DNA from: a virus | Lineage: Duplodnaviria > Caudoviricetes | DNA length: 64,000 bases | Virus record (IMG/VR): IMGVR_UViG_3300021958_011004 | Coordinates: 8,275-72,274 of that record | Reading direction: 5' to 3' (one strand) | Shown here: piece after piece, positions 1-64,000 of the stretch | How the letters are laid out: each line of letters opens with the position of its first letter | Position numbering within the stretch: position 1 is the stretch's first letter | Translations under genes and position numbers: made by a program | The notes under the pieces: generated by a model | The model's database searches: none | Told to the model about the DNA's origin: nothing | Seen by the model: the letters and a program-made list of their open reading frames with translations, nothing else

Positions 1-267
1 ACCATCTTGGTCATACGAAGCAGTTCCATCCCATGTCGCAGTCTCAAATGGAGGTTGCACAGGATTTGGAGAAACACCACAAACTGCAACGGGTCTCATT
101 GGGTCAACATAACCTGTTTCTTCAATTGAAGAATCTAAATATTGTGTATCGCTGGTGTCTTGTGTATCAATAATAGAAACGCTAGTATCTCGACCTAAGA
201 ATATTCCTTCGTCCTTTGGTTTTAAGTCGTAATCAGAGCACGACATTAATAAAGATAATAAGAACAT
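1..267 (-). CDS. Partial lipoprotein with PKD-like domain (runs off window start)
   Basis: Manual translation MFLLSLLMSCSDYDLKPKD...VAVCGVSPNPVQPPFETATWDGTASYDQDG; lipobox-like Cys; GGAGG upstream. Confidence 0.6.
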   Translation of the reverse strand, partial: MFLLSLLMSCSDYDLKPKDEGIFLGRDTSVSIIDTQDTSDTQYLDSSIEETGYVDPMRPVAVCGVSPNPVQPPFETATWDGTASYDQDG

Positions 268-297
268 TTAATCCCCTCCCCCTGAATATAATAGTAA

Positions 298-1389
298 TTA
301 TTTAACAAAAACTGAATTGAATTGTTGTGTGCATCTAACAAACGTAGTACACTTACTTAACTGCTTGAGTGTCGGAGCTCCAACATAAGTACAAGTTGAA
401 CGCAAACCACCTAGAATGTCAGAGATTGTATCAGCAACTTTTCCTTTGTATGGGACCTCTACAGTCCTACCTTCTGATGAACGATAATCTGCAACACCAC
501 CATTATGCTTTTTCATCGCCGTATCTGATGACATACCATAAAACTGAATAAACATTTTATCTTCTTGTTTAGGTCCTAAGTCTTCTTCACAGAAGAAGTC
601 TAATCTTCTTTCTCCTGTTTGAAACCTACGTACTTTAATCTCACCGCCGCCTTCATCATGACCTGCAAGCATTCCACCTAACATCACAAAGTCTGCACCA
701 GCTGCAAAAGCTTTTGCAACATCTCCAGGACATGTACAACCGCCATCAGCAATGACATGTCCTCCTAAACCATGCGCTGCATCAGCACATTCAATAACAG
801 CTGAAAGTTGTGGATAACCAACTCCTGTTTGTATTCTAGTGGTACAGACAGATCCTGGACCTATACCAACCTTGACAACATCTGCACCAGCTAGAATCAG
901 CTCCTGCGTCATATCGGCTGTAACTACATTTCCAGCAATAATGTTTTTGTCAGGAAAATCTTTTCGAACTGTTCGAACAAAATCGACAAAGTGCTCTGAA
1001 TAACCGTTTGCTATATCAATACAAATCCAGCTAAGATTGTTCGTTGCAATTATTTCTTTTGCCCTTTCATATTCTTTTAAGTTTGTTCCTATGCTTATCG
1101 CAACATGGTCTAGACTTATTTGACCAAACTGGTTGTACCAATCCTTTGGTGTGTTTTGTTTTGTGATGCAAGTAAATAAATCCAGTTTTGATAATTCATG
1201 AGCCATGTTGAATGTTCCGACGCCATCCATGTTTGCAGCCATGATCGGTATTCCTGACCAAAAGTTACCACTATTTCTAAACTTAAATTTCCTTCGTAAA
1301 TCAACATCTTTTCTACTTTTGAGTGTACTACGCTTGGGTTGAATTAAAACGTCTTTATAGTCTAGTTTAACTTCATTTATTATTCTCAT
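298..1389 (-). CDS. guaC: GMP reductase
   Basis: [30 protein letters not shown] motifs; no CBS domains; start taken at ATG of MRIINE. Confidence 0.95.
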
Positions 1390-1645
1390 CAACGTCCTCT
1401 TCTTCGGTTTTTAAGTTTAAATTAAATGTCTTGATGAAACCTAACACAGCACTAATCTTATAGACATTTGTAGCTTTTTCAAAGATAGTTGAATTGATTG
1501 AATAGTAATTATCAATTCCTTTATCGTTAATTGTCTTGATTAGTTCTTCAGTGTGTTTAACAACTGATTGAGCATTAAGTAGCAAGTCTTTTACTAATTG
1601 CATTTGAACATCAAATGTTTCAGTTTCATTTTTTGTTTTCATCAA
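1373..1645 (-). CDS. Hypothetical protein
   Basis: ORF in co-directional run, coupled to guaC. Confidence 0.5.
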
Positions 1646-1779
1646 TTACCTCAATGTCAACTATACTGAGAGTTTCTGGTTTATACAAACCAGGTTTCAA
1701 AAAAACAACTGTTGCCCATTTTTCTTCTTGATTAATGTCAATAAGCACGCCTTTCTTTTTCTTTTTGCATAATACAATG

Positions 1780-2013
1780 TCACCTATTTTCATTTTTTAC
1801 CTCTAATTTTTTATCCCACCACCCTTCAAAAAAGTAGTGAATTATTGTCATCGAAATGCCAAGTACAACTGTTAGTTCTAATGATTTAGTTGCGCTGCCC
1901 AAATAGAAGTAAGCTATTAGCCATGAGAATAAAATTGATAATATTCTCCATACTATCACTTTCTTTAATTTATCATTCAATTTTCTTTCCTCAGATTTTA
2001 AACTTAGAAACAA
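1780..2013 (-). CDS. Small membrane protein (DUF2061-like)
   Basis: KVIVWRILS...TIIHYFFEGWW with two hydrophobic helices. Confidence 0.55.
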   Translation of the reverse strand: MFLSLKSEERKLNDKLKKVIVWRILSILFSWLIAYFYLGSATKSLELTVVLGISMTIIHYFFEGWWDKKLEVKNENR

Positions 2014-2206
2014 TCACCAAGTCTTTTTCAGCTGTTTCCTCATAAAGCTTTTCACAGGGTCTCATATCACAGCCTCTATCACAATCATACACAAACCATA
2101 AAATCTTAAAACAAGTGTGCTCATTAATACTTTTGTCTTTATCTAAGACTAATCCAATATAGTCTTTGCTCCACCAGAGCCTAACAATGTCACCCGTTCT
2201 TATCAT
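1991..2206 (-). CDS. KOW/SH3-like microprotein
   Basis: MIRTGDIVRLWWSKDYIGLV. Confidence 0.45.
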   Translation of the reverse strand: MIRTGDIVRLWWSKDYIGLVLDKDKSINEHTCFKILWFVYDCDRGCDMRPCEKLYEETAEKDLVIVSKFKI

Positions 2207-2234
2207 TGTTTTAAGCACGATCCTTCAAACAATA

Positions 2235-2259
2235 AAAAACCAGCACGAAGCTGGTTTTT
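2235..2259. terminator. Intrinsic terminator (bidirectional form)
   Basis: AAAAACCAGC-ACGAA-GCTGGTTTTT hairpin between genes. Confidence 0.75.
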
Positions 2260-2280
2260 AAAGCTTAACATAATATCAAA

Positions 2281-2733
2281 CTAACGTCTGATTCTTCTTT
2301 GTTTTCTTCTTCTTAGCGACTCAGACATATAATCCATCGGAAAAATCAGTTTCTGACATTTAGCAACAACACTCCTACCGAGCTTAGTCGCATAATCATC
2401 ACCTAAAGTCTCGGCATCCGAAAGCAAGTCTTTGTTAGGATCGAATATATATTCCTCGCCAGTAATTTTGTTTGTAAGTTCTACATCACCATCATCATCA
2501 ATTGAAACTATAATCGCAATAGTATCTTCAGTTTCGTAATCATATACCAAAATGTTTTCAGCATTTTCCTGTCCATCTTGAATATTTATCGTTTCTAATC
2601 CCTGATCTTTACAATCTTCGATTATTGCGGATGCAATTTGATATGAATAAGAATTAACACGAGCGTGTGTATAACTACTATCATACATCTCTTTTAAAAT
2701 CATTTTTCTTAATTGTTTTCTTGATAATTTCAT
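2281..2733 (-). CDS. Hypothetical protein with MKxxxxQLR leader (putative virion internal protein)
   Basis: N-terminus MKLSRKQLRKMILKEM; basic C-terminus. Confidence 0.6.
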   Translation of the reverse strand: MKLSRKQLRKMILKEMYDSSYTHARVNSYSYQIASAIIEDCKDQGLETINIQDGQENAENILVYDYETEDTIAIIVSIDDDGDVELTNKITGEEYIFDPNKDLLSDAETLGDDYATKLGRSVVAKCQKLIFPMDYMSESLRRRKQRRIRR

Positions 2734-2813
2734 CTTTTAATTCTCCACAAAAGCTTTTGTATAGTTTTAATTATAATCTATGAAAATAAAGTTCTATCTC
2801 TGCAATAAAAAAA

Positions 2814-2851
2814 TGGACCCTCAAGGACTTGAACCTTGGACCTGCCGATTA
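2814..2851 (-). pseudogene. Displaced 3' part of a tRNA (position ~36 to discriminator; Ile/Met-like)
   Basis: Minus strand TAA TCGGC AGGTC CAAGG TTCAAGT CCTTG AGGGTCC A: intact T arm; acceptor 3' strand pairs 7/7 with GGACCCT at 3631-3637. Confidence 0.8.
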
Positions 2852-3493
2852 GTATAGGTGATTGTGTATCTCATAAGTCCCTTTTTTAATTTTGTTGATT
2901 TCATTTTTTTTAATGACAATTAAGTTTTCTACAACTTCCCACTTGGCCAAATCTTTTTCTGTCTGATATCCTTTAACTTCAACATATCGATCAAACTCAG
3001 GAAGATAAAAGTCAGGATAATAACTTCTTTCTTTTCCTTCGTAAATATACGAAAATGATTCTACCTTATTAGTCCATTTAATTCCTTTAGAGTCTAAATA
3101 TTTTGCAGTTAACAGTTCCCATGTGCCTCTAAGACTAAATCCTTTATGTTCGTATATTTTGGTCCTTCCGCCCTTATTTCCATGGCGATATGACTCAGGA
3201 TTGTTTTTTGCAACTTCAGACATAATTTTACTATGATTTTCTTTTCTATCTTTAGACCAAGTTTTCCCTTTGTTGCTTTTTGACAATTTCTCTCTTGTTT
3301 CTTTTGAAACTTTAAAGTTTGGATTTTTTGTAAATTGATTATTTGTTTTCTTCCCGTACATGGGATTATTTTTTCCTTTTCTTCTGGTAGCTGGATGAGC
3401 AACAGAATTTGGGTTTAATTTGCAGTACCCTTTATGACTGCTAAGTGCATTAATCGTTTTATATTCTTTAGAACAAAATTGACAGATTTCCAT
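2849..3493 (-). CDS. Homing-endonuclease-like protein (Zn finger + NUMOD3-like + PD-(D/E)XK)
   Basis: CQFC...H...C; KETREKLSKSNKGK; YYPDFYLPEFDRYVEVKGY; start at MEICQ with AGGAG upstream. Confidence 0.75.
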   Translation of the reverse strand: MEICQFCSKEYKTINALSSHKGYCKLNPNSVAHPATRRKGKNNPMYGKKTNNQFTKNPNFKVSKETREKLSKSNKGKTWSKDRKENHSKIMSEVAKNNPESYRHGNKGGRTKIYEHKGFSLRGTWELLTAKYLDSKGIKWTNKVESFSYIYEGKERSYYPDFYLPEFDRYVEVKGYQTEKDLAKWEVVENLIVIKKNEINKIKKGTYEIHNHLY

Positions 3494-3572
3494 GTGTAAC
3501 TCCTGATATATCTTATATAAGTATATACCATTTAAGTTAACTGCTCTAACCTTTAGAAAATAAATTGAAAGA

Positions 3573-3637
3573 GTAGACAGGGTGGGGATTGAACCCACGA
3601 CCCCGGAGTTATGAGCTCCTCACTGAGCTAAGGGTCC
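3573..3637 (-). pseudogene. Chimeric, D-arm-less tRNA(CAT)-like sequence
   Basis: GGACCCT TA GCTC AGTG AGGAG CTCATAA CTCCG GGGTC GTGGG TTCAATC CCCAC CCTGTCT A: anticodon and T arms good, D arm missing, acceptor stem only 4/7. Confidence 0.7.
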
Positions 3638-3646
3638 AAAAAAGAA

Positions 3647-3720
<74 letters not shown>

Positions 3721-3764
3721 ATAAGTTTTTTGTTTTTAAAAGAACGTTTTATTTAATTGTTTAT

Positions 3765-3793
3765 ATTATACCAAACAAAACAATGTATTACAT
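3765..3793 (-). promoter_or_regulatory. Promoter ATGTAA-N17-TATAAT upstream of tRNA cluster
   Basis: Member of a recurring nTGYAA-N17-TATA(A/T)T class seen at 10 sites. Confidence 0.7.
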
Positions 3794-3796
3794 GTT

Positions 3797-4240
3797 TTAT
3801 TTTAAAAGTTTCCCATAAAGATACCATAAATTGTCTCGTATCTTTGTAGGTTTGCTAACCTCAAGAAGATTTCTTTTGTCACAAATTGCTGAAAGATAGC
3901 TAGCTGATCGTCGCTCAACTTTTTCTTTTGTATTTGCTGTTACAGAAAAAGATAAGTTGTCACAACATCTTTCAAACCATATATCTGTTGATTTCCACAA
4001 AGACCAGTCCTCTGAAAGTTTGAAGTATTTATCGGGTCTTTCATGAACTTTAAGAGCGATTAATATATTAATAAACTTCTCTAACTCTTTACCCTTTGAA
4101 ACAGGTTCTTTTGTTATCCAACACTCACCAGAACTGCTTCTAACCTCAATCTTGGCTTTGTGCCATCCATTACTATGGACACGATAACAGTATTGTTGAA
4201 TACTGCCTGACAACGTGTAGGGCTGTAATTCTAAGTTCAT
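3797..4240 (-). CDS. Hypothetical protein
   Basis: ORF track; coupled stop/start. Confidence 0.55.
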   Translation of the reverse strand: MNLELQPYTLSGSIQQYCYRVHSNGWHKAKIEVRSSSGECWITKEPVSKGKELEKFINILIALKVHERPDKYFKLSEDWSLWKSTDIWFERCCDNLSFSVTANTKEKVERRSASYLSAICDKRNLLEVSKPTKIRDNLWYLYGKLLK

Positions 4241-4470
4241 ATAATCTTTTTAATCCTGGGTTTAAACTTTGTAACTAGCTTGCCTTTTGAATTGTAAGTT
4301 CTTAAGTCTTCATGATTGACTGGATGTTTAAAAAGAGAAAGTGGGTCTTTTTTATCACGTTCACATTCAATAACTTCTTCAATTGAACGCTCAATGATTA
4401 CACCATTGACATAATCAACATAAACTCTGTGCCAGTTTTTAGGATTGGTCTTGTTTATCTTATCGGCCAT
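4237..4470 (-). CDS. Hypothetical protein
   Basis: ORF track; overlapping neighbours. Confidence 0.5.
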   Translation of the reverse strand: MADKINKTNPKNWHRVYVDYVNGVIIERSIEEVIECERDKKDPLSLFKHPVNHEDLRTYNSKGKLVTKFKPRIKKII

Positions 4471-5108
4471 GACTTAAAGTCTTTATTCTTTTTCTTGATA
4501 GGTTTTTTAATATGAGAATCCATGTCTTCTGGTTCTTCAATATCTCCTATCCCTGGAAAATGATATACATTCTTCTTAAGCCCGCTTGCTGTTACTTCTA
4601 TTGATTTATAAAACGCCTGTTTTTCTTCAGGGTTATCAAACTGACTAGATTTAATTGCTGCCTCAAGATGTTTTGTCTTATCCAGATAGTCTTGCATATT
4701 TTCTGTCTCGTTACCCGTTAGTCTTGTTTCTTCGTTGTTAGCTTCTTTCCAAGTTTCATTGAAGATTACTAGACCCACAACAAGCCATCCTAGACTTTTA
4801 GCTTCTACAGAATCCATGTCAATTATTGTTGATTCAGCTAATGTTTTAAGAAACACTCTGTTTTCTTCTTCTAGTTCTAATGCAACTATTTCAGTGTTTT
4901 CATATGAAACAATAATAGTTGTGTCATCAACCAATTCAGACCAAAATTCATTTTCAGAAGAATTAATAAAATCATCAAGCGATTGAAAATAGAAGAATTT
5001 TGCATCATCATCTAAGGTTGCAGATTTAGAAAGCTCCAACCCGTTTAGCAAGATTTCCATGAATTCTTCACGAGAGATTTGTAGTTGAACTTGTTTTGTT
5101 TCAGTCAT
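4455..5108 (-). CDS. Hypothetical acidic protein
   Basis: GGAGG RBS and promoter upstream. Confidence 0.6.
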   Translation of the reverse strand: MTETKQVQLQISREEFMEILLNGLELSKSATLDDDAKFFYFQSLDDFINSSENEFWSELVDDTTIIVSYENTEIVALELEEENRVFLKTLAESTIIDMDSVEAKSLGWLVVGLVIFNETWKEANNEETRLTGNETENMQDYLDKTKHLEAAIKSSQFDNPEEKQAFYKSIEVTASGLKKNVYHFPGIGDIEEPEDMDSHIKKPIKKKNKDFKSWPIR

Positions 5109-5128
5109 TTAATTTCCTCCATGTTTTT

Positions 5129-5157
5129 ATTATAACTTTTAAATTACAATTTTGCAT
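5129..5157 (-). promoter_or_regulatory. Promoter ATGCAA-N17-TATAAT
   Basis: Exact spacing matches class consensus. Confidence 0.65.
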
Positions 5158-5165
5158 GCAAGGAA

Positions 5166-5753
5166 CTAACTGTGAATCTTGCTAACTATATTCCAGAAAA
5201 CTTCTCTACAATCTTCTGCATCTTTAAGAGCTTCATGATTACCTTCAGTTGATATATCAAAATGTTCTCTAATTGCATCTAGATTTTGGCGTTCAGTTGG
5301 TAACGTAACAAAAGAAAGCGCACAAGTATCAATTAGAGGATAACCAATTTTATAGATGTTGTTATCTAAATCTAGTCTTCCACCCAAATCTGTTTCACGC
5401 CATCCATATCTTGATAGAACTGCACGAATGTGCGATATATCAAAATTAATGTTATGAGCAACTATAGGTCCCCAAGCTAGCGCTTCGGCAATCTTTGGAG
5501 CAACTTCATCAAAAGTAGGAGCATCAGACCACTCTTCTTCATTGTAACGACAAATCTCTAGAGCTTCTTTAGAAGCAAACTTTAACTCAACTGATTTTGG
5601 CTTAATCTTTGTTGACCATACTTCTTGTTTGTTACCATCACCCATCCAGTCTTTAATAACTGCGATTGAAAGAATTGCACTTCTTGACGGGTCAAGGTTA
5701 GTTGTTTCAATATCAATAAAGGTTACAGTCTTACAGTTTGTTATGTTGCTCAT
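5166..5753 (-). CDS. DEDDh 3'-5' exonuclease (DnaQ/PolC-exo-like)
   Basis: FIDIETT, AHNINFD, H.ALKDA motifs. Confidence 0.88.
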   Translation of the reverse strand: MSNITNCKTVTFIDIETTNLDPSRSAILSIAVIKDWMGDGNKQEVWSTKIKPKSVELKFASKEALEICRYNEEEWSDAPTFDEVAPKIAEALAWGPIVAHNINFDISHIRAVLSRYGWRETDLGGRLDLDNNIYKIGYPLIDTCALSFVTLPTERQNLDAIREHFDISTEGNHEALKDAEDCREVFWNIVSKIHS

Positions 5754-5756
5754 TTG

Positions 5757-6059
5757 TTATACTCCGTCACAATCATCATTGTCATCATTATCATTACTGC
5801 TGTTATAGGGACTAAATAAGTCAGGGTCATCTGTTTTGTCATCATCAAACCAACCCCACATATCATCCTCTACTTGGTCATTATACGCATCTGCAAGTCT
5901 TTTTACAAATTCATAACCTGACATTTTATCCATTTGTATTTCAGTGTTGCCATAATCGTTAATAATTCTAAACTTGTCACCGTCTCTTTCAAGGTGAAAT
6001 ACTTCTGAAGAACCATTGCCATTATTAACATTCCAACTTCTTATTCTTTTCCAAGCCAT
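5757..6059 (-). CDS. Hypothetical protein, Asp-rich tail
   Basis: ORF track. Confidence 0.5.
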   Translation of the reverse strand: MAWKRIRSWNVNNGNGSSEVFHLERDGDKFRIINDYGNTEIQMDKMSGYEFVKRLADAYNDQVEDDMWGWFDDDKTDDPDLFSPYNSSNDNDDNDDCDGV

Positions 6060-6062
6060 TGA

Positions 6063-6383
6063 CTAATCCTTAATACTTTCAAATGCTTCTTTAATTGCTT
6101 CACATTTTTTAAAGCCACTCAATCTTTTCTTTTCAATATACACACCGTCTTCTCGCTTTAAAAAGACAAGTGTAGGAACTGCTCGGATTTGAAATTCACT
6201 AGAAAGAGCATTGTAATCTTCGATGTTAACTTTAAAAACTTCAATATCAGAGTTTCTTTCGGAAAAGTTTTCTAGTTCTGGTGTCATTCTCTTACATGGC
6301 CCACACCAGCTTGCATAGAAATCAACAAGACAATAATCTTTCTTTAAGTCGTCTCTGAAATTCTCATTTAAAATGTCTTTCAT
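6063..6383 (-). CDS. trxA: Thioredoxin
   Basis: VDFYASWCGPCK; AVPTL. Confidence 0.93.
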   Translation of the reverse strand: MKDILNENFRDDLKKDYCLVDFYASWCGPCKRMTPELENFSERNSDIEVFKVNIEDYNALSSEFQIRAVPTLVFLKREDGVYIEKKRLSGFKKCEAIKEAFESIKD

Positions 6384-6386
6384 TTT

Positions 6387-6578
6387 TTATTCCTTTTTTA
6401 TTTTTTCAATGAACTCTGATGCATTGCCTTTACAAACAATGGTTCCAAAGTTGTTTGTTCTTATCTTGAATGTGTTCTTAGTGTTCTCTTGAACAAGAAT
6501 TATTTGATACACGTTGATATAATACTTTTCATTTTCTGTATTTATAACTTCAATTATTGGCAAAACTTTTGAATTCAA
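6387..6578 (-). CDS. Hypothetical protein (FlbD/LytTR-like beta-rich microprotein)
   Basis: YYINVYQIILVQE pattern only. Confidence 0.4.
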   Translation of the reverse strand: MNSKVLPIIEVINTENEKYYINVYQIILVQENTKNTFKIRTNNFGTIVCKGNASEFIEKIKKE

Positions 6579-6580
6579 AA

Positions 6581-6856
6581 CTATTCTCCTATTTCTTGCA
6601 AAACTTCAAAATCATTTGACGCAACATCAGAAACAAAATAAACATCTCTTACTCCTCCTACTGTTGCTTTTATTGAATAATGAAATTGATTATACTCAGT
6701 ATCTTTTAACAAATTACATTCATCAACAAAAATCAAATCTTGAGGAAATAAAATTATCTTTTCAATAGAATCATATTGAGGATTATTGGGATTTTCAATA
6801 ATCTTTGTTCCTGTAATTTCATTACAAGCTTTTAAGATTTGTCCCTGTTTAATCAT
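6581..6856 (-). CDS. Hypothetical protein
   Basis: GGAG RBS, promoter upstream. Confidence 0.55.
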   Translation of the reverse strand: MIKQGQILKACNEITGTKIIENPNNPQYDSIEKIILFPQDLIFVDECNLLKDTEYNQFHYSIKATVGGVRDVYFVSDVASNDFEVLQEIGE

Positions 6857-6896
6857 TGTTTCTCCAACATAAAAGGATTTTATTTGTCATGTATAT

Positions 6897-6925
6897 ATTA
6901 TACAAAAAAGGCGTGCAATTTGCAC
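6897..6925 (-). promoter_or_regulatory. Promoter GTGCAA-N17-TATAAT overlapping a terminator hairpin
   Basis: Class consensus. Confidence 0.6.
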
Positions 6926-6930
6926 GCCTT
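6904..6930 (-). terminator. Intrinsic terminator
   Basis: AAGGCGTGCAA-A-TTGCACGCCTT followed by T run on minus strand. Confidence 0.75.
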
Positions 6931-6956
6931 AATAAAACAACTTAAAAAACTAGAGA

Positions 6957-7184
6957 CTAATCGTCAGTAGTTTCTGTAGTGGTTTCTTCAGTTTCGGTAG
7001 TTGTAGTAGCTGCCTGAGTCTCAACAGTTGTTTCAGTTGATGTAGTCGTTACGGTTTCGTCAACTGTTCCGTGTGTATGAGTTTCTTCTGCTACTGTTTG
7101 TGTTTCTGTAGTTGTTTCTTCTGTAGTTGCAACTTCAGTCTCTGCTGGGCACGCAAAGAATAACAATGATAGTGCTAAAATCAT
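6957..7184 (-). CDS. Thr/Glu-rich small lipoprotein
   Basis: MILALSLLFFAC then low-complexity T/E tail. Confidence 0.65.
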   Translation of the reverse strand: MILALSLLFFACPAETEVATTEETTTETQTVAEETHTHGTVDETVTTTSTETTVETQAATTTTETEETTTETTDD

Positions 7185-7435
7185 TATTCACCACCTGTGT
7201 CTTCTTGACCAGTTTCTTCAGCAGAGCCAGTGTCTTCTGGTTCAGACCCAGTATCTACTGGTTCGGGTTCAACACCCGTGTCTTCTGGCTCATCTGCTGG
7301 TTCTTCAGCAGTGTCTGCAGCTTCCGCTGTATCAAGTTCTTCACAATCACATGACTCTTCCTTGTCGCCACATGCTGTCAAGGTTAATAATGATAATGCA
7401 CCGCCCAATGCAAGTGCTTCAATTAATGTGCGCAT
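7184..7435 (-). CDS. Acidic lipoprotein with DTG repeats
   Basis: LTLTACGD lipobox; repeated (E/V)DTG units. Confidence 0.7.
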   Translation of the reverse strand: MRTLIEALALGGALSLLTLTACGDKEESCDCEELDTAEAADTAEEPADEPEDTGVEPEPVDTGSEPEDTGSAEETGQEDTGGE

Positions 7436-7467
7436 AATCGTCTCCTTTTTTTGTATTACGCTTTCAC

Positions 7468-7491
7468 AAAAAACGCCTCTTTTAAAGGCGT
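7468..7491 (-). terminator. Possible intrinsic terminator
   Basis: ACGCCT...AGGCGT hairpin with T run on minus strand; sits downstream of a promoter so could be attenuator-like. Confidence 0.45.
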
Positions 7492-7496
7492 CTTAT

Positions 7497-7525
7497 AATA
7501 TAACAAATTTCTGTTTTGTTTACAA
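7497..7525 (-). promoter_or_regulatory. Promoter TTGTAA-N17-TATATT
   Basis: Class consensus with TG extension. Confidence 0.55.
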
Positions 7526-7527
7526 AA

Positions 7528-8493
7528 CTATGATTGTTTTTTCTCATCTTTAAGTTTTGTTGGAGTTTCAGGAACAATAAAACCACTTTCTTCTTTTAAC
7601 CCAGTAACATAATAGTTATTAAATCCCGGTCCGTCTATCTCTAATCTTCCGTTTCTCCAAGCAGCACTTGTTTTGTCGCTCAGATTTGTATTCGTAAGAT
7701 TAATTGCAAGAACACTTAAACCACTTCCCTTGGGAGGGTCAGGATATTTTCGAGTTGTAACCCTAATACCACGCAAAGCTTTTGCATCTTCAACTAGTTT
7801 TGATATATCAACTGTATCTGCTGCCATTATTGCTGCCTGATTTGAATCAAGTCTGTCAACGGGTATTGAAAGTAAATTGACATGATTTTGAAATGGTGGA
7901 TCAAAGACACCAGGTTTAACAGAAAGCTTTATTCCTCCCACACCGGGCAAATAATAAACTGCTTCTTTTTCTGAAGCTTCAGATCCACCTTTAGGTTCTG
8001 CTTTTTTAGCAGGTTCTTTTACTTTTGAACCCATAGCAACACCAGAAGCCTGAACCATTGATGCTAAGAAATCTTTAAATTCAGCCGCTTTTGATTCATC
8101 TTTCCCACTAACAAGTTTTTCTTTTGCCTTTCCTTTAGCATCAACCTGATTAGGGTAGTTACTGAAATAAACTGCACGCATATCAGCAAGTAGTTTTCCG
8201 ACACCTTTGCCCACACTAGAATCACTAGCTTTCACAGAAAAAGATTTGTTAAAAGGTTTGCCGTTCTTTGTGGGAACATCAACCTTGAGCTCGGTCATTC
8301 CTTCATCAGAGAATTTCATTGAATCCCAGTTGACTTTATATGTATAAGGATCTTCTTTGGCTCTCCTTTCCATTGCTGCAAAAGTATCGTTTTTTTCATC
8401 ATAGTCATAGTATTCAGTTTTAAAATCACCTACAGCCTCAACAATTAAAACTGATCTAATAATTTTTCTTAATTGAGACTCTGTTAGTTTCAT
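7528..8493 (-). CDS. Hypothetical protein with MKxxxxQLR leader
   Basis: MKLTESQLRKIIRSVLIVEA. Confidence 0.65.
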   Translation of the reverse strand: MKLTESQLRKIIRSVLIVEAVGDFKTEYYDYDEKNDTFAAMERRAKEDPYTYKVNWDSMKFSDEGMTELKVDVPTKNGKPFNKSFSVKASDSSVGKGVGKLLADMRAVYFSNYPNQVDAKGKAKEKLVSGKDESKAAEFKDFLASMVQASGVAMGSKVKEPAKKAEPKGGSEASEKEAVYYLPGVGGIKLSVKPGVFDPPFQNHVNLLSIPVDRLDSNQAAIMAADTVDISKLVEDAKALRGIRVTTRKYPDPPKGSGLSVLAINLTNTNLSDKTSAAWRNGRLEIDGPGFNNYYVTGLKEESGFIVPETPTKLKDEKKQS

Positions 8494-8537
8494 CTTCTTC
8501 TCCGTTACTTTTTAATATATATTACTCAAAAAGTTGA

Positions 8538-9716
8538 TTAGTCTTCTCGATATCTAACCCAAAGTAGAAAAGCAAGAAACATTAAAGAAAACCATCCTGG
8601 GTTGTCTGATACAACATTACAACCCTTGACAGGCTCAGTTATTTCATTATCAAGCTCGGGTAACTCTTCGTCTTCTTGTTCTTCAGCAACGACAACAGTT
8701 GCTGTGTCTTCTTCGGGATACCATCCAGTATCCACAGGCTCTTCAGCGGGTTCAATAGCAGGCTCAGAAGCGGGTTCTTCAACTACAGGCTCTTCAAAGT
8801 CAGGAGGAGGCATAATTTGAACATTTCCCAAGGAAAGCCCAAGATCGTAGTGAATAGGGTTCCACCAACCAAGATCAAAGTTAGCCGCAATGTTAAAGAA
8901 ATCAATCGTAAAAGTCTGACCCTCTTCAACTTGGATTGCCAAAAAGTATTCATGATACGCGTTCTGATCATCTCTCACCCCTGTGTTTAAATACATATCC
9001 CATGCCATCACATCAGCGCGACCATCAACCTCTACGTCCCACTCATATAATGTAACCTCATACTGTGTCTGAACGCGATATTCAGATCCTACATATCCCT
9101 TTACCTGCACGTCGCCTGCTGCCTGCATTGTACCTTCATCATCAAGTTGATACTCACCATGCGCCATGGCAGAACCTTCAGTGTTACCTCCAATCCCATA
9201 TTGATTTGAGAATAGAACTTGCCCATAAGCATCAATACCATAACTCTCAAAAGGAACAGACCAATCCCATCTAAATGCGCCGTTTGGATTGGCAACATCC
9301 TTAAGAGCTTCAACTGAAAGTGCGGGATACTCACCCCAGTCTTGGAACTCATCGGCCCACAAATGACAATCAAAACCGCTCACCCAAGGTGCAGCATAAC
9401 AATTGTCTCCAGGATTTGAACGTGCTTTAATTACTGCAACATAAAAGTCTGAACCTCTGTCAATTGAAGATTCAAACCAAAAGAACTCAATGATAGCATC
9501 AATTGAATTACCATAATCATCCGAGTTACCAGCATAAAGCGTATTACCTTCAAAAAACGCATATGGGTTTGTGGTTGCGTCTCCATTGGAATCATAAACT
9601 AAATCTAGAAGGACTTCGTTGTCACCTTCTAAAATCTGAGCACCGTTATATGAGGTCTCAGAGGTTGAGATGTCATCCGCATATAATAGCGAAGACATTA
9701 ATAAAGTTGTTAACAT
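8538..9716 (-). CDS. Secreted surface protein with MYXO-CTERM-like sorting tail
   Basis: Signal peptide; EEPASEP/DTG linker; C-terminal KGC...GWFSLMFLAFLLWVRYRED. Confidence 0.7.
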   Translation of the reverse strand: MLTTLLMSSLLYADDISTSETSYNGAQILEGDNEVLLDLVYDSNGDATTNPYAFFEGNTLYAGNSDDYGNSIDAIIEFFWFESSIDRGSDFYVAVIKARSNPGDNCYAAPWVSGFDCHLWADEFQDWGEYPALSVEALKDVANPNGAFRWDWSVPFESYGIDAYGQVLFSNQYGIGGNTEGSAMAHGEYQLDDEGTMQAAGDVQVKGYVGSEYRVQTQYEVTLYEWDVEVDGRADVMAWDMYLNTGVRDDQNAYHEYFLAIQVEEGQTFTIDFFNIAANFDLGWWNPIHYDLGLSLGNVQIMPPPDFEEPVVEEPASEPAIEPAEEPVDTGWYPEEDTATVVVAEEQEDEELPELDNEITEPVKGCNVVSDNPGWFSLMFLAFLLWVRYRED

Positions 9717-9743
9717 TTAATCTCCGTTTGCAAAAACAGTTAT

Positions 9744-9772
9744 ATTATACCAAAAACAATTATAATTTGCAG
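9744..9772 (-). promoter_or_regulatory. Promoter CTGCAA-N17-TATAAT
   Basis: Class consensus with TG extension. Confidence 0.7.
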
Positions 9773-9789
9773 GTTTTGTGCAAAAACAG

Positions 9790-10260
9790 TTATTCTTCTG
9801 TAACCTCTACTGTTTCTTCTTCTTGTCTTTGTAGTTTTTCTCTTAGCTTTTTTTCTTCTTCGGGCAAACAATCTTCGGGAAGCATTGATCTTAACTTCTT
9901 TTTATACTCAATCATTTCAGGTTGTGTCCACTTTTTCTTTGGACAGAACTTTTCATAATCTTCTTGATCTTTAAGAAAAATTTCCAATGCTACCATGTTA
10001 TTTTTTAAGTCTTCTGTTTTTTCGTCCATTGTTTCTATTTGCGTTTCTGTAGCGGCAAGAGTTTCAATAATTTCTTCTTTAAGATCTTCAGCTGCATTCT
10101 CGGACAATGGGGTGGGTGAAGGAGGAGGTTCTGGATTTTCTTCTTCTATTATTTCAGATTCATCCTCCAAAAATGTAGGTGGATCATCACTACCTTCATC
10201 TGCAGATACTTCAGCAGCACATGAAGTAAACAAAAGAATAAAAAGACCTGTGGTCATCAT
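9790..10260 (-). CDS. Acidic coiled-coil lipoprotein
   Basis: LFILLFTSC lipobox. Confidence 0.6.
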   Translation of the reverse strand: MMTTGLFILLFTSCAAEVSADEGSDDPPTFLEDESEIIEEENPEPPPSPTPLSENAAEDLKEEIIETLAATETQIETMDEKTEDLKNNMVALEIFLKDQEDYEKFCPKKKWTQPEMIEYKKKLRSMLPEDCLPEEEKKLREKLQRQEEETVEVTEE

Positions 10261-10535
10261 CGATCTCTCCGTGTAATAAGGTCTTCAATACGACCCAAGG
10301 TTGTTTTCATATATTCAATATCTTTTTCAATACTAATAATTCTCTTACCGTTTTCATCTAAGTCTTCAAATTTCTTTTCATATTGTGTGATAACTTGTTC
10401 AGCATCGCCCAAATCGTTTTGAAGCTCAGCTACTTTTACATTTGTAGTCCAAACCCAACCCGCAAGCGGAAGAACCAAAGCAGACATGATAAGAGAAAAA
10501 ACTTTCCATAAATCGTCTTTTGTTACACTAGCCAT
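10257..10535 (-). CDS. Membrane-anchored coiled-coil protein
   Basis: One N-terminal TM helix then heptad region. Confidence 0.55.
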   Translation of the reverse strand: MASVTKDDLWKVFSLIMSALVLPLAGWVWTTNVKVAELQNDLGDAEQVITQYEKKFEDLDENGKRIISIEKDIEYMKTTLGRIEDLITRRDR

Positions 10536-10887
10536 TTTTATCTCCTTTTAACAACACATAAATAGGTTTGTCATCTCGTTTCATCTTCTTTATTTTCAGC
10601 TCTTCTTTACACGCTTCTGACCTAGAACACACACTAAAAAAGCATAACAACTCAACGGGCCTTCTACTTCTTGTATACTTTGCACCCTTACTTGAATTGT
10701 TATGCTCAGATAAACGACGTTGCAAATCTGTGGTTATGCCCGTATAATAACTGTTATCACTACATTTTAAGAGATAAACGTACCAATGTTTATCTATGTT
10801 AATAGTAATCACCCCTGTCAGGACGTCTAGGATCTTGAATAAATCTACTATTTGCAAAACCGCTTGGTTCTTCATCATAATCATCAA
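10528..10887 (-). CDS. GIY-YIG nuclease (YhbQ/SLX1-like); true start probably near 10797
   Basis: WYVYLLKCSDNSYYTGITTDLQRRLSEHN...GAKYTR. Confidence 0.85.
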   Translation of the reverse strand: MMIMMKNQAVLQIVDLFKILDVLTGVITINIDKHWYVYLLKCSDNSYYTGITTDLQRRLSEHNNSSKGAKYTRSRRPVELLCFFSVCSRSEACKEELKIKKMKRDDKPIYVLLKGDKNG

Positions 10888-11233
10888 AGCCAGCTTCTAG
10901 GTCTTCATCTGAATCTTCAAAATAAACTCTAGTGTGATCATCAGCTTCAAGTGTAAATTCAGGTCTCATTGGCGGTTCTTGAGCTTTTACCCTGAAGGGT
11001 TCTTCTTTGGCAAGCTCAAGGTCAAATTTAGCCATAAAACTTAACAATTCTTCATTGCTCATGACAGTATTGACAGAATCTCTAACAGCAACTGATACTA
11101 TTCCTTTATCGTCTACTTCAATTTGATACAAGTCCCTATAGTCAGAACCTATCCCTTTCTCAATTGGATCATCGCCACCCTGAGCTATAGCTTCTTTAAT
11201 TAGTCTTCTTAATTGTCTTCTTGTTATTTTCAT
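10799..11233 (-). CDS. Hypothetical protein with MKxxxxQLR leader
   Basis: MKITRRQLRRLIKEA. Confidence 0.65.
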   Translation of the reverse strand: MKITRRQLRRLIKEAIAQGGDDPIEKGIGSDYRDLYQIEVDDKGIVSVAVRDSVNTVMSNEELLSFMAKFDLELAKEEPFRVKAQEPPMRPEFTLEADDHTRVYFEDSDEDLEAGFDDYDEEPSGFANSRFIQDPRRPDRGDYY

Positions 11234-11278
11234 CTTAACTCCAACACGTTATTATTAATTATTCTGAAGTATAATAAT

Positions 11279-11968
11279 TTACCTACGCTTTGGCAAGAAA
11301 ACTCTAGCCGCTCCACCACCATAATGACTCAACATCTGACGACCTCTGAAATCTGATGTTTCTGTTCCGTCACCCTGCGCAATTGAAATATGTCCTGACT
11401 TGCTATTACCTTTTCCCCAAACTACAATTGCACCTGCAGGTAAAGAAGAAAGACTTGTTGCAGAGGCTTCAATAAACAAATCTTTCTTTGCTGCCAATTG
11501 ATCAGCTGCCATGTAAGCGTGACCCCCATAGAGAAACCTCTCAATTGTTTTGTCAACTGCATTTGCAACATGAAAATAACACATGCCTGTTGACTTAGTT
11601 CTACCTGCAGTCTCAGCTAAACTAGCTGCAGCTAATTCTCTACCAATGGTTGGACTGTATTCTTCAGGTTGTGATTCTTGTGGTTGCTCTTCTCTTTGCG
11701 AGGCAACATCTGTTATTGAAAACGTAATAACATCACCGGGATGAATTATCTCTTTCCAGTCGTTTGCTGACTGAACATTCTCAATTGGAACATCGTATTT
11801 TTTAGCAATTGACCAATAAGATTCTCCACTAACAACTGTATGAGTAACCTCATTGTTTCCATTTAACATTGCTAATCTTTCTTGATTTGAACCAAAGTCT
11901 TGAATGTTTTGTTGAATCAATGTCTGATCAGCGCCCTGAGTTACATTGGTGTGTTGTAGTGATTTCAT
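11279..11968 (-). CDS. LysM + CHAP/NlpC-like cell-wall hydrolase
   Basis: HTVVSGESYWSIAKKY..ANDWKEIIHPGD (LysM); GMCY...GAIVVW...GHISI (Cys-His dyad). Confidence 0.8.
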   Translation of the reverse strand: MKSLQHTNVTQGADQTLIQQNIQDFGSNQERLAMLNGNNEVTHTVVSGESYWSIAKKYDVPIENVQSANDWKEIIHPGDVITFSITDVASQREEQPQESQPEEYSPTIGRELAAASLAETAGRTKSTGMCYFHVANAVDKTIERFLYGGHAYMAADQLAAKKDLFIEASATSLSSLPAGAIVVWGKGNSKSGHISIAQGDGTETSDFRGRQMLSHYGGGAARVFLPKRR

Positions 11969-12017
11969 ATTAACCTCTCTGCTACTTTTATTATACACAG
12001 ACTTTTTTGTAATAAAA

Positions 12018-12406
12018 TGGTGGAGCCGAGGGGATTTGCACCCCTGTCCGCAGCAGTCTTAGTTTGAGTCATCCACAAGCTTGTCTGATTATTTCTCTAA
12101 CCAGAAAGATAGCCACCTTTTTTCACATCCAACTCTTGTGTGGCCTTAGAGTTCCACCTGCTACCAACAGGGTAACCATTTCGGATTCGGCCGAGTCCGG
12201 AGACTCCCTTATAACTTTATCGTCTCATCCATCTGACTAACCTCTTGTTTTACACCGGAAGAGATACCGGCGTGATTAAGCAGCTAAAGCTACAGAATCA
12301 TAGTGTGCGTTATTGTTGGCACTTATAAAATTTGAACTGTTAAGGACGTATCTTCCCTGCTTGCACTCTCCCCTTGATTCTACCCCGTCGAATCTAAATC
12401 GGCCCC
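12018..12406 (-). ncRNA. ssrA: tmRNA (one-piece), tag ANNNAHYDSVALAA*
   Basis: 5' GGGGCCGATTTAGATTCGAC, 3' GGGGTGCAAATCCCCTCGGCTCCACCA with G3-U; tag ORF 12320-12276 ending ALAA-TAA. Confidence 0.95.
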
Positions 12407-12435
12407 TTAAATTGTTATTAATTATATTATAAAAA

Positions 12436-12759
12436 CTAATGTTCATGATTACATGAATGAACTTCTTTTGCTTTCTTCCCTGTAACTTTTATCCATGCTG
12501 CCCACAAGAAGGGAACAACAAGCCAATGTAAACAAAATAGAATACTAGCCGGTATCAAAGCAAAAAATCCTGGATGGACAACCTTACCTAAATAGCCAAA
12601 CATTAAAGGAAACAATAAGTCCTCAATAATCTCCCATCCAATTATTATCACAACAAGCGCCAAGCCATGTTCTCTGAAAGTGGCTTTTATACTATTTAGA
12701 CTTATGTGTTCTAGTTTGTGTGACAACCGTTTTTTAATCCACTGAAACATTATTTTCAC
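12436..12759 (-). CDS. Small membrane protein
   Basis: Two to three hydrophobic segments. Confidence 0.55.
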   Translation of the reverse strand: MKIMFQWIKKRLSHKLEHISLNSIKATFREHGLALVVIIIGWEIIEDLLFPLMFGYLGKVVHPGFFALIPASILFCLHWLVVPFLWAAWIKVTGKKAKEVHSCNHEH

Positions 12760-13000
12760 CCTTAGAAACTATTTCTAAATAATCTTCAATTATCAGAACA
12801 TTACGACCCGTAGCTAGCATTAGAAATATTAACCTTTTATTATTTTGCAAAATATCATTTTCAAAGGAATCACTTCTGTCCGGTGAGACGCTAATAACAA
12901 GCATAGGAGAACGCCAGCAATTATCATCAGCACTAACAGGTAAATGCTTTACGAAATCCTTCTTTATTCTTACTAGGTCTCCCGGACAGATTGGATTCAT
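12734..13000 (-). CDS. KOW/SH3-like microprotein
   Basis: ICPGDLVRIKK. Confidence 0.45.
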   Translation of the reverse strand: MNPICPGDLVRIKKDFVKHLPVSADDNCWRSPMLVISVSPDRSDSFENDILQNNKRLIFLMLATGRNVLIIEDYLEIVSKGENNVSVD

Positions 13001-13003
13001 AAA

Positions 13004-13243
13004 CTATTCTTCAGTATCAAAATCTTTGGTAAGATGTTCAACAATGTTATCAAGTTCATTAACATCTTCACCAAACTCAATGCGCTTCTTGACAACACGG
13101 AGTGCTTCACGCAAAACCTTTGGTTTAAAATAATTTTTATAATCATCAAAAAGGTCTTTCTTGTCTTGCTGCAAGAGTCTGATTTCATTTTCAATTCTTC
13201 GAAGCTTTGAAACAAATTCTTCTAGTTTTTTCTCATCATTCAT
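13004..13243 (-). CDS. DsbA(T4)/GapR(DUF2312)-like dsDNA-binding protein
   Basis: LEEFVSKLRRIENEIRLLQQDKKDLF...KPKVLREALR pattern. Confidence 0.65.
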   Translation of the reverse strand: MNDEKKLEEFVSKLRRIENEIRLLQQDKKDLFDDYKNYFKPKVLREALRVVKKRIEFGEDVNELDNIVEHLTKDFDTEE

Positions 13244-13247
13244 TTGA

Positions 13248-13505
13248 TTATCTCCTTTTCATCTTTTTCAAATCAGTTTCATTGAATGAACAGTATTGCG
13301 GGAGAATACAGGTATAACGATAGTCAGTTTGGCATCTTACTTCAAATACTGTGCCATGCTTTTCTTCGAATATCCTGTTAATCTCGCCCCACTTGATGGA
13401 ATTGTCATAATCTAAGTAATAACAAAACTCACCAACTTTTGCTGTATTGATGTCATCACCAACACGAATATTAATTTCTTTTTCTTTTCTTTTTCTTCTT
13501 GCCAT
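13248..13505 (-). CDS. Hypothetical protein (SH3-like)
   Basis: KVGEFCYY..WGEI. Confidence 0.5.
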   Translation of the reverse strand: MARRKRKEKEINIRVGDDINTAKVGEFCYYLDYDNSIKWGEINRIFEEKHGTVFEVRCQTDYRYTCILPQYCSFNETDLKKMKRR

Positions 13506-13514
13506 GTAGTAAAA

Positions 13515-13745
13515 TTACAGTATAGTACTGCATTTTACATAACGTGACCAAATTTGTGTTTCTTTTTTTTCAAAGCTATATAACTTCATTGTCCTGCTAG
13601 ATAGCTCAAGAACAAGACACATGTGACTTTTCCATTCATCCCATGGAACTTCAACTTTAACAATGTCACCGACTTTTACGTTTGCTTTTGTAATAGATGT
13701 ATTAGTATTAGCTCTCGCAATGTCTCCTATACATAACTTTTTCAT
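13515..13745 (-). CDS. KOW/SH3-like microprotein
   Basis: KVGDIVKVEVPW. Confidence 0.45.
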   Translation of the reverse strand: MKKLCIGDIARANTNTSITKANVKVGDIVKVEVPWDEWKSHMCLVLELSSRTMKLYSFEKKETQIWSRYVKCSTIL

Positions 13746-13765
13746 TGACCCCCATCATGAAAAGT

Positions 13766-14179
13766 TTACTTAAATAATCTGTCTCTTAACTTTTGAAAGA
13801 ACAAACCGAACCTACCTTTTTTCTGCTCAAATGATTTTATACCGCCATCAATGGTTGTTTCAATCCAATTGACTAGATTCTCACGTGACTCTGGATCTTT
13901 CATTGTGTCATAAGCATGTTTTAAGGCTCCAAACAAAGCAGCTTTAACTTCTGCTTCTGTGTTTAGCTTTGTCTCTTTTCCCGCTTCTTTTATAAAAGCT
14001 TGAATTTTTTGACCCAGCATTCTTAAAACAATTGATATCCCACTGTCAGTACCATTATCATAATTGATTGGTATTTCAATATCGGGTAACTTTTCTTCTT
14101 CAGCAGCTTCTTCAGCCGCCTCTTGTTCAAAGAGAAAACTTTCAATTAGTGTGTTTAATTCTTTTCTTGTTAATTTCAT
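13766..14179 (-). CDS. Hypothetical protein with MKxxxxEL leader and FEQEAAEE motif
   Basis: MKLTRKELNTLIESFLFEQEAAEE. Confidence 0.6.
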   Translation of the reverse strand: MKLTRKELNTLIESFLFEQEAAEEAAEEEKLPDIEIPINYDNGTDSGISIVLRMLGQKIQAFIKEAGKETKLNTEAEVKAALFGALKHAYDTMKDPESRENLVNWIETTIDGGIKSFEQKKGRFGLFFQKLRDRLFK

Positions 14180-14237
14180 GTCGTAACCATAACCTTATTA
14201 ACTTAATTATGGTTCTTCAAAAGACTTTGCAAGAAAA

Positions 14238-14438
14238 CTATCGGCGGCTTTGACGCATCTCGTTTTTACGACGACGTTTTTCTGCTGCTTTCTTTTTTTC
14301 TTTTTTAGCTACAGAAGGTTTTGAATAAAACTCATGCTTTTTATAGTCTCTAAGAATCCCTTCTTTTTCAACTAAACGTTTGAACTTTCTATAAGCTTTC
14401 TCAAAACTATCGTTTCTCTTCAGTCTGACTGTTGCCAT
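14238..14438 (-). CDS. rpsU: 30S ribosomal protein bS21
   Basis: V..DSFEKAYRKFKRLVEKEGILRDYKKHEFYSKPSVAKKEKKKAA. Confidence 0.93.
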   Translation of the reverse strand: MATVRLKRNDSFEKAYRKFKRLVEKEGILRDYKKHEFYSKPSVAKKEKKKAAEKRRRKNEMRQSRR

Positions 14439-14525
14439 TTTTTCTCCATTATCTAGATAACAACTATGATTATAATCTTTTTTAAATCATGTTAAAACAT
14501 AGTATTATAAATATTCGGAGGTTTA

Positions 14526-15206
14526 ATGTTTATCTACAATGACAACATCGGTTTTGTTGAGTATGTTCAACACATGGGTGATGACCTAACAATCGTAAAT
14601 GCAGCAAGAGTTAGCTTTGGCAAACAAAAATCAGCGCTCGATGTCAGAGACGAGAAGCTAATAAAATACCTAATTGCCAACAAACACACATCTACTTTAG
14701 AACATAATGTTGTTACCTTTAGATTCAAGGTACCACTTTTCGTAAGAGGTCAACATCACAGACACAGAACGTGGTCTTACAACGAAGTCAGTAGAAGATA
14801 CACAGAAGAGAACTTACAATTCTATGAGCCGACTTCTTTTAGAACTCAACACAAATCAAATCGTCAAGCAAGCAATGAAGACCAGGTCAATCCTGTAATA
14901 TGGCCTGACTTAGCAGACCCAGACTATGGCACATGCGCGGCAGAAGCCATCAAAAATCATCACCAAACTTCACTTGACCTATATAACAGGCTAGTTAGCG
15001 AAGGTGTCTGTAGAGAGCAGGCGCGTGGCGTTCTGCCTCAGAATCTTTATACTGAGTATTACGGCACGACAAATCTTAACAACTTAATTAAGTTTATTAA
15101 ACTAAGAGAAGATTCGCATGCTCAATGGGAGATTCAACAAGTCGCTCGGGCTTGTAGAGAAATAGTAACTGAATTATGGCCAGTAGCAATGAAACACTTA
15201 GAATAA
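14526..15206 (+). CDS. thyX: FAD-dependent thymidylate synthase
   Basis: IVNAARVSF, H.S.LEH, RHRTWSYNEVSRRY, EQARGVLP; GGAGG RBS. Confidence 0.95.
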   Translation: MFIYNDNIGFVEYVQHMGDDLTIVNAARVSFGKQKSALDVRDEKLIKYLIANKHTSTLEHNVVTFRFKVPLFVRGQHHRHRTWSYNEVSRRYTEENLQFYEPTSFRTQHKSNRQASNEDQVNPVIWPDLADPDYGTCAAEAIKNHHQTSLDLYNRLVSEGVCREQARGVLPQNLYTEYYGTTNLNNLIKFIKLREDSHAQWEIQQVARACREIVTELWPVAMKHLE

Positions 15207-16466
15207 CAAGTTAAGTCTTCTTCTAATTGCTTCTCTGATAATTCTTCTAATTTTAGATTCTGAGACAGGTTTCTCAGATTTAACTTTTTGTGCAATACCA
15301 CCACCCAAGACATCAACAATAAATTCACCTGTCACTTTAAAAGGATAGGGACTGAATTGTTCATCTCTAATGACGACACCTTCATGATTTGTTTCTTCAC
15401 CAATCATGTCACCTATTTCTGAAGTTAATCCTTTTAAGAAATCATTACCAAGTAGTCTTGTAGCATGCATTAAAACTGCACCATCAATTAATGCTCTAAC
15501 TCCATCAGCATCTTCAGTAGAAACTACAAGAGTATCTAAAGGTGTATTGCCCTCTAAGATAGCTAAATATATTCTTTTGTCAAACGGACTAATACGTCTA
15601 CCATCAGTGGATTTATACATTGTGTCGTATCTACCAACATACTGTGCTGGTTTAACAATAATTTCTGAGAGCCAATCTTTAAGAGGTCTTCCTTGTAGAT
15701 GGTCAATTCCACCAAAATTGTCATTATATTCTTCAGAGACATTAACTCTAAATGGTGTGTTTAAAGAAGAAGAATAGTCAATTGTTACATCTTCTTTTTT
15801 CTGCGTCGGTATTGGGCCAAAGACTTTAAACCCATGTTTTTGAGAAACAGTATTTAATTTGTTAATCAAAGACATCATAGCCTGTGAATCATATGGCACT
15901 TCAACAGAACCTGATTTTTTATTATCTGGATTAGGTAAACCGTCTCTAGTCTTTATTAAGCTCACACCTGTTTGTGCAGCTATTTTCTTTGGGACCCTAG
16001 AATACTTTTCATAAAAAGCATTAACACCATGAATTGCAATAAAATTCATTGAATAGCCAACAGCGTTTGTAGCACCCATAACATACTCTGTGTTTAAGAA
16101 ATAGTGTGGGTTATCAACAAGTCCTAAAGTCTTTAGCTCGGGCTTAATCATGGGTAGTGCTTCATTTAAAATAGTAAGTAGATTTGTAATTGCAGGAATC
16201 ATGCCGTGATTCTCTCCAAATCTTTCTCCTATTCTTGATAAAGTAACACCTTCAACGTCAATAGGTTTTTGAGAACCTCTATCTACTGCAAATTCATTAC
16301 CAGCAAGCTTAAAAGAAACATTGATACCGTCAATTTTAACGTTAATTAATTCTGCTGCTTGTTGTGCGTAAGATTTTAAATCATCAAAAATCTCAATTAA
16401 GTCATTTCCGGATTGCACCCTTTCTAAGTCAAAAGGATGTCTCATATGTCCACCAGCGCCACCCAT
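15198..16466 (-). CDS. RNA/DNA-ligase-superfamily nucleotidyltransferase (GGAGGHM family)
   Basis: Motif I KIDG, motif IV EGVVIR, motif V PFKVTG; C-terminal SESKIRRIIREAI. Confidence 0.65.
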   Translation of the reverse strand: MGGAGGHMRHPFDLERVQSGNDLIEIFDDLKSYAQQAAELINVKIDGINVSFKLAGNEFAVDRGSQKPIDVEGVTLSRIGERFGENHGMIPAITNLLTILNEALPMIKPELKTLGLVDNPHYFLNTEYVMGATNAVGYSMNFIAIHGVNAFYEKYSRVPKKIAAQTGVSLIKTRDGLPNPDNKKSGSVEVPYDSQAMMSLINKLNTVSQKHGFKVFGPIPTQKKEDVTIDYSSSLNTPFRVNVSEEYNDNFGGIDHLQGRPLKDWLSEIIVKPAQYVGRYDTMYKSTDGRRISPFDKRIYLAILEGNTPLDTLVVSTEDADGVRALIDGAVLMHATRLLGNDFLKGLTSEIGDMIGEETNHEGVVIRDEQFSPYPFKVTGEFIVDVLGGGIAQKVKSEKPVSESKIRRIIREAIRRRLNLLF

Positions 16467-16494
16467 GTGTGTCTCCTTTAAATAATACTAATTA

Positions 16495-17085
16495 TTAACT
16501 AGGACTAGAATTATCATCATCATCCCCTGGGTCTTTTTTTACAGGAGGTTTCTTTTTAGGCTTTACCTTCTTATCTTTGTTGTCTTTTTCTTTTAATGCA
16601 GCCTTATAACTGTTTGCTTCACCTGAAGGCTTTTCAAACTTTAAAACTTTTAACTTTGTTGGTTTCTTGTCCGGAACCTCTTTCTTTTTAGTTCCCGGGT
16701 TTGAAGGTTTTCTAGGTTTTGGTTTAACATCACCTGTAATTACATCAACAGGTACACCCATGATAAAAGAATGAGCCAATAACATCATGTGTTCAACAAA
16801 TTCATCAGCATTGTTAAATGAAACGCTATCATTACAAAACTCGTCTATAAACAACCAGCCTCTGTCAGATAACCTTTCAATTGCGCCACTTACAGGAGCA
16901 ATGCTTCCATATTCATCAAAGTACATACAAGTTATTCTAACACGTCCAGTTGTATGGTTTGTAGCGCCAGGATAAGTCCATCTAATTGCAAACACGGCAT
17001 TTGTAACAGATAAATCCTCTTCAGTTAGACATGTCTGAGTATAAAGTTTTCTATACTCAAAATCACTTTGAAATTCTTCACTCAT
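16495..17085 (-). CDS. Hypothetical protein with Lys/Pro-rich tail
   Basis: ORF track. Confidence 0.6.
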   Translation of the reverse strand: MSEEFQSDFEYRKLYTQTCLTEEDLSVTNAVFAIRWTYPGATNHTTGRVRITCMYFDEYGSIAPVSGAIERLSDRGWLFIDEFCNDSVSFNNADEFVEHMMLLAHSFIMGVPVDVITGDVKPKPRKPSNPGTKKKEVPDKKPTKLKVLKFEKPSGEANSYKAALKEKDNKDKKVKPKKKPPVKKDPGDDDDNSSPS

Positions 17086-17330
17086 GTTTCCACCATTATT
17101 TCTATTTCTTCCAATGCTGCATACATTATGTCGCCACGTCTGAAGTCTTTAGATTCTACATCAGAATAAAAAGTTATATACTTTTGATTGTTACGTTGTG
17201 TTAAAACAATGTCTTTACCATTTTTAAAGAACTTTATGTATGCTTTAAAATCATTTGGCAAGTCTCTAAACTTATTATAGCCAAAGACATGCGCATAATA
17301 TTCTATTTCCGCGAAAGGGTTGTCGTCCAT
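17082..17330 (-). CDS. Hypothetical protein
   Basis: Coupled ORF. Confidence 0.5.
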   Translation of the reverse strand: MDDNPFAEIEYYAHVFGYNKFRDLPNDFKAYIKFFKNGKDIVLTQRNNQKYITFYSDVESKDFRRGDIMYAALEEIEIMVET

Positions 17331-17332
17331 GT

Positions 17333-17536
17333 TTACTTCCTAAAAGCTTTGCTTACTTTGACGGGTTTATTAGTATATTCTTCTGGTTCTTCTTCAGTAG
17401 GGTCAATGACACCATAACCTGATATTTGACGAGGAGCATGAGGGTGTCCAGCGCTATAACCTCTTCCACCTCGAACATTAATAACTTTTTGTCTAAGTTC
17501 CAGTTCCTCTATGATTGTCATCATTATTTCTGTCAT
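17333..17536 (-). CDS. Hypothetical protein
   Basis: Coupled ORF. Confidence 0.5.
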   Translation of the reverse strand: MTEIMMTIIEELELRQKVINVRGGRGYSAGHPHAPRQISGYGVIDPTEEEPEEYTNKPVKVSKAFRK

Positions 17537-17671
17537 CTTCTTTCACCTTAATGTATTTTTTATATGTAATTATTCCAAAAGAAAGTAAAACACATGCTGT
17601 TAAAGACACAGCAATAACAAATTCTCCTGTTTTATCAACAGCACTGTTAAACTTTCGAGCAAAACATTTTT

Positions 17672-17887
17672 TCATTTTAAAATCTCGTGCGTAATAAAAA
17701 AGTATAATGATACTATACTGATAGCGAAGAAAGCGTATTCAAGTGTTTTGATGCAACCGTCAACAAACTTATAGAATGTTGAAACGCAAAGCTTGTCATA
17801 TTCTTCTTCATCTTCTATTATATTATAATAAAAGGCGTTTCTATTTTGCACGTATGATTTAAAGGCATTGTATTTTTTCAATATCAT
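17672..17887 (-). CDS. Small membrane protein
   Basis: C-terminal hydrophobic helix. Confidence 0.45.
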   Translation of the reverse strand: MILKKYNAFKSYVQNRNAFYYNIIEDEEEYDKLCVSTFYKFVDGCIKTLEYAFFAISIVSLYFFITHEILK

Positions 17888-18065
17888 TTGAGTCCACCAT
17901 GATGCTACCGTTGCTTGTGTAAACCAACAAGAAATTACCTTTTAGGGTTGACCTCTTGTTAATCCTGGAGTTGATCTTTTTGGCGTAATTGGTTTGGTGT
18001 AGAACTAGTCCTAGTTTACCAGATTTAAGTCTAACTAAGCATCCTGTCCAATTTAATCGGGCCAC
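17859..18065 (-). CDS. KOW/SH3-like microprotein
   Basis: WTGCLVRLKSGKLGLVL. Confidence 0.45.
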   Translation of the reverse strand: MARLNWTGCLVRLKSGKLGLVLHQTNYAKKINSRINKRSTLKGNFLLVYTSNGSIMVDSNDIEKIQCL

Positions 18066-18361
18066 TTTAAGAACTCAATGAAATTACCGTCCGGGTCTCT
18101 GATGTAACAGGACTCAGAGCCGTCTCTATGTTTTTTAAAGACTTTCGAACTTAACTTTTCACTGATAAACTTATCATCAACTTCAAAACAAAAATGTGGA
18201 GGATGTTGATTAGGAGATACTAATGCTATTCTTGCACCAGCTATTTCCATCATCGCCCAGGTATCATCCTCATACAAAACTTTGGCATCATAGTTTTCAA
18301 TATACCACTTTACAGAATTAGCAATGTTTTCTGATTGTAATGCTACGTGATCAAACTTCAT
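18053..18361 (-). CDS. VOC/glyoxalase family protein
   Basis: FDHVAL...PHFCFEV...YIRDPDGNFIE. Confidence 0.88.
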   Translation of the reverse strand: MKFDHVALQSENIANSVKWYIENYDAKVLYEDDTWAMMEIAGARIALVSPNQHPPHFCFEVDDKFISEKLSSKVFKKHRDGSESCYIRDPDGNFIEFLKWPD

Positions 18362-18532
18362 TTAAAATCTCTTCAGGATTTGTGACTTCTTCCATATGCT
18401 TAGTAATTATCGTGGAGCCTGCCGGACCTCTCGACTTTATTTCAACTATCTTGTAGATTTTATTGTTAATTACTGTAAATGTTTTGCGTACCGTCATAAC
18501 AAAACATTACAACGATACACATCTTTTTACAA

Positions 18533-20308
18533 CTATCTTCTACCGTAATACTTCTTTCTTAATAGGGATGCGTGACTCTCACCCAGCTCATAGATTCGTC
18601 TTCTTTCTTGAATCTTTCTGTCTTCTCTTAAATCACCCGCTTTTGGCTTGTATCTAAAGTCAGGTTCTGGAAGGGGGGATAGAGATTGACTGTTAGATTT
18701 ACTTAGAAAACCAAAACCTTTATCCTTAGGTTCTTGCATTTCTGTCTTATAAAATTCAGGAAGTTTATTTTTTAATTCTGATTTTGCTGTACTTGATGAC
18801 ATTCCACTATCTTTCAAAACTTTTAAAAACAAAGCTTTGATAAGATTCGTAACTTTTGTAGGCGTTTCCAAGTTCATTATTTCTTTTTCAAAATGGGATG
18901 ATTGAACAATACGATTAAAAAGTTCTTGAGCAAGATTAGAATCTTGATTAATTTGATTTAATAATTCCACAGCCATATTAGTAAGCTCTTTTCTATCATC
19001 CTTGGTGACATTAATTTTAGTATTTGGAAACAAAGCCTTGTTTGATGTAGAAACTATAATCTGGAATTTATCAACCAAACTCAATCCCGGGTCTTTCCTA
19101 AATATGTCACTTACAATAGACTTTGCTTTTAAAGCTCCTGCAGATTTTTCAGGTCTTGAGATTAATCTCATTGCTATTTTTAAACCGCCAAAACCAAACT
19201 TTGGAGCATTAATTCTACCACTATCTGGTACTCCTGCAATTGTTTGTATGATACTTGCTGCTAATGAATCAGCAGAGTCTATAATATCACCTTTAATTTT
19301 AGCATGTAAATCAGCTATTTCGGGACTTTTTGTAATTGCTTGTGAATTAAAAGTTTCAAAATCTTTTTCAACATCTGAAAGATTTAGTTTGTCAAATAAC
19401 TTTTCAGGTCTCATTAAGAAGTCTGAAACATATTGTTTGTCTGCCACGCCTGAAAAGTGTTCAGCTTGTTCATCAGTCACGGGTTCAAGATAATACCTTC
19501 TTAAAATATCTGACCTAATCAAATAACATCTATCTGTTGCTATAAAGACATAGTATTTATTTTCATCCATCGGAGGAATTGTATTACTGTAGTTATCTTG
19601 CGGCGTGGGTTTTTGTGAAGCTTTTACTTCTATTTTGTATTTTCCACCTTCAACATCGACGCCTCTACTTGTAGCATCTGTGTGATTGAAAGTCCCCCTT
19701 AAGAACAAGCTGCAAATTATTAAAGCTGCAATTTCCCATCTATCATTATCTTCTTCAAAGTTAAAATCTGTACAAGACATTACATCAAGAATTGATTGAA
19801 CAGCTACTTCTGGATTAACTCCCTTAAGATTTTTAACATATGTCGATATAAACTCATTGTTAGAATTAACACCCTTGAAGTAATCTTTTACTGACAGCAT
19901 CTTTTCTGCTGCTGATGAAGTCGTAAGTTTTTGAATTTCTTCATCTTCATATTCGTCAAAGGTGGGTATTATTAACGTTGAAGCTGATATATTTTGCGTG
20001 TTTTTTCTATTAAGTTCTTCTATTGTCTCTTTGAAGTATTGGTCTTTTTGAGCAATTGTTTGGATATCGTAGCTCTCATAAGCTCTGTTTCGCTTAGAAT
20101 CTAAGAGCCCTTTAGAAGCTTCAAGCATTCCTGAATCACCACTTGAAAGATTATATGTAATATCATGCAAAATTGGAAATGCAGTATTCTTGTTTGCAGA
20201 AGCTCTAGCCTTAACTATAGCTAAGCTTACAGGGTCATCTTCTAAGCCTGGGGCGATATCTACTGTTTCTTTTATAAGTTCTATTAATTGTCTTCTTGTT
20301 ATTTTCAT
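18533..20308 (-). CDS. Large protein with MKxxxxQL leader and PD-(D/E)XK-like nuclease motif
   Basis: MKITRRQLIELIKE; RGVDVEGGKYKIEVKAS. Confidence 0.55.
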   Translation of the reverse strand: MKITRRQLIELIKETVDIAPGLEDDPVSLAIVKARASANKNTAFPILHDITYNLSSGDSGMLEASKGLLDSKRNRAYESYDIQTIAQKDQYFKETIEELNRKNTQNISASTLIIPTFDEYEDEEIQKLTTSSAAEKMLSVKDYFKGVNSNNEFISTYVKNLKGVNPEVAVQSILDVMSCTDFNFEEDNDRWEIAALIICSLFLRGTFNHTDATSRGVDVEGGKYKIEVKASQKPTPQDNYSNTIPPMDENKYYVFIATDRCYLIRSDILRRYYLEPVTDEQAEHFSGVADKQYVSDFLMRPEKLFDKLNLSDVEKDFETFNSQAITKSPEIADLHAKIKGDIIDSADSLAASIIQTIAGVPDSGRINAPKFGFGGLKIAMRLISRPEKSAGALKAKSIVSDIFRKDPGLSLVDKFQIIVSTSNKALFPNTKINVTKDDRKELTNMAVELLNQINQDSNLAQELFNRIVQSSHFEKEIMNLETPTKVTNLIKALFLKVLKDSGMSSSTAKSELKNKLPEFYKTEMQEPKDKGFGFLSKSNSQSLSPLPEPDFRYKPKAGDLREDRKIQERRRIYELGESHASLLRKKYYGRR

Positions 20309-20625
20309 AGCAAATCCTTTGCAAATAAAATAGCTGCCATTATAAACTGCACAACAGCAAAAACTGTTATCGCCTTTGTCTTAAACAACTTCAAATCTTC
20401 AACCTGCAATTGCAACTCTTTCAACTGAGTCGGTGAAGCCACCTCATCAACACGTGCCTTCCACTTAACCAACTCCTGAACCTTGTCATCCTTGGCCTTC
20501 ATTGCAGTTATCTCTTGCTTTACATCTTGTAAGCTCTCATTTAATTCTTTTATTCCTGTTGCCAGAGTTGCCAACTCTTTTAACACAAGCTTCGAATACT
20601 CTGCCCATCCATTTTCTGCTGACAT
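20305..20625 (-). CDS. Coiled-coil protein with C-terminal TM helix
   Basis: Heptads then AITVFAVVQFIMAAILF. Confidence 0.6.
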   Translation of the reverse strand: MSAENGWAEYSKLVLKELATLATGIKELNESLQDVKQEITAMKAKDDKVQELVKWKARVDEVASPTQLKELQLQVEDLKLFKTKAITVFAVVQFIMAAILFAKDLL

Positions 20626-20871
20626 TTAAATTTCCTCCGGGTCTAAAACACAAATAATATCTTTTATCCTCTCAGATAAGTCTTCTTTTGTAGCTGATTC
20701 ATTCCCAGACATCTCTAACAAGATGTTTAATTGAACTAACACCCAGTTTCTACAATCAATCAATCCAGACTTTTCTTTCTCTTTTTCACATAAATCTTCA
20801 CTTAATTTTTGAAGCTTATCTAAGCGAGAAGTAAACGTTGAAATGTCTTTAATGCCCACAATAACACCCAC
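20626..20871 (-). CDS. Hypothetical protein
   Basis: ORF track. Confidence 0.45.
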   Translation of the reverse strand: MGVIVGIKDISTFTSRLDKLQKLSEDLCEKEKEKSGLIDCRNWVLVQLNILLEMSGNESATKEDLSERIKDIICVLDPEEI

Positions 20872-20875
20872 AAAA

Positions 20876-21172
20876 CTAACTTCTATAAGTATTACTCGAT
20901 AATAGAATGTTTCTAATTATTGCCCGTATCCTTACCTCACTCAATCGTGCGTGAGGAACATCATCAGTCAAACCCATTGCAGTCAAATAATCAGCTATCT
21001 GCTGATGAACAGGTTTCTTATTGTCAACATATCCACCCTTGTGTCCATCAGGCCATCCACCATGACTTGTGGGTCTGTCTAAATATAAATCTTTAATCGT
21101 CTGGCTTTTCTTTTTTCTTTTCATCATAATACTCATATAAAGCAGGAACCGTAACCAGCATTGTTGAAACAA
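20876..21172 (-). CDS. Hypothetical protein with C-terminal SExRIRxIIR motif (start uncertain)
   Basis: LDRPTSHGGWP...LSEVRIRAIIRNILL. Confidence 0.5.
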   Translation of the reverse strand: MFQQCWLRFLLYMSIMMKRKKKSQTIKDLYLDRPTSHGGWPDGHKGGYVDNKKPVHQQIADYLTAMGLTDDVPHARLSEVRIRAIIRNILLSSNTYRS

Positions 21173-21276
21173 TTGCTAAAGCTACAATCTCATAATCTTC
21201 TATATCTATTCCAAAAGCAAACAAAAGAAAATTAATTGGAGCACAAAAAAATGCTATAGCCTGACGGAAAGTCACA

Positions 21277-21480
21277 TTACTCTCTTACTTTTCTTAAGTC
21301 TTGCGCTCTCATGTCATATATCTTACCATCCATTTCGCTCTCAAAGACAACCATTGTTCTCTTTGTAAAAGCCCCGGCTCCATTTCCAGCAGTAACTGGA
21401 ACATAATATACCTTGAGAACTTTTCCTCGATTAGACATGTGGTGTAAACACTCTACAGTATCACCTTCTCTAATGTTCAT
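21277..21480 (-). CDS. KOW/SH3-like microprotein
   Basis: MNIREGDTVECL...GKVLKV; GGAGG RBS. Confidence 0.5.
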   Translation of the reverse strand: MNIREGDTVECLHHMSNRGKVLKVYYVPVTAGNGAGAFTKRTMVVFESEMDGKIYDMRAQDLRKVRE

Positions 21481-21504
21481 ATGAACCTCCACATTAGATT
21501 ATAA

Positions 21505-23136
21505 CTACATCAATGCTTTCTTAAAATCTTTTGGAAAGATTCCGCTGTTTCTATTATAGAATCGAGACCAATCGCTATCAAGAATATAAGTCACAGCTGT
21601 ATCTGTACTTGAACGTACACTTCTGCCGCAAGACTGTACAATTGTCTTTGCAGTCTGTAATTCATACCAACCCTTATATTTGTTCATCCGTTTCCTGATA
21701 ACCTGATCACCCAAATAAGGATATGGTATCTTACAAATAATCTGGAACCTTGACAAATCTTCTTTTAAGTCTACACCTTCAGTCATTGATGGTGACAACA
21801 AAACTGTTGGTTTCTTTGCCCGAATATGCTCCTGCAACTTAGCATCTCTGTTTTCAGAATTATGTGTGATGATTCGATTGCTTTTTATGTTGCGCTTTAA
21901 ATAGTTAGCAATTTTATAGGTATGACAATGTATCATACCTTTCTCATCAGGGTGCTGCGCTAAGATGGCTTCAACTGCTTCTTTCAATTTTGGCAAGCTA
22001 GACTCAATTACTTTTGAACTCATAGAACCAATAGAAGCTTGGAAAATAGGTCGGTTCTCTGCAGGGAATGGTGATGGTATGCTAATAGCATTAAAGCTCC
22101 TAGAAGTTAAACCAAGTGCATCTGTGAAAGCATTTGGGTTTAATATGGTAGCTGACAAGAAGATAACCTTCTTACCCATCTTAAACAAGTATTCTTCAGC
22201 AAACTTGCTTACATCAATTGCCCTATAAATCACCTTTTTGAATCCACGCCTCTCAGTTTCTTCAATTTCCATCACCCAATTATCTGCAGAATAATCTTTA
22301 ATAAATGCAGTTAACTTTTCTGCGTGACCTTTTAACATGTCATACTTCATTGATAGGGTCTGGAAATCTTTTAATCTTGATGACAAACCCATTTTCTCAA
22401 TCTGTCTTTCAAAGTTTAAAACCTGAGACTGGACTTTTTGTTGATACTCATCTCTCACCCACTTAAAGAAAGCTACGGGTGTAATCTTGCTAGGCCATTT
22501 AGCCTTAACAATCTTCTCACAGAAATATTGACTTATTGAAACCTCAACAAATCTACTCAAAACATCTTCAGTGTTATGGGCCTCGTCAATAACAAGGACA
22601 TTGCGTGGTGTAATCTTGCCACTATAAGTAGACTCGGTAATAAAGTATTGAAAGTTTGAAACAGATTCGCGTGATTCAAGATATTTGGCTTTTTTCTTTT
22701 TGTATGTACAATTGCCTCGACAGTTTTTAAAGAAAGCTGAACCTTTGTTTCTTCCTTCCGGTGATGTTCTTAACAACTGTTGTGAGGTTTGACAGTCATT
22801 TTGTTTGTGATATGTGCACTGATAGTTTTTAGCAGAGTAAATAGATTCCATACATCCAGCAGGATTGCCAAAATCTTTTTCATATTGTTCTTGCAAGACT
22901 TTTTGCGTTGTTAGAAAGTAAGCACCTAGTTCAAAGTCTTCTGATTTACCTAATGCTTCATCAACATATCTTGCAACTGTTAAACCAATTGCTGATTTAC
23001 CAACGCCAGTTCCAGCTTCAATAACAACAAACTTTTTATCTTCATCAAGTAGTGTTTGAAGTGCGAAATCAATTGCTTTTTGTTGTTCATTACGAACTGA
23101 GTCGTAAGGAAAGTATTTTTTGAAATCGTGTGGCAT
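21505..23136 (-). CDS. DinG/YoaA/XPD-like SF2 helicase
   Basis: Q motif RNEQ, EAGTGVGKS, Cys cluster, DEAH, SAT, EGVD, QSCGRSVR. Confidence 0.9.
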   Translation of the reverse strand: MPHDFKKYFPYDSVRNEQQKAIDFALQTLLDEDKKFVVIEAGTGVGKSAIGLTVARYVDEALGKSEDFELGAYFLTTQKVLQEQYEKDFGNPAGCMESIYSAKNYQCTYHKQNDCQTSQQLLRTSPEGRNKGSAFFKNCRGNCTYKKKKAKYLESRESVSNFQYFITESTYSGKITPRNVLVIDEAHNTEDVLSRFVEVSISQYFCEKIVKAKWPSKITPVAFFKWVRDEYQQKVQSQVLNFERQIEKMGLSSRLKDFQTLSMKYDMLKGHAEKLTAFIKDYSADNWVMEIEETERRGFKKVIYRAIDVSKFAEEYLFKMGKKVIFLSATILNPNAFTDALGLTSRSFNAISIPSPFPAENRPIFQASIGSMSSKVIESSLPKLKEAVEAILAQHPDEKGMIHCHTYKIANYLKRNIKSNRIITHNSENRDAKLQEHIRAKKPTVLLSPSMTEGVDLKEDLSRFQIICKIPYPYLGDQVIRKRMNKYKGWYELQTAKTIVQSCGRSVRSSTDTAVTYILDSDWSRFYNRNSGIFPKDFKKALM

Positions 23137-23164
23137 GTTTCTCCTAGTTGTTGTAGTTTTTATT

Positions 23165-23193
23165 ATTATACAACAAAAAGTTAAACATTACAT
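23165..23193 (-). promoter_or_regulatory. Promoter ATGTAA-N17-TATAAT upstream of helicase
   Basis: Class consensus preceded by TGTAACAC. Confidence 0.7.
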
Positions 23194-23196
23194 GTG

Positions 23197-23670
23197 TTAC
23201 AAGCTTTCCAAAAACTTAGAATCTGGTTTGACTATTTTACCGCCCTTTTCAACAACATGTTCAATGAATTCTTGCATTGTAAATCCACAATCCTCCATTT
23301 CTTCAACTGTTGCAACAGCATACTTTACAATAAGTTTTCCTGCCTCTAAGTGAAGTTTAATAATCTCTCTATTATTATCGCCGTTTCTATACCCGTAGAT
23401 TGGCACCATCTTAATAACCCTATAAAAGATATTGTGTTTAATTTCTATAAGGTCATTAACTTTTGATTCAATTGCTTCTTGTAACAATCTTTGATTTAAA
23501 GACTGTAAATTTGATGTCTGGGCCTGATTATTACCTGTTAGAGAAGTTGTGTTACTACAATTCGTAACATTATGTGCATAAGCTTTAAAGGCTTTTTGAA
23601 TTTGAGATTTTCCTCTAATTGGTTTTGGGAGTTGATTTGAATTAGATTGCTTCTTTTTTATGATTAGCAT
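23197..23670 (-). CDS. Hypothetical protein (start uncertain)
   Basis: ORF track. Confidence 0.4.
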   Translation of the reverse strand: MLIIKKKQSNSNQLPKPIRGKSQIQKAFKAYAHNVTNCSNTTSLTGNNQAQTSNLQSLNQRLLQEAIESKVNDLIEIKHNIFYRVIKMVPIYGYRNGDNNREIIKLHLEAGKLIVKYAVATVEEMEDCGFTMQEFIEHVVEKGGKIVKPDSKFLESL

Positions 23671-23902
23671 CTTTGCTCCTTATGTCTTTAAGGATTTCTT
23701 CCGGGACCATCATGATTACATATCTCTTCGAAAATGCAAATAGTGGAATTGTTTCAAAAATCTTGTCTGTTTCTGCATCATGCGGCAAGTAAATCACAAA
23801 GTGAGGACCACCATCATCTGATTTCATTCCAACATGAAACTCACTGTCAGTTGCTTCGACAACAAGCCTTTTAATCTTTTCTATTTCTTCTTTAAATCTC
23901 AT
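23642..23902 (-). CDS. Hypothetical protein
   Basis: ORF track. Confidence 0.5.
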   Translation of the reverse strand: MRFKEEIEKIKRLVVEATDSEFHVGMKSDDGGPHFVIYLPHDAETDKIFETIPLFAFSKRYVIMMVPEEILKDIRSKDANHKKEAI

Positions 23903-23919
23903 AAGAAGATTATAACACT

Positions 23920-25128
23920 TTATTTTCTAAATTTTCTAAAAAAGTCTTTTAAAACATCACGATCAAAAGATTCTTCTTCTATGTTCTGTCTTTCTTTTGC
24001 TATTTTTCTAACAACTCTTTCATTTAACTCTTGATTGTTTGAATGAATAACTTTTTCATTCTTTCTTCTCATTTGTTTGATAGCACTAATTGCATTTTGA
24101 ATCTGATGAGCTTCTTTTCTGTATCTGCTTCCTGCTTTTGTTCTAGAACCATAACTTGACTTCAAATGATGCAACTCATCAATAACTTCTTCTAAGTAAG
24201 TGGAATACTCAGAAGTCCCTTTTTCTGCACGTTTGATCTCAAATACAAAATCCGGATCTTCTTTTCCTGAAATGAATTCATCACCCCTTTCAATATCTAG
24301 ACCGCTTAGCTTCTTGATAAAGTTTAATTTTCTTTCCATCGGAAATGTATCAGGTAAAAGATCAGCAATTTGCATTATCTTTTCTGTTCTTTCATCATCT
24401 GAAGTAGCATTTCTTAAATCAAAAATCATCTTTCTCAGCTTTGTAGAACTTACGTCGGGAGTTTCAAAATCAACGTAGCTTACTGGGAAATCTAGCTCAG
24501 ATTCAGTTTCTTGAGTCCCGCCTCTTCTCACACCAACAGAGTTAACAATCCCCTTAGCAAATAATGCATCAATAACTTCAGGTTCAATTTCTCCCTTTCT
24601 AACACCCGGTAAGCTTCTTTTAAATGCTGGTGGACCAGTTCTGGATAAATCTTCAACTGAACTATCTGAATATAGATAAACCTCAGGATCATCAACCAAT
24701 CCCAAGAAGGGAAAATCAACACCTTTCATTGCACCACCAAAATCTCTATAGTGTTCAGCAAGACTTCCTACAATCCCATACACATTTGCAACAGGTGCAG
24801 GTGCTGCTGTAAAGCCACCTACAATTTCACCGGGCATAATTATTTTTATTTTCTGAATGTTATCAACATCCATACCAGCAGAAAGCAATTCTCTGAAAAC
24901 TTTTAACTGTGCTTTTTTAACATCAGATGTAACCATGGTCTGACCAGGAAGTCTAGTAAATTTTTTCATCTTTACTTTGTTTACAGTTTTCGTACCCTTC
25001 TTTGCACCCTTTGCACCCAACCCGGGAAACAAAAGTAGCACATCATTTAGCGCTGCTGCTTGTTTGATTACTGCTTCGTGACCTTTATGCATAGGTGAAA
25101 AAGAACCTAAATAAACTCCGATCTTCAT
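23920..25128 (-). CDS. HIGH-superfamily nucleotidyltransferase (NadD/CoaD/cytidylyltransferase-like)
   Basis: YLGSFSPMHKGH and DVSSTKLR motifs. Confidence 0.75.
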   Translation of the reverse strand: MKIGVYLGSFSPMHKGHEAVIKQAAALNDVLLLFPGLGAKGAKKGTKTVNKVKMKKFTRLPGQTMVTSDVKKAQLKVFRELLSAGMDVDNIQKIKIIMPGEIVGGFTAAPAPVANVYGIVGSLAEHYRDFGGAMKGVDFPFLGLVDDPEVYLYSDSSVEDLSRTGPPAFKRSLPGVRKGEIEPEVIDALFAKGIVNSVGVRRGGTQETESELDFPVSYVDFETPDVSSTKLRKMIFDLRNATSDDERTEKIMQIADLLPDTFPMERKLNFIKKLSGLDIERGDEFISGKEDPDFVFEIKRAEKGTSEYSTYLEEVIDELHHLKSSYGSRTKAGSRYRKEAHQIQNAISAIKQMRRKNEKVIHSNNQELNERVVRKIAKERQNIEEESFDRDVLKDFFRKFRK

Positions 25129-25158
25129 AAGAACCTCTATTTAAAACTATTATAACTA

Positions 25159-25632
25159 TTACTTTGTGTGCCAATCTGCTATTGAACTTGCCCATGACTC
25201 AGGCTTAACTCTACATACAAAACCAACACCTGTAATCCAACCCCTGACAAATTCAACAAATTCTCTTGTCCTTGACCTTTTTGTCTTGCCAACATCAGCG
25301 TGAACTTCAATATCTGCATCAGGAAATCTAGCCCTAATATTTAAAGCTGTTTGAATTGCTATGTTTATCTCTTCAGTTATTTTAGACCTCAAATCAACAT
25401 ATCTTTCTTTTTCAACTCTAAACTTTTTAAAATAATAATTAGCAATCTCACCATGATTCATATGCATACAAATTGTTATTGCAAATGTACACTTTTGAGA
25501 ATCAAGCATGCTGTCAGACCCTACGTAGACAATACCACCAGCTGCAACATATTTCTTTAAATCTTCAACAACATCGTTAAAATCACATTGAGTTCCATCT
25601 GCCTTTCGCCAATTTTCCTCAACGTCTTGCAT
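25159..25632 (-). CDS. RNase H-like YkuK/DUF458 family protein
   Basis: VYVGSDS...KITEEI..A....IEVHADV..G..F..KPESWASS.AD. Confidence 0.8.
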   Translation of the reverse strand: MQDVEENWRKADGTQCDFNDVVEDLKKYVAAGGIVYVGSDSMLDSQKCTFAITICMHMNHGEIANYYFKKFRVEKERYVDLRSKITEEINIAIQTALNIRARFPDADIEVHADVGKTKRSRTREFVEFVRGWITGVGFVCRVKPESWASSIADWHTK

Positions 25633-26456
25633 TATAAATACCGCTCACCGCGATCGCATAACATCGTTATGATTACACCTTCTGGTTCATGCATGTCTAT
25701 ATACCTCTCAGCGGATAATATGTTTGCTCCACTTGAAATACCAACCAACAAACCTGTCTCTTTTGCAAAGTCCTGCATCCGCTTTATTGCATCCTCGGTC
25801 TTCACATAGATGAACTCATCCATCATTTCTGGATTTAATAGAAAATCTGCGCCGTCATTGATTCCCTGAATACCATGAGATGCATTGTCTTCAGCGGGTT
25901 GTGTTAGAACACACTTGACACTTGGTACATTTTCATCAATATACTTTTTCATGCCCATCATTGTTCCGCCAGTTCCAGAACCATGAAGATATGCATCCCA
26001 ATCTAAACCCAACTCTTTCACCTGACTATGAATTTCAGGACCAGTTTGCAAGTAATGACATTCAACATTTAGCGGGTTCTCAAACTGATTTGGGCTCCAA
26101 CCATTGTATTTTTTAACTAGTTCATCTCTAATTTCAATAGCCTCTTTAAAAGCATTGTCTTCAACAAAAATAATATCAGCACCAAAAGCTTTCATCATTT
26201 TTCTACGCTCAATCGACATGTTTTTAGGCATGATGATGTTACATTTACAACCTAACCGAGCAGCAGCAGCTGACAAAGCAATACCTGTATTACCGCTTGT
26301 AGCTTCATAAACCTCAGTTTTGCCCGGGATAATCTTGCCTGTTTTAACAGCTTCATCAACAATATATTGAACCATTCTGTCTTTGACTGAACCAGTAGGC
26401 TGATATGTTTCTAATTTAGCGTAAATTCTATCTGTTATCTTTATTAAGGGTGTCAT
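25632..26456 (-). CDS. cysK: Cysteine synthase family PLP enzyme (CysK/CysM)
   Basis: KLETYQPTGSVKDR, EATSGNTG, GSGTGGT, GISSGAN, LCDRGERYL. Confidence 0.88.
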   Translation of the reverse strand: MTPLIKITDRIYAKLETYQPTGSVKDRMVQYIVDEAVKTGKIIPGKTEVYEATSGNTGIALSAAAARLGCKCNIIMPKNMSIERRKMMKAFGADIIFVEDNAFKEAIEIRDELVKKYNGWSPNQFENPLNVECHYLQTGPEIHSQVKELGLDWDAYLHGSGTGGTMMGMKKYIDENVPSVKCVLTQPAEDNASHGIQGINDGADFLLNPEMMDEFIYVKTEDAIKRMQDFAKETGLLVGISSGANILSAERYIDMHEPEGVIITMLCDRGERYL

Positions 26457-26459
26457 TTT

Positions 26460-27785
26460 TTATATTTTGCTTTGGATGTATTCGATTACTTTATTTACTG
26501 CATCAATCATTGCAGGTGAACGATTGATGATTCTATTGTTTTCCGGATCTAAAGTTTCTGCAAACTCTTGAATATAAGATTTTAATACTTCATCAGTCAA
26601 AGAAGCTTCAACTAAACTTTCAAAGTTTGATGCTTGTTCTGGACTTAAACTAACACCAATTAATGGTAGAAACTCTGCAGGATTTGAGATTCTGGATTCA
26701 AAAGAGTCTGAGTATATTGGTTGAGGAATTCCTTTGTTTTTTCCTCTCGTGGGAATCTTTTCACCTGTCTTTTCTTTCTTCATTAACCCACCGGGCCATG
26801 CCAAAGTGTATTTTACGCTTCCTTCCTCACCTCTTTCCATTGATTCTTTTTCACCAGCTTTCTTAGCAAAGAATGCCAAAAGAAGATTTCTAAATATCCC
26901 CTTAGCTCCAGTAGCAGAACCACCGGACATCTGCCATTGAGTATCTTCAGGAGTAGCAGAAGGAATTAAATCTATCTGAACATGACCTAGGCCTTCATAA
27001 GGAAATTTAGCGCAAACCAATTGACCAACAAATTTAACATTTTCAGGACCTAAAATACTAGCAACCTGTTCTCTAATCATTGCCTTATCATTACTATCAA
27101 CAACTAAATCAATATCACCAGCACCTCTTTCAGGAGAAGGGTCTCTTGTGCTTCCTGCAGGCAAACCTTTTAAACCGATCTTGTTTAAAACTGCAACATT
27201 AAATGCTAAAACTATTGATTTAACATCATTAGCAGGAATTCTTCCTTCGTAAGTTCCTTCAAAAGCATTTCCACCTTCAAGCAAAACTTTTCTAATTAAT
27301 CTTCTTATTATTGATTCATTTTTTGGAAAAAGCCAATTTCCAGTATTTTCTGCTGGTGTGGGATCTCTTTTTTCAACTCTTGCACCAGTGCCGCCTCTTT
27401 CTGCATTTGCTAATTTTTTTTGCAATTCGATATAAGCTTCAAGTCCTGTCTTGTCTTTTTTCTCTGATTCTTCTGAGTCAGGTGCATATAATCTACCATA
27501 TTTCTTAAATAATGCAGCATCCATTTCTTCAACGCTAGCGTAACCTAAAAACTTAGCAATTTCTTCAGGTGTAGCAATATCATAATCAGTTTCAATAGAT
27601 GGATATTTACTACCGTATGGAGCCCTCCCTATGTCTCTAAGTCTATAACCTGTGTTTCCCATGGTAAGATCTGGATGTTTTGGGTTAAACTCTGATGTTG
27701 GTTCGTTAAAAACACTTGATTGAAACAGAGAAGAATCTAATTGTTCTTTAATTAATTTAATAAGTTGTTTTCTTGTTATTTTCAT
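26460..27785 (-). CDS. Leader-bearing protein with Pol-beta-type nucleotidyltransferase domain
   Basis: MKITRKQLIKLIKE; internal RRLIRKVLLE-GGNAF; GS...GDIDLVV and QIDL acidic triad. Confidence 0.7.
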   Translation of the reverse strand: MKITRKQLIKLIKEQLDSSLFQSSVFNEPTSEFNPKHPDLTMGNTGYRLRDIGRAPYGSKYPSIETDYDIATPEEIAKFLGYASVEEMDAALFKKYGRLYAPDSEESEKKDKTGLEAYIELQKKLANAERGGTGARVEKRDPTPAENTGNWLFPKNESIIRRLIRKVLLEGGNAFEGTYEGRIPANDVKSIVLAFNVAVLNKIGLKGLPAGSTRDPSPERGAGDIDLVVDSNDKAMIREQVASILGPENVKFVGQLVCAKFPYEGLGHVQIDLIPSATPEDTQWQMSGGSATGAKGIFRNLLLAFFAKKAGEKESMERGEEGSVKYTLAWPGGLMKKEKTGEKIPTRGKNKGIPQPIYSDSFESRISNPAEFLPLIGVSLSPEQASNFESLVEASLTDEVLKSYIQEFAETLDPENNRIINRSPAMIDAVNKVIEYIQSKI

Positions 27786-28059
27786 TTTTATTCTCTATAA
27801 ATTTAATCTTAATTATTAAATCATCTATACCTTTAATTATCCTGTGCCATTCTCTATTTCTTATAAAGTAATTTTCATTAATTTTCAATTTTTCTGGTAA
27901 TAAATTTTCTTTTTGTAAATACCATCCTGAACCACTTAAAACTTCAATTAATCTATCTTCTTTATCTCTATGCCACAATAATTCTTCATCATCAATATCA
28001 ATACCAAATCTTCTTATTTGATAATCATTACCTTCTTCAATAATCTTATAAGGATTCAC
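27757..28059 (-). CDS. Cupin-like hypothetical protein
   Basis: ELLWHRD.EDR.IEV...W..Q....WHRIIKG. Confidence 0.6.
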   Translation of the reverse strand: MNPYKIIEEGNDYQIRRFGIDIDDEELLWHRDKEDRLIEVLSGSGWYLQKENLLPEKLKINENYFIRNREWHRIIKGIDDLIIKIKFIENKNENNKKTTY

Positions 28060-28719
28060 TTACCACCATGTATATCTTGACTTAGAACCTGTTAAGCTAG
28101 GATACCTTCCTGCTCTACATGCCCAATATCTGGCTGAAGTCTTATCCTTTGTTTCTTTGCATCTGTGTCTAGCAGCAAATGATTTTCTAGCTTTAGGATT
28201 ACTCAATCTCAATTTCATCTCACGAGAACCAAATGTAACTTTCTTTACATTTCCCGTCTTCGGATCTTTCACATAAACTCTATACTGTCCGCCACTTTTG
28301 CCTGGATTTCTAGATGGTTTATTCAGTTTAACTTTTTTACCTTGATAATAAGATCCTGATTTCTTCTTTTTAGAAGATTTCTTTTTCTTTTTACGACCCT
28401 CGAGAAGATTAAATTCTTCTTCCATTTCATCATCAATTTCCGCAAGAATTGGATAATCCAAGGCAACTCTTCTACCTTCGTAAACTCCCCATTCTCCTAA
28501 ATCAGACTTGATTAAATCTAAATCAACAGCATCAATCTCAAGCAAACCTTCTTCATACCAGTAACGTGCTTCTCTTATTAAATTGAAATAAGCTTCTGAG
28601 CCAGGTCTGAAGATATTTTTTGATAATGACAATTCTTTTTCAACGTGATAAAGTAATCCCTCTGAAAAAAGAACCCCTTGAACTATCGCTTCTTGTAGCT
28701 TTTGTTTTGTAAATCTCAT
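28060..28719 (-). CDS. Basic phage protein with leader-like N-terminus
   Basis: MRFTKQKLQEAI; poly-Lys; VYVKDPKTGNVKKVTFG...ARKSFAARHRC...SARYWAC. Confidence 0.65.
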   Translation of the reverse strand: MRFTKQKLQEAIVQGVLFSEGLLYHVEKELSLSKNIFRPGSEAYFNLIREARYWYEEGLLEIDAVDLDLIKSDLGEWGVYEGRRVALDYPILAEIDDEMEEEFNLLEGRKKKKKSSKKKKSGSYYQGKKVKLNKPSRNPGKSGGQYRVYVKDPKTGNVKKVTFGSREMKLRLSNPKARKSFAARHRCKETKDKTSARYWACRAGRYPSLTGSKSRYTWW

Positions 28720-28723
28720 AATT

Positions 28724-29680
28724 CTAATTATCGATTCCAAGAACCTTCTTCCCGTTCTCTGTTGCAATTTTTACTAAAGCATCCTCGTCGTATATCTTGC
28801 AAGCTTCAAGTAACAATCGCAGCTCAAACATCATGTCACCATCAGCGTATGGTTTGTAAACATCATGAATATTATCAGAACCTAGAGCAACAACAATATC
28901 GTGTTCTAATAATTCATCAACAGGAGTTATTGCATTGTGAATTGGTGCTAAATCCTCTCTACGGACATGGTCAATCCAAGCACTTGGACATGTAACAAAT
29001 GAAAGGCCAGCGTCTTTACATATCTTGTAAACTTCTTGTCTATAATACTTGTCATGACATGCAAGAGATATTCCATGCACTGCTGTAACCATTCCTTCGA
29101 GACCCCACTCAATTGTTTTTCTTGCAAGTAATTCAGTTTCTTTTTCACTTTGACAATTGAGCTGGTCAACATGCACGTGAAGCTTTTTATTTCTTGCCTT
29201 GGCCCAAAACATTACCTTATCTAAGTGTCTCTCAATGTTCTTTATTCCGTCTGCTCTAGGTAAAGAACCTATGATGTCAAATGAATCCAAAACTGTTTCT
29301 AGTAGCTCGTTTTCTGCAGGCCTTAAAACACCTTTGAGAGTTTGGCAAGCCAGCTTAATTTTAAAATTTGGGCGTGCAGCAGCTGCTTTTTTAGCACCCA
29401 CAATAGCTGCATGTTGGCATAAAGAATCCACATCAATAAAACTGCATGCATGACTTACACCAAAATTAATTTGAGAATCAATAGCTCTTAAAACATTTTC
29501 TTCATATGAGTTTGCACATGCTTGAGCCTTAAATCTATCAACGAGTTTCCACTTTTCTTCTAAATGTTTATATGTCTCCAGCTCAGAAAACATTTCAAGC
29601 GTAAAGGCTCTGTCAAAATGCGCGTGTGCATTAACAAAACCGCCATTATCAATAATACGATTTTTTAAATTTTCTAACAT
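28724..29680 (-). CDS. Cytosine-deaminase-like amidohydrolase
   Basis: NAHAHFD, HVHVD, TAVH, ALGSDN.. D motifs as in CodA-type enzymes. Confidence 0.8.
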   Translation of the reverse strand: MLENLKNRIIDNGGFVNAHAHFDRAFTLEMFSELETYKHLEEKWKLVDRFKAQACANSYEENVLRAIDSQINFGVSHACSFIDVDSLCQHAAIVGAKKAAAARPNFKIKLACQTLKGVLRPAENELLETVLDSFDIIGSLPRADGIKNIERHLDKVMFWAKARNKKLHVHVDQLNCQSEKETELLARKTIEWGLEGMVTAVHGISLACHDKYYRQEVYKICKDAGLSFVTCPSAWIDHVRREDLAPIHNAITPVDELLEHDIVVALGSDNIHDVYKPYADGDMMFELRLLLEACKIYDEDALVKIATENGKKVLGIDN

Positions 29681-29739
29681 TGAGATATATCCTCGTTTTT
29701 AATAATTATAGATATCAAAAAATAAAGGAGATTAAAACA

Positions 29740-30357
29740 ATGTCTAGGATAAAAAACATGGGAGCAGCAACAGTTAGATTTAACGAAGGTGTTATTGTTG
29801 ACGGAACAGCAGGAGATGATTCTCATGCTCTAATCATAACAGGGAGCATCCATTGTTCCACAGATGGTTACTTTGATAGAATCTATCTCGGTGGGGGTGA
29901 TGGAACAGGGTCAACAATTAGTAACGGAAACTCTGATACTTACATACAAATGCAAGGAAATGATGTTATTAATCTAGTCGCAGGAAGTAAAAACTTTGTG
30001 CAAATTGTTGAAGCGAATAGAGGAACTAACAGAATTATTATAAATGAAAATAGTGAAAATATTGATTTTAGAGTGGAAACTTCAAATCAAACACACGCAA
30101 TATTTTCCGATGGTGGAAATGATGTATTATATCTAGGAGGTTTTCCTGCAGGAAATCAGGCTGGCAGCGATGTTGGTGTATATATTTCTGGCTCTTATGA
30201 TAGAAAATTAGTGATTAATGCAGAAGTTGTTATCACTGGTGGTGTTTCTTTTTCTGGTCCTGAGTCAGGTTTAATACTATCATCTCCCAACGGGACAATG
30301 TTTGCATTAACAATTGATGATGACGGAAGCGTGGGTTCTTTTCAGCTTACCCCCTAA
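29740..30357 (+). CDS. Tail-fibre/structural-like protein
   Basis: AAGGAG RBS; Gly/Asn/Ser-rich beta repeats; C-terminal LILSSPNGTMFALTIDDDG. Confidence 0.55.
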   Translation: MSRIKNMGAATVRFNEGVIVDGTAGDDSHALIITGSIHCSTDGYFDRIYLGGGDGTGSTISNGNSDTYIQMQGNDVINLVAGSKNFVQIVEANRGTNRIIINENSENIDFRVETSNQTHAIFSDGGNDVLYLGGFPAGNQAGSDVGVYISGSYDRKLVINAEVVITGGVSFSGPESGLILSSPNGTMFALTIDDDGSVGSFQLTP

Positions 30358-30367
30358 CTCTCTAAAC

Positions 30368-30925
30368 TCATTGCATTAAAATTGTCGCAATTTGATTTAA
30401 AGATTCTTCACTATACCCTACCTGATAACCCATCATTACCAAGTCTTTATCAAAGTAATAAAATGTTGGCCAGCTAGCTAGATATAATTGTTCTTTTAAC
30501 ATAAGCGGATCACTAGTAACCAAGCTTCTATCTGAACCCCAAGTCATAGCGCTTTCTATACCGAAAGTTGAATCCCACAATCTCACGTCATCAACATCAG
30601 GAGGATATCCACTTGTATCCTCGATTAGTACTGTGACGTAATGTATGTCAGGATGCAACGTTTGAAAAGCTTCAGTATTAGCTCCTGCAGCTTGACAAGG
30701 GCCACACCACATAGCACTTAAATCAAGAATCACAGGTTTTCCTTTAAGATCATAAATACTTTTAATTTCTCCATTAGAGTCAAAAGCCTGAAAGTTGCAA
30801 ATAGTTGCACCAATTACAGAAGCGCAACCTGCTTCAACATCTTCAATGTTTTGTGACAAAGAAGTATCACTTTTAATGTCTGAGTTTGAACAACCCAATA
30901 AAAAACTTAATAATAATCCGAACAT
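30368..30925 (-). CDS. TlpA/redoxin-like lipoprotein
   Basis: LLGC lipobox; LDLSAMWCGPCQ; WPTFY. Confidence 0.8.
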   Translation of the reverse strand: MFGLLLSFLLGCSNSDIKSDTSLSQNIEDVEAGCASVIGATICNFQAFDSNGEIKSIYDLKGKPVILDLSAMWCGPCQAAGANTEAFQTLHPDIHYVTVLIEDTSGYPPDVDDVRLWDSTFGIESAMTWGSDRSLVTSDPLMLKEQLYLASWPTFYYFDKDLVMMGYQVGYSEESLNQIATILMQ

Positions 30926-30933
30926 AATATCTC

Positions 30934-31449
30934 CTATGGTATCCAGAATTTATCACCTGCTCTATCAATAAACGGATGCATGATATGACCAGGAATGCTA
31001 ATATGATTTAAACCAAGAGCATGACCTAATTCATGCTCCAAAATCAACGGGACATTAACTTCATTATTTGGAATTATAATCTCAGCAGATACTACAGTTC
31101 CAGAAACAATCATTCTACGAGTAACACCAATAGAATCTTCAGGCATTTCTCCTTCATGTCTAATAACAATAAAACCTATCGGAAAACTTTGACTGCAAAC
31201 ATAATTTTCATAGTCGATAATATAATGGTCTGTTTTAAATCCTTTAATTTCCCAATAGTTTATTGCATTTAAAACAGTTGCAATTCTAATTTCACTATCT
31301 CTACAAATCACAACTAAAGGTTCTTTTTCCCACGCTCCAGCAATAAATTTTTGTCTAGAATATACACTTTCAACTAAAATTGAGCTTAAAGCATAAAACA
31401 AAACAGCTACAACTGATATGATTACCAGCCTAATAATTGAATTCATCAT
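30934..31449 (-). CDS. Matrixin/M10-like zinc metallopeptidase, secreted
   Basis: HELGHALGLNH and Met-turn IMHP; N-terminal TM. Confidence 0.85.
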   Translation of the reverse strand: MMNSIIRLVIISVVAVLFYALSSILVESVYSRQKFIAGAWEKEPLVVICRDSEIRIATVLNAINYWEIKGFKTDHYIIDYENYVCSQSFPIGFIVIRHEGEMPEDSIGVTRRMIVSGTVVSAEIIIPNNEVNVPLILEHELGHALGLNHISIPGHIMHPFIDRAGDKFWIP

Positions 31450-31450
31450 A

Positions 31451-33055
31451 TCAACAACCCGCGATTGCGTAAGTTATCTCAATGGTTTGTCCTTCACGAG
31501 GGGTTGAACCTTCATTAAAAATAACAGAATTAGTACTGTCATCAAATATCCACGCCTCAGTCAGTTGACCATTAACATATACTTCAATTGACTCTTCAAT
31601 TATATCTGTTTCTGATAACTGGAAAGTAGAAGTATTGCTAACTTGTTCTGCTAAATCTTTTAACTGAATTCCCCAGTCAGGTGCACAAATTGAATACCAT
31701 GAACCATTATAATAATTTATAATTTCATAATATCCATAACCTGGGTTTAAATGTCTGGTTATTCCGTTAGCTGTAATATAATCACAACCAGCTGGGTAAT
31801 CAGCAATCACACCGTACATTTTGACATTTTCAACGCTAGGTTTAATATTATCAAAAAACCATGTGTAGTTTATCCAACTACCAGTACTAAAGTCAGGTTC
31901 ATCAGAGAGATATATTATAGCAAGATTAGCATGCTCTCTATAAAAAGTTGAACCTGGTCCTGCAACGCTCGGAGCTTGGAGTGCCTCATATGCCATTTCG
32001 ACACCACGCTCCATACCGCTTCCGTAAATACCAATACCATTGATTGTACTTGCAGACCACCCAACGGGGTCAGAATGATTATTATCAATCCATCCTGGCC
32101 AAGAACCTTGCCATGTATAATCTGAAGTTGTAATAAAACCCATGTGAAAGTCAGGATTAACTAACAAAAACTGGTCCATAAAATCAGTCATTTGTTGTGC
32201 CAACATACTTTGAAATATTGACATAGAGCCACTATCATCAATAACCCAGATAATATCAACAACAGGAACTGGGTCTTGTTGCCATGTCTCTGTAAACATC
32301 TGAAGATAATCAGCCTCTCCTAACTGATAAGCTTCAATTTCTGGATTGATTGGGTCATTTGATTTAATTGATATTATACTTTCATCATAGCCCATGTCTT
32401 GTGGGATATAAGAAACCAAAAAATCAAGAGAGTTTTCAGGTTCAATCTCCCAGGGAGGATCATTCAAAGACCCATATTCCATAATAATATCTGCTGGTTG
32501 ATTAACTAACTGCAAAACAGAATCAACAATCAAATTAAGGTTTCCCTCATTTTTAATTGTTATTCTTTCTTCATTGTCACACCCGAGACTAATCTCACCA
32601 TAATCAACATCCATCGGAGAGACATCAATAACTGGCGCATCTCCAAAGCCTGATAATCCTACATATGAAAGCTCTTCATTGCTGTCAGAAGACAATATCT
32701 CAATTGTCCCATAGTTTTCTTCATATGTTTCTGGGACATATGTTACAGTATATTCAACATATTCTTCCGGAGATAATGTAATAACCTCTGGACCATCTAA
32801 TTCAAATCTATCTTCACCTAAAACAACAACTGGATTATCAATGCTAAGCACATCATTGCCTGCATTCATAACAATAAAATTTTCAACTCCTGACTCATAA
32901 CCCGATCTAATGTGACCAAAATTAATTTGCTCAGGATACACAACTATTTCAGGGTTCTCATCATCAACTTTATAAAAAGTCGTATCTTGACAACCGCTGT
33001 TAAATAAACTTAAACTAGAAAGAAAACACAAAATTAGCCAGAAATTATGTCTCAT
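31451..33055 (-). CDS. Lipoprotein with Ig-like (ASH/choice-of-anchor D-like) domains and vWA/MIDAS domain
   Basis: NSGC lipobox; two NxGxxxL..V Ig-like repeats; DIIWVIDDSGSM MIDAS. Confidence 0.8.
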   Translation of the reverse strand: MRHNFWLILCFLSSLSLFNSGCQDTTFYKVDDENPEIVVYPEQINFGHIRSGYESGVENFIVMNAGNDVLSIDNPVVVLGEDRFELDGPEVITLSPEEYVEYTVTYVPETYEENYGTIEILSSDSNEELSYVGLSGFGDAPVIDVSPMDVDYGEISLGCDNEERITIKNEGNLNLIVDSVLQLVNQPADIIMEYGSLNDPPWEIEPENSLDFLVSYIPQDMGYDESIISIKSNDPINPEIEAYQLGEADYLQMFTETWQQDPVPVVDIIWVIDDSGSMSIFQSMLAQQMTDFMDQFLLVNPDFHMGFITTSDYTWQGSWPGWIDNNHSDPVGWSASTINGIGIYGSGMERGVEMAYEALQAPSVAGPGSTFYREHANLAIIYLSDEPDFSTGSWINYTWFFDNIKPSVENVKMYGVIADYPAGCDYITANGITRHLNPGYGYYEIINYYNGSWYSICAPDWGIQLKDLAEQVSNTSTFQLSETDIIEESIEVYVNGQLTEAWIFDDSTNSVIFNEGSTPREGQTIEITYAIAGC

Positions 33056-33139
33056 TTTATCCCCCGATATGTTTATAGATTAGAAAGCACAAAACATGCT
33101 CTCATATCTTACATATTCGGGTGTGTTACAAAACTGAAA

Positions 33140-33424
33140 CTAAGTTTCTGATTTTTTACTAATTATCTCTGAGATCTTCTTTAAAAAGTTAGTATTATCT
33201 AAGTCTGGATTTTTACCCCACTCAGAATCATTCCAGTCTCTTACTATTTCTCTCCAAACACCGACTGGGATTGTCATTGAAATAGGTACAGTAATAGAGA
33301 TATTTTCGCTTCGGGGTAAATCAAAAGTAGAAATTGTAACTTCTAAATAAACATTATTGCTATCACCTTCAATAGTATATAAATGCCAATTTTTACCCGA
33401 AGATATGGATGTAATACTAGCCAT
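33140..33424 (-). CDS. Hypothetical protein
   Basis: ORF track. Confidence 0.5.
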   Translation of the reverse strand: MASITSISSGKNWHLYTIEGDSNNVYLEVTISTFDLPRSENISITVPISMTIPVGVWREIVRDWNDSEWGKNPDLDNTNFLKKISEIISKKSET

Positions 33425-33429
33425 GACTT

Positions 33430-33618
33430 CTAGCCACCAAACGTAACGTGGCCTTTTAAAATATCGTCAATGGCGTTAATCGCTCTATGTAAAACAGTAG
33501 CGCAATCAATTTGTTTCATTATAGCATTCTTATCTGACTTATAATCTTTAAGCCTTGAAAATTCATTTATCAACTCAGTTCTAATTTTAACTAGTTTTTG
33601 AATTTCTTGATTTTCCAT
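33430..33618 (-). CDS. Hypothetical protein
   Basis: Coupled ORF. Confidence 0.5.
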   Translation of the reverse strand: MENQEIQKLVKIRTELINEFSRLKDYKSDKNAIMKQIDCATVLHRAINAIDDILKGHVTFGG

Positions 33619-33619
33619 T

Positions 33620-34198
33620 TTAATTTCCCTTAAACCAGCTCGGTCTATTTGCTTTTGGTTCCCACTTAGCGAATCGAACCTTATCGATATTATAGTAGTT
33701 ACGATAAGATTCTACTGCATTATATTCGTTTGTAATACTATCTTTTACTTTATAGTCTTCGTTCATACAAATAGCAAAAGGTGTTCTACCCTCTTTTGGA
33801 AAATTAACAGGTACATTCTTGTCAAGCCAGCGACACACAGCTTCAGACTTGTGATGTTTCTGATATCGATTGGTATATTCAATTAAAAGACAACTCATTA
33901 ACTCTAGATGCCAAAAATAATTCTCTGCAGACTCTCTTGTCCAGATAGTACAAGGATGATTTACGTGAGTCAAACCCCAGGGAGGTTGCTTTTCTTTTGG
34001 AACCTCATCAGCAAGAAACTTTTTAACATCTCTCATGAGTTTAAAGTCTTTCCTAGATTTTCCAAAATGATCTAACCAACTCATCCAATGAGCTGCACAC
34101 AACATTTGACCAGCTTCAAGTATCATTTTTACTACATGTTTGTTACAATGATACTCTGCTGCTTTAACAGGACTCTCGTCCAACACAAATATATTCAA
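33620..34198 (-). CDS. Pyrimidine-dimer DNA glycosylase-like protein (phage MNIF..KHVVKMILE family)
   Basis: MNIFVLD...HCNKHVVKMILEAGQML...NHPCTIW. Confidence 0.7.
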   Translation of the reverse strand: MNIFVLDESPVKAAEYHCNKHVVKMILEAGQMLCAAHWMSWLDHFGKSRKDFKLMRDVKKFLADEVPKEKQPPWGLTHVNHPCTIWTRESAENYFWHLELMSCLLIEYTNRYQKHHKSEAVCRWLDKNVPVNFPKEGRTPFAICMNEDYKVKDSITNEYNAVESYRNYYNIDKVRFAKWEPKANRPSWFKGN

Positions 34199-34205
34199 AT
34201 CTACC

Positions 34206-35009
34206 TCACAGATTAGGAATTATATGTTCTTCTATTAGTTTGATGGTTTCATCAGGCCCTGATGTTTGGAAGGCCCCAAGACCGTTCTGCAATACGTCTT
34301 GATATATTTCGTGATCATTACCACCTTTGTTGCAATTATCACCAATAAAGTAAACTTGTCGATCTTTATAAAAGTTATTTAAAGTAAAAGTTTTATTCCA
34401 TCCAACTGGGTAAATATCAATTGAAGTTTTACCGCCCAAAGCGGTTGTAAATTTATCACGCGTAATGTCTGAGTTTTGTAATGCAAAGTCTAGATCTGAT
34501 TTTAAAATTGTTCTGACACATTTTGCTTCATCAATAGCTTCGAATATTTTTCTATCTCTATCAGCAGCATCCCTACCAATCATACACCAGTTTAAAAGAG
34601 AACCGCGATTTGAAGTGAAATGACCAAAAAACATTGAATCTGACAATAATTCTTCACAAGTCATTGCTTTGTTTTGTAATCTAACAACGTGTTTCATTAA
34701 TGATTGAAATGCACTCATTCCAACATGGTACATCATACTGTTGTCTGACATCTGTACCCACTTAAAATCATTCCACTCATAATGTTTAGTCCCGTTGCAA
34801 GGATAGAGTGTTAGATTGTTAAGGTTTGGGCAATTAATAGAGTCCCAAATAGGACCTAACTGATCTTCGATATAATTAAAGCCCGAGCCTGTTACAATTC
34901 CAACATTTGTTAGGTTAAGTAACCTTGAAAGGACCTTTATCATGTTTGTTTCTATCTTTTTTCTGGCTGGTGTTAATGTACAGTCCATGTCAAACAAAAC
35001 AGTAGACAT
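34206..35009 (-). CDS. HAD-family phosphomannomutase (eukaryote-type PMM-like)
   Basis: LFDMDCTLTPARK, IVTGS, LGGKTSIDIYP.GW.KT, FIGD...GGND.EI. Confidence 0.8.
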   Translation of the reverse strand: MSTVLFDMDCTLTPARKKIETNMIKVLSRLLNLTNVGIVTGSGFNYIEDQLGPIWDSINCPNLNNLTLYPCNGTKHYEWNDFKWVQMSDNSMMYHVGMSAFQSLMKHVVRLQNKAMTCEELLSDSMFFGHFTSNRGSLLNWCMIGRDAADRDRKIFEAIDEAKCVRTILKSDLDFALQNSDITRDKFTTALGGKTSIDIYPVGWNKTFTLNNFYKDRQVYFIGDNCNKGGNDHEIYQDVLQNGLGAFQTSGPDETIKLIEEHIIPNL

Positions 35010-35438
35010 TTATTTTTCTCCTTGTTTTTGTCGAACAGCATCAACCAACCAAGAACTAGACTGTGGTTTGTTGTTACCGCCAATTCCCCATAACATTTCA
35101 ATATCTAAATCTTTGCATACTTTTTCTTCAGGTACATTACCTTCTTTTCTGTCTCCACCGTTGGCAAAATATGTAGGAGATAATAGTCTTAAAGTCTCAC
35201 AAACAGTATTATCTTCGTCAATACATTTTACAACATCAACAACGCCAGAGATAGCTTTTAATATTTCAGCTCTTTCTTCCCACCTCATAAAAGCGTAACC
35301 TTTCTTTTTTTCTAGCCATTCGTCAGTATTCAAGATAACAATAACGTCACCATATTCTGCTGCTTTTAAAATCATTCTAACATGGCCAACATGAATTGGA
35401 TCAAATCCACCACTAACTGCAATTGTTTTGTTTTTCAT
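35010..35438 (-). CDS. Cytidylyltransferase-like (TagD/RfaE domain II)
   Basis: VSGGFDPIHVGH, KKG, QSSS. Confidence 0.85.
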   Translation of the reverse strand: MKNKTIAVSGGFDPIHVGHVRMILKAAEYGDVIVILNTDEWLEKKKGYAFMRWEERAEILKAISGVVDVVKCIDEDNTVCETLRLLSPTYFANGGDRKEGNVPEEKVCKDLDIEMLWGIGGNNKPQSSSWLVDAVRQKQGEK

Positions 35439-35695
35439 AGAATCTTCCCTAAGATGTCATAGCTTGTAATAAAGTGTGTTTCGCCATTATACATCACTTC
35501 ATAAAACTTTACATTTTTGAATTCTTCGATATCATCAGGAGACATTGCAAGTATTTCATCAAATGATTGATGTGTGCTTATGATAATCGAAATTAAACCA
35601 TTATTCTGAACTTTTTCAGGCACAGAATAATGGTCACAAATTAGAACTAAGTCACCTGAATTGTAGGTTTCTAACTTAGAAACAACAGGCGCCAT
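35435..35695 (-). CDS. KOW/SH3-like microprotein
   Basis: YNSGDLVLI. Confidence 0.45.
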   Translation of the reverse strand: MAPVVSKLETYNSGDLVLICDHYSVPEKVQNNGLISIIISTHQSFDEILAMSPDDIEEFKNVKFYEVMYNGETHFITSYDILGKIL

Positions 35696-35707
35696 TTTTT
35701 TATTGTT

Positions 35708-36031
35708 TTACAGGGTTAAGTCTGAGAATTCTGGTAATTCACCTGCGTCATGATGAATGTTTGTTAATTCAACGACAACACCTGGCGATCCTGTAACTGT
35801 TATTTTTTTACACCTAATCTCAAGTCTAATAGCAGACTCTGCTGGTGCAGTTATTGTACCACTTTGTGTGTTTGATCCATCATGTATTTTTAGAGTCCCA
35901 CCAGGAAGAACTACAATTGCTCTAGAATAAAACTTTAAACTATGTGTACCTGCTGATAAAACTAATGGTGTTCCAGATGCCTGATATTCTCCAACTGCAC
36001 CAAGACCTGGCCGAGCCCAATTTAAAGACAT
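35708..36031 (-). CDS. Probable structural protein (GLGxVGxYQxSG motif)
   Basis: PGLGAVGEYQASGTP; beta-rich; GGAG RBS. Confidence 0.5.
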   Translation of the reverse strand: MSLNWARPGLGAVGEYQASGTPLVLSAGTHSLKFYSRAIVVLPGGTLKIHDGSNTQSGTITAPAESAIRLEIRCKKITVTGSPGVVVELTNIHHDAGELPEFSDLTL

Positions 36032-36130
36032 TATTATCTCCTTTGTTTTTATAGCTATAAGTATTATGCTTCTATGTTACTTACATGCCATTCAAGAATA
36101 AACCCTGAGGTTAAAATAAAGAAGTAACCA

Positions 36131-36454
36131 TCATGAGTTGATTTTCGAATCACCACTCCCACCTTTTTGGTTTGATGATTTTTTACGAGATCGCCGCTTT
36201 CTAGTTTTCTTTTCTGTGACTGGTTTATCAACTTCAAAAACCTCAGTAGTTTTTTCTTCAACTTTTTCTTCTTTCAAGACAACAGGAGGAAAAACTTTTT
36301 TATACTCTTCTTTTGTTACTGAAATAAAGTTCTTTGTTAAACAGTATTCTAATAATTCATCATAACTTCTTAAATTGTTTTTATCACAAAAAACCTTAAG
36401 TCCAGTTTTGGTTTTTCTAAGGAAGTAATCTAATTTAATCTTTTGAGTTCCCAT
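36131..36454 (-). CDS. Hypothetical protein, basic tail
   Basis: Start at MGTQKIK with GGAG RBS. Confidence 0.5.
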   Translation of the reverse strand: MGTQKIKLDYFLRKTKTGLKVFCDKNNLRSYDELLEYCLTKNFISVTKEEYKKVFPPVVLKEEKVEEKTTEVFEVDKPVTEKKTRKRRSRKKSSNQKGGSGDSKINS

Positions 36455-36713
36455 TTTTATTAATCTCCTTCTCAGACTCAACAAATAACTTTTTTATTAA
36501 TTCAGCAGTTTTTTCAGAGTAATTTTCCGAAATGTGCTCAAATATTTTAAGCATGTGCATCGAATTTGGATTATCAATCTTTGTTGATTCCTCAACATAA
36601 CTATATAATTCTAACAGTTTGTCTCCGTCCCAGTCTAAAGACTCAAGAAGCTCTGTTTCAAAGTGTATGTTTCTAAAATTCGATGCTTTCATTTTTTCAT
36701 GTCTCCATTTCAC
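36435..36713 (-). CDS. Hypothetical protein
   Basis: ORF track. Confidence 0.5.
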   Translation of the reverse strand: MKWRHEKMKASNFRNIHFETELLESLDWDGDKLLELYSYVEESTKIDNPNSMHMLKIFEHISENYSEKTAELIKKLFVESEKEINKNGNSKD

Positions 36714-36978
36714 TTATAAACTCAACAATTGCTTCTTGGAATCTTGGGTCCGTTGACAATCGATAGAGTTCTTTTTCATCAAGTTTAACATCATACAATT
36801 CAGCAAGATTATTCGCAACTTTATTTAAACTAGAAACAAAAACATTCCTTGCTGTTGAGTGATTCATTTTATAGCCTCGTTCATTCATTTCATCAGCAAT
36901 TTGATGATAAGTCATACCACCAAGTGATTTAGTTGTTGAATAACCGTTTTCTGATTTGTGACCTTTTGGCATTGACAT
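36697..36978 (-). CDS. Small HTH protein resembling sigma region 4.2
   Basis: MTYHQIADEMNERGYKMNHSTARNVFVSSLNKV; GAGGAG RBS inside end of sigma gene. Confidence 0.6.
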   Translation of the reverse strand: MSMPKGHKSENGYSTTKSLGGMTYHQIADEMNERGYKMNHSTARNVFVSSLNKVANNLAELYDVKLDEKELYRLSTDPRFQEAIVEFISEMET

Positions 36979-36985
36979 AATTAAT

Positions 36986-37726
36986 TTACTCCTCTTCGTT
37001 AATCTCGTAAATGTTTGGATCGTTGTCTTCAACTTCTGAAATTCCAAATCTTAATCGTAAAACCATTTCTTCTCTCTTGGAAAGACACTTCAAAGCTTTT
37101 ACGATACCCATTCTAATTCTTTCATCATCCATTGACTCTTCAATTGATTTAGCACTGCTTGGTAAAACATCAGCTAAGGTCCTATTAGAATCATCACTAA
37201 CAGGTGTATCAATAGAAGCAACATATTTTGCTTTTGCTGAAGCCATAGCTTGTTTAACTTGCTTAACTTCCATCTCTAGAATATCAGCAATTTCTTCCTC
37301 AGTCGGTTCAACACCAAACTCTTCTTCATATTCTTGAATTACTTGCCAAATCTTGCGTGCGTTTGAAACTGTATGAGAAGGAACCTTGAGTATTGAATTG
37401 TTTGATGTAAGGTGACGTGTAATAGATTGTTTAATCCACCAGTAGGCGTAAGTGCTAAATTTAAAGCCTTTCCGCCAGTCAAACTTTTCAACTGCCTTCA
37501 TAAGACCCATATTTGACTCTTGAATTAAATCTTCAATATTGCTACCATACTTTGAATATTTCTTTGCAATACTAATAGCTAATCTTAAATTAGCTTCAAT
37601 CATTCTTTTTCTAGCCTCGATATCACCTGACTCGATTCGTTTTGCCAGGGATATTTCTTCTTCCTTGGTTAATAATGGATGATTTGAAACCTGTTTGAAA
37701 TAACTTTCTAAAGCGTTTGAGTACAA
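36986..37726 (-). CDS. RNA polymerase sigma70-family factor lacking region 4.2
   Basis: Regions 1.2 (LTKEEE), 2 ([39 protein letters not shown]), 3 (SIDTP), 4.1 ([14 protein letters not shown]) then stop. Confidence 0.92.
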
Positions 37727-37769
37727 AAGCCACCTTCCTTGTTGTGTTGTGTTTGTGGATTATATTTTT

Positions 37770-37798
37770 ATTATAACAAAAAAAATGCAAGGTTGCAT
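37770..37798 (-). promoter_or_regulatory. Promoter ATGCAA-N17-TATAAT upstream of sigma gene
   Basis: Class consensus with TG extension; overlaps terminator. Confidence 0.7.
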
Positions 37799-37814
37799 GT
37801 TACACAACCTTGCA
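37777..37814 (-). terminator. Intrinsic terminator after hsp20
   Basis: TGCAAGGTTG...CAACCTTGCA followed by T9 on minus strand. Confidence 0.75.
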
Positions 37815-37834
37815 ATATAAATGTAAATAAAAAA

Positions 37835-38281
37835 TTAACGAATTGAAATAGATCGAGTTGTCTTTTCTTTCTTTTCAAGATATGGAAGTTCAACTGTAAG
37901 AATTCCATTAACATATTCAGCATCAACTTGCTCTACGTTAACATTGCTTGGAATAGCAAAAGTTCTATGAAAACGAAAATCTGAAAACTCTGTAATGTAT
38001 CGTTTTCTATTCTGGTTGTCTTTACTTCTTTCACCATGAACTGTCATAACATCTTTTTCAATGTTGATGTTAATATCTTCCTTTGCAAAACCGGGAACAA
38101 AAAATTCAAAGGTTACTGAATTGTTATTTTCTGAAGTAAAAATATTACACTTTGGAAATGTTTCGTAGCTTTTCAAGTTGCCTCCACTGGTATAGCTTGG
38201 AAATAAAGCGTCAAAATTATCAAAGAAACTCTTATCAAAAAAGTCATTAAAATTATTATATCGTACAAGTTTGCTGCTCAT
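37835..38281 (-). CDS. Hsp20/alpha-crystallin small heat-shock protein
   Basis: VPGFAKEDI.I...F.RTF.IP..V....A.Y.NGILTV. Confidence 0.92.
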   Translation of the reverse strand: MSSKLVRYNNFNDFFDKSFFDNFDALFPSYTSGGNLKSYETFPKCNIFTSENNNSVTFEFFVPGFAKEDININIEKDVMTVHGERSKDNQNRKRYITEFSDFRFHRTFAIPSNVNVEQVDAEYVNGILTVELPYLEKKEKTTRSISIR

Positions 38282-38295
38282 TAATTTACCTCCTG

Positions 38296-38595
38296 TTAAA
38301 TAGATTTTCGCTGAGCGTTGAATTGCTTGTCATAAAAAGCGCGTTTTTCACGATTTTGCAATTCTCGAGTGACATAGCAGAGATGAACTTCTAGGTCTCT
38401 CATATTTTTGGATGATTCATCATCCAATCTCTTTCTTGAGCTTTTAATCAGCTTAGAACGAAGCTCCATATAATACTCACCTAAAGTTTGGTCATTCAAA
38501 TATCCCAAATCTTTATTACTATAACGGTACATCACAACCTCCATCGATGCGTAGTTTATAGCTTTACTATTGTTTTGCTCAAATAAAATTTTCAT
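38296..38595 (-). CDS. Hypothetical protein
   Basis: ORF with promoter upstream. Confidence 0.5.
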   Translation of the reverse strand: MKILFEQNNSKAINYASMEVVMYRYSNKDLGYLNDQTLGEYYMELRSKLIKSSRKRLDDESSKNMRDLEVHLCYVTRELQNREKRAFYDKQFNAQRKSI

Positions 38596-38600
38596 ATTTT

Positions 38601-38629
38601 ATTATAAGCACCACACTTTGGGTTTACAC
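38601..38629 (-). promoter_or_regulatory. Promoter GTGTAA-N17-TATAAT
   Basis: Class consensus. Confidence 0.65.
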
Positions 38630-38646
38630 CCTTTTTTTTAAAAAAA

Positions 38647-39006
38647 TTAAAAAATTATTTTTTTACCCTTTAGGGTTACAGTTCTTTTATTGTAAGTGTC
38701 AAAAGCAATAGTCTTGACACCGGGAAGTTTTTTAATAGAACCACCTAACTCTTTGAGGTTTTTATATACTTCTTCAGTTCTTGGCAAGAATTTAATACTC
38801 ACTTCAAGTCTATCATCACCATCAAAAAACCTTGCTACTTTCTTGCTTTGAGCAACAACAGCTATTGCAGGAAGAATACGAATTCTTGTCATTAAATCTG
38901 GAATATGTGTATCAGGTTCAAGTTTAAGCGTTGCTGTACAAGTTGTTAGTTTTCTTTCAAGCTTGTATATTGACTCATTAATCTTTTTCATATCACTTTC
39001 CTGCAA
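38647..39006 (-). CDS. Hypothetical protein
   Basis: ORF track. Confidence 0.55.
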   Translation of the reverse strand: MQESDMKKINESIYKLERKLTTCTATLKLEPDTHIPDLMTRIRILPAIAVVAQSKKVARFFDGDDRLEVSIKFLPRTEEVYKNLKELGGSIKKLPGVKTIAFDTYNKRTVTLKGKKIIF

Positions 39007-39014
39007 TAGGTTTT

Positions 39015-40631
39015 CTAATAACTATTATCGTCGTTAGATTGTTTCTCTATTTCTATCATGCAGCATCCTACATTTAATAGCATCGTAGCAGCAGAAACAG
39101 CATTCTCAATTGCACATCTTACAACCTTGTGAGGATCAACAATACCAATGTCAAACATATTTCCTAAAACATCATTTCGAGCATCATAACCAACATAATC
39201 ATCTGTAGATAGAATTTGAGTTAATAACGAGTCCGGAGAGTTGTGACCGTTCCTAATAATCTGCTTAAAAGGTTCAACACATGATCTCTGCATAATTTCA
39301 ATTCCAGCTCTAACATCAGCACTAGACTCTGAATCTATATCTACTTGGAGCGACTTAGAAGCTCTTGCCAATGCCACACCACCGCCGGGAAGGATTCCTT
39401 CTTGAAGAGCAGCACGAGTTGCGTGTAGTGCATCATCAACTCTGTCATATCTTTCAATAAGCTCTGACTCTGTTGCTGCACCAATCCTGAGAATTGAAAT
39501 ACCTCCGGCTAGTTGCTGTAGACGGTATTTCAATAATTCAACTTCAACATCTTCCAGCCCAGGATTGTCAAACTGGCTTTTAATTGCATAGACTCTTTGT
39601 TGGATATAATCATCTCTATTATGACCTTCTTGTGCAACAAGCAGGGTGTTTCCTCGATGAGTAATTGTCTTTTTACAAGTACCAAAATCTTCCATTGAGA
39701 ATTTATTCATATCAAAAGAAGCATCAACAATTGTTCCACCCACAACAGCTTGAAGATCATTTAAAAGATCATGTCTTGAATTTCCAAATCCTGGGCTTTT
39801 AATTGCACAAACACGTAATGCTCCTTTTGTTTTGTTGAGCACTAGACCTTGCAACGCATCTCCTTCTACATCGTTAGCGATAACCAGGACAGGTCTGGAG
39901 ACCTCCAAAGAAAGTTCTAATGGTTTCATAAGGTCACGAATAGAAGTAAATTCTCTATTGGCTAAGAAGATCAGGGGCTTATCAAACTCACAAGTCATTT
40001 TATTTTTATCTGTAACAAAATAAGGAGATAAATAGCCACGCTCGACTCTAAAGCCGTCAACAACGCTTAAAGAAGATTTAAACCCTTTTGCTTCTTCAAC
40101 AATAATATTGCCATCAACACCGGAAGCTTCTATCGCATTTACAATAAGCTCAGCAGTTTCTTTTTCACCGTTTGCTGAAATCATTGCAACCTGAAGTAAT
40201 TCTTCTCTACCGTTTACTTCTTTTTTATGGCTAGATATTTCTTTTTTTATTGAATTTAAAGCTAAGTCAATTCCTGCTTTTAACAAGTCGGGCTGAAATC
40301 CCGCTGCTTTCATTTTTAAGCCTTCATTATAAATCTTTTGTGCTAGAACTGTAGCTGTTGTTGTACCATCGCCTGCTTCTTCAGCAGTTCTGGCTGCAGC
40401 TTCCTTGATAACTTTAACACCAAGATTTTGGACTTCATCTGACAAGTTAACTGATTGAGCAACTGTTACCCCGTCTTTAGTGACAATCGGATGATCGCCT
40501 GGTCGCTGAATCAACACTAGCCGTCCTTTTGGTCCCATTGTTGTTTTTACGGCATTTGCTAAAATATCAATACCTTTCTTAAGACTAACATCAAGCTCAT
40601 CTTTAAAAATGACTTCTCTTTTCTTTTCCAA
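39015..40631 (-). CDS. groEL: Chaperonin GroEL (phage-type)
   Basis: TMGPKGR, TKDGVTVA, AGDGTTTAT, DALHATRAA, PGGG; no GGM tail. Confidence 0.97.
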   Translation of the reverse strand: MEKKREVIFKDELDVSLKKGIDILANAVKTTMGPKGRLVLIQRPGDHPIVTKDGVTVAQSVNLSDEVQNLGVKVIKEAAARTAEEAGDGTTTATVLAQKIYNEGLKMKAAGFQPDLLKAGIDLALNSIKKEISSHKKEVNGREELLQVAMISANGEKETAELIVNAIEASGVDGNIIVEEAKGFKSSLSVVDGFRVERGYLSPYFVTDKNKMTCEFDKPLIFLANREFTSIRDLMKPLELSLEVSRPVLVIANDVEGDALQGLVLNKTKGALRVCAIKSPGFGNSRHDLLNDLQAVVGGTIVDASFDMNKFSMEDFGTCKKTITHRGNTLLVAQEGHNRDDYIQQRVYAIKSQFDNPGLEDVEVELLKYRLQQLAGGISILRIGAATESELIERYDRVDDALHATRAALQEGILPGGGVALARASKSLQVDIDSESSADVRAGIEIMQRSCVEPFKQIIRNGHNSPDSLLTQILSTDDYVGYDARNDVLGNMFDIGIVDPHKVVRCAIENAVSAATMLLNVGCCMIEIEKQSNDDNSY

Positions 40632-40634
40632 GTT

Positions 40635-40877
40635 TCACCCTTTTAGAATTTTTCTTTCACTAACAATTGAATATCTGCTTAAAATTTCGTTTAAGCTATT
40701 TGTTTTTTGTAATACTCTTCTTTGTTGACTAATAACATTTTCAGCAACTATTAAGTCACCTTGAACAGCAGCAACTTCATTAACTGCAATAATATTGAGC
40801 TTTCTTAGCTCGAGTTGAATTCTATCATTTAAATAATTCATACCAAACCTCCGAAAGTTTGAACATATTTTGACCAA
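40635..40877 (-). CDS. Hypothetical protein
   Basis: Coupled ORF upstream of groEL; not GroES-like. Confidence 0.45.
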   Translation of the reverse strand: MVKICSNFRRFGMNYLNDRIQLELRKLNIIAVNEVAAVQGDLIVAENVISQQRRVLQKTNSLNEILSRYSIVSERKILKG

Positions 40878-41638
40878 GTCTTTTCTTTTAACATTGAATC
40901 AAAACCTAATTCATCAAAGTAAGAGTAAATCTGTTCAAAGTCTCCATCACCTGTTTTTGTTTCCATCACAGAAAGATTATCAGAGAAATCAACCAGACGA
41001 ATTAAGTTTACATTATTTTCGAAGACTTGTTTATAGACAGGATTACTTAATTTCTCTTGCAATAATTCAGGATTACGCATAAGCTTATCAGCAGTCTTAT
41101 CACCAACCCCAGGAATACCTGAAATATTATCTGTTAAATCACCACGCAAAGCTTTCCACATAACGTAATCATATTCTGGTTTTTCAATAAACTTCTTTTT
41201 AATTGGATGATATATCTGCAAGTTATCAAAAGCATTTAGTAATTGAATAAAATCAGAGTCAGATGAAACAATTGTTACATCATCGCTATTTCTACAATGA
41301 ATTGACGCCATAGTTGCGATGGTATCATCACACTCTAGCTCTGGATGTTTGATTGTTTCAAATGGAAAATGAGCAGAAACTAAATCAATAATGGCTGCCT
41401 TTTGTCGATGAAAGCTGTTTCCTGGGTTTGGACGATTTGCCTTATAATTTCCACCACTTATTTCGCTTCGAAACTTAGGATAACCCTCTAGAACAAAGTA
41501 GACCTTGTCTGGAGAAAACTTCTCTACAATAGGGCGTACACCTCGAAAGAAGTTATAAATTATGGGATGGTCTCCTTGAGAAAAACCAGAGCGAGCGCGA
41601 TGAATGAGATTATAAGCATCAAGAAACAATACTTTCAA
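40838..41638 (-). CDS. 5'-3' exonuclease/flap endonuclease (PolI N-terminal / T4 RNase H-like)
   Basis: LFLDAYN, ECDD, SSDSDFIQ, KALRGDLTDNISGIPGVGDKTA. Confidence 0.92.
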   Translation of the reverse strand: MKVLFLDAYNLIHRARSGFSQGDHPIIYNFFRGVRPIVEKFSPDKVYFVLEGYPKFRSEISGGNYKANRPNPGNSFHRQKAAIIDLVSAHFPFETIKHPELECDDTIATMASIHCRNSDDVTIVSSDSDFIQLLNAFDNLQIYHPIKKKFIEKPEYDYVMWKALRGDLTDNISGIPGVGDKTADKLMRNPELLQEKLSNPVYKQVFENNVNLIRLVDFSDNLSVMETKTGDGDFEQIYSYFDELGFDSMLKEKTWSKYVQTFGGLV

Positions 41639-42081
41639 TTTTTACCTACCTTGTCGATTTCTTCTTTTTTCACCTTACCAATAACACCATTGCCAAGGTC
41701 TACTTTTATTATATCATCTTCATTATTATTTTGCACGCTAGACAAATTATTTATAATTTTTTGAGGTTCAACAACATCTTCAACAATATTTGGAAAGCTT
41801 TCGTCACGCAATATCTCAGCATCTGAAATCATTTTTTCAATTGCATTTGTTGCGTTCTGAACCATGTAGTTTTTTATTTCATGGCGATTTTTAAAAATCT
41901 GACCCTTTATATTTTTAATGTCTACAATGGTTTTTGCTTCATTTGGAAACATTATCATATAAGTCTTTTCTTTTCCAGTCAATGTTGTTTTTGTCACTTC
42001 TTCAACAACTTGAACTGGAATAATATTTAAAGACTTTTCACTTGACATAAAAAGAATCTGCCCGACTTCGTAATCGTTCAT
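41635..42081 (-). CDS. Hypothetical protein
   Basis: YEVGQILF; GAGG RBS. Confidence 0.55.
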   Translation of the reverse strand: MNDYEVGQILFMSSEKSLNIIPVQVVEEVTKTTLTGKEKTYMIMFPNEAKTIVDIKNIKGQIFKNRHEIKNYMVQNATNAIEKMISDAEILRDESFPNIVEDVVEPQKIINNLSSVQNNNEDDIIKVDLGNGVIGKVKKEEIDKVGKN

Positions 42082-42154
42082 AGAAACACCTCTCGAATAT
42101 TTCTAATTGTATTACAAAGCGGGCAGAATTTATAACTATTCTTGCTTTTATTTT

Positions 42155-42619
42155 TTATTTAAAGCCGATTCCCTTAAGAAATGAACCCTGATGAACAAAA
42201 CCTTTTTTGCTCTTTTGCGGCTTTTCATTTCCGTAAATCCAGTCAGCACTAATATTAAGTTCATCCATAATATTCTGAACTTCTTCTTCGATTACTGACT
42301 TAAGATGTGCTTCTTGTAATGCTTGACGTCTTTTTGCTTGTGCTTTTTGTGCAAGATCTGCTTGACGCTTCTTGTTTTCGTTCATAAGACGCTTCATGCG
42401 ACGAAGTTCTTGAACTAACTCAACTTCATCAATCTCAATTACTTCATCAAGATTTTCTTCTTTTTCTTCATCTTCTTCAGCTTCCATTGCTTCAGCAAAC
42501 ATATCACTAACAGGTGCAGCTTCTTTAATTGTTTCATTAGCAGATTCACGAAGAAGATTAGAAGATGGTGTTCCACCAACCCCAGCTAATTGACAAAGTC
42601 TATCAACATTAATTTTCAT
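42155..42619 (-). CDS. Prohead core/scaffold-like acidic protein
   Basis: RLCQLAGV, multiple L/I-x-E sites, coiled coil. Confidence 0.45.
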   Translation of the reverse strand: MKINVDRLCQLAGVGGTPSSNLLRESANETIKEAAPVSDMFAEAMEAEEDEEKEENLDEVIEIDEVELVQELRRMKRLMNENKKRQADLAQKAQAKRRQALQEAHLKSVIEEEVQNIMDELNISADWIYGNEKPQKSKKGFVHQGSFLKGIGFK

Positions 42620-42661
42620 TTTAAATTCCTCCAACAAGAATAGTATCTATAACTATTATTC

Positions 42662-43018
42662 TTAAGAGTTAGTTTCCGAAATATTTTTTCTGATGTTATC
42701 TGTAATTTGTCTACCCTTCTCTACAGCTTCTTGAAGAGGTTCTAGACCTAGACATATGCGCACCTCATCATAAAGCTCAGGGGTTAAACCCTCTTTAAGA
42801 TGGACCATATCTGCATATTGATGTAAGTCCATTTCAAGAATTGGTAACTTTTCACCATTAGGGCCAGGTTCAAATTCACCAGTCTCTCTACTTTCAAACA
42901 CAAAAAGAACTTTAGGCATTACTTCTTCTTGTGGTACCATAATAAAAGGAATCTTTGAGGATAGTCCATCCTCAGCTTCTTCATACATTAGCTCTGGGAA
43001 CCATTTGTTTTCTGACAT
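42662..43018 (-). CDS. Hypothetical protein
   Basis: ORF track. Confidence 0.55.
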   Translation of the reverse strand: MSENKWFPELMYEEAEDGLSSKIPFIMVPQEEVMPKVLFVFESRETGEFEPGPNGEKLPILEMDLHQYADMVHLKEGLTPELYDEVRICLGLEPLQEAVEKGRQITDNIRKNISETNS

Positions 43019-43077
43019 TTTTTACTCCGTTTTTAATTTTTAAAATTCTATTTTATGAAAAACAGAAGTAAAATAAA

Positions 43078-44136
43078 CTAATAGTTCTGGAGTTGATTAA
43101 TAAATTCTCTCATTTTATTCATCACTGGTTCTTCAAGTGTTGTATCAACAAGAGCTTTTGCAATTTGTGGTAATAATTCAGCAATTGCTATTTTCCTACC
43201 AGCGATGGCTTTTTCCTTTAATTCTTCAGTAATGTCATATCCATCACTGTTTGGAAGCGAGTTCATTAATCTGGTGTCAGCTTGAATGTCATTTAAAGCA
43301 GCAATTTGTTTATAAGCAGCTTGTGCATCTTCTGTTTCTATGTTACTTAAAACATCAGTTACTTTAAGATAATTGTCGATATCCTTGTCTAAAGAATTTA
43401 AATCCATGTTAGATATCAATGCCTCGGGAAATACATTTGCAAATCCTGCAGGTAAAAATATTTCCTCTACTTCTGCTTGCTCGTTTAACTTTCTTTCTGT
43501 AACAACATCTGCTACTGTTGCAGCAGCCTTAATCTGTGGAATAGGAGCTTTTTTTGCTGCCTTTATGACAACATCAGCAGCTTTTTCTTTACCTTTTGTT
43601 GAAGCAATTGAAGAAGCAATACTCTTAACAATTCCAGTTTTGTCTTCTTTTTCAACCTCAACGGCAGGCTTCTTAACAGCGGGTGTTGTGCCTCTTGAGA
43701 TGTAATCACTGCCGATACCTATCACCTCAGCAAATAAATCAATAGCACGCTGAATCCAATAACAGGCCACTGCAGGAACACCCATAATGTTTAAAGCCAT
43801 GTCTACATTATTAATAATTTCTCCTAAAACAAATCTCAAGGCAGAAAGCTCAGAAGCAGTATTTGGCAAAAATTTTGCTAGAGTTGAATCTTTTGTCATT
43901 TGTTGAATAGCACCATCAACGCTTGTAGCTCTTTTATCTCCAAGAAATAATTTTTCAAATCCTGGAATTCTAGAAAAATCTATTTCACAAGTCCCTGGTT
44001 TCCATTCTGTGTATCTGAAAACTAGGCTGCTTCCACGCTCGATTTCATTTATGAGCTTCTTTTTTTGACAGCAGCAGCCTTCTGCTAATAAAATATTTCT
44101 TATTTCTTTTCTTAGTTGAGATTCTGATATCTTCAT
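43078..44136 (-). CDS. Hypothetical protein with MKxxxxQLR leader
   Basis: MKISESQLRKEIRNILLAE. Confidence 0.65.
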   Translation of the reverse strand: MKISESQLRKEIRNILLAEGCCCQKKKLINEIERGSSLVFRYTEWKPGTCEIDFSRIPGFEKLFLGDKRATSVDGAIQQMTKDSTLAKFLPNTASELSALRFVLGEIINNVDMALNIMGVPAVACYWIQRAIDLFAEVIGIGSDYISRGTTPAVKKPAVEVEKEDKTGIVKSIASSIASTKGKEKAADVVIKAAKKAPIPQIKAAATVADVVTERKLNEQAEVEEIFLPAGFANVFPEALISNMDLNSLDKDIDNYLKVTDVLSNIETEDAQAAYKQIAALNDIQADTRLMNSLPNSDGYDITEELKEKAIAGRKIAIAELLPQIAKALVDTTLEEPVMNKMREFINQLQNY

Positions 44137-44138
44137 TA

Positions 44139-44882
44139 TCAATCTCTCATTAATCTTCTAACTTTTTCTCTTAATGCGATCACGTCTTGAGATTCATTAA
44201 CTTTGATCGGAGGAGTTGTGTCTTCTTCTTCGTCACTAACTTGAATAGTAGCTTGAACTTGTTGTTGGGCTTCAGGTTTCTTTTCAACTTCGCTTGATGC
44301 TTCTTCGCCCTCTTCTCTTTTTGTAATATCAAAATAATGTTTTGGATCACTCGGATCTTGTGCTTCTTCAGCTTCAATTGCACCAGTTAAAATCTTTGAA
44401 AGTTCTTTAAGGAATAAAAATAAAATTTCTCTTTCATTCTCATCAAGTCTATCATAATATCCACTTAATTCATCTTTAATTTCTTTGTCTCTTAAAGATC
44501 TTCCTGCGCGTAATGTATTAATGGCTGTTATAACAGAGTCAAAAGAATAACCACCTTCTGTATCATCAAGACTCATCGCTTTTTCTGCTGCTGGTAATTC
44601 TTCTTCTCTTTCTTCTGCGTCAGGATTATCATCAACTTCTTCAGCAGCAGCTTCAGATTCATCTCCGGCAGCTACTTCCTCTTCTTCTTCGACTTCCTCT
44701 GCTGCAACTTCTTCCTCTTCTTGTTCATAAAGATTTTTCATTTCACTTTCAAGGTTACTCTTAAACTTATCAGCATAAGGATCTGATGATTCATTTAGTT
44801 TTAGTTTAGATTTTTTTACTGCTTCCTCAGATACGACTCGTAACAAGTTTAGCAATTCTTTTTCATTGTTGATTTTAAACAT
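44139..44882 (-). CDS. Very acidic protein with EQEEEEVAAEE motif (scaffold-like)
   Basis: KLNES, LYEQEEEEVAAEE, KVNES. Confidence 0.6.
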   Translation of the reverse strand: MFKINNEKELLNLLRVVSEEAVKKSKLKLNESSDPYADKFKSNLESEMKNLYEQEEEEVAAEEVEEEEEVAAGDESEAAAEEVDDNPDAEEREEELPAAEKAMSLDDTEGGYSFDSVITAINTLRAGRSLRDKEIKDELSGYYDRLDENEREILFLFLKELSKILTGAIEAEEAQDPSDPKHYFDITKREEGEEASSEVEKKPEAQQQVQATIQVSDEEEDTTPPIKVNESQDVIALREKVRRLMRD

Positions 44883-44914
44883 ATAATCCTCTCTAATATA
44901 GCTAATTATGAACC

Positions 44915-45256
44915 TTAAAACATTATTTCAATTTCATAATCAATATCATTTTTTTGCTTTTGAATTTTTTTTATATTGAATTTATAATTTATCTCTTTTA
45001 CATTATTTCCTAAAACTATTTTTTTTATCATTAGTGACTGATCAAAAAATAATTTTTCTAAGTAATGAGAAGAAACGTTAAAAGCAATGATACCACTATC
45101 AACAAAATAGTTTTTAATTTCAAAAAAGTATTCATCGCTATCGTTTCCAATGACAGCAGAAAGAACGTCAAAAACAGAGCCATCGCTATCTTTCTTTTCT
45201 ATTAATTCATCCTCAGTTAAAAGACCCTTTAAAGACTCACTAACAAAAAAAGACAT
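44915..45256 (-). CDS. Hypothetical protein
   Basis: ORF track. Confidence 0.5.
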   Translation of the reverse strand: MSFFVSESLKGLLTEDELIEKKDSDGSVFDVLSAVIGNDSDEYFFEIKNYFVDSGIIAFNVSSHYLEKLFFDQSLMIKKIVLGNNVKEINYKFNIKKIQKQKNDIDYEIEIMF

Positions 45257-45257
45257 C

Positions 45258-45671
45258 TTATAAAGACCTTATAAACTTAACATCCTGATATACTTCGTCA
45301 ATATATCTTGCCAGGTCTAAATCTCTATCTGAAACACCTCCCATTTCATGTGTTGTTAATTCTATTACAACAACATCAACATCAATAGTAATCTTTGGAT
45401 GATGATTGATTTGATTAGATTTTCTCATCACATCATTTAAAAAATACATCAGATGATTAAAAGATGCAAACTTAAAAGATTTTTCAATTAAACTGTGCCC
45501 ATGTATATCTTCAACAGTTTGCCAGTCACTTGATTTTACAGCAACAGGAAGTTCTTCACCCATTTCAAAACTTCTAGCTCTCCCAACGTTTTGATAAGGA
45601 AAATTAGGAATCTCAAAACTTTGCTTTTGAGAAATCATGTTTGCTAAATTTTCAAGTAACATTTTTGACAT
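45258..45671 (-). CDS. phhB: Pterin-4-alpha-carbinolamine dehydratase-like
   Basis: FKF.SF...F...NHHP.I....V...LTTHE.GGVSDRDL.LA..ID. Confidence 0.85.
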   Translation of the reverse strand: MSKMLLENLANMISQKQSFEIPNFPYQNVGRARSFEMGEELPVAVKSSDWQTVEDIHGHSLIEKSFKFASFNHLMYFLNDVMRKSNQINHHPKITIDVDVVVIELTTHEMGGVSDRDLDLARYIDEVYQDVKFIRSL

Positions 45672-45674
45672 ATT

Positions 45675-48509
45675 TTACACAACCTCATAATCAGATAGAT
45701 TACTCATGGCAACCTGAGAAGCCATATCTTGTTTATAAGCATCGATAGCCTTAAGTAACATTGAAGAAGTATATCTTTGCCCTGATTTACCTTTTGCCAT
45801 TACCTTTCCAAAAACTTTATCAATCTCACCTACAAACTGACCAATGAAATCCTCTTCTTTTGTTGCACCTCTTACTTTCATGAAACCAGTATCAATTGTA
45901 TCTTCAAACCAGTCTTTTACAATGTCAGCAACTTCAGCATAAGTCTCAGCATCAATGCCCATCTCAATCAATTTCTCTGCTGTTTTACCCATCTCTGCAT
46001 AACTTGGGACTTCTTTGGTTCCTGTAAAGTATTCCGCAACAGAACTAGCAATTTTATTTCTCTCTTTATCATTAAGCTTTTTCTTTTTATTAACTTCAAT
46101 TTTATCAAAATCTAAATAATCTTTAACCAACTCTGCAACATAATCTCTAGCTTCTCTATCGATAATGCTTGTTATGTTACTAAACATGTCACCAACAATT
46201 TGTCTAACAATATATCCACTAACAGTATAAGCATAATCAGTAGCTTTTTCAATATCATCTGCATCTTCTGGGTCAATACCTACATCAGCAATAAAATCAT
46301 TGTATTCTGCCATTTGTCCCTTAATGTGGTCAAGAATATCAATGGTATAATCATGTTCTTCTTGATCAGCAGGCTTCTTTGCTTTTTTCTTTGCTGCCTC
46401 AGTAGCTTCTTTTGTGAAGTCAATAGCATCTATGATGTAAGGAACAATAGCCTCTTGCATTTGACGCATCTTTTCAAACATTGGAGAATCTTGACCGCCT
46501 TTAACACCTCTAGCTGCATCTTCAAATTTCTTTTTAACATGTTTGTTATACCATTGTCTGATACCATTGGCGTTAGAAAAACCAAAGAAAGGTGCAAGTG
46601 TTTCATATTCTCTTGTATCTGCAAGTCTTTGCAACTCAGATAAAAATTTGTCTTTTGCTTTCTGATCGACAGCGATATCAGCTAAGTCTGCATCAACCTC
46701 AACAGAAGCCATTTCTTTTTCTTCTTGTTTTCTAGCCTTGTCTTCTTGAAACTTTTTAGCTTCTTCAAACCTTCTATTAACAACTTCTTCAACTTTATCC
46801 TTAAATTCATCAGCAGGATAAGTGTGAATTACACCTGAATTGTTAAAAACATATTCGTCACCCTTCAGACTTCTTTCAACAAAAGTATCTAACAAAGCAT
46901 TTTCAACTTCAGACAATTGTTCCATTGTTGCATTATTGTTAAAATGCAGTCCGTTTTGGAATTTAAATGGTCCTGTTTCTTTTGTTATAACTGTCATAAA
47001 CATGTCATTAACAACTTTATTTAAAAACTCGCCCTTGGGTAATTGAGCATTTCTTTTCTTGTCAAGTGTAAGATGAGCAGCTAATGTAGAAGCAATGTAT
47101 TTAACAGCATCAGGCCCGTTAATTCTATTCATAAGGCTAGCTTTGAGAATATTAGACCTAAGGTCTTCTAATTTCTTTTTAAAAGATGCATCAGAAGGAT
47201 CCAGTTTGTTCTTTAAAAGCTTTGTTAGAAAGTTGCTAGTCCATTTCTCAATACTTTTTTCATTTGAACTGGCTTTGTTTAAATTTACGCTTGAAAAAGA
47301 ATTGGAAAAACCAATGCCATATTCATTTGCAACCATCTTTGCTGCTTCTTTAACATTCTTAACAGTTCTATTAAGCAATGCATTATAAGCTTCAACCTCA
47401 GCCGTCTGAGATATGTCATGAAGAATGTCAAATGTTTCAAACACCAATCGATTCAACAAACTTAATTCTTTCTTTTCTTCTTCTGACATTTGATCAAAAA
47501 CAGATTGTCTTATTCTACTCTTGTAAATTTCCTCAGCTTTTCTCTCTGCTTCTTCTTCTGAGCCAAATGTAACAGCACCACCAACCCTTCCACTTGATTT
47601 GTAGCCTTCTTCATAGCCCAGTATATAATCTGGTTCTTGTTGTTTTGGAATAGCTGGAAGCTCTTCAGTGTCATCTTGAATACCGTCGTTATATCCCTTT
47701 AAGTACAGATCTTTATCTTGTGCAGCTTTAAATGATGCCAAAAACTCAACATCAGCAAGTGTCTCTTGTGCTGGTTCAGCTTTCTTTTTTGCTTTTCGAA
47801 CTAGAGTTTTTATACCACCACTTGACTGACCAGCACCATATATTTGAGGAGCTTTAGTCTTTACTGCTGCTTGAGTTTCTGTGCTGTCTTGCTCCCCGCC
47901 AAAGCCAATAGATTCTCTTCTTTCAATGTCATTCATAATCATTGTTGTAACAGCAATATCGTCAACTCCTTCTTCCTGGAAATCTGACCGGCCAGCAATT
48001 GTCTTAGCCATGTCATCAATTACCTGGAATCTTTGAACTGGATCACGTTGTCTGATTGCTTTTACTACTGCTGACTTAATAGCATCCTTCATGCTGTCAG
48101 ACAATCTTGAGTCTTCTTCGTAAGACTCAGATAAAATTCTCTTTACCTCTGCTAACATGAAAAGCTTTTCATCTTCTTTGTCAAGCGCTGAATCTAAAAT
48201 CTTGTGAAGCATTCTGTAAAAGAACTCAATTTCACTTCTTGGGACTTCTTTGCAAATTCTAATAGCAGCTGCTTGTAATTCTTCTCTTGAAGCAGGAACA
48301 AAGTCTGGATCATCAACGGGAGGCTCTTCAACTGATAATTGTGTGGCCATCTGTGGCCTTGGTTTGATTGGTTCTTCGTCTTCTGCAAAGAAGCCAAGGA
48401 AATTTCCTCCCATGTTACCAGCAATATGATAATCTGATCTAGAAGGTGATTCTGTCATAACTTGTTTTAGAACGTTAAACAGGACGCTTTTCTTAACTTT
48501 TATTTCCAT
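45675..48509 (-). CDS. Large (944 aa) helical hypothetical protein, probably virion-associated
   Basis: Long ORF; GGAG RBS; leader-like MEIKVKKSVLFNVLKQVMTE. Confidence 0.7.
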   Translation of the reverse strand: MEIKVKKSVLFNVLKQVMTESPSRSDYHIAGNMGGNFLGFFAEDEEPIKPRPQMATQLSVEEPPVDDPDFVPASREELQAAAIRICKEVPRSEIEFFYRMLHKILDSALDKEDEKLFMLAEVKRILSESYEEDSRLSDSMKDAIKSAVVKAIRQRDPVQRFQVIDDMAKTIAGRSDFQEEGVDDIAVTTMIMNDIERRESIGFGGEQDSTETQAAVKTKAPQIYGAGQSSGGIKTLVRKAKKKAEPAQETLADVEFLASFKAAQDKDLYLKGYNDGIQDDTEELPAIPKQQEPDYILGYEEGYKSSGRVGGAVTFGSEEEAERKAEEIYKSRIRQSVFDQMSEEEKKELSLLNRLVFETFDILHDISQTAEVEAYNALLNRTVKNVKEAAKMVANEYGIGFSNSFSSVNLNKASSNEKSIEKWTSNFLTKLLKNKLDPSDASFKKKLEDLRSNILKASLMNRINGPDAVKYIASTLAAHLTLDKKRNAQLPKGEFLNKVVNDMFMTVITKETGPFKFQNGLHFNNNATMEQLSEVENALLDTFVERSLKGDEYVFNNSGVIHTYPADEFKDKVEEVVNRRFEEAKKFQEDKARKQEEKEMASVEVDADLADIAVDQKAKDKFLSELQRLADTREYETLAPFFGFSNANGIRQWYNKHVKKKFEDAARGVKGGQDSPMFEKMRQMQEAIVPYIIDAIDFTKEATEAAKKKAKKPADQEEHDYTIDILDHIKGQMAEYNDFIADVGIDPEDADDIEKATDYAYTVSGYIVRQIVGDMFSNITSIIDREARDYVAELVKDYLDFDKIEVNKKKKLNDKERNKIASSVAEYFTGTKEVPSYAEMGKTAEKLIEMGIDAETYAEVADIVKDWFEDTIDTGFMKVRGATKEEDFIGQFVGEIDKVFGKVMAKGKSGQRYTSSMLLKAIDAYKQDMASQVAMSNLSDYEVV

Positions 48510-48561
48510 TACAATACTCCTATCTTGTATTAAATAGGTAGGTTATCATCATTTATTATAA

Positions 48562-48960
48562 CTATTGGATTACTTTTGATGTTAGATATACAATAGCTAT
48601 CCCAGATGCAATTCCTGAAACATACACAGCTGTGTTTGTCCATCTAGGTTTATATACCTGTTTCTCAAGAAAGTCTATCTGTTCAGCTCTGAGTGCTTCT
48701 AAACCACTGCTTTTTTCTAAACATGCAGTTAAGTCTGCTTCTTTTATTTTTAATTGTAATTTAAAATCTGCATCTGCAATTGCTAAATCTCTTTCTGCAT
48801 CAATCTTACACTTTCCAACTTCTTCATCTGCTTTGGCAATAATTTGAGCAACACCCTCCGGAGACAACAAAGTGCCGCTGAAGGGTGCTTTTTCACCCTT
48901 TTCTATTGCGACACTGTCTTTACCGTATGCTAGAGCACACAATAATAAAATTTTTAACAT
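48562..48960 (-). CDS. Exported protein with C-terminal TM helix
   Basis: Signal peptide, coiled coil, AVYVSGIASGIAIVYL. Confidence 0.6.
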   Translation of the reverse strand: MLKILLLCALAYGKDSVAIEKGEKAPFSGTLLSPEGVAQIIAKADEEVGKCKIDAERDLAIADADFKLQLKIKEADLTACLEKSSGLEALRAEQIDFLEKQVYKPRWTNTAVYVSGIASGIAIVYLTSKVIQ

Positions 48961-48963
48961 ATA

Positions 48964-49335
48964 TCAATCCAGGTCAAAACGATCATTTAATTCGTCAGTT
49001 GCACCTTCTGCACCTAACCCACTAATTCTATCACGTTTTTTCCCGATTGTTACCGTTAATATTTCTGTTTGTTCACCATGAACTTCTTCTGCTTCTTTCA
49101 CATCTTCTTGATAATCAGAAACAGCATCTTTAATACTATTAACTTGTCTTTGATTTGCCTTGTTAATAATCTCTATTTCTTTTTCTTTGGCTTCTTTTGC
49201 TTGCTTCCAAATTTCTTTAATATTAATTTTCTTCCCAATTAAAATTAAGACGATTGGCACAGAAACGCCTAGAATAAATTTCCAGTTTATTCTGCACCAA
49301 TCTAAAAAACTTAATTTCACTAAATTAATATCCAT
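48964..49335 (-). CDS. N-anchored coiled-coil membrane protein
   Basis: ILGVSVPIVLILIG then charged helix. Confidence 0.55.
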   Translation of the reverse strand: MDINLVKLSFLDWCRINWKFILGVSVPIVLILIGKKINIKEIWKQAKEAKEKEIEIINKANQRQVNSIKDAVSDYQEDVKEAEEVHGEQTEILTVTIGKKRDRISGLGAEGATDELNDRFDLD

Positions 49336-49714
49336 ATTCAGCGTGTAGAGCTGATTGATCCATTCCCGCTGATCTGAAAGCGTCTCTTATTGCGCGCTTA
49401 ACCATCTCAGCTTCAGGAGATGCATTTCCTGATCCTAAAGGATAGACTTGTCCATAAACAGTAATATTAGTAACAGGTTCACCAGAATAAAAAACCGGCA
49501 TCATATTTGATACTCGAGTACCGTCTGTCGGTGCCTTTATGGAAAGCTTCGTCACATCAAATCCAGCATCACTCACAATCGCCTGTACAATTCTCCACGC
49601 CGAATTGCTTCCCGCCATCAGCTCTTCTCCTGTTATACCACTAGCAGGGTAAGTCATAGCATCTTCAAGCGCTTCATTAATTAATCTTCTTAATTGTCTT
49701 CTATTTAATTTCAT
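49325..49714 (-). CDS. Hypothetical protein with MKxxxxQLR leader
   Basis: MKLNRRQLRRLINEALE (internal ATG at 49714). Confidence 0.6.
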   Translation of the reverse strand: MKLNRRQLRRLINEALEDAMTYPASGITGEELMAGSNSAWRIVQAIVSDAGFDVTKLSIKAPTDGTRVSNMMPVFYSGEPVTNITVYGQVYPLGSGNASPEAEMVKRAIRDAFRSAGMDQSALHAEYGY

Positions 49715-49718
49715 TTTA

Positions 49719-50045
49719 TTATCCTTTCCAAACTTTGGCAAAATCAATGGCGGATTGTCCGCCAATGTAACACATGGCAATCATTCCCCAGATATCTGAG
49801 TCTAATCCTGCCCAAATCAATAGTGCTGTTGCAGCACCAAAAACTAATAACTTTCTAGAAATAATCTTTTCTTGAACTGCATCAAGTATACCTTTATCTT
49901 TGTCACCTAGATAAAGTCCTTTTTTTGCTTTTGAGCTTAACTCTAATTCAGCAACAGCTTCAAGCCTGTCAGAAATAACTTCTTTAACATCGTCAACTGG
50001 TAAATTTGCAATTGCTTCTTTTATATCGTCTTTTGAAATATTCAT
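49719..50045 (-). CDS. Holin-like two-TM protein
   Basis: ISRKLLVF...YIGGQSAID. Confidence 0.5.
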   Translation of the reverse strand: MNISKDDIKEAIANLPVDDVKEVISDRLEAVAELELSSKAKKGLYLGDKDKGILDAVQEKIISRKLLVFGAATALLIWAGLDSDIWGMIAMCYIGGQSAIDFAKVWKG

Positions 50046-50053
50046 AACTTCTC

Positions 50054-50320
50054 CTAATCTTTTAAAGGATCTTCATCTTCTAACATATTAAATATGGCAT
50101 CAACATCAGTTTTTGTGTACTTCTTAACACTTTTTACTTGTTTGTCTCTAACTAGCTGATCTAGTATCCTTATCACATCATTTGATTCTTGCCCGACACG
50201 TGATGCAAACTCTTCAAAAACTTCTTGCATTGATAAGTCCCTTTCGACGCATCTAAGTCTAAACTCTTTGTGTGTATCAGGTTTTAAGCTGATGTGAACA
50301 GATTTTTTAGATCTAATCAA
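50054..50320 (-). CDS. Ribbon-helix-helix-like DNA-binding protein
   Basis: KSVHISL...HKEFRLRC....SMQEV. Confidence 0.6.
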   Translation of the reverse strand: MIRSKKSVHISLKPDTHKEFRLRCVERDLSMQEVFEEFASRVGQESNDVIRILDQLVRDKQVKSVKKYTKTDVDAIFNMLEDEDPLKD

Positions 50321-50322
50321 TT

Positions 50323-50970
50323 TTATGCTCCGCTTTGTCCCATGCCACCAGCAAATGCACCAACTGCAAATTCTTGATCTTCAGTCTCTCTATCAGAAGC
50401 AAACTCTGCCATTGAGATTCCATATTCATTTTCTAGAATACTAACATATCTATCAACAAAGTTTTCACCATAGTTCTCATCTAAGAAGTTCTTAATTCTA
50501 TTAACAATAGCTTCTTCGACTCTAAGAAGATTCTTGTAATTCATAATTAATCTAACAGTTCTCATTGCAAAAGCATCGATATCTAAGTCAGGAACCTCTT
50601 CTTCACCGGGTTCGTCAACATCCATTGCCTCGCTTCCTGTTGGAACTGGTGCTGATTCTTCTTCTCCACCTTCTTCAGCTGTTGCTTCTTCAGCTGCAAC
50701 TTCTTCCTCTTCTTGCTCAAAAAGATATTGAAGACTTGAACTGCTTAAGCTTTGTTCCATCAATTCGTCACCCCTGACAATACTTTCATCTCTAATAGAA
50801 CTAGCTTCATATTTTAAAATAAGAGCGTCAATCTGATCGTCGATTGAAGAAAGGGCTTTTCGAGCTTTGATATCTGTTGATTTAGAGACTAGTTTTAGTC
50901 CAGTTTCTGGAGTGTCAACACTGCTTTCTTGTTCAAATAAAAGATTATAAATTTTTGAAGGTTTACTCAT
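50323..50970 (-). CDS. Acidic protein with FEQEEEEVAAEE motif
   Basis: LLFEQE at N-terminus and YLFEQEEEEVAAEE internally. Confidence 0.6.
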   Translation of the reverse strand: MSKPSKIYNLLFEQESSVDTPETGLKLVSKSTDIKARKALSSIDDQIDALILKYEASSIRDESIVRGDELMEQSLSSSSLQYLFEQEEEEVAAEEATAEEGGEEESAPVPTGSEAMDVDEPGEEEVPDLDIDAFAMRTVRLIMNYKNLLRVEEAIVNRIKNFLDENYGENFVDRYVSILENEYGISMAEFASDRETEDQEFAVGAFAGGMGQSGA

Positions 50971-51665
50971 TATGCACCTCTAATAATTTGTAAGATTTTA
51001 TCAGCTTTTTCAAATCTCTTTTCAATCACTGACCATCTTAGCTGTTTCATCATTGCAGTTAAATATGTCTTTGCATCTTTTAAATAGTCTTTGTAATAAG
51101 CATGTTGCCACATATCAACTACAATGACAGGATACATTCCCACAGGAACGTTTTCTGAATGTAAGTCAATAAATGTGTTCATATAGCTTTGTGTATATGT
51201 GTTTAAATAAGTCACAACCCATCCACAACGTGAGCTTAAAGCACATGCCATGAAATCTTTCTGCCATTCATCGAAAGAACCAAAGTCTCTATTGAGTCTC
51301 ATGTAAGATAGAGAATCCATACCAATTTGAGAATTTGCATCTGCCATATTTGCAAAGAAAAGCTCATGAAGATAAGCACCGTTCATATTATATGTTTCAT
51401 CAATTTTAACGCTGCGATACATGTGACGGTTTGAATTGACATTTGATTTATCTGCACCATCTAGTTCTGCGCTAGCTTGATTAAATGACTCAATATAACC
51501 TTTGTATAATTTAAAATGATTATCAATGTTTGCATCACTTAAAAAATCAGTTCTTACTTCAAATTGCTTTGGTTGTGCAACCATTGCTTCGTTTAGTTTT
51601 TTATCTTCAACATCAAGCGTCTTTCTAACTAAGTCTTGAATTTTTTTGTTAAATAATGCGTCCAT
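50970..51665 (-). CDS. Fe/Mn superoxide dismutase-like protein
   Basis: NHFKLYKGY, LHELFF, FGSFDEW, GWVV, DMWQHAYY. Confidence 0.82.
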   Translation of the reverse strand: MDALFNKKIQDLVRKTLDVEDKKLNEAMVAQPKQFEVRTDFLSDANIDNHFKLYKGYIESFNQASAELDGADKSNVNSNRHMYRSVKIDETYNMNGAYLHELFFANMADANSQIGMDSLSYMRLNRDFGSFDEWQKDFMACALSSRCGWVVTYLNTYTQSYMNTFIDLHSENVPVGMYPVIVVDMWQHAYYKDYLKDAKTYLTAMMKQLRWSVIEKRFEKADKILQIIRGA

Positions 51666-51672
51666 CTATACC

Positions 51673-51927
51673 TCACACCGGTTCATAATTTTTAAAGTCA
51701 TCTGATACAATTTTTATAAAAATCTTTTTTCTCATTCCTGGGCCATAATATCTATATGCAATCACACAGGGTTCTTCATCCAGATTAACTTTCTTTACTG
51801 TGTATTTAACCCCTGAGTCAATGTGTCTTATCAGTAAATCATCTTTAATAAAATCAATACAAGAATCTTTCTTTTTCCCGCCAAGAGCACATAAAGTCTC
51901 AAATAATCTTTTCTTTGTAATACCCAT
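51673..51927 (-). CDS. Hypothetical protein
   Basis: ORF track. Confidence 0.5.
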   Translation of the reverse strand: MGITKKRLFETLCALGGKKKDSCIDFIKDDLLIRHIDSGVKYTVKKVNLDEEPCVIAYRYYGPGMRKKIFIKIVSDDFKNYEPV

Positions 51928-51946
51928 CAGATAACCTCAGGAATAA

Positions 51947-52363
51947 TTATTCTTTACAAACTGTTCTTACTGTTATTCCTGCGTCCTTTAAAATCTTTAT
52001 TGAATTCTCAGAGTAAGGATAAAACTCAGAATACACAACTTCACTAATACCAGCATTCACTATCGCCTTTGCACAAACATCGCAAGGAGACAGTGTTAAA
52101 TACATCTTCTTCTTTTTTGGATAATTGTAATCACACTTAATTAGCGCATTAATTTCTGCGTGAATAAAACCACTTTGTCCCTGTTCCAAAGACTCTCTTT
52201 TATTACTTCCACCTTTCTGGTCTCCGTTGTATCCTATTGATAGAACCTGAGTATTTTCTTCATTTACAATAACAGCGCCAACCTTGTGTTTTGTGTCAGG
52301 TGAGCGCTGTGAAATTGTATGAGCAAAATTAATCCAAATTTCATCCCATCCCGGTCTTTTCAT
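51947..52363 (-). CDS. dCMP deaminase (ComEB-like)
   Basis: KVGAVIV, SIGYNG, HAEINAL, PCDVC. Confidence 0.88.
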   Translation of the reverse strand: MKRPGWDEIWINFAHTISQRSPDTKHKVGAVIVNEENTQVLSIGYNGDQKGGSNKRESLEQGQSGFIHAEINALIKCDYNYPKKKKMYLTLSPCDVCAKAIVNAGISEVVYSEFYPYSENSIKILKDAGITVRTVCKE

Positions 52364-52371
52364 TTTTTTTG

Positions 52372-52971
52372 CTATTCCTCAAAAGGGTCGTATTTAAATA
52401 ATTCAAAATCTTTGTAATAAAACTCTCTAATTAAATTCTTGGAATTGTCATTAAAAACTTCCAAATAGTCCATTTTTTTATTATGTGAGTTTAGAATTTT
52501 AATTTCATCATCAATATCAACAATGTTATTTTCTTTTAAAAAAGAAAACAGAGGTGTCATCAATTCTTGCTTGAATATTTTAGACTTCTCATTTAAGAAA
52601 GCATATTGAGGAATCCAGTGATTATTATCAACATGATATCCTTGCATCGGTAATATTGTTTTAAACATAACATCTATCACATAATTGTAATCAATCTTAC
52701 TACCTGACTCACAATGTGCTCTTCTTACTTGATTTAAATGTGATAATGCCCGTGAAAAAGGATTTCTAACGACTGCAAATGAAATCTCTGGATTTGCTTT
52801 TATAAAATTATCTTTATATTCATAATAGCAATTATGATGAGAGTTTATAATTCTCAATGCTTTGTCTTCAACCCATCCATTTCTTTCCAAAAGATTTCTA
52901 ATACTACTTCCACCTGTTTTTGGAATGTGTGAAAAGTGAATTATTCTTCCTTGCCTTTCCCAAAACGACAC
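52372..52971 (-). CDS. Sulfotransferase-family protein (Sulfotransfer_2-like)
   Basis: HIPKTGGSSI, FAVVRNPFSRALS, HWIPQ, Y..DFELF.Y. Confidence 0.82.
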   Translation of the reverse strand: MSFWERQGRIIHFSHIPKTGGSSIRNLLERNGWVEDKALRIINSHHNCYYEYKDNFIKANPEISFAVVRNPFSRALSHLNQVRRAHCESGSKIDYNYVIDVMFKTILPMQGYHVDNNHWIPQYAFLNEKSKIFKQELMTPLFSFLKENNIVDIDDEIKILNSHNKKMDYLEVFNDNSKNLIREFYYKDFELFKYDPFEE

Positions 52972-53115
52972 TATCTTTTCCTTGCTTTTATCTTGTTAGA
53001 ATACTTGTCTTTGTAGAATGTTGCTGTTGGGTGATTTGAGCACTCTATTTTTAGACCACTATTTACTACAACAATCCAATTCTGTTTAACAGAATTATAC
53101 TTTATGTATGGGCAT

Positions 53116-53967
53116 TTAATCATTCTTTGTTTCTTCCTTGTCAAACAAATCATCAACATTTGTGTCTCCTGCTAGCCTAAAACCAGCAGCCTTTTTATGA
53201 CCACCGCCGCCAAACTTCTTGGCAACCTCTGAAACATCTATCGTATCATGGAATGCTCTTAAACTAACTTTAATATCTTTATCATTGTGATCATAATACC
53301 AAATCATTGCATAATCACAATCAGGAGAAAGTCTCGCTCCTATCTCACTCATCCAGTGAGATGCATTAACTACCATAACGTGTTTACCGTCTAGATGCCT
53401 TTCAGCTGCCTTATCACAAACTTTCTTAACAACTGTCTTTGAATATGCAAGAATATAACTTCCTCGCTTAACAGCATCATCAAAAACTGAATCATCTTCA
53501 AATTTTTCAAATTCTTCAAATTCAAAAGGAACCATGTCAAAAGCTGCACTAAATTCTTTTGAATAAGGTAACTCCCATTTCCACAAGTCTCTATCAGTAA
53601 TATACTGAATAAACTTTGGAGCTTCTTTGCCAGGGTGAAAGAAATCCCAAGCAAGTGTAGCTCCTGATTTATTCATATCAAATATGGTGTTTGATATATC
53701 ATGCAACTCAACCATCGCTGACTTATGATGATCTATAACAAGTAAGTCATTGGCTTCTTCAATCATCTTCTTTGTTACTTCATTTTTAAAAGAAAAGTCA
53801 AGAATAACAACGTTTTTATCTGTTACATCAGGAGGAGGAGCGCCATGACTGCATGCATGATACTCTGCTCTATTTCCTAGTAGTTTCCAAGCTGAATAAG
53901 CGGATCCAAATCCATCTGTGCAATTTGCATGGTATATAACACAATTAACACTTGAAGGGTCTAACAT
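53116..53967 (-). CDS. DHH/DHHA1 phosphoesterase (NrnB-like)
   Basis: YHANCTDG, IDHH, SLRA, FGGGGHKKAAG. Confidence 0.88.
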   Translation of the reverse strand: MLDPSSVNCVIYHANCTDGFGSAYSAWKLLGNRAEYHACSHGAPPPDVTDKNVVILDFSFKNEVTKKMIEEANDLLVIDHHKSAMVELHDISNTIFDMNKSGATLAWDFFHPGKEAPKFIQYITDRDLWKWELPYSKEFSAAFDMVPFEFEEFEKFEDDSVFDDAVKRGSYILAYSKTVVKKVCDKAAERHLDGKHVMVVNASHWMSEIGARLSPDCDYAMIWYYDHNDKDIKVSLRAFHDTIDVSEVAKKFGGGGHKKAAGFRLAGDTNVDDLFDKEETKND

Positions 53968-54012
53968 CTAATACTCCATGTTGTTCTTTGGTTCATAACT
54001 ATCTAAGCAACC

Positions 54013-54582
54013 CTATTCTTTCATGTGGTCATGATGTGCCTGACATCTTGGTTCATATAATTCTTCACCACCAACCTGTATTTTTACATTAGCGTTACTC
54101 AAACTATATTGAATCTTTTTTGATGTGTATCTTGCATCACTTCTGCAAACCGTGCAAACAGCTGTACATTTAACAATTTCTGTACAATAAGGCATTACTT
54201 CTTTAACTTCTTCAAATGGTTCACCTAAAAAATTAAGCTCAATTGAAGAAATAAAAACATCATAACCTTTTCTAAAGAGCTTAATACAAGCTTCAGCAGC
54301 TCCAGGAATCATGAATATCTCATCAACAGCTACACAATCAACATCAACATTACTGCTAGCTATAATTTCAAGTATTTCCTTTCCATTCTCAACTTGAAAA
54401 CACTTGACATGAGCATCATTGTGTGTGACAATTACACCATCGACGGAATATCTATCATCCATCTTGGGCTTAAAAGACAACGTAGTCTTACCTTGATAGT
54501 GTAATCTGTCAATCTTCTGTAACAGTCTAGTTGTTTTTGAACTAAACATAGGCCCAGTATATAAAACCAATTCTGTGTTCAT
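54013..54582 (-). CDS. tdk: Thymidine kinase (type II)
   Basis: TGPMFSSKT, VDE, CTVC, QVGG.E.YEPRC. Confidence 0.92.
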   Translation of the reverse strand: MNTELVLYTGPMFSSKTTRLLQKIDRLHYQGKTTLSFKPKMDDRYSVDGVIVTHNDAHVKCFQVENGKEILEIIASSNVDVDCVAVDEIFMIPGAAEACIKLFRKGYDVFISSIELNFLGEPFEEVKEVMPYCTEIVKCTAVCTVCRSDARYTSKKIQYSLSNANVKIQVGGEELYEPRCQAHHDHMKE

Positions 54583-55593
54583 TTAATCTAGCTCCCACCA
54601 TTTAATAGTTTCTTCTAAGCCATCCCAAAATCTAACCAGTGGCTTATATCCAAACTCTCTTTCAGCTTTTGAAACGTCAGCTTGAGTGTGCATAACATCG
54701 CCAGGTCGCCACGGGGCATCAACAACATCAACATTGAAACGAACCTTAAAATATTCTAAAATCTCTCTATTTGATGTTCTGTCATTACAAGCAATGTTAA
54801 AATAGTCACCTTTAAAGGGTTCTTCTCTTTCTGCAGCCAAGACATTAGCACTTACGACGTTATCAATATAGCACATGTCTCTTGATTGTGAACCATCACC
54901 ATCTGATCTACAAGAACCACCTGTCTTTACAGCGTTGCACCATGCAGAAACAGCAGTTGAGTAAGGTGAGTCGCCATATTGCCCAGGACCAAAGACATTA
55001 AAGTATCGCAAACAAACAACATCAAGCTGATATAAATCCCAACAAAGTTTCGCAAAATCTTCAATAGCTGATTTCTGCCATGCGTAAGGTGACTTAGGAT
55101 TCTTTGGTGCAGTTTCCTTTGTTGGTAAATCATCAGCACCGCCATAAACTGAAGAAGAAGAAGCAAATACAATTCTTTTAATTCCACCCTCTTTGCAAGA
55201 TTCAAAAAGAGCAACAGTTTTATTGATGTTTGTATTTGTTGTTTCAGAAGGATGTTCAACAGAATAACCTACACGAGGAACTGCAGCTTGATGAAAAACA
55301 TAGTCATAATAGTTTTCTTCAATGTTGCTTAAGAGAAATGGACTAGCAAAGTCATCTTGAATAACAAGCACTTCATCATCTTCTCTTGTTACTGTTCCTT
55401 TTTCAATTTGGCCGTAGTAAATATCCAAAAAAGAAGCGTTAGGTAGTATTCTTTTCTTTAATCCATCAAGAAGCTCTAGATGACCATTTGACATATCGTC
55501 CACAACATCAACTCTCCATCCTTTACTGATTAATTCTTTTGCAAGATTGCTTCCAATAAATCCACAGCCACCAGTTATTAGTGCTCTTTTCAT
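54583..55593 (-). CDS. NAD-dependent nucleotide-sugar epimerase/dehydratase (WbpP/GalE-like)
   Basis: TGGCGFIGS, ASSSSVYG, PYAWQK, RYFNVFGP, RPGDV. Confidence 0.9.
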   Translation of the reverse strand: MKRALITGGCGFIGSNLAKELISKGWRVDVVDDMSNGHLELLDGLKKRILPNASFLDIYYGQIEKGTVTREDDEVLVIQDDFASPFLLSNIEENYYDYVFHQAAVPRVGYSVEHPSETTNTNINKTVALFESCKEGGIKRIVFASSSSVYGGADDLPTKETAPKNPKSPYAWQKSAIEDFAKLCWDLYQLDVVCLRYFNVFGPGQYGDSPYSTAVSAWCNAVKTGGSCRSDGDGSQSRDMCYIDNVVSANVLAAEREEPFKGDYFNIACNDRTSNREILEYFKVRFNVDVVDAPWRPGDVMHTQADVSKAEREFGYKPLVRFWDGLEETIKWWELD

Positions 55594-55847
55594 ACACCTT
55601 CTCCTATCATTTTTTGTATTTCACTTCTGTGTATTGTTTTTATTTCAAACCCTTTCTCTAAAAGGTTTTTCCAGGTCTCAGGAGACCCATTGTAAACTTT
55701 ATAATCTTCACCCTCTGTTATATAAATGAATTTATTCATGTAGTGATGACGCATCTGTGCCCAAAACATACCGTGCTTTCTTGGCAACCAAACACATTTA
55801 TTTTTATCATCCTGAATATATTCAAACAGCAAGGAGTCATTTTTCAC
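55590..55847 (-). CDS. Hypothetical protein
   Basis: Coupled ORF. Confidence 0.5.
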   Translation of the reverse strand: MKNDSLLFEYIQDDKNKCVWLPRKHGMFWAQMRHHYMNKFIYITEGEDYKVYNGSPETWKNLLEKGFEIKTIHRSEIQKMIGEGV

Positions 55848-56269
55848 TGTCCAGTACTCCCAAATCCACCTTCACCACGATCTGTTTCAGAAAGTTCATC
55901 AACCTCTTCAAACTCAATGAAAGGACGTGGCATAATAATTAATTGTGCAATTCTATCGCCTTTTTTGTAATGAGTTTCAGAAAAACCCTTGAATCCAAAC
56001 TTAACAATAACTTCTCCACGATAACCGGCATCAATTACACCAACACTATTTCGAAGATGATATCCTGTCTTTGAAATAGAAGACCGAGGAAAAAGCAAAC
56101 CAACATAACCTAATGGTATCTCAAATGCCAATCCAGTCTTAAACACAGTGTTACCAGCTGCATCTATTGTTGGGTCACTAACACAATGTAAATCTACACC
56201 AGCGTCATCTTGTTTTGCGTATGCTGGAATCACTGCGTTGCGATGTAACTTTTTAATTCTTACTTTCAA
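55844..56269 (-). CDS. dut: Trimeric dUTPase
   Basis: AGVDL, PRSS, GVIDAGYRGE, RIAQ, RGEGGFGSTG. Confidence 0.96.
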   Translation of the reverse strand: MKVRIKKLHRNAVIPAYAKQDDAGVDLHCVSDPTIDAAGNTVFKTGLAFEIPLGYVGLLFPRSSISKTGYHLRNSVGVIDAGYRGEVIVKFGFKGFSETHYKKGDRIAQLIIMPRPFIEFEEVDELSETDRGEGGFGSTGQ

Positions 56270-56279
56270 TTTTACCTCT

Positions 56280-57188
56280 TTAAATTATGTGTGCGGAGTT
56301 AATTACAAATTTCATTTTACAGAAATTTTTATCATTGTTCAGGTTAAATTTGTTAAAAACATCTCTTGCAAGACTCTTTAAAAAGTTTAAATCATAATAC
56401 AAAGTATCTTTAACATTTGAAGACCTTAAGAAGAACTGACAATCTAATCCATCTTCACGTATTAAAAAATGAGCTAATGAAATACACGTGTCATCTGTAT
56501 AGATAAAACGTCTTGAACTCAAAGACTCTTTTCTATTGTATTCATTATTACCTTCTAACTCATTGTCGAGTTTATCAAACAAACGTTTTCTAATGCCATC
56601 GTAATAATCAATTTCTTTATGATATGTTAGGTCAAGGTTATTAACATCAAGAAACCTACCATCATCATAATGAGTAAAATTAATACCAACACACTCAGCT
56701 GTGTCAGACTGTAGACAAATACTTTGAGTAGCTTTTTGAAGAACTTTAAAAGATTCATTTTCAAACCTGTCTAGCTGATCTGCTATACTTTTAACTATTT
56801 CTTCATCAACTTCTTTGCGAATAACCATTACGTTAGGATAACATTCAAACTCTTCAGCTGCTTCTTGAAACTTTTGGTAAACATATTCCAAGCTTTCAAG
56901 ATTCTGAATTTCATCACCTCGTTTTTCATACCTTTCTTTTATTACTTCCCAAGGAGGCAAAAGAAGAATTACAAAATTATTGAGGTTATAAAGTTCTTGT
57001 CTTAATAGTTCAACCGCACGAAAAGTATCACGACCATATTGCTGCGCATAAATCAACATTGAAATACCTGAACGGTCTCTAATGTTCCACTTATAACCCG
57101 TTTGTTTATGAAACTGATTATAAAATGTTGTTTTACCTGCTAGGTCCGGTCCTTCTAAGATAATGTAATTTATTCTATTTGAAATCAT
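56280..57188 (-). CDS. dNMP kinase fused to thymidylate-synthase/dCMP-hydroxymethylase-like domain
   Basis: ILEGPDLAGKTT + DRS (TMK fold); SSRRF, TCISLAHF, LRSSN, YYDL (TS fold). Confidence 0.7.
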   Translation of the reverse strand: MISNRINYIILEGPDLAGKTTFYNQFHKQTGYKWNIRDRSGISMLIYAQQYGRDTFRAVELLRQELYNLNNFVILLLPPWEVIKERYEKRGDEIQNLESLEYVYQKFQEAAEEFECYPNVMVIRKEVDEEIVKSIADQLDRFENESFKVLQKATQSICLQSDTAECVGINFTHYDDGRFLDVNNLDLTYHKEIDYYDGIRKRLFDKLDNELEGNNEYNRKESLSSRRFIYTDDTCISLAHFLIREDGLDCQFFLRSSNVKDTLYYDLNFLKSLARDVFNKFNLNNDKNFCKMKFVINSAHII

Positions 57189-57199
57189 TTTAACCTCTA

Positions 57200-58258
57200 C
57201 TACACAACAAGTGGACGAATCTTTCTAGAACTAGTGCTTGGACCCCAGTTTTTATCTGCTGAAACTTCGGCAAGCCAAATTGTAAACTTTTCCATTCCAT
57301 CAGGTAGTTCACCCCAAACACGCAACCAACCTGAATTACTTTCATTGTCAACAATTTTGATACGATAGAATATCTTTTTATTTCTTGTCGTTTTTCTAAT
57401 AAAGTCAACAGCACAAAACCATGCAATTTGTTTAGCACCGGGAGCTAATTGTAAAACAGATTTAACATTAGAATTTCTAATCTTTTGCATCAAACCTGAA
57501 GGAAAGGCAATGTCATCACGAATTGTTGAACATAACTCTTGATACATTTCAAGTTTATCAACACGAGACCAATCATCAATATCTTTTGACTCATCAATCA
57601 AAACAGGCAAGATTAAAGGAGCACCTTCTTTCTTTGCTTTTCTTTCAGACATTCCATAATGACCTTTTCGCAATGTGTTGTAATTACCCACAATAATCTC
57701 ATATGCCTGTTTGTGATTTCGAATAGAACCATCAATAAACTCATCAAGTGAATCCAAAGCCTCAATCTTACAAAGAGAAGTGAATCCAGTCTTGTTAAGT
57801 TTTGAATGTTTCCATTTACCACCTTCATCAAATAACAAATCTGACATTGCTTTATAGGGTCTATATTGAACAATTTCTTCAACAGCCTTGTCACCTAAAC
57901 CCTTAATTGAAGTTAAAGGCGGCACAAAAGCATTACGCTTTTCCGACCATGACCATTCGTAACCAGAATAGTTGATATCAGGTGGGGCAATATCGTAGTC
58001 CATTGCTTTGATTTCTGAAATAGCTTTTGTTAGAGCTTTTGGGTTATTGTTTTCTGATTGTAGAACTGTGGCTAACCAGTCTGTTTCGTAATAGGTGTGC
58101 AACCAAGCTGCATAATAAGAATCAATAGCATAAGCAACAGCATGGGAATTTGATGATAACATCCCATTTGACAAAAAGTATTGATGATCTTTATGTTCGA
58201 CTTCTAAGTCATAAGTTTCTTGCATTCCTTTAAATTCTATGCTTTTGATTTTTGGCAT
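57200..58258 (-). CDS. dnaE: DNA polymerase III alpha, C-terminal part (IntC + C-extein)
   Basis: 37-aa IntC ending SSN then SHAVAYA; HhH IKGLGDKAVEEI; OB-fold tail; AGGAG RBS. Confidence 0.92.
   Translation of the reverse strand: MPKIKSIEFKGMQETYDLEVEHKDHQYFLSNGMLSSNSHAVAYAIDSYYAAWLHTYYETDWLATVLQSENNNPKALTKAISEIKAMDYDIAPPDINYSGYEWSWSEKRNAFVPPLTSIKGLGDKAVEEIVQYRPYKAMSDLLFDEGGKWKHSKLNKTGFTSLCKIEALDSLDEFIDGSIRNHKQAYEIIVGNYNTLRKGHYGMSERKAKKEGAPLILPVLIDESKDIDDWSRVDKLEMYQELCSTIRDDIAFPSGLMQKIRNSNVKSVLQLAPGAKQIAWFCAVDFIRKTTRNKKIFYRIKIVDNESNSGWLRVWGELPDGMEKFTIWLAEVSADKNWGPSTSSRKIRPLVV
58148..58258 (-). mobile_element. Split intein C-fragment (37 aa)
   Basis: MPKIKSIEFKGMQETYDLEVEHKDHQYFLSNGMLSSN; block F D, terminal Asn, +1 Ser. 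Confidence 0.9.
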
Positions 58259-58281
58259 TGATTCTCCTAGTTTTATTTTAT

Positions 58282-58310
58282 ATTATACAGTCTAATCTTT
58301 GTTATTGCAT
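58282..58310 (-). promoter_or_regulatory. Promoter ATGCAA-N17-TATAAT for dnaE-C
   Basis: Class consensus; -35 lies in last codons of endonuclease gene. Confidence 0.7.
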
Positions 58311-59281
58311 GTGTAAGAAGTGCCTATTAAAAACAAACCTCTTTCTTTGTTGTCAATTAAATTGAATATTCTTTTTATTGAATCTTCACTAAACACCCCA
58401 CCTGAATTATAAGAATATTGATCATGAGCAACACGAATAACTGTCCAGCCCTCATCTACCATGACAAAATTTAATTCATTATCTTTTTTAATATTCTTTT
58501 TTAATGCTTCAACACCATGAATGTTATTAAAGTGATGAACACCGTCAAACTCAACAATTATTTTATTTTCAAGCGACATGATGTCTATTTGTCTTTTTCC
58601 TGACTTTGTTGTCTTAAATTTGTTAACACGTCGTAACTGTTGATTTCTTTTAAAAAAAGAATACTTTTTATTTAAGATTTCAAATAATTGTGTTTCTGGT
58701 TTTGATTTCCAAGAGTTAATCATTACACTTGTGCATTTGTTGTAAAACTCTTCAGGATTGTTTTCTCTCCACTCTTTTAATTGTCTTGAGCGTTTTTCTA
58801 AAATTTCTTTTCTGGCTGAAGTCTGCTTGGCAGTCTTTGAAGATTTCTCTCTAAACTCTTTTGTCTTGTTTAATCTGGTTAAGTTTTCTCTTCTTGCTGC
58901 TCTAGCACTCTCTGAGTTCATTATTCCTTCTGAAGTTTTTTTACCTAATTTTTCTCGCCACTCTTTTAAATCATTGCCCTTTTCTTTTTCTCTTTTTATC
59001 CAGTCGTAGTTTTGTGTTTCAGAATATCTTTTTTTTGAAGATTGACAAATTGTCGGACCAAATTTTTTCTCATATTCAGACTTTGAAATATTGTGTGATT
59101 TAATATGTGATGTAATTGACTTACCAATCACACCACACACTTTACATTCAACATAATCAATATTTTCAATAGCGCTTTCTTTCCACTTTAAACACTTCTT
59201 TTGATGATTTGTTAAGCTGCTTCTTCTTTCATACTTTCGGCCACAGCTACAATCGAAAGATCTTCTTGTAATATCACCCAT
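58292..59281 (-). CDS. Free-standing Vsr/DUF559-like homing endonuclease
   Basis: N-terminal Zn fingers; SKPE, IDI....KIIVEFDGVHHF, D..LN...GWTVIRV; GGAGG RBS within dnaE-N. Confidence 0.85.
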   Translation of the reverse strand: MGDITRRSFDCSCGRKYERRSSLTNHQKKCLKWKESAIENIDYVECKVCGVIGKSITSHIKSHNISKSEYEKKFGPTICQSSKKRYSETQNYDWIKREKEKGNDLKEWREKLGKKTSEGIMNSESARAARRENLTRLNKTKEFREKSSKTAKQTSARKEILEKRSRQLKEWRENNPEEFYNKCTSVMINSWKSKPETQLFEILNKKYSFFKRNQQLRRVNKFKTTKSGKRQIDIMSLENKIIVEFDGVHHFNNIHGVEALKKNIKKDNELNFVMVDEGWTVIRVAHDQYSYNSGGVFSEDSIKRIFNLIDNKERGLFLIGTSYTCNNKD

Positions 59282-59541
59282 AACGGTAGCATCCTCCCAT
59301 CTTCTACTCTAAATTTGTGATGCATGGTACATGTTACCGACTGACCGTCATCTAATGTAATCTCAAAAGTTGGAATCTTACCATGATAATGATTTGACAT
59401 TACCTTTGTATAGATTTCTTCTTTTGTTTCTTCATCACGAGAACGAACATAAGAACCAGGAATTACATTTTGAATCTGTTCAGTGCAAATAAAATCACCC
59501 TGCTTATTATATATATCGACCTCAGTATCAAATGTACAGGA
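59212..59541 (-). mobile_element. Split intein N-fragment (109 aa, starts with Ser)
   Basis: SCTFDTEV (block A), VTCTMHHKF (block B TxxH), LPL. Confidence 0.88.
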
Positions 59542-62121
59542 TTTATTAAACCCGTATGCAGAAAAGAATTCAATTCTTTCCCACAACTCAGTGCTCACAC
59601 TTTCAGGAACACCGTTTAGTTCTTTTGCACCTTGAATGAACTTACGTCTAGCCACAGCCCGTTCACCCTCTTTAGCATCATTTGCATCCAAAGATTTCTT
59701 AACCAAAGTCTTTCTAAGTTTATCAGACTCACCTGGTGAGAATCCAGAAAGCTTCTGTGCCAAAAGCATGAACTGTTCTTGGAATGTAACGTGACCAAAT
59801 GTTGGGCCTAAGATTTCTTCAATCACAGGATGCGGATATTTAACATTTGATGAATCCGCTTTGTCCTTGATATACTTTTTATGTACGTTGGCTCGTAATG
59901 GTCCAGGGCGGTATATCGCTGTAATAGCACCTAATTCTTCAATGTTTGTTGGTTTTGCATCCTCACAGAAGTTTCGAGCACCTTCCGCAGTGAATTGAAA
60001 GATACCAACCTTTCGCCTTTGATGATATACATGTTGCCAGACTTCTTGATCACTTTGTTCAATGTATCGACAATTAAGATGCTCATCAAAGAAAGCACGA
60101 ACATCAGAGAAAGGTATTTCTTCAATTGCACAATTCAGGGCTTTCTTTTTTCTAATAATACGTCTAATGCAGTTTTCAACATCTTTCATTAGCGTCAAAC
60201 CTAAGAAGTCAAACTTAACAAAACCATTATCTTCAAGATTTCTAAAGTTCATACCTTCAGACCATGGTGTTTGTAGGTCACCCCTAACACCAATAATTGG
60301 CATTGATTGTTCCAAGACATCAGGAGGACCAATAATAACACCGCCAGCATGACGACCAATAGAACGATTTTGCATAAATAGAGCTTCAATGTGTTCTTTT
60401 ACTTTGGGATACTTTTCCATGAATTCACGATAAGTCTTGGAATGTTCCATACAATCTTCATGTTTCAGAACAAAGACAGACTTTTCTGTGTTTTCATCAC
60501 GAGCAAGAGACATTACTTCATCTTGCAATGGGCCAGTCATTTTATTAACTTCAGCAAAGTCAACACCGTAAAACTTAGCAATATCTTTAACTAGTGACTT
60601 AAGCTTAAGTGTATTAAAGTTGGAAACTGGAATAACAGCATGGTCACCGAATAATTCACGTGCAGCATTAATCAATGCATCACGGTCACCGGCATCAGAA
60701 TCAATATCGGGAAACCCGGTACGATGACGACCTAGGAATCTTTCCCACAGCAAATTGTATTTCAGCGGGTCCATTTGTGTAATCCCTAACAAGAAATTAA
60801 CCAAACTTCCCCCTCCACTTCCGCGAGCAGCGCCGAATAAGGTGTGGTCAGCAGCCTTGTGGAAAACCTCGTACATTACAAGGAAATAGTTTTCAAAACC
60901 AAGATACTTAATATCTGATAATTCATGCTTAGCACGTTCAACATATTCAGGCTTTGTATGATAACCTTCACGAACAAGTGCTTCTTTTACCTTGTCTGCT
61001 AATTGCTCAAAGGCTGTTTTTTCCTTTGTGTTGTAATCTGGTAGTTTAACCTTAGTGTCAATCCAGCAGTCTTCATATTTATCCCACACAAGGTCGTGTG
61101 TTCTTTCAATTGAATCTTTTACAGCTTGTTCATAACCTTCATAAGAATCTTTGTATTCATCATAGTGACGTGTGAATTCACCCCACATCTGTTCAGCATT
61201 CTTAGGATACAATTCACACTTAAGTTCATCAAAATCAGGCAAAGGAGACGGATCATTACCCATCCAGCCAAGCTTCTTGTATAATTCACGTGCTTCCCAC
61301 TTGTCAGGAGAATAGTAGTGTGAATCTGCTGTTGAAATAAGCTTGATTCCTGTTTGGTCAGCATGACGTAACAAGTGATGATTTACAAGATGTTGTTGCT
61401 TAAGCCGATTAAATTGCAATTCCAAGAAGAAATTTTCTTCACCAACAGCATCAACAAACTTATCTGTTAAGTTGTGAAGCTCACGCTGAATATCTTCATC
61501 AGAGAGTTTAAGAGCATTACCACGCATAATTCTGTTTGAATACACACCGCCTAAACATGCAGTTGAAACTGTTAAGCCTTCATTATAACGCTTAAGCAAG
61601 TCAAAATCAATACGTGGATATCGATAAAAACCTTCTGTATAAGCACGTTTAATTAGCGTAAACAGATTTGCCAGACCAATCCTGTTTTGCGCTGTTATAA
61701 CCAAGTGGTAACGACGCTTCCATTCGTTTGTGTCCAAAGTGAAAGTTTTAGTTTCATCTTCGTTTTCAATTACGTGACCGCCTTCTTCATCTTCTTTAAT
61801 AGCAGCTTGCTTGTTTTTCTTTCTTGCTTCTTTTGCTGCTTCATAATCTTTCTTCCATTGTGAAAGTGAAGGTACAAAATAGAATTCACAGCCGTAGACT
61901 TGACGATATTTCTTGCCCGACTTTTTAACCTTTTCAGAATATTTCCTTGCGTGTGCCAGACCAGAACCATTTCCGTGGTCTGTGATTGCCCAAGCATCCA
62001 TTCCGTTTTCTAAAACAAAGTCAATATGATTTGATGGGTAACCTAATCCGTCAAAAACACTGAATCCTGTGTGGCAGTGCAACCCAACAAAGCGTGTAGG
62101 TGGTGGTAGTAAAACGCTCAT
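59212..62121 (-). CDS. dnaE: DNA polymerase III alpha, N-terminal part (PHP + Pol + IntN)
   Basis: LHCHT.FS, ITDHG, TADSHY, RGSGGGS, PDIDSD, KFDFLGL, YGFNK then intein. Confidence 0.95.
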   Translation of the reverse strand: MSVLLPPPTRFVGLHCHTGFSVFDGLGYPSNHIDFVLENGMDAWAITDHGNGSGLAHARKYSEKVKKSGKKYRQVYGCEFYFVPSLSQWKKDYEAAKEARKKNKQAAIKEDEEGGHVIENEDETKTFTLDTNEWKRRYHLVITAQNRIGLANLFTLIKRAYTEGFYRYPRIDFDLLKRYNEGLTVSTACLGGVYSNRIMRGNALKLSDEDIQRELHNLTDKFVDAVGEENFFLELQFNRLKQQHLVNHHLLRHADQTGIKLISTADSHYYSPDKWEARELYKKLGWMGNDPSPLPDFDELKCELYPKNAEQMWGEFTRHYDEYKDSYEGYEQAVKDSIERTHDLVWDKYEDCWIDTKVKLPDYNTKEKTAFEQLADKVKEALVREGYHTKPEYVERAKHELSDIKYLGFENYFLVMYEVFHKAADHTLFGAARGSGGGSLVNFLLGITQMDPLKYNLLWERFLGRHRTGFPDIDSDAGDRDALINAARELFGDHAVIPVSNFNTLKLKSLVKDIAKFYGVDFAEVNKMTGPLQDEVMSLARDENTEKSVFVLKHEDCMEHSKTYREFMEKYPKVKEHIEALFMQNRSIGRHAGGVIIGPPDVLEQSMPIIGVRGDLQTPWSEGMNFRNLEDNGFVKFDFLGLTLMKDVENCIRRIIRKKKALNCAIEEIPFSDVRAFFDEHLNCRYIEQSDQEVWQHVYHQRRKVGIFQFTAEGARNFCEDAKPTNIEELGAITAIYRPGPLRANVHKKYIKDKADSSNVKYPHPVIEEILGPTFGHVTFQEQFMLLAQKLSGFSPGESDKLRKTLVKKSLDANDAKEGERAVARRKFIQGAKELNGVPESVSTELWERIEFFSAYGFNKSCTFDTEVDIYNKQGDFICTEQIQNVIPGSYVRSRDEETKEEIYTKVMSNHYHGKIPTFEITLDDGQSVTCTMHHKFRVEDGRMLPLWVILQEDLSIVAVAESMKEEAA

Positions 62122-62135
62122 GTTTCTCCTTAAAT

Positions 62136-62171
62136 AAAAAATGTCCTGATTATATTATAACAACCAGGACA
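62136..62171 (-). terminator. Hairpin/terminator enclosing the dnaE -10 element
   Basis: TGTCCTG...CAGGACA followed by T run on minus strand; loop contains TATAAT. Confidence 0.5.
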
Positions 62172-62182
62172 CCAAATTACAT
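62154..62182 (-). promoter_or_regulatory. Promoter ATGTAA-N17-TATAAT for dnaE-N
   Basis: Class consensus preceded by TGTAAAAC. Confidence 0.72.
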
Positions 62183-62200
62183 GTTTTACAAAATTGCTAT

Positions 62201-62650
62201 TTATTCAATTTCACCCTGATATCGTTCAGTAATCAAATAACCTTCAGACACACACCGGCCAAGATAGTCATCAAGTTCTGTCAACGATCGACATACCTTA
62301 ATACCACTTGCTGCAAGCATCAGGTTAAACTGAGCACCTGCAGGTAAACCATCGCAGAAATAAACAATCGGCTTTTCTAAGCAATTGAAATATCCTGCTT
62401 CAAAGATTGTTCCCATATCTTTGTTTCGAGTATTGCAAAGCAACCATTCAGATTCATGCAGATGTTTAATGTTTCCTGCAAAGATTTGGTCCTGAACAGA
62501 ATCAGAAGCATCATTGTCACATAGATTCTCATCTTTTGGTGAGAAATAAGTGATTCCGTGCTTTTCAAAAACAGTTTTAATGTTTTCTACTTCTTGCAAC
62601 CATTCTGGGTTAAACCATCCACTTGCCAAATAAACTTTTCCTAAACTCAT
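62201..62650 (-). CDS. Nucleoside 2-deoxyribosyltransferase / dNMP N-glycosidase family
   Basis: VYLASGWF, FSP, DMGTIFEAGY, NLML. Confidence 0.85.
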   Translation of the reverse strand: MSLGKVYLASGWFNPEWLQEVENIKTVFEKHGITYFSPKDENLCDNDASDSVQDQIFAGNIKHLHESEWLLCNTRNKDMGTIFEAGYFNCLEKPIVYFCDGLPAGAQFNLMLAASGIKVCRSLTELDDYLGRCVSEGYLITERYQGEIE

Positions 62651-62654
62651 ATCT

Positions 62655-63641
62655 TTATTCCCTTCCCATAAAATTGTTGTATTGTGTTGTTAGTTCGTTG
62701 ATTTCATTTAATGTCTCTTCCCAGAGTTGTGTAAAAACAGTTGGAGTACCTGGGTTATTTGTTCCATTGATATCTTCACGTCGTGCTTGATAAATCGAAT
62801 CATCAGGATGATATTCAAACAGATCGTTCTTAGGTTCTGGCCAGTACAGGTTTGTACCACGCGAAGTGAAGCCACCTTTACCATCAGGTACGCGGAAAGT
62901 TTTCACATAATGCATATCTGATTTATTAAAGTTAATTCGTGATGAAGCCTCAGGCAAGACTTTGATAACTTCACGTGCCATATAAGCAGCCAAAAGATTA
63001 TCAGCAGCAGGTTGAATTTGCATATCTTGTCGTTGTGCAATAAAACCTAACAAGTCTTTAAGATTAAGACGCATCAGATAGAAAGAAGTCATACATTTTG
63101 GAAGAATCATTCGAGCATCCATCATAGATACAGCTTTTGAATCTGTCATTTCTGCATAGAGTTGCTTTGATTCTTTTACAAGTTGCAGCCATCGTTCATA
63201 GAATTCTGGACTATTTTGAACAGCCTCAGGAACAACAGCAGGGTCATCACGCAAGTCACGGTCACCTGTACATTGTGCAGCAAAAGAACCGGCACGATGA
63301 CGAATGATATGAGTGACTTCTTGAAAAGAAAGACCGCTAAGTTTGAATGTAAAACCAAGACATTCCATTGGAGTTGGTAGAGCTCGGAAATTAAGTACAT
63401 CTTCTAGATTTGAAGAGAGTTCTTGTAGAGGAACAGTGCTGGGTAGCGTTTCATCATGGTGGTCAGCCCAAGTTGCTTTAACATATTGCCATGCAACATT
63501 TAGAGCTTGTGACCGTGTTGGTGCATCTACTAGCTCAACCTTTAGTGCTTTAAGATTATTGTAGAAAGTTGTGTTTGGTTCTTGACCGAACTTAAGTTCC
63601 ATTGGAAGATTGACCGGAGTCAGATTGGGATTTTGTGGCAT
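62655..63641 (-). CDS. Divergent ThyX-fold flavoprotein (second paralog)
   Basis: FTFKLSGLS, RHRAGSFAAQCTGDR, DARMILP, LKDLLGFIAQR..Q; extra C-terminal region. Confidence 0.75.
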   Translation of the reverse strand: MPQNPNLTPVNLPMELKFGQEPNTTFYNNLKALKVELVDAPTRSQALNVAWQYVKATWADHHDETLPSTVPLQELSSNLEDVLNFRALPTPMECLGFTFKLSGLSFQEVTHIIRHRAGSFAAQCTGDRDLRDDPAVVPEAVQNSPEFYERWLQLVKESKQLYAEMTDSKAVSMMDARMILPKCMTSFYLMRLNLKDLLGFIAQRQDMQIQPAADNLLAAYMAREVIKVLPEASSRINFNKSDMHYVKTFRVPDGKGGFTSRGTNLYWPEPKNDLFEYHPDDSIYQARREDINGTNNPGTPTVFTQLWEETLNEINELTTQYNNFMGRE

Positions 63642-63671
63642 GTTTTATTACCTCCTGCCTGTGTACAAAAT

Positions 63672-63699
63672 AAAAGATACCATAAAGGTATCTTTTTTT
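63672..63699. terminator. Intrinsic terminator
   Basis: AAAAGATACC-ATAAA-GGTATCTTTT hairpin. Confidence 0.7.
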
Positions 63700-63724
63700 A
63701 CATGTGTGACAAATTTAAATTTGT

Positions 63725-63952
63725 TTATTTTATTTCATTAACAGAATTACTAATTTCCTGATCAAAGTCCATTCGAAGTCTGATTAGTGGATTAAAAACA
63801 GCAACTTCTCTTTCTGTGATTAAATGACCTTCAGGTTTGACAAGTTGTCCTTCTACGTCAACAGCTTCAAAGTCGATTTCAGTTTTTTGTTTATATACCA
63901 CTTCAAGTTCTTCTGCGTGTGAAAGTGAAGTTAATAGAATTAAGTTTATCAT
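63725..63952 (-). CDS. GltF/CglF-like gliding-motility protein
   Basis: Signal peptide then VVYKQKTEIDFEAVDVEGQLVKPEG...FNPLIRLRMDF..EI..SV. Confidence 0.7.
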   Translation of the reverse strand: MINLILLTSLSHAEELEVVYKQKTEIDFEAVDVEGQLVKPEGHLITEREVAVFNPLIRLRMDFDQEISNSVNEIK

Positions 63953-64000
63953 GGTTACCTCCAAAAATTAAGTATCTTGAAAAAATGAATTCCTGAGAAT

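What the first reader, a model, noticed from the sequence alone, without database searches (positions are those of the whole stretch)
63725..63952. Phage-encoded GltF/CglF-like gliding-motility component
Seen: signal peptide plus VYKQKTEIDF..VDVEGQLVKPEG...F.PLIRLR.DF..EI..SV, which I recognise as the Myxococcus GltF (CglF) pattern. Knowledge: GltF is a small exported part of the Agl-Glt machinery used for gliding and contact-dependent behaviours, with relatives in Bdellovibrio. Inference: phage modulates host motility/predation or blocks a receptor; I know no described phage example.
Basis: partly seen in the sequence, partly recalled or inferred. Interest (0 to 1): 0.72.

Follow-up and report, generated by a model that had tools for sequence, protein, structure and literature searches.

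The report
Phage copy of gliding linker GltF
A large uncultured aquatic phage carries its own well-preserved, probably exported copy of GltF, the small periplasmic connector of the myxobacterial gliding (Agl-Glt) envelope machine, which points to Myxococcota as hosts and suggests the virus acts on that machine during infection.

Summary
Window 63725-63952 (-) is a 75-aa gene with a strong ribosome-binding site and its own terminator. It matches NCBIfam NF033764 (CglF = GltF) at E 7e-13. It is 50-67% identical to small proteins of uncultured Myxococcota, and 79 of the 80 such loci fetched lie inside GltD/GltE/GltG/CglE clusters.

The contig is viral. It is an IMG/VR record with 35% GC and about 26% estimated completeness. 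It is collinear with a 141-kb contig that encodes a T4-type major capsid protein. No other glt gene is found in five related phage records.

The phage versions number more than 100 clusters in metagenomes and sit in at least four different phage neighbourhoods. They form one clade nested inside the cellular family and are under purifying selection (dN/dS 0.1-0.2). They keep 27 of 29 family-conserved residues, including both segments modelled in the literature to dock on GltG and GltC. Their leader is unusually short (11-13 aa).

I conclude that this is a host-derived connector subunit that the phage exports into the host's Glt-type machine. Whether it sustains the machine or blocks it is not resolved; I lean towards sustains or re-tunes.

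I found no homologue in deposited phage genomes or PHROGs and no paper describing one. This scan has already noted the same thing on other DNA (54 notes, at least 35 genomes).

The parts
63725..63952 (-). gltF-like gene, 75 aa (P0001), stop codon included
   Evidence: ORF list and translation. NF033764 E 6.9e-13. dN/dS 0.11-0.20 among unsaturated phage pairs and pN 0.16 versus pS 0.84 against the nearest relatives.
63957..63962 (-). Shine-Dalgarno GGAGGT, 4 nt before the ATG
   Evidence: Read directly from the sequence.
63914..63952 (-). Minimal export leader, residues 1-13 (hydrophobic core plus SHA|EE)
   Evidence: Alignment A1: a hydrophobic stretch followed by small-x-A then EE/QE, conserved in all phage-type proteins. 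Cellular homologues have 19-26-aa canonical signal peptides at the same place. Export is inferred, not shown.
63839..63892 (-). Residues 21-38 (KQKTEIDFEAVDVEGQLV), equivalent to the GltF strand modelled to pair with the GltG TonB-like C-terminal domain
   Evidence: Mapped through the NF033764 alignment onto residues 94-111 of the 147-aa numbering in PMC11761067. The most conserved block of the family.
63731..63775 (-). Residues 60-74 (RMDFDQEISNSVNEI), equivalent to the C-terminal helix modelled to sit in the GltC crevice
   Evidence: AlphaFold2 predicts a helix at 64-74. Mapped onto residues 133-147 of PMC11761067.
63672..63696 (-). Intrinsic terminator-like hairpin plus T-run, 29 nt after the stop codon
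   Evidence: 1 found, 0.1 expected. A hairpin of different sequence sits at the same place in relative L098.
62655..63641 (-). Downstream neighbour: divergent ThyX-fold gene, first gene of the nucleotide-metabolism/DnaE run. Context only, not part of the unit.
   Evidence: Pfam Thy1 on the L007 orthologue. 85-90% identity to orthologues in L098/L100/L007.

Best explanation
This is a host-derived gene, kept by a lineage of large T4-capsid-type aquatic phages, that encodes the connector subunit GltF of the Agl-Glt-type (gliding/focal-adhesion, or its Nfs-type paralogue) envelope machine of Myxococcota.

Shown: the gene is intact. It has its own ribosome-binding site and terminator, is under purifying selection, and is homologous along its whole mature length to cellular GltF proteins that sit in glt clusters. 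It is the only glt gene on the phage.

Inferred: the short N-terminal leader takes the protein to the periplasm of an infected Myxococcota cell. There the largely unfolded chain docks as host GltF is modelled to do, with the TEIDFE...G.LVKP segment pairing with the TonB-like C-terminal domain of GltG and the C-terminal helix sitting in the TPR protein GltC. The phage thereby occupies the link between the inner-membrane motor side and the outer-membrane platform.

Both docking segments and 27 of 29 family-conserved residues are retained, so I lean towards a working stand-in. It would keep or re-tune the machine after host gene expression is taken over, in the way other phage-borne copies of labile host subunits do, rather than act as a pure poison.
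For: - Family match.
- Cellular context: 79 of 80 cellular loci holding a homologue also hold GltD-like, GltE, GltG and/or CglE next to it, against 0 of 14 phage-type loci. The cluster is annotated in detail in L083.
- Spread in the phylum: 113 of 151 sampled Myxococcota genomes have the family, with scores from 26 to 101 bits that bracket the phage protein's 48.5.
- Tree: phage and short metagenome proteins form one clade (SH-aLRT 93) nested in the cellular radiation. The cellular L008, which has glt neighbours and 47% GC, lies inside that clade.
- Conservation: 27 of 29 columns that are >=90% conserved in 75 cellular proteins are identical in the window protein.
- Selection: dN/dS 0.11-0.20.
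- Viral identity: IMG/VR record. 41 of 96 ORFs are shared collinearly with G001, which encodes a Gp23-type capsid protein at E 2e-65. The GroEL is closest to phage GroELs.
- Structure: coil plus a C-terminal helix, as reported for GltF (PMC11761067).
- GltF is periplasmic, essential for gliding and recruited to focal adhesions (PMC3169522).
Against: - There is no experiment on any phage copy.
- The leader is only 11-13 aa and lacks a basic n-region, so export is not certain.
- The score is below NF033764's 90-bit cut-off.
- The docking model for GltF is itself an AlphaFold prediction without biochemical support.
- The host is inferred, not shown: no CRISPR-like match in five candidate genomes, and phage GC (35%) is below that of every cellular carrier seen (45-70%).
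- Retention of both interfaces fits an over-expressed uncoupler as well as a stand-in.
- The middle segment is neutral or acidic in phage-type proteins but basic in most cellular ones.
Confidence: 0.5

Rival explanations
1. Same target, opposite effect. The phage protein is a competitive blocker or uncoupler. Expressed early and in excess, it saturates GltG and GltC separately, or binds one partner unproductively. This disconnects the motor from the outer-membrane platform and stops gliding or outer-membrane dynamics. Possible benefits are excluding superinfecting phages that use a Glt surface component, or halting the cell.
For: - The gene is a self-contained unit. It has a strong SD and its own terminator. 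Close relatives have an extended -10 (TGGTATAAT) about 55 nt upstream (read), which suggests early, high expression independent of the neighbouring genes.
- It comes alone, without partners.
- The phage-type leader and the charge of the middle segment differ systematically from cellular proteins.
- From my own knowledge: phages are known to shut down type IV pili with small proteins for superinfection exclusion.
Against: - Inhibitors usually keep one interface and lose the rest. Here nearly all conserved residues of both segments are kept.
- The neutral middle segment is shared with the nearest cellular protein L008, so it is not phage-specific.
- There is no evidence for what the receptor is.
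Confidence: 0.3
2. The protein has been recruited to a phage-specific job unrelated to the Glt machine. One example is a partner of the phage GroEL, which it directly precedes in some phages. Another is a periplasmic factor in lysis or envelope remodelling.
For: In L002-L005 the gene abuts the phage Cpn60 gene. The window phage also encodes a GroEL at 39015-40631.
Against: - In the window and in L006/L007 and L098-L101 the gene is about 23 kb from groEL and next to a ThyX-like gene. In L103 it precedes PhoH, and in L102 it lies among small unknown ORFs. The linkage to GroEL is therefore not conserved.
- There is no Cpn10 or any other Pfam match, even at E<=10.
- An exported protein could not meet a cytoplasmic chaperonin.
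- Conservation follows the cellular GltF pattern.
Confidence: 0.08
3. The gene is not a phage function at all. Either the contig is cellular or chimeric, or the gene is a recently captured passenger without selected function.
For: The gene lies at the very end of a fragment estimated at 26% completeness. No terminase or capsid gene was found on this record itself.
Against: - The gene order is conserved on independent contigs from different samples.
- The record is collinear with a capsid-bearing contig.
- The gene is 32% GC and matches the phage, not the 45-70% GC cellular loci.
- Synonymous sites are saturated while the protein is conserved.
- There are more than 100 clusters of phage-type proteins.
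Confidence: 0.04

Closest known systems
GltF = CglF of Myxococcus xanthus (MXAN_4868; NCBIfam NF033764)
   Same: Both are small proteins with an N-terminal export leader. They share the motif pattern YK..TE.DFE...V.G.L.KP.G ... LI.LR..F..E...S. Both have a largely disordered chain with a C-terminal helix. Homology is significant (E 7e-13).
   Different: The score of 48.5 bits is below the 90-bit equivalog cut-off. The gene is encoded alone on a phage, not between gltE and gltG. The leader is 13 aa without a basic residue. The protein carries the FNPLI motif of uncultured Myxococcota, where Myxococcus-type proteins have HSSLI.
GltF-like proteins in glt-type clusters of uncultured aquatic Myxococcota (e.g. 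L008, L083, L053)
   Same: Identity is 55-67% to the window protein over the mature part (up to 83% for other phage copies). The mature part has the same length, and 27 of 29 conserved columns are identical.
   Different: The cellular copies have 19-26-aa canonical signal peptides, mostly a basic middle segment, 45-70% GC, and are flanked by GltD/E/G and CglE.
Phage-borne copies of labile host machine subunits (e.g. cyanophage psbA/D1): an analogy from my own knowledge
   Same: Both are single host-derived subunits of a multi-protein host machine, kept under purifying selection across a phage lineage.
   Different: The target here is a motility/envelope machine and not an energy-metabolism complex. 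Benefit to the phage has not been demonstrated.
Phage proteins that disable type IV pili for superinfection exclusion: an analogy from my own knowledge
   Same: In both cases a phage acts on a host surface-motility apparatus with a small protein.
   Different: Those inhibitors are not homologues of a subunit of the machine they target. This protein is.

Membership tests
GltF/CglF (NF033764, equivalog level) | HMM score at or above the curated cut-off of 90 bits | tested here: not met
   48.5 bits, E 6.9e-13. Only 3 of 113 Myxococcota genomes with a hit reach the cut-off. The L083 copy, which sits inside a glt cluster, scores 52.6 bits.
GltF/CglF family in the broad sense | Homology over the whole mature part, with the family's conserved residues | tested here: met
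   Model positions 25-88 are aligned. 27 of 29 columns that are >=90% conserved in 75 cellular proteins are identical. The protein is nested within cellular sequences in the tree.
GltF/CglF family in the broad sense | Type I signal peptide and periplasmic location | tested here: inconclusive
   The leader is 13 aa with a hydrophobic core and SHA|EE, has no basic n-region, and is conserved in the phage clade. No signal-peptide predictor or experiment was available.
GltF/CglF family in the broad sense | Encoded within a glt cluster next to gltE and gltG | tested here: not met
   None of GltD/E/G/CglE is found in G000-G004 or near any of 14 phage-type loci. The myxo_SS_tail domain family is also absent.
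GltF/CglF family in the broad sense | Required for gliding and recruited to focal adhesions; bridges GltG and GltC | not testable with these tools
   Known for M. xanthus only (PMC3169522 and PMC11761067).
GroES/Cpn10 co-chaperonin (considered because of the groEL adjacency in L002-L005) | Cpn10 fold or profile match, and conserved linkage to groEL | tested here: not met
   No Pfam match at E<=10. The model is coil plus one helix. The gene is 23 kb from groEL in this phage.
Phage moron / auxiliary gene | Host-derived gene forming its own transcription unit between phage genes | tested here: inconclusive
   A terminator is present here and in L098. Relatives have TGGTATAAT upstream. The window's own upstream region is cut by the contig end, and the promoter scan found nothing.

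The most novel reading that the evidence does not exclude
A widespread group of jumbo aquatic phages directly takes control of a bacterial focal-adhesion/gliding machine by injecting its own connector subunit into the periplasmic force-transmission chain. This would switch the proton-motive-force-driven Agl-Glt apparatus of marine Myxococcota on, off or to a phage-specific task. It would be the first viral effector acting on a gliding machine, and it would be a natural minimal GltF that defines the essential GltG and GltC contacts.
Probability: 0.3. Interest if true: 0.8.

Novelty: new variant of a known kind. Interest (0 to 1): 0.6.

Why it matters
GltF is the least understood link of the Agl-Glt machine: a small, mostly unfolded protein that is only modelled to bridge the motor side and the outer-membrane platform.
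- **Defining what GltF needs.** Phages have kept a pared-down copy of 58 conserved mature residues across hundreds of variants. That gives a natural experiment on which residues matter, and a ready reagent for complementation or dominant-negative tests.
- **Host marker.** The copy provides a host marker for a large group of uncultured T4-capsid-type jumbo phages. It ties them to aquatic, mostly uncultured Myxococcota, whose viruses are barely known.
- **A new target for phage auxiliary genes.** If the protein acts as inferred, the range of phage auxiliary genes extends from metabolism to a surface-motility and predation machine.

Tried and rejected
- Pfam and PHROGs give nothing for the protein.
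- tblastn against deposited phage genomes finds no homologue.
- The co-chaperonin idea is rejected. It was raised by the groEL adjacency in L002-L005, but there is no Cpn10 signal and the linkage is not conserved.
- The Terminase_6C search in five records found nothing. Viral identity therefore rests on the Gp23 capsid in the collinear relatives G001 and G003.
- Other glt genes on the phage records: none.
- The upstream ORF at 40635-40877, before the window's own groEL, is not a paralogue.
- A fold search was not run, because the model is coil plus one helix with pTM 0.22 and would give meaningless matches.
- CRISPR-type matches of 40 kb of the window to five candidate host genomes: none. Only conserved-gene similarity appeared, including 83% identity over 53 nt of gltF itself.
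- Nucleotide identity of the phage tmRNA to tmRNAs of Myxococcota metagenome-assembled genomes (MAGs) is about 50% and uninformative.
- Genome handles carry no taxonomy, so the host class could not be named.

Full report
**1. What is there**

The minus strand of window 63725-63952 holds a 75-codon ORF. Its ATG is preceded by GGAGGT with a 4-nt spacer. A terminator-like hairpin with a T-run follows 29 nt after the stop codon (63696-63672; 1 found against 0.1 expected).

The window is bases 8275-72274 of a 72,274-bp IMG/VR virus record estimated to be 26% complete. The gene therefore lies 48 nt from the contig end.

**2. Is the similarity real?**

Pfam finds nothing even at E<=10. NCBIfam NF033764 ('adventurous gliding motility protein CglF') matches at E 6.9e-13 and 48.5 bits, aligning residues 11-74 with model positions 25-88, that is, the whole mature part. 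This is below the curated 90-bit cut-off. That cut-off, however, marks close relatives of Myxococcus:
- In a sample of 151 Myxococcota genomes, 113 have a hit (usually 1-3 copies), with scores from 26 to 101 bits. Only 3 pass the cut-off.
- Fourteen control genomes give nothing at E<=0.001.

**3. What the cellular relatives are**

A scan of one genome per prokaryote species found 137 loci encoding a relative. The 80 best are 46-66% identical to the window protein, and almost all come from Myxococcota or 'Deltaproteobacteria' metagenome-assembled genomes (MAGs).

In a 6.9-Mb Myxococcota genome (L083) the neighbours are, in order, a GltD-like TPR protein, GltE, a GltG/J-like protein, the small protein, GltG and CglE. 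By tblastn with those proteins, 79 of the 80 cellular loci carry such neighbours. None of 14 phage-type loci does.

The cellular proteins have canonical 19-26-aa signal peptides. The cellular family is therefore GltF in its native cluster, as first defined in M. xanthus. There GltF (MXAN_4868) is envelope-located, essential for gliding, recruited to focal adhesions and restricted to Myxococcales and Bdellovibrionales (PMC3169522).

**4. Is the carrier a phage?**

- The record is 35% GC (the gene itself 32%), against 45-70% for the cellular loci.
- Its genes run in one direction. They include a split DnaE, a ThyX-like protein, a deoxyribosyltransferase, helicases, a tmRNA and a GroEL whose nearest deposited relatives are phage GroELs.
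- 41 of its 96 minus-strand ORFs have collinear homologues (mean 58% identity) on the 141-kb viral contig G001.
- G001 and G003 encode a T4 Gp23-type major capsid protein (E 2e-65). G001 also has the same order of GltF-like, ThyX-like and deoxyribosyltransferase genes.
- Completeness estimates imply genomes of roughly 260-280 kb.

No capsid or terminase gene is on the present fragment itself.

**5. The phage gene family**

- More than 100 clusters (at 90% identity) of about 75-aa proteins, 52-92% identical to the query, occur in metagenomes. A profile search finds 1,261 representative clusters of the whole family.
- Phage-type copies sit in at least four neighbourhoods. They lie before a ThyX-like gene (window, L006/7, L098-L101), directly before phage groEL (L002-L005), before phoH (L103) and among small unknown ORFs (L102).
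- None of the five full phage records holds GltD, GltE, GltG, CglE or the GltG/J C-terminal domain.
- In a tree of 148 sequences, the phage and short metagenome proteins form one clade (SH-aLRT 93) nested within the cellular Myxococcota sequences. Two cellular sequences lie inside that clade. One of them, L008, is from a 47%-GC deep-sea MAG and has glt neighbours.
- With only about 60 columns the tree cannot separate one capture from a few. L103 is 83% identical to some cellular proteins but at most 71% identical to other phage copies.

**6. Is it functional?**

Synonymous sites between the window gene and its nearest relatives are saturated (pS 0.77-0.85) while pN is 0.16-0.25. Less diverged phage pairs give dN/dS of 0.11-0.20.

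Of 29 columns that are >=90% conserved in 75 cellular proteins, 27 are identical in the window protein.

Relative L098 has a terminator hairpin of different sequence at the same place. L098, L099 and L100 also share TGGTATAAT, an extended -10, about 55 nt upstream (read). The window's own upstream region is lost at the contig end.

**7. Mechanism**

AlphaFold2 with a 115-sequence alignment gives a chain without tertiary structure (pTM 0.22) and a C-terminal helix at 64-74. This matches the published description of GltF as largely disordered.

In that description an extended segment (94-111) pairs with the beta-sheet of the GltG TonB-like C-terminal domain, and a C-terminal helix (133-147) sits in a crevice of GltC. 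GltF thus bridges the outer-membrane platform to the periplasmic and inner-membrane part (PMC11761067; that model is itself only predicted).

Through the NF033764 alignment, and assuming a 58-residue offset between the 147-aa and 89-aa annotations, those two elements correspond to residues 21-38 and 60-74 here. These are the two best-conserved blocks of the protein.

I infer that the phage protein is exported and takes GltF's place in the host machine.

Systematic differences from most cellular copies are the short, uncharged leader and a neutral or acidic middle segment (mean charge +0.1 in phage-type copies and -1 in the window, against +1.9 in cellular copies). The neutral middle segment is shared with the nearest cellular protein L008.

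Near-complete retention of conserved residues makes me lean towards a working stand-in. An over-expressed bivalent connector could equally uncouple its partners, so the direction of the effect is open.

**8. Host**

The family's restriction to Myxococcota and Bdellovibrionota, and the nesting of the phage clade next to low-GC marine Myxococcota, point to such hosts.

The phage tmRNA (12018-12406) encodes the tag ANNNAHYDSVALAA. Four Myxococcota genomes have related tags:
- G008 and G009: ANNNAHFAVAA
- G007: ANNNKHFALAA
- G340: ANNNAHYALAA

 The ANNNAH[FY] coding pattern occurs in only 2 of 401 sampled Myxococcota genomes. I could not survey other phyla, so this is suggestive only. No CRISPR-like match was found.

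**9. Novelty**

There is no homologue in 50,697 deposited phage records and no PHROG family. None of the papers found describes a phage glt gene, including a 2026 survey of 790 myxophages.

Within this scan the same thing has been noted repeatedly on other DNA: 54 notes in at least 35 genomes, with follow-up reports reaching the same reading. No look-alike was indexed by sequence for this exact protein.

Noticed in passing
window 12018-12406 (-): The phage encodes a tmRNA with tag ANNNAHYDSVALAA. Tags starting ANNN[AK]H[FY] occur in Myxococcota genomes G007, G008, G009 and G340, but the coding pattern was in only 2 of 401 sampled Myxococcota genomes. This is a possible independent host clue. 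Overall tmRNA identity is only about 50%.
   Followed up: partly
L002:3214-3438, L003:10001-10228, L004:10004-10231 and the groEL just downstream: In a more distant phage group (DnaE and GroEL about 40% identical to the window's), the GltF-like gene directly abuts the phage Cpn60 gene with no terminator between them. In the window, groEL (39015-40631) is 23 kb away.
   Followed up: partly
proteins P0167, P0172, P0202, P0226, P0234, P0240, P0246, P0252: Long proteins of 636-1345 aa carry an internal GltF-like stretch. They may be natural fusions of GltF with a neighbouring Glt protein, or merged gene calls.
   Followed up: no
window residues 43-52 of the protein (63797-63826): The segment between the two conserved blocks is basic in most cellular GltF-like proteins (DRKRA type, mean charge +1.9) but neutral or acidic in phage-type ones (EREVA/ERQEA). 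The nearest cellular protein L008 is also neutral.
   Followed up: partly
L009, L013, L021, L070, L084, L086 and others: Contigs of 60-70% GC with complete glt-type clusters are titled 'Enterobacterales', 'Klebsiella pneumoniae', 'Alphaproteobacteria' or 'Rhodobacterales' MAGs, so these record titles look mislabelled. One phage-type protein (P0015) is deposited under an Asgard archaeon MAG and is probably a mis-binned phage contig.
   Followed up: no
L098:1-8000, L100, L101 (the region beyond this contig's end): Close relatives show what lies upstream of the gene: a 295-298-aa unknown protein, an NT5C/polynucleotide-kinase-like protein, a Fapy-DNA glycosylase, ClpS and an HhH-GPD glycosylase, all co-directional.
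   Followed up: partly
L103:5443-5814 and L102:2822-3643: Other GltF-carrying phage contigs encode counter-defence-type proteins near the gene (Pfam Acb5 and Gad2 hits as precomputed).
   Followed up: no
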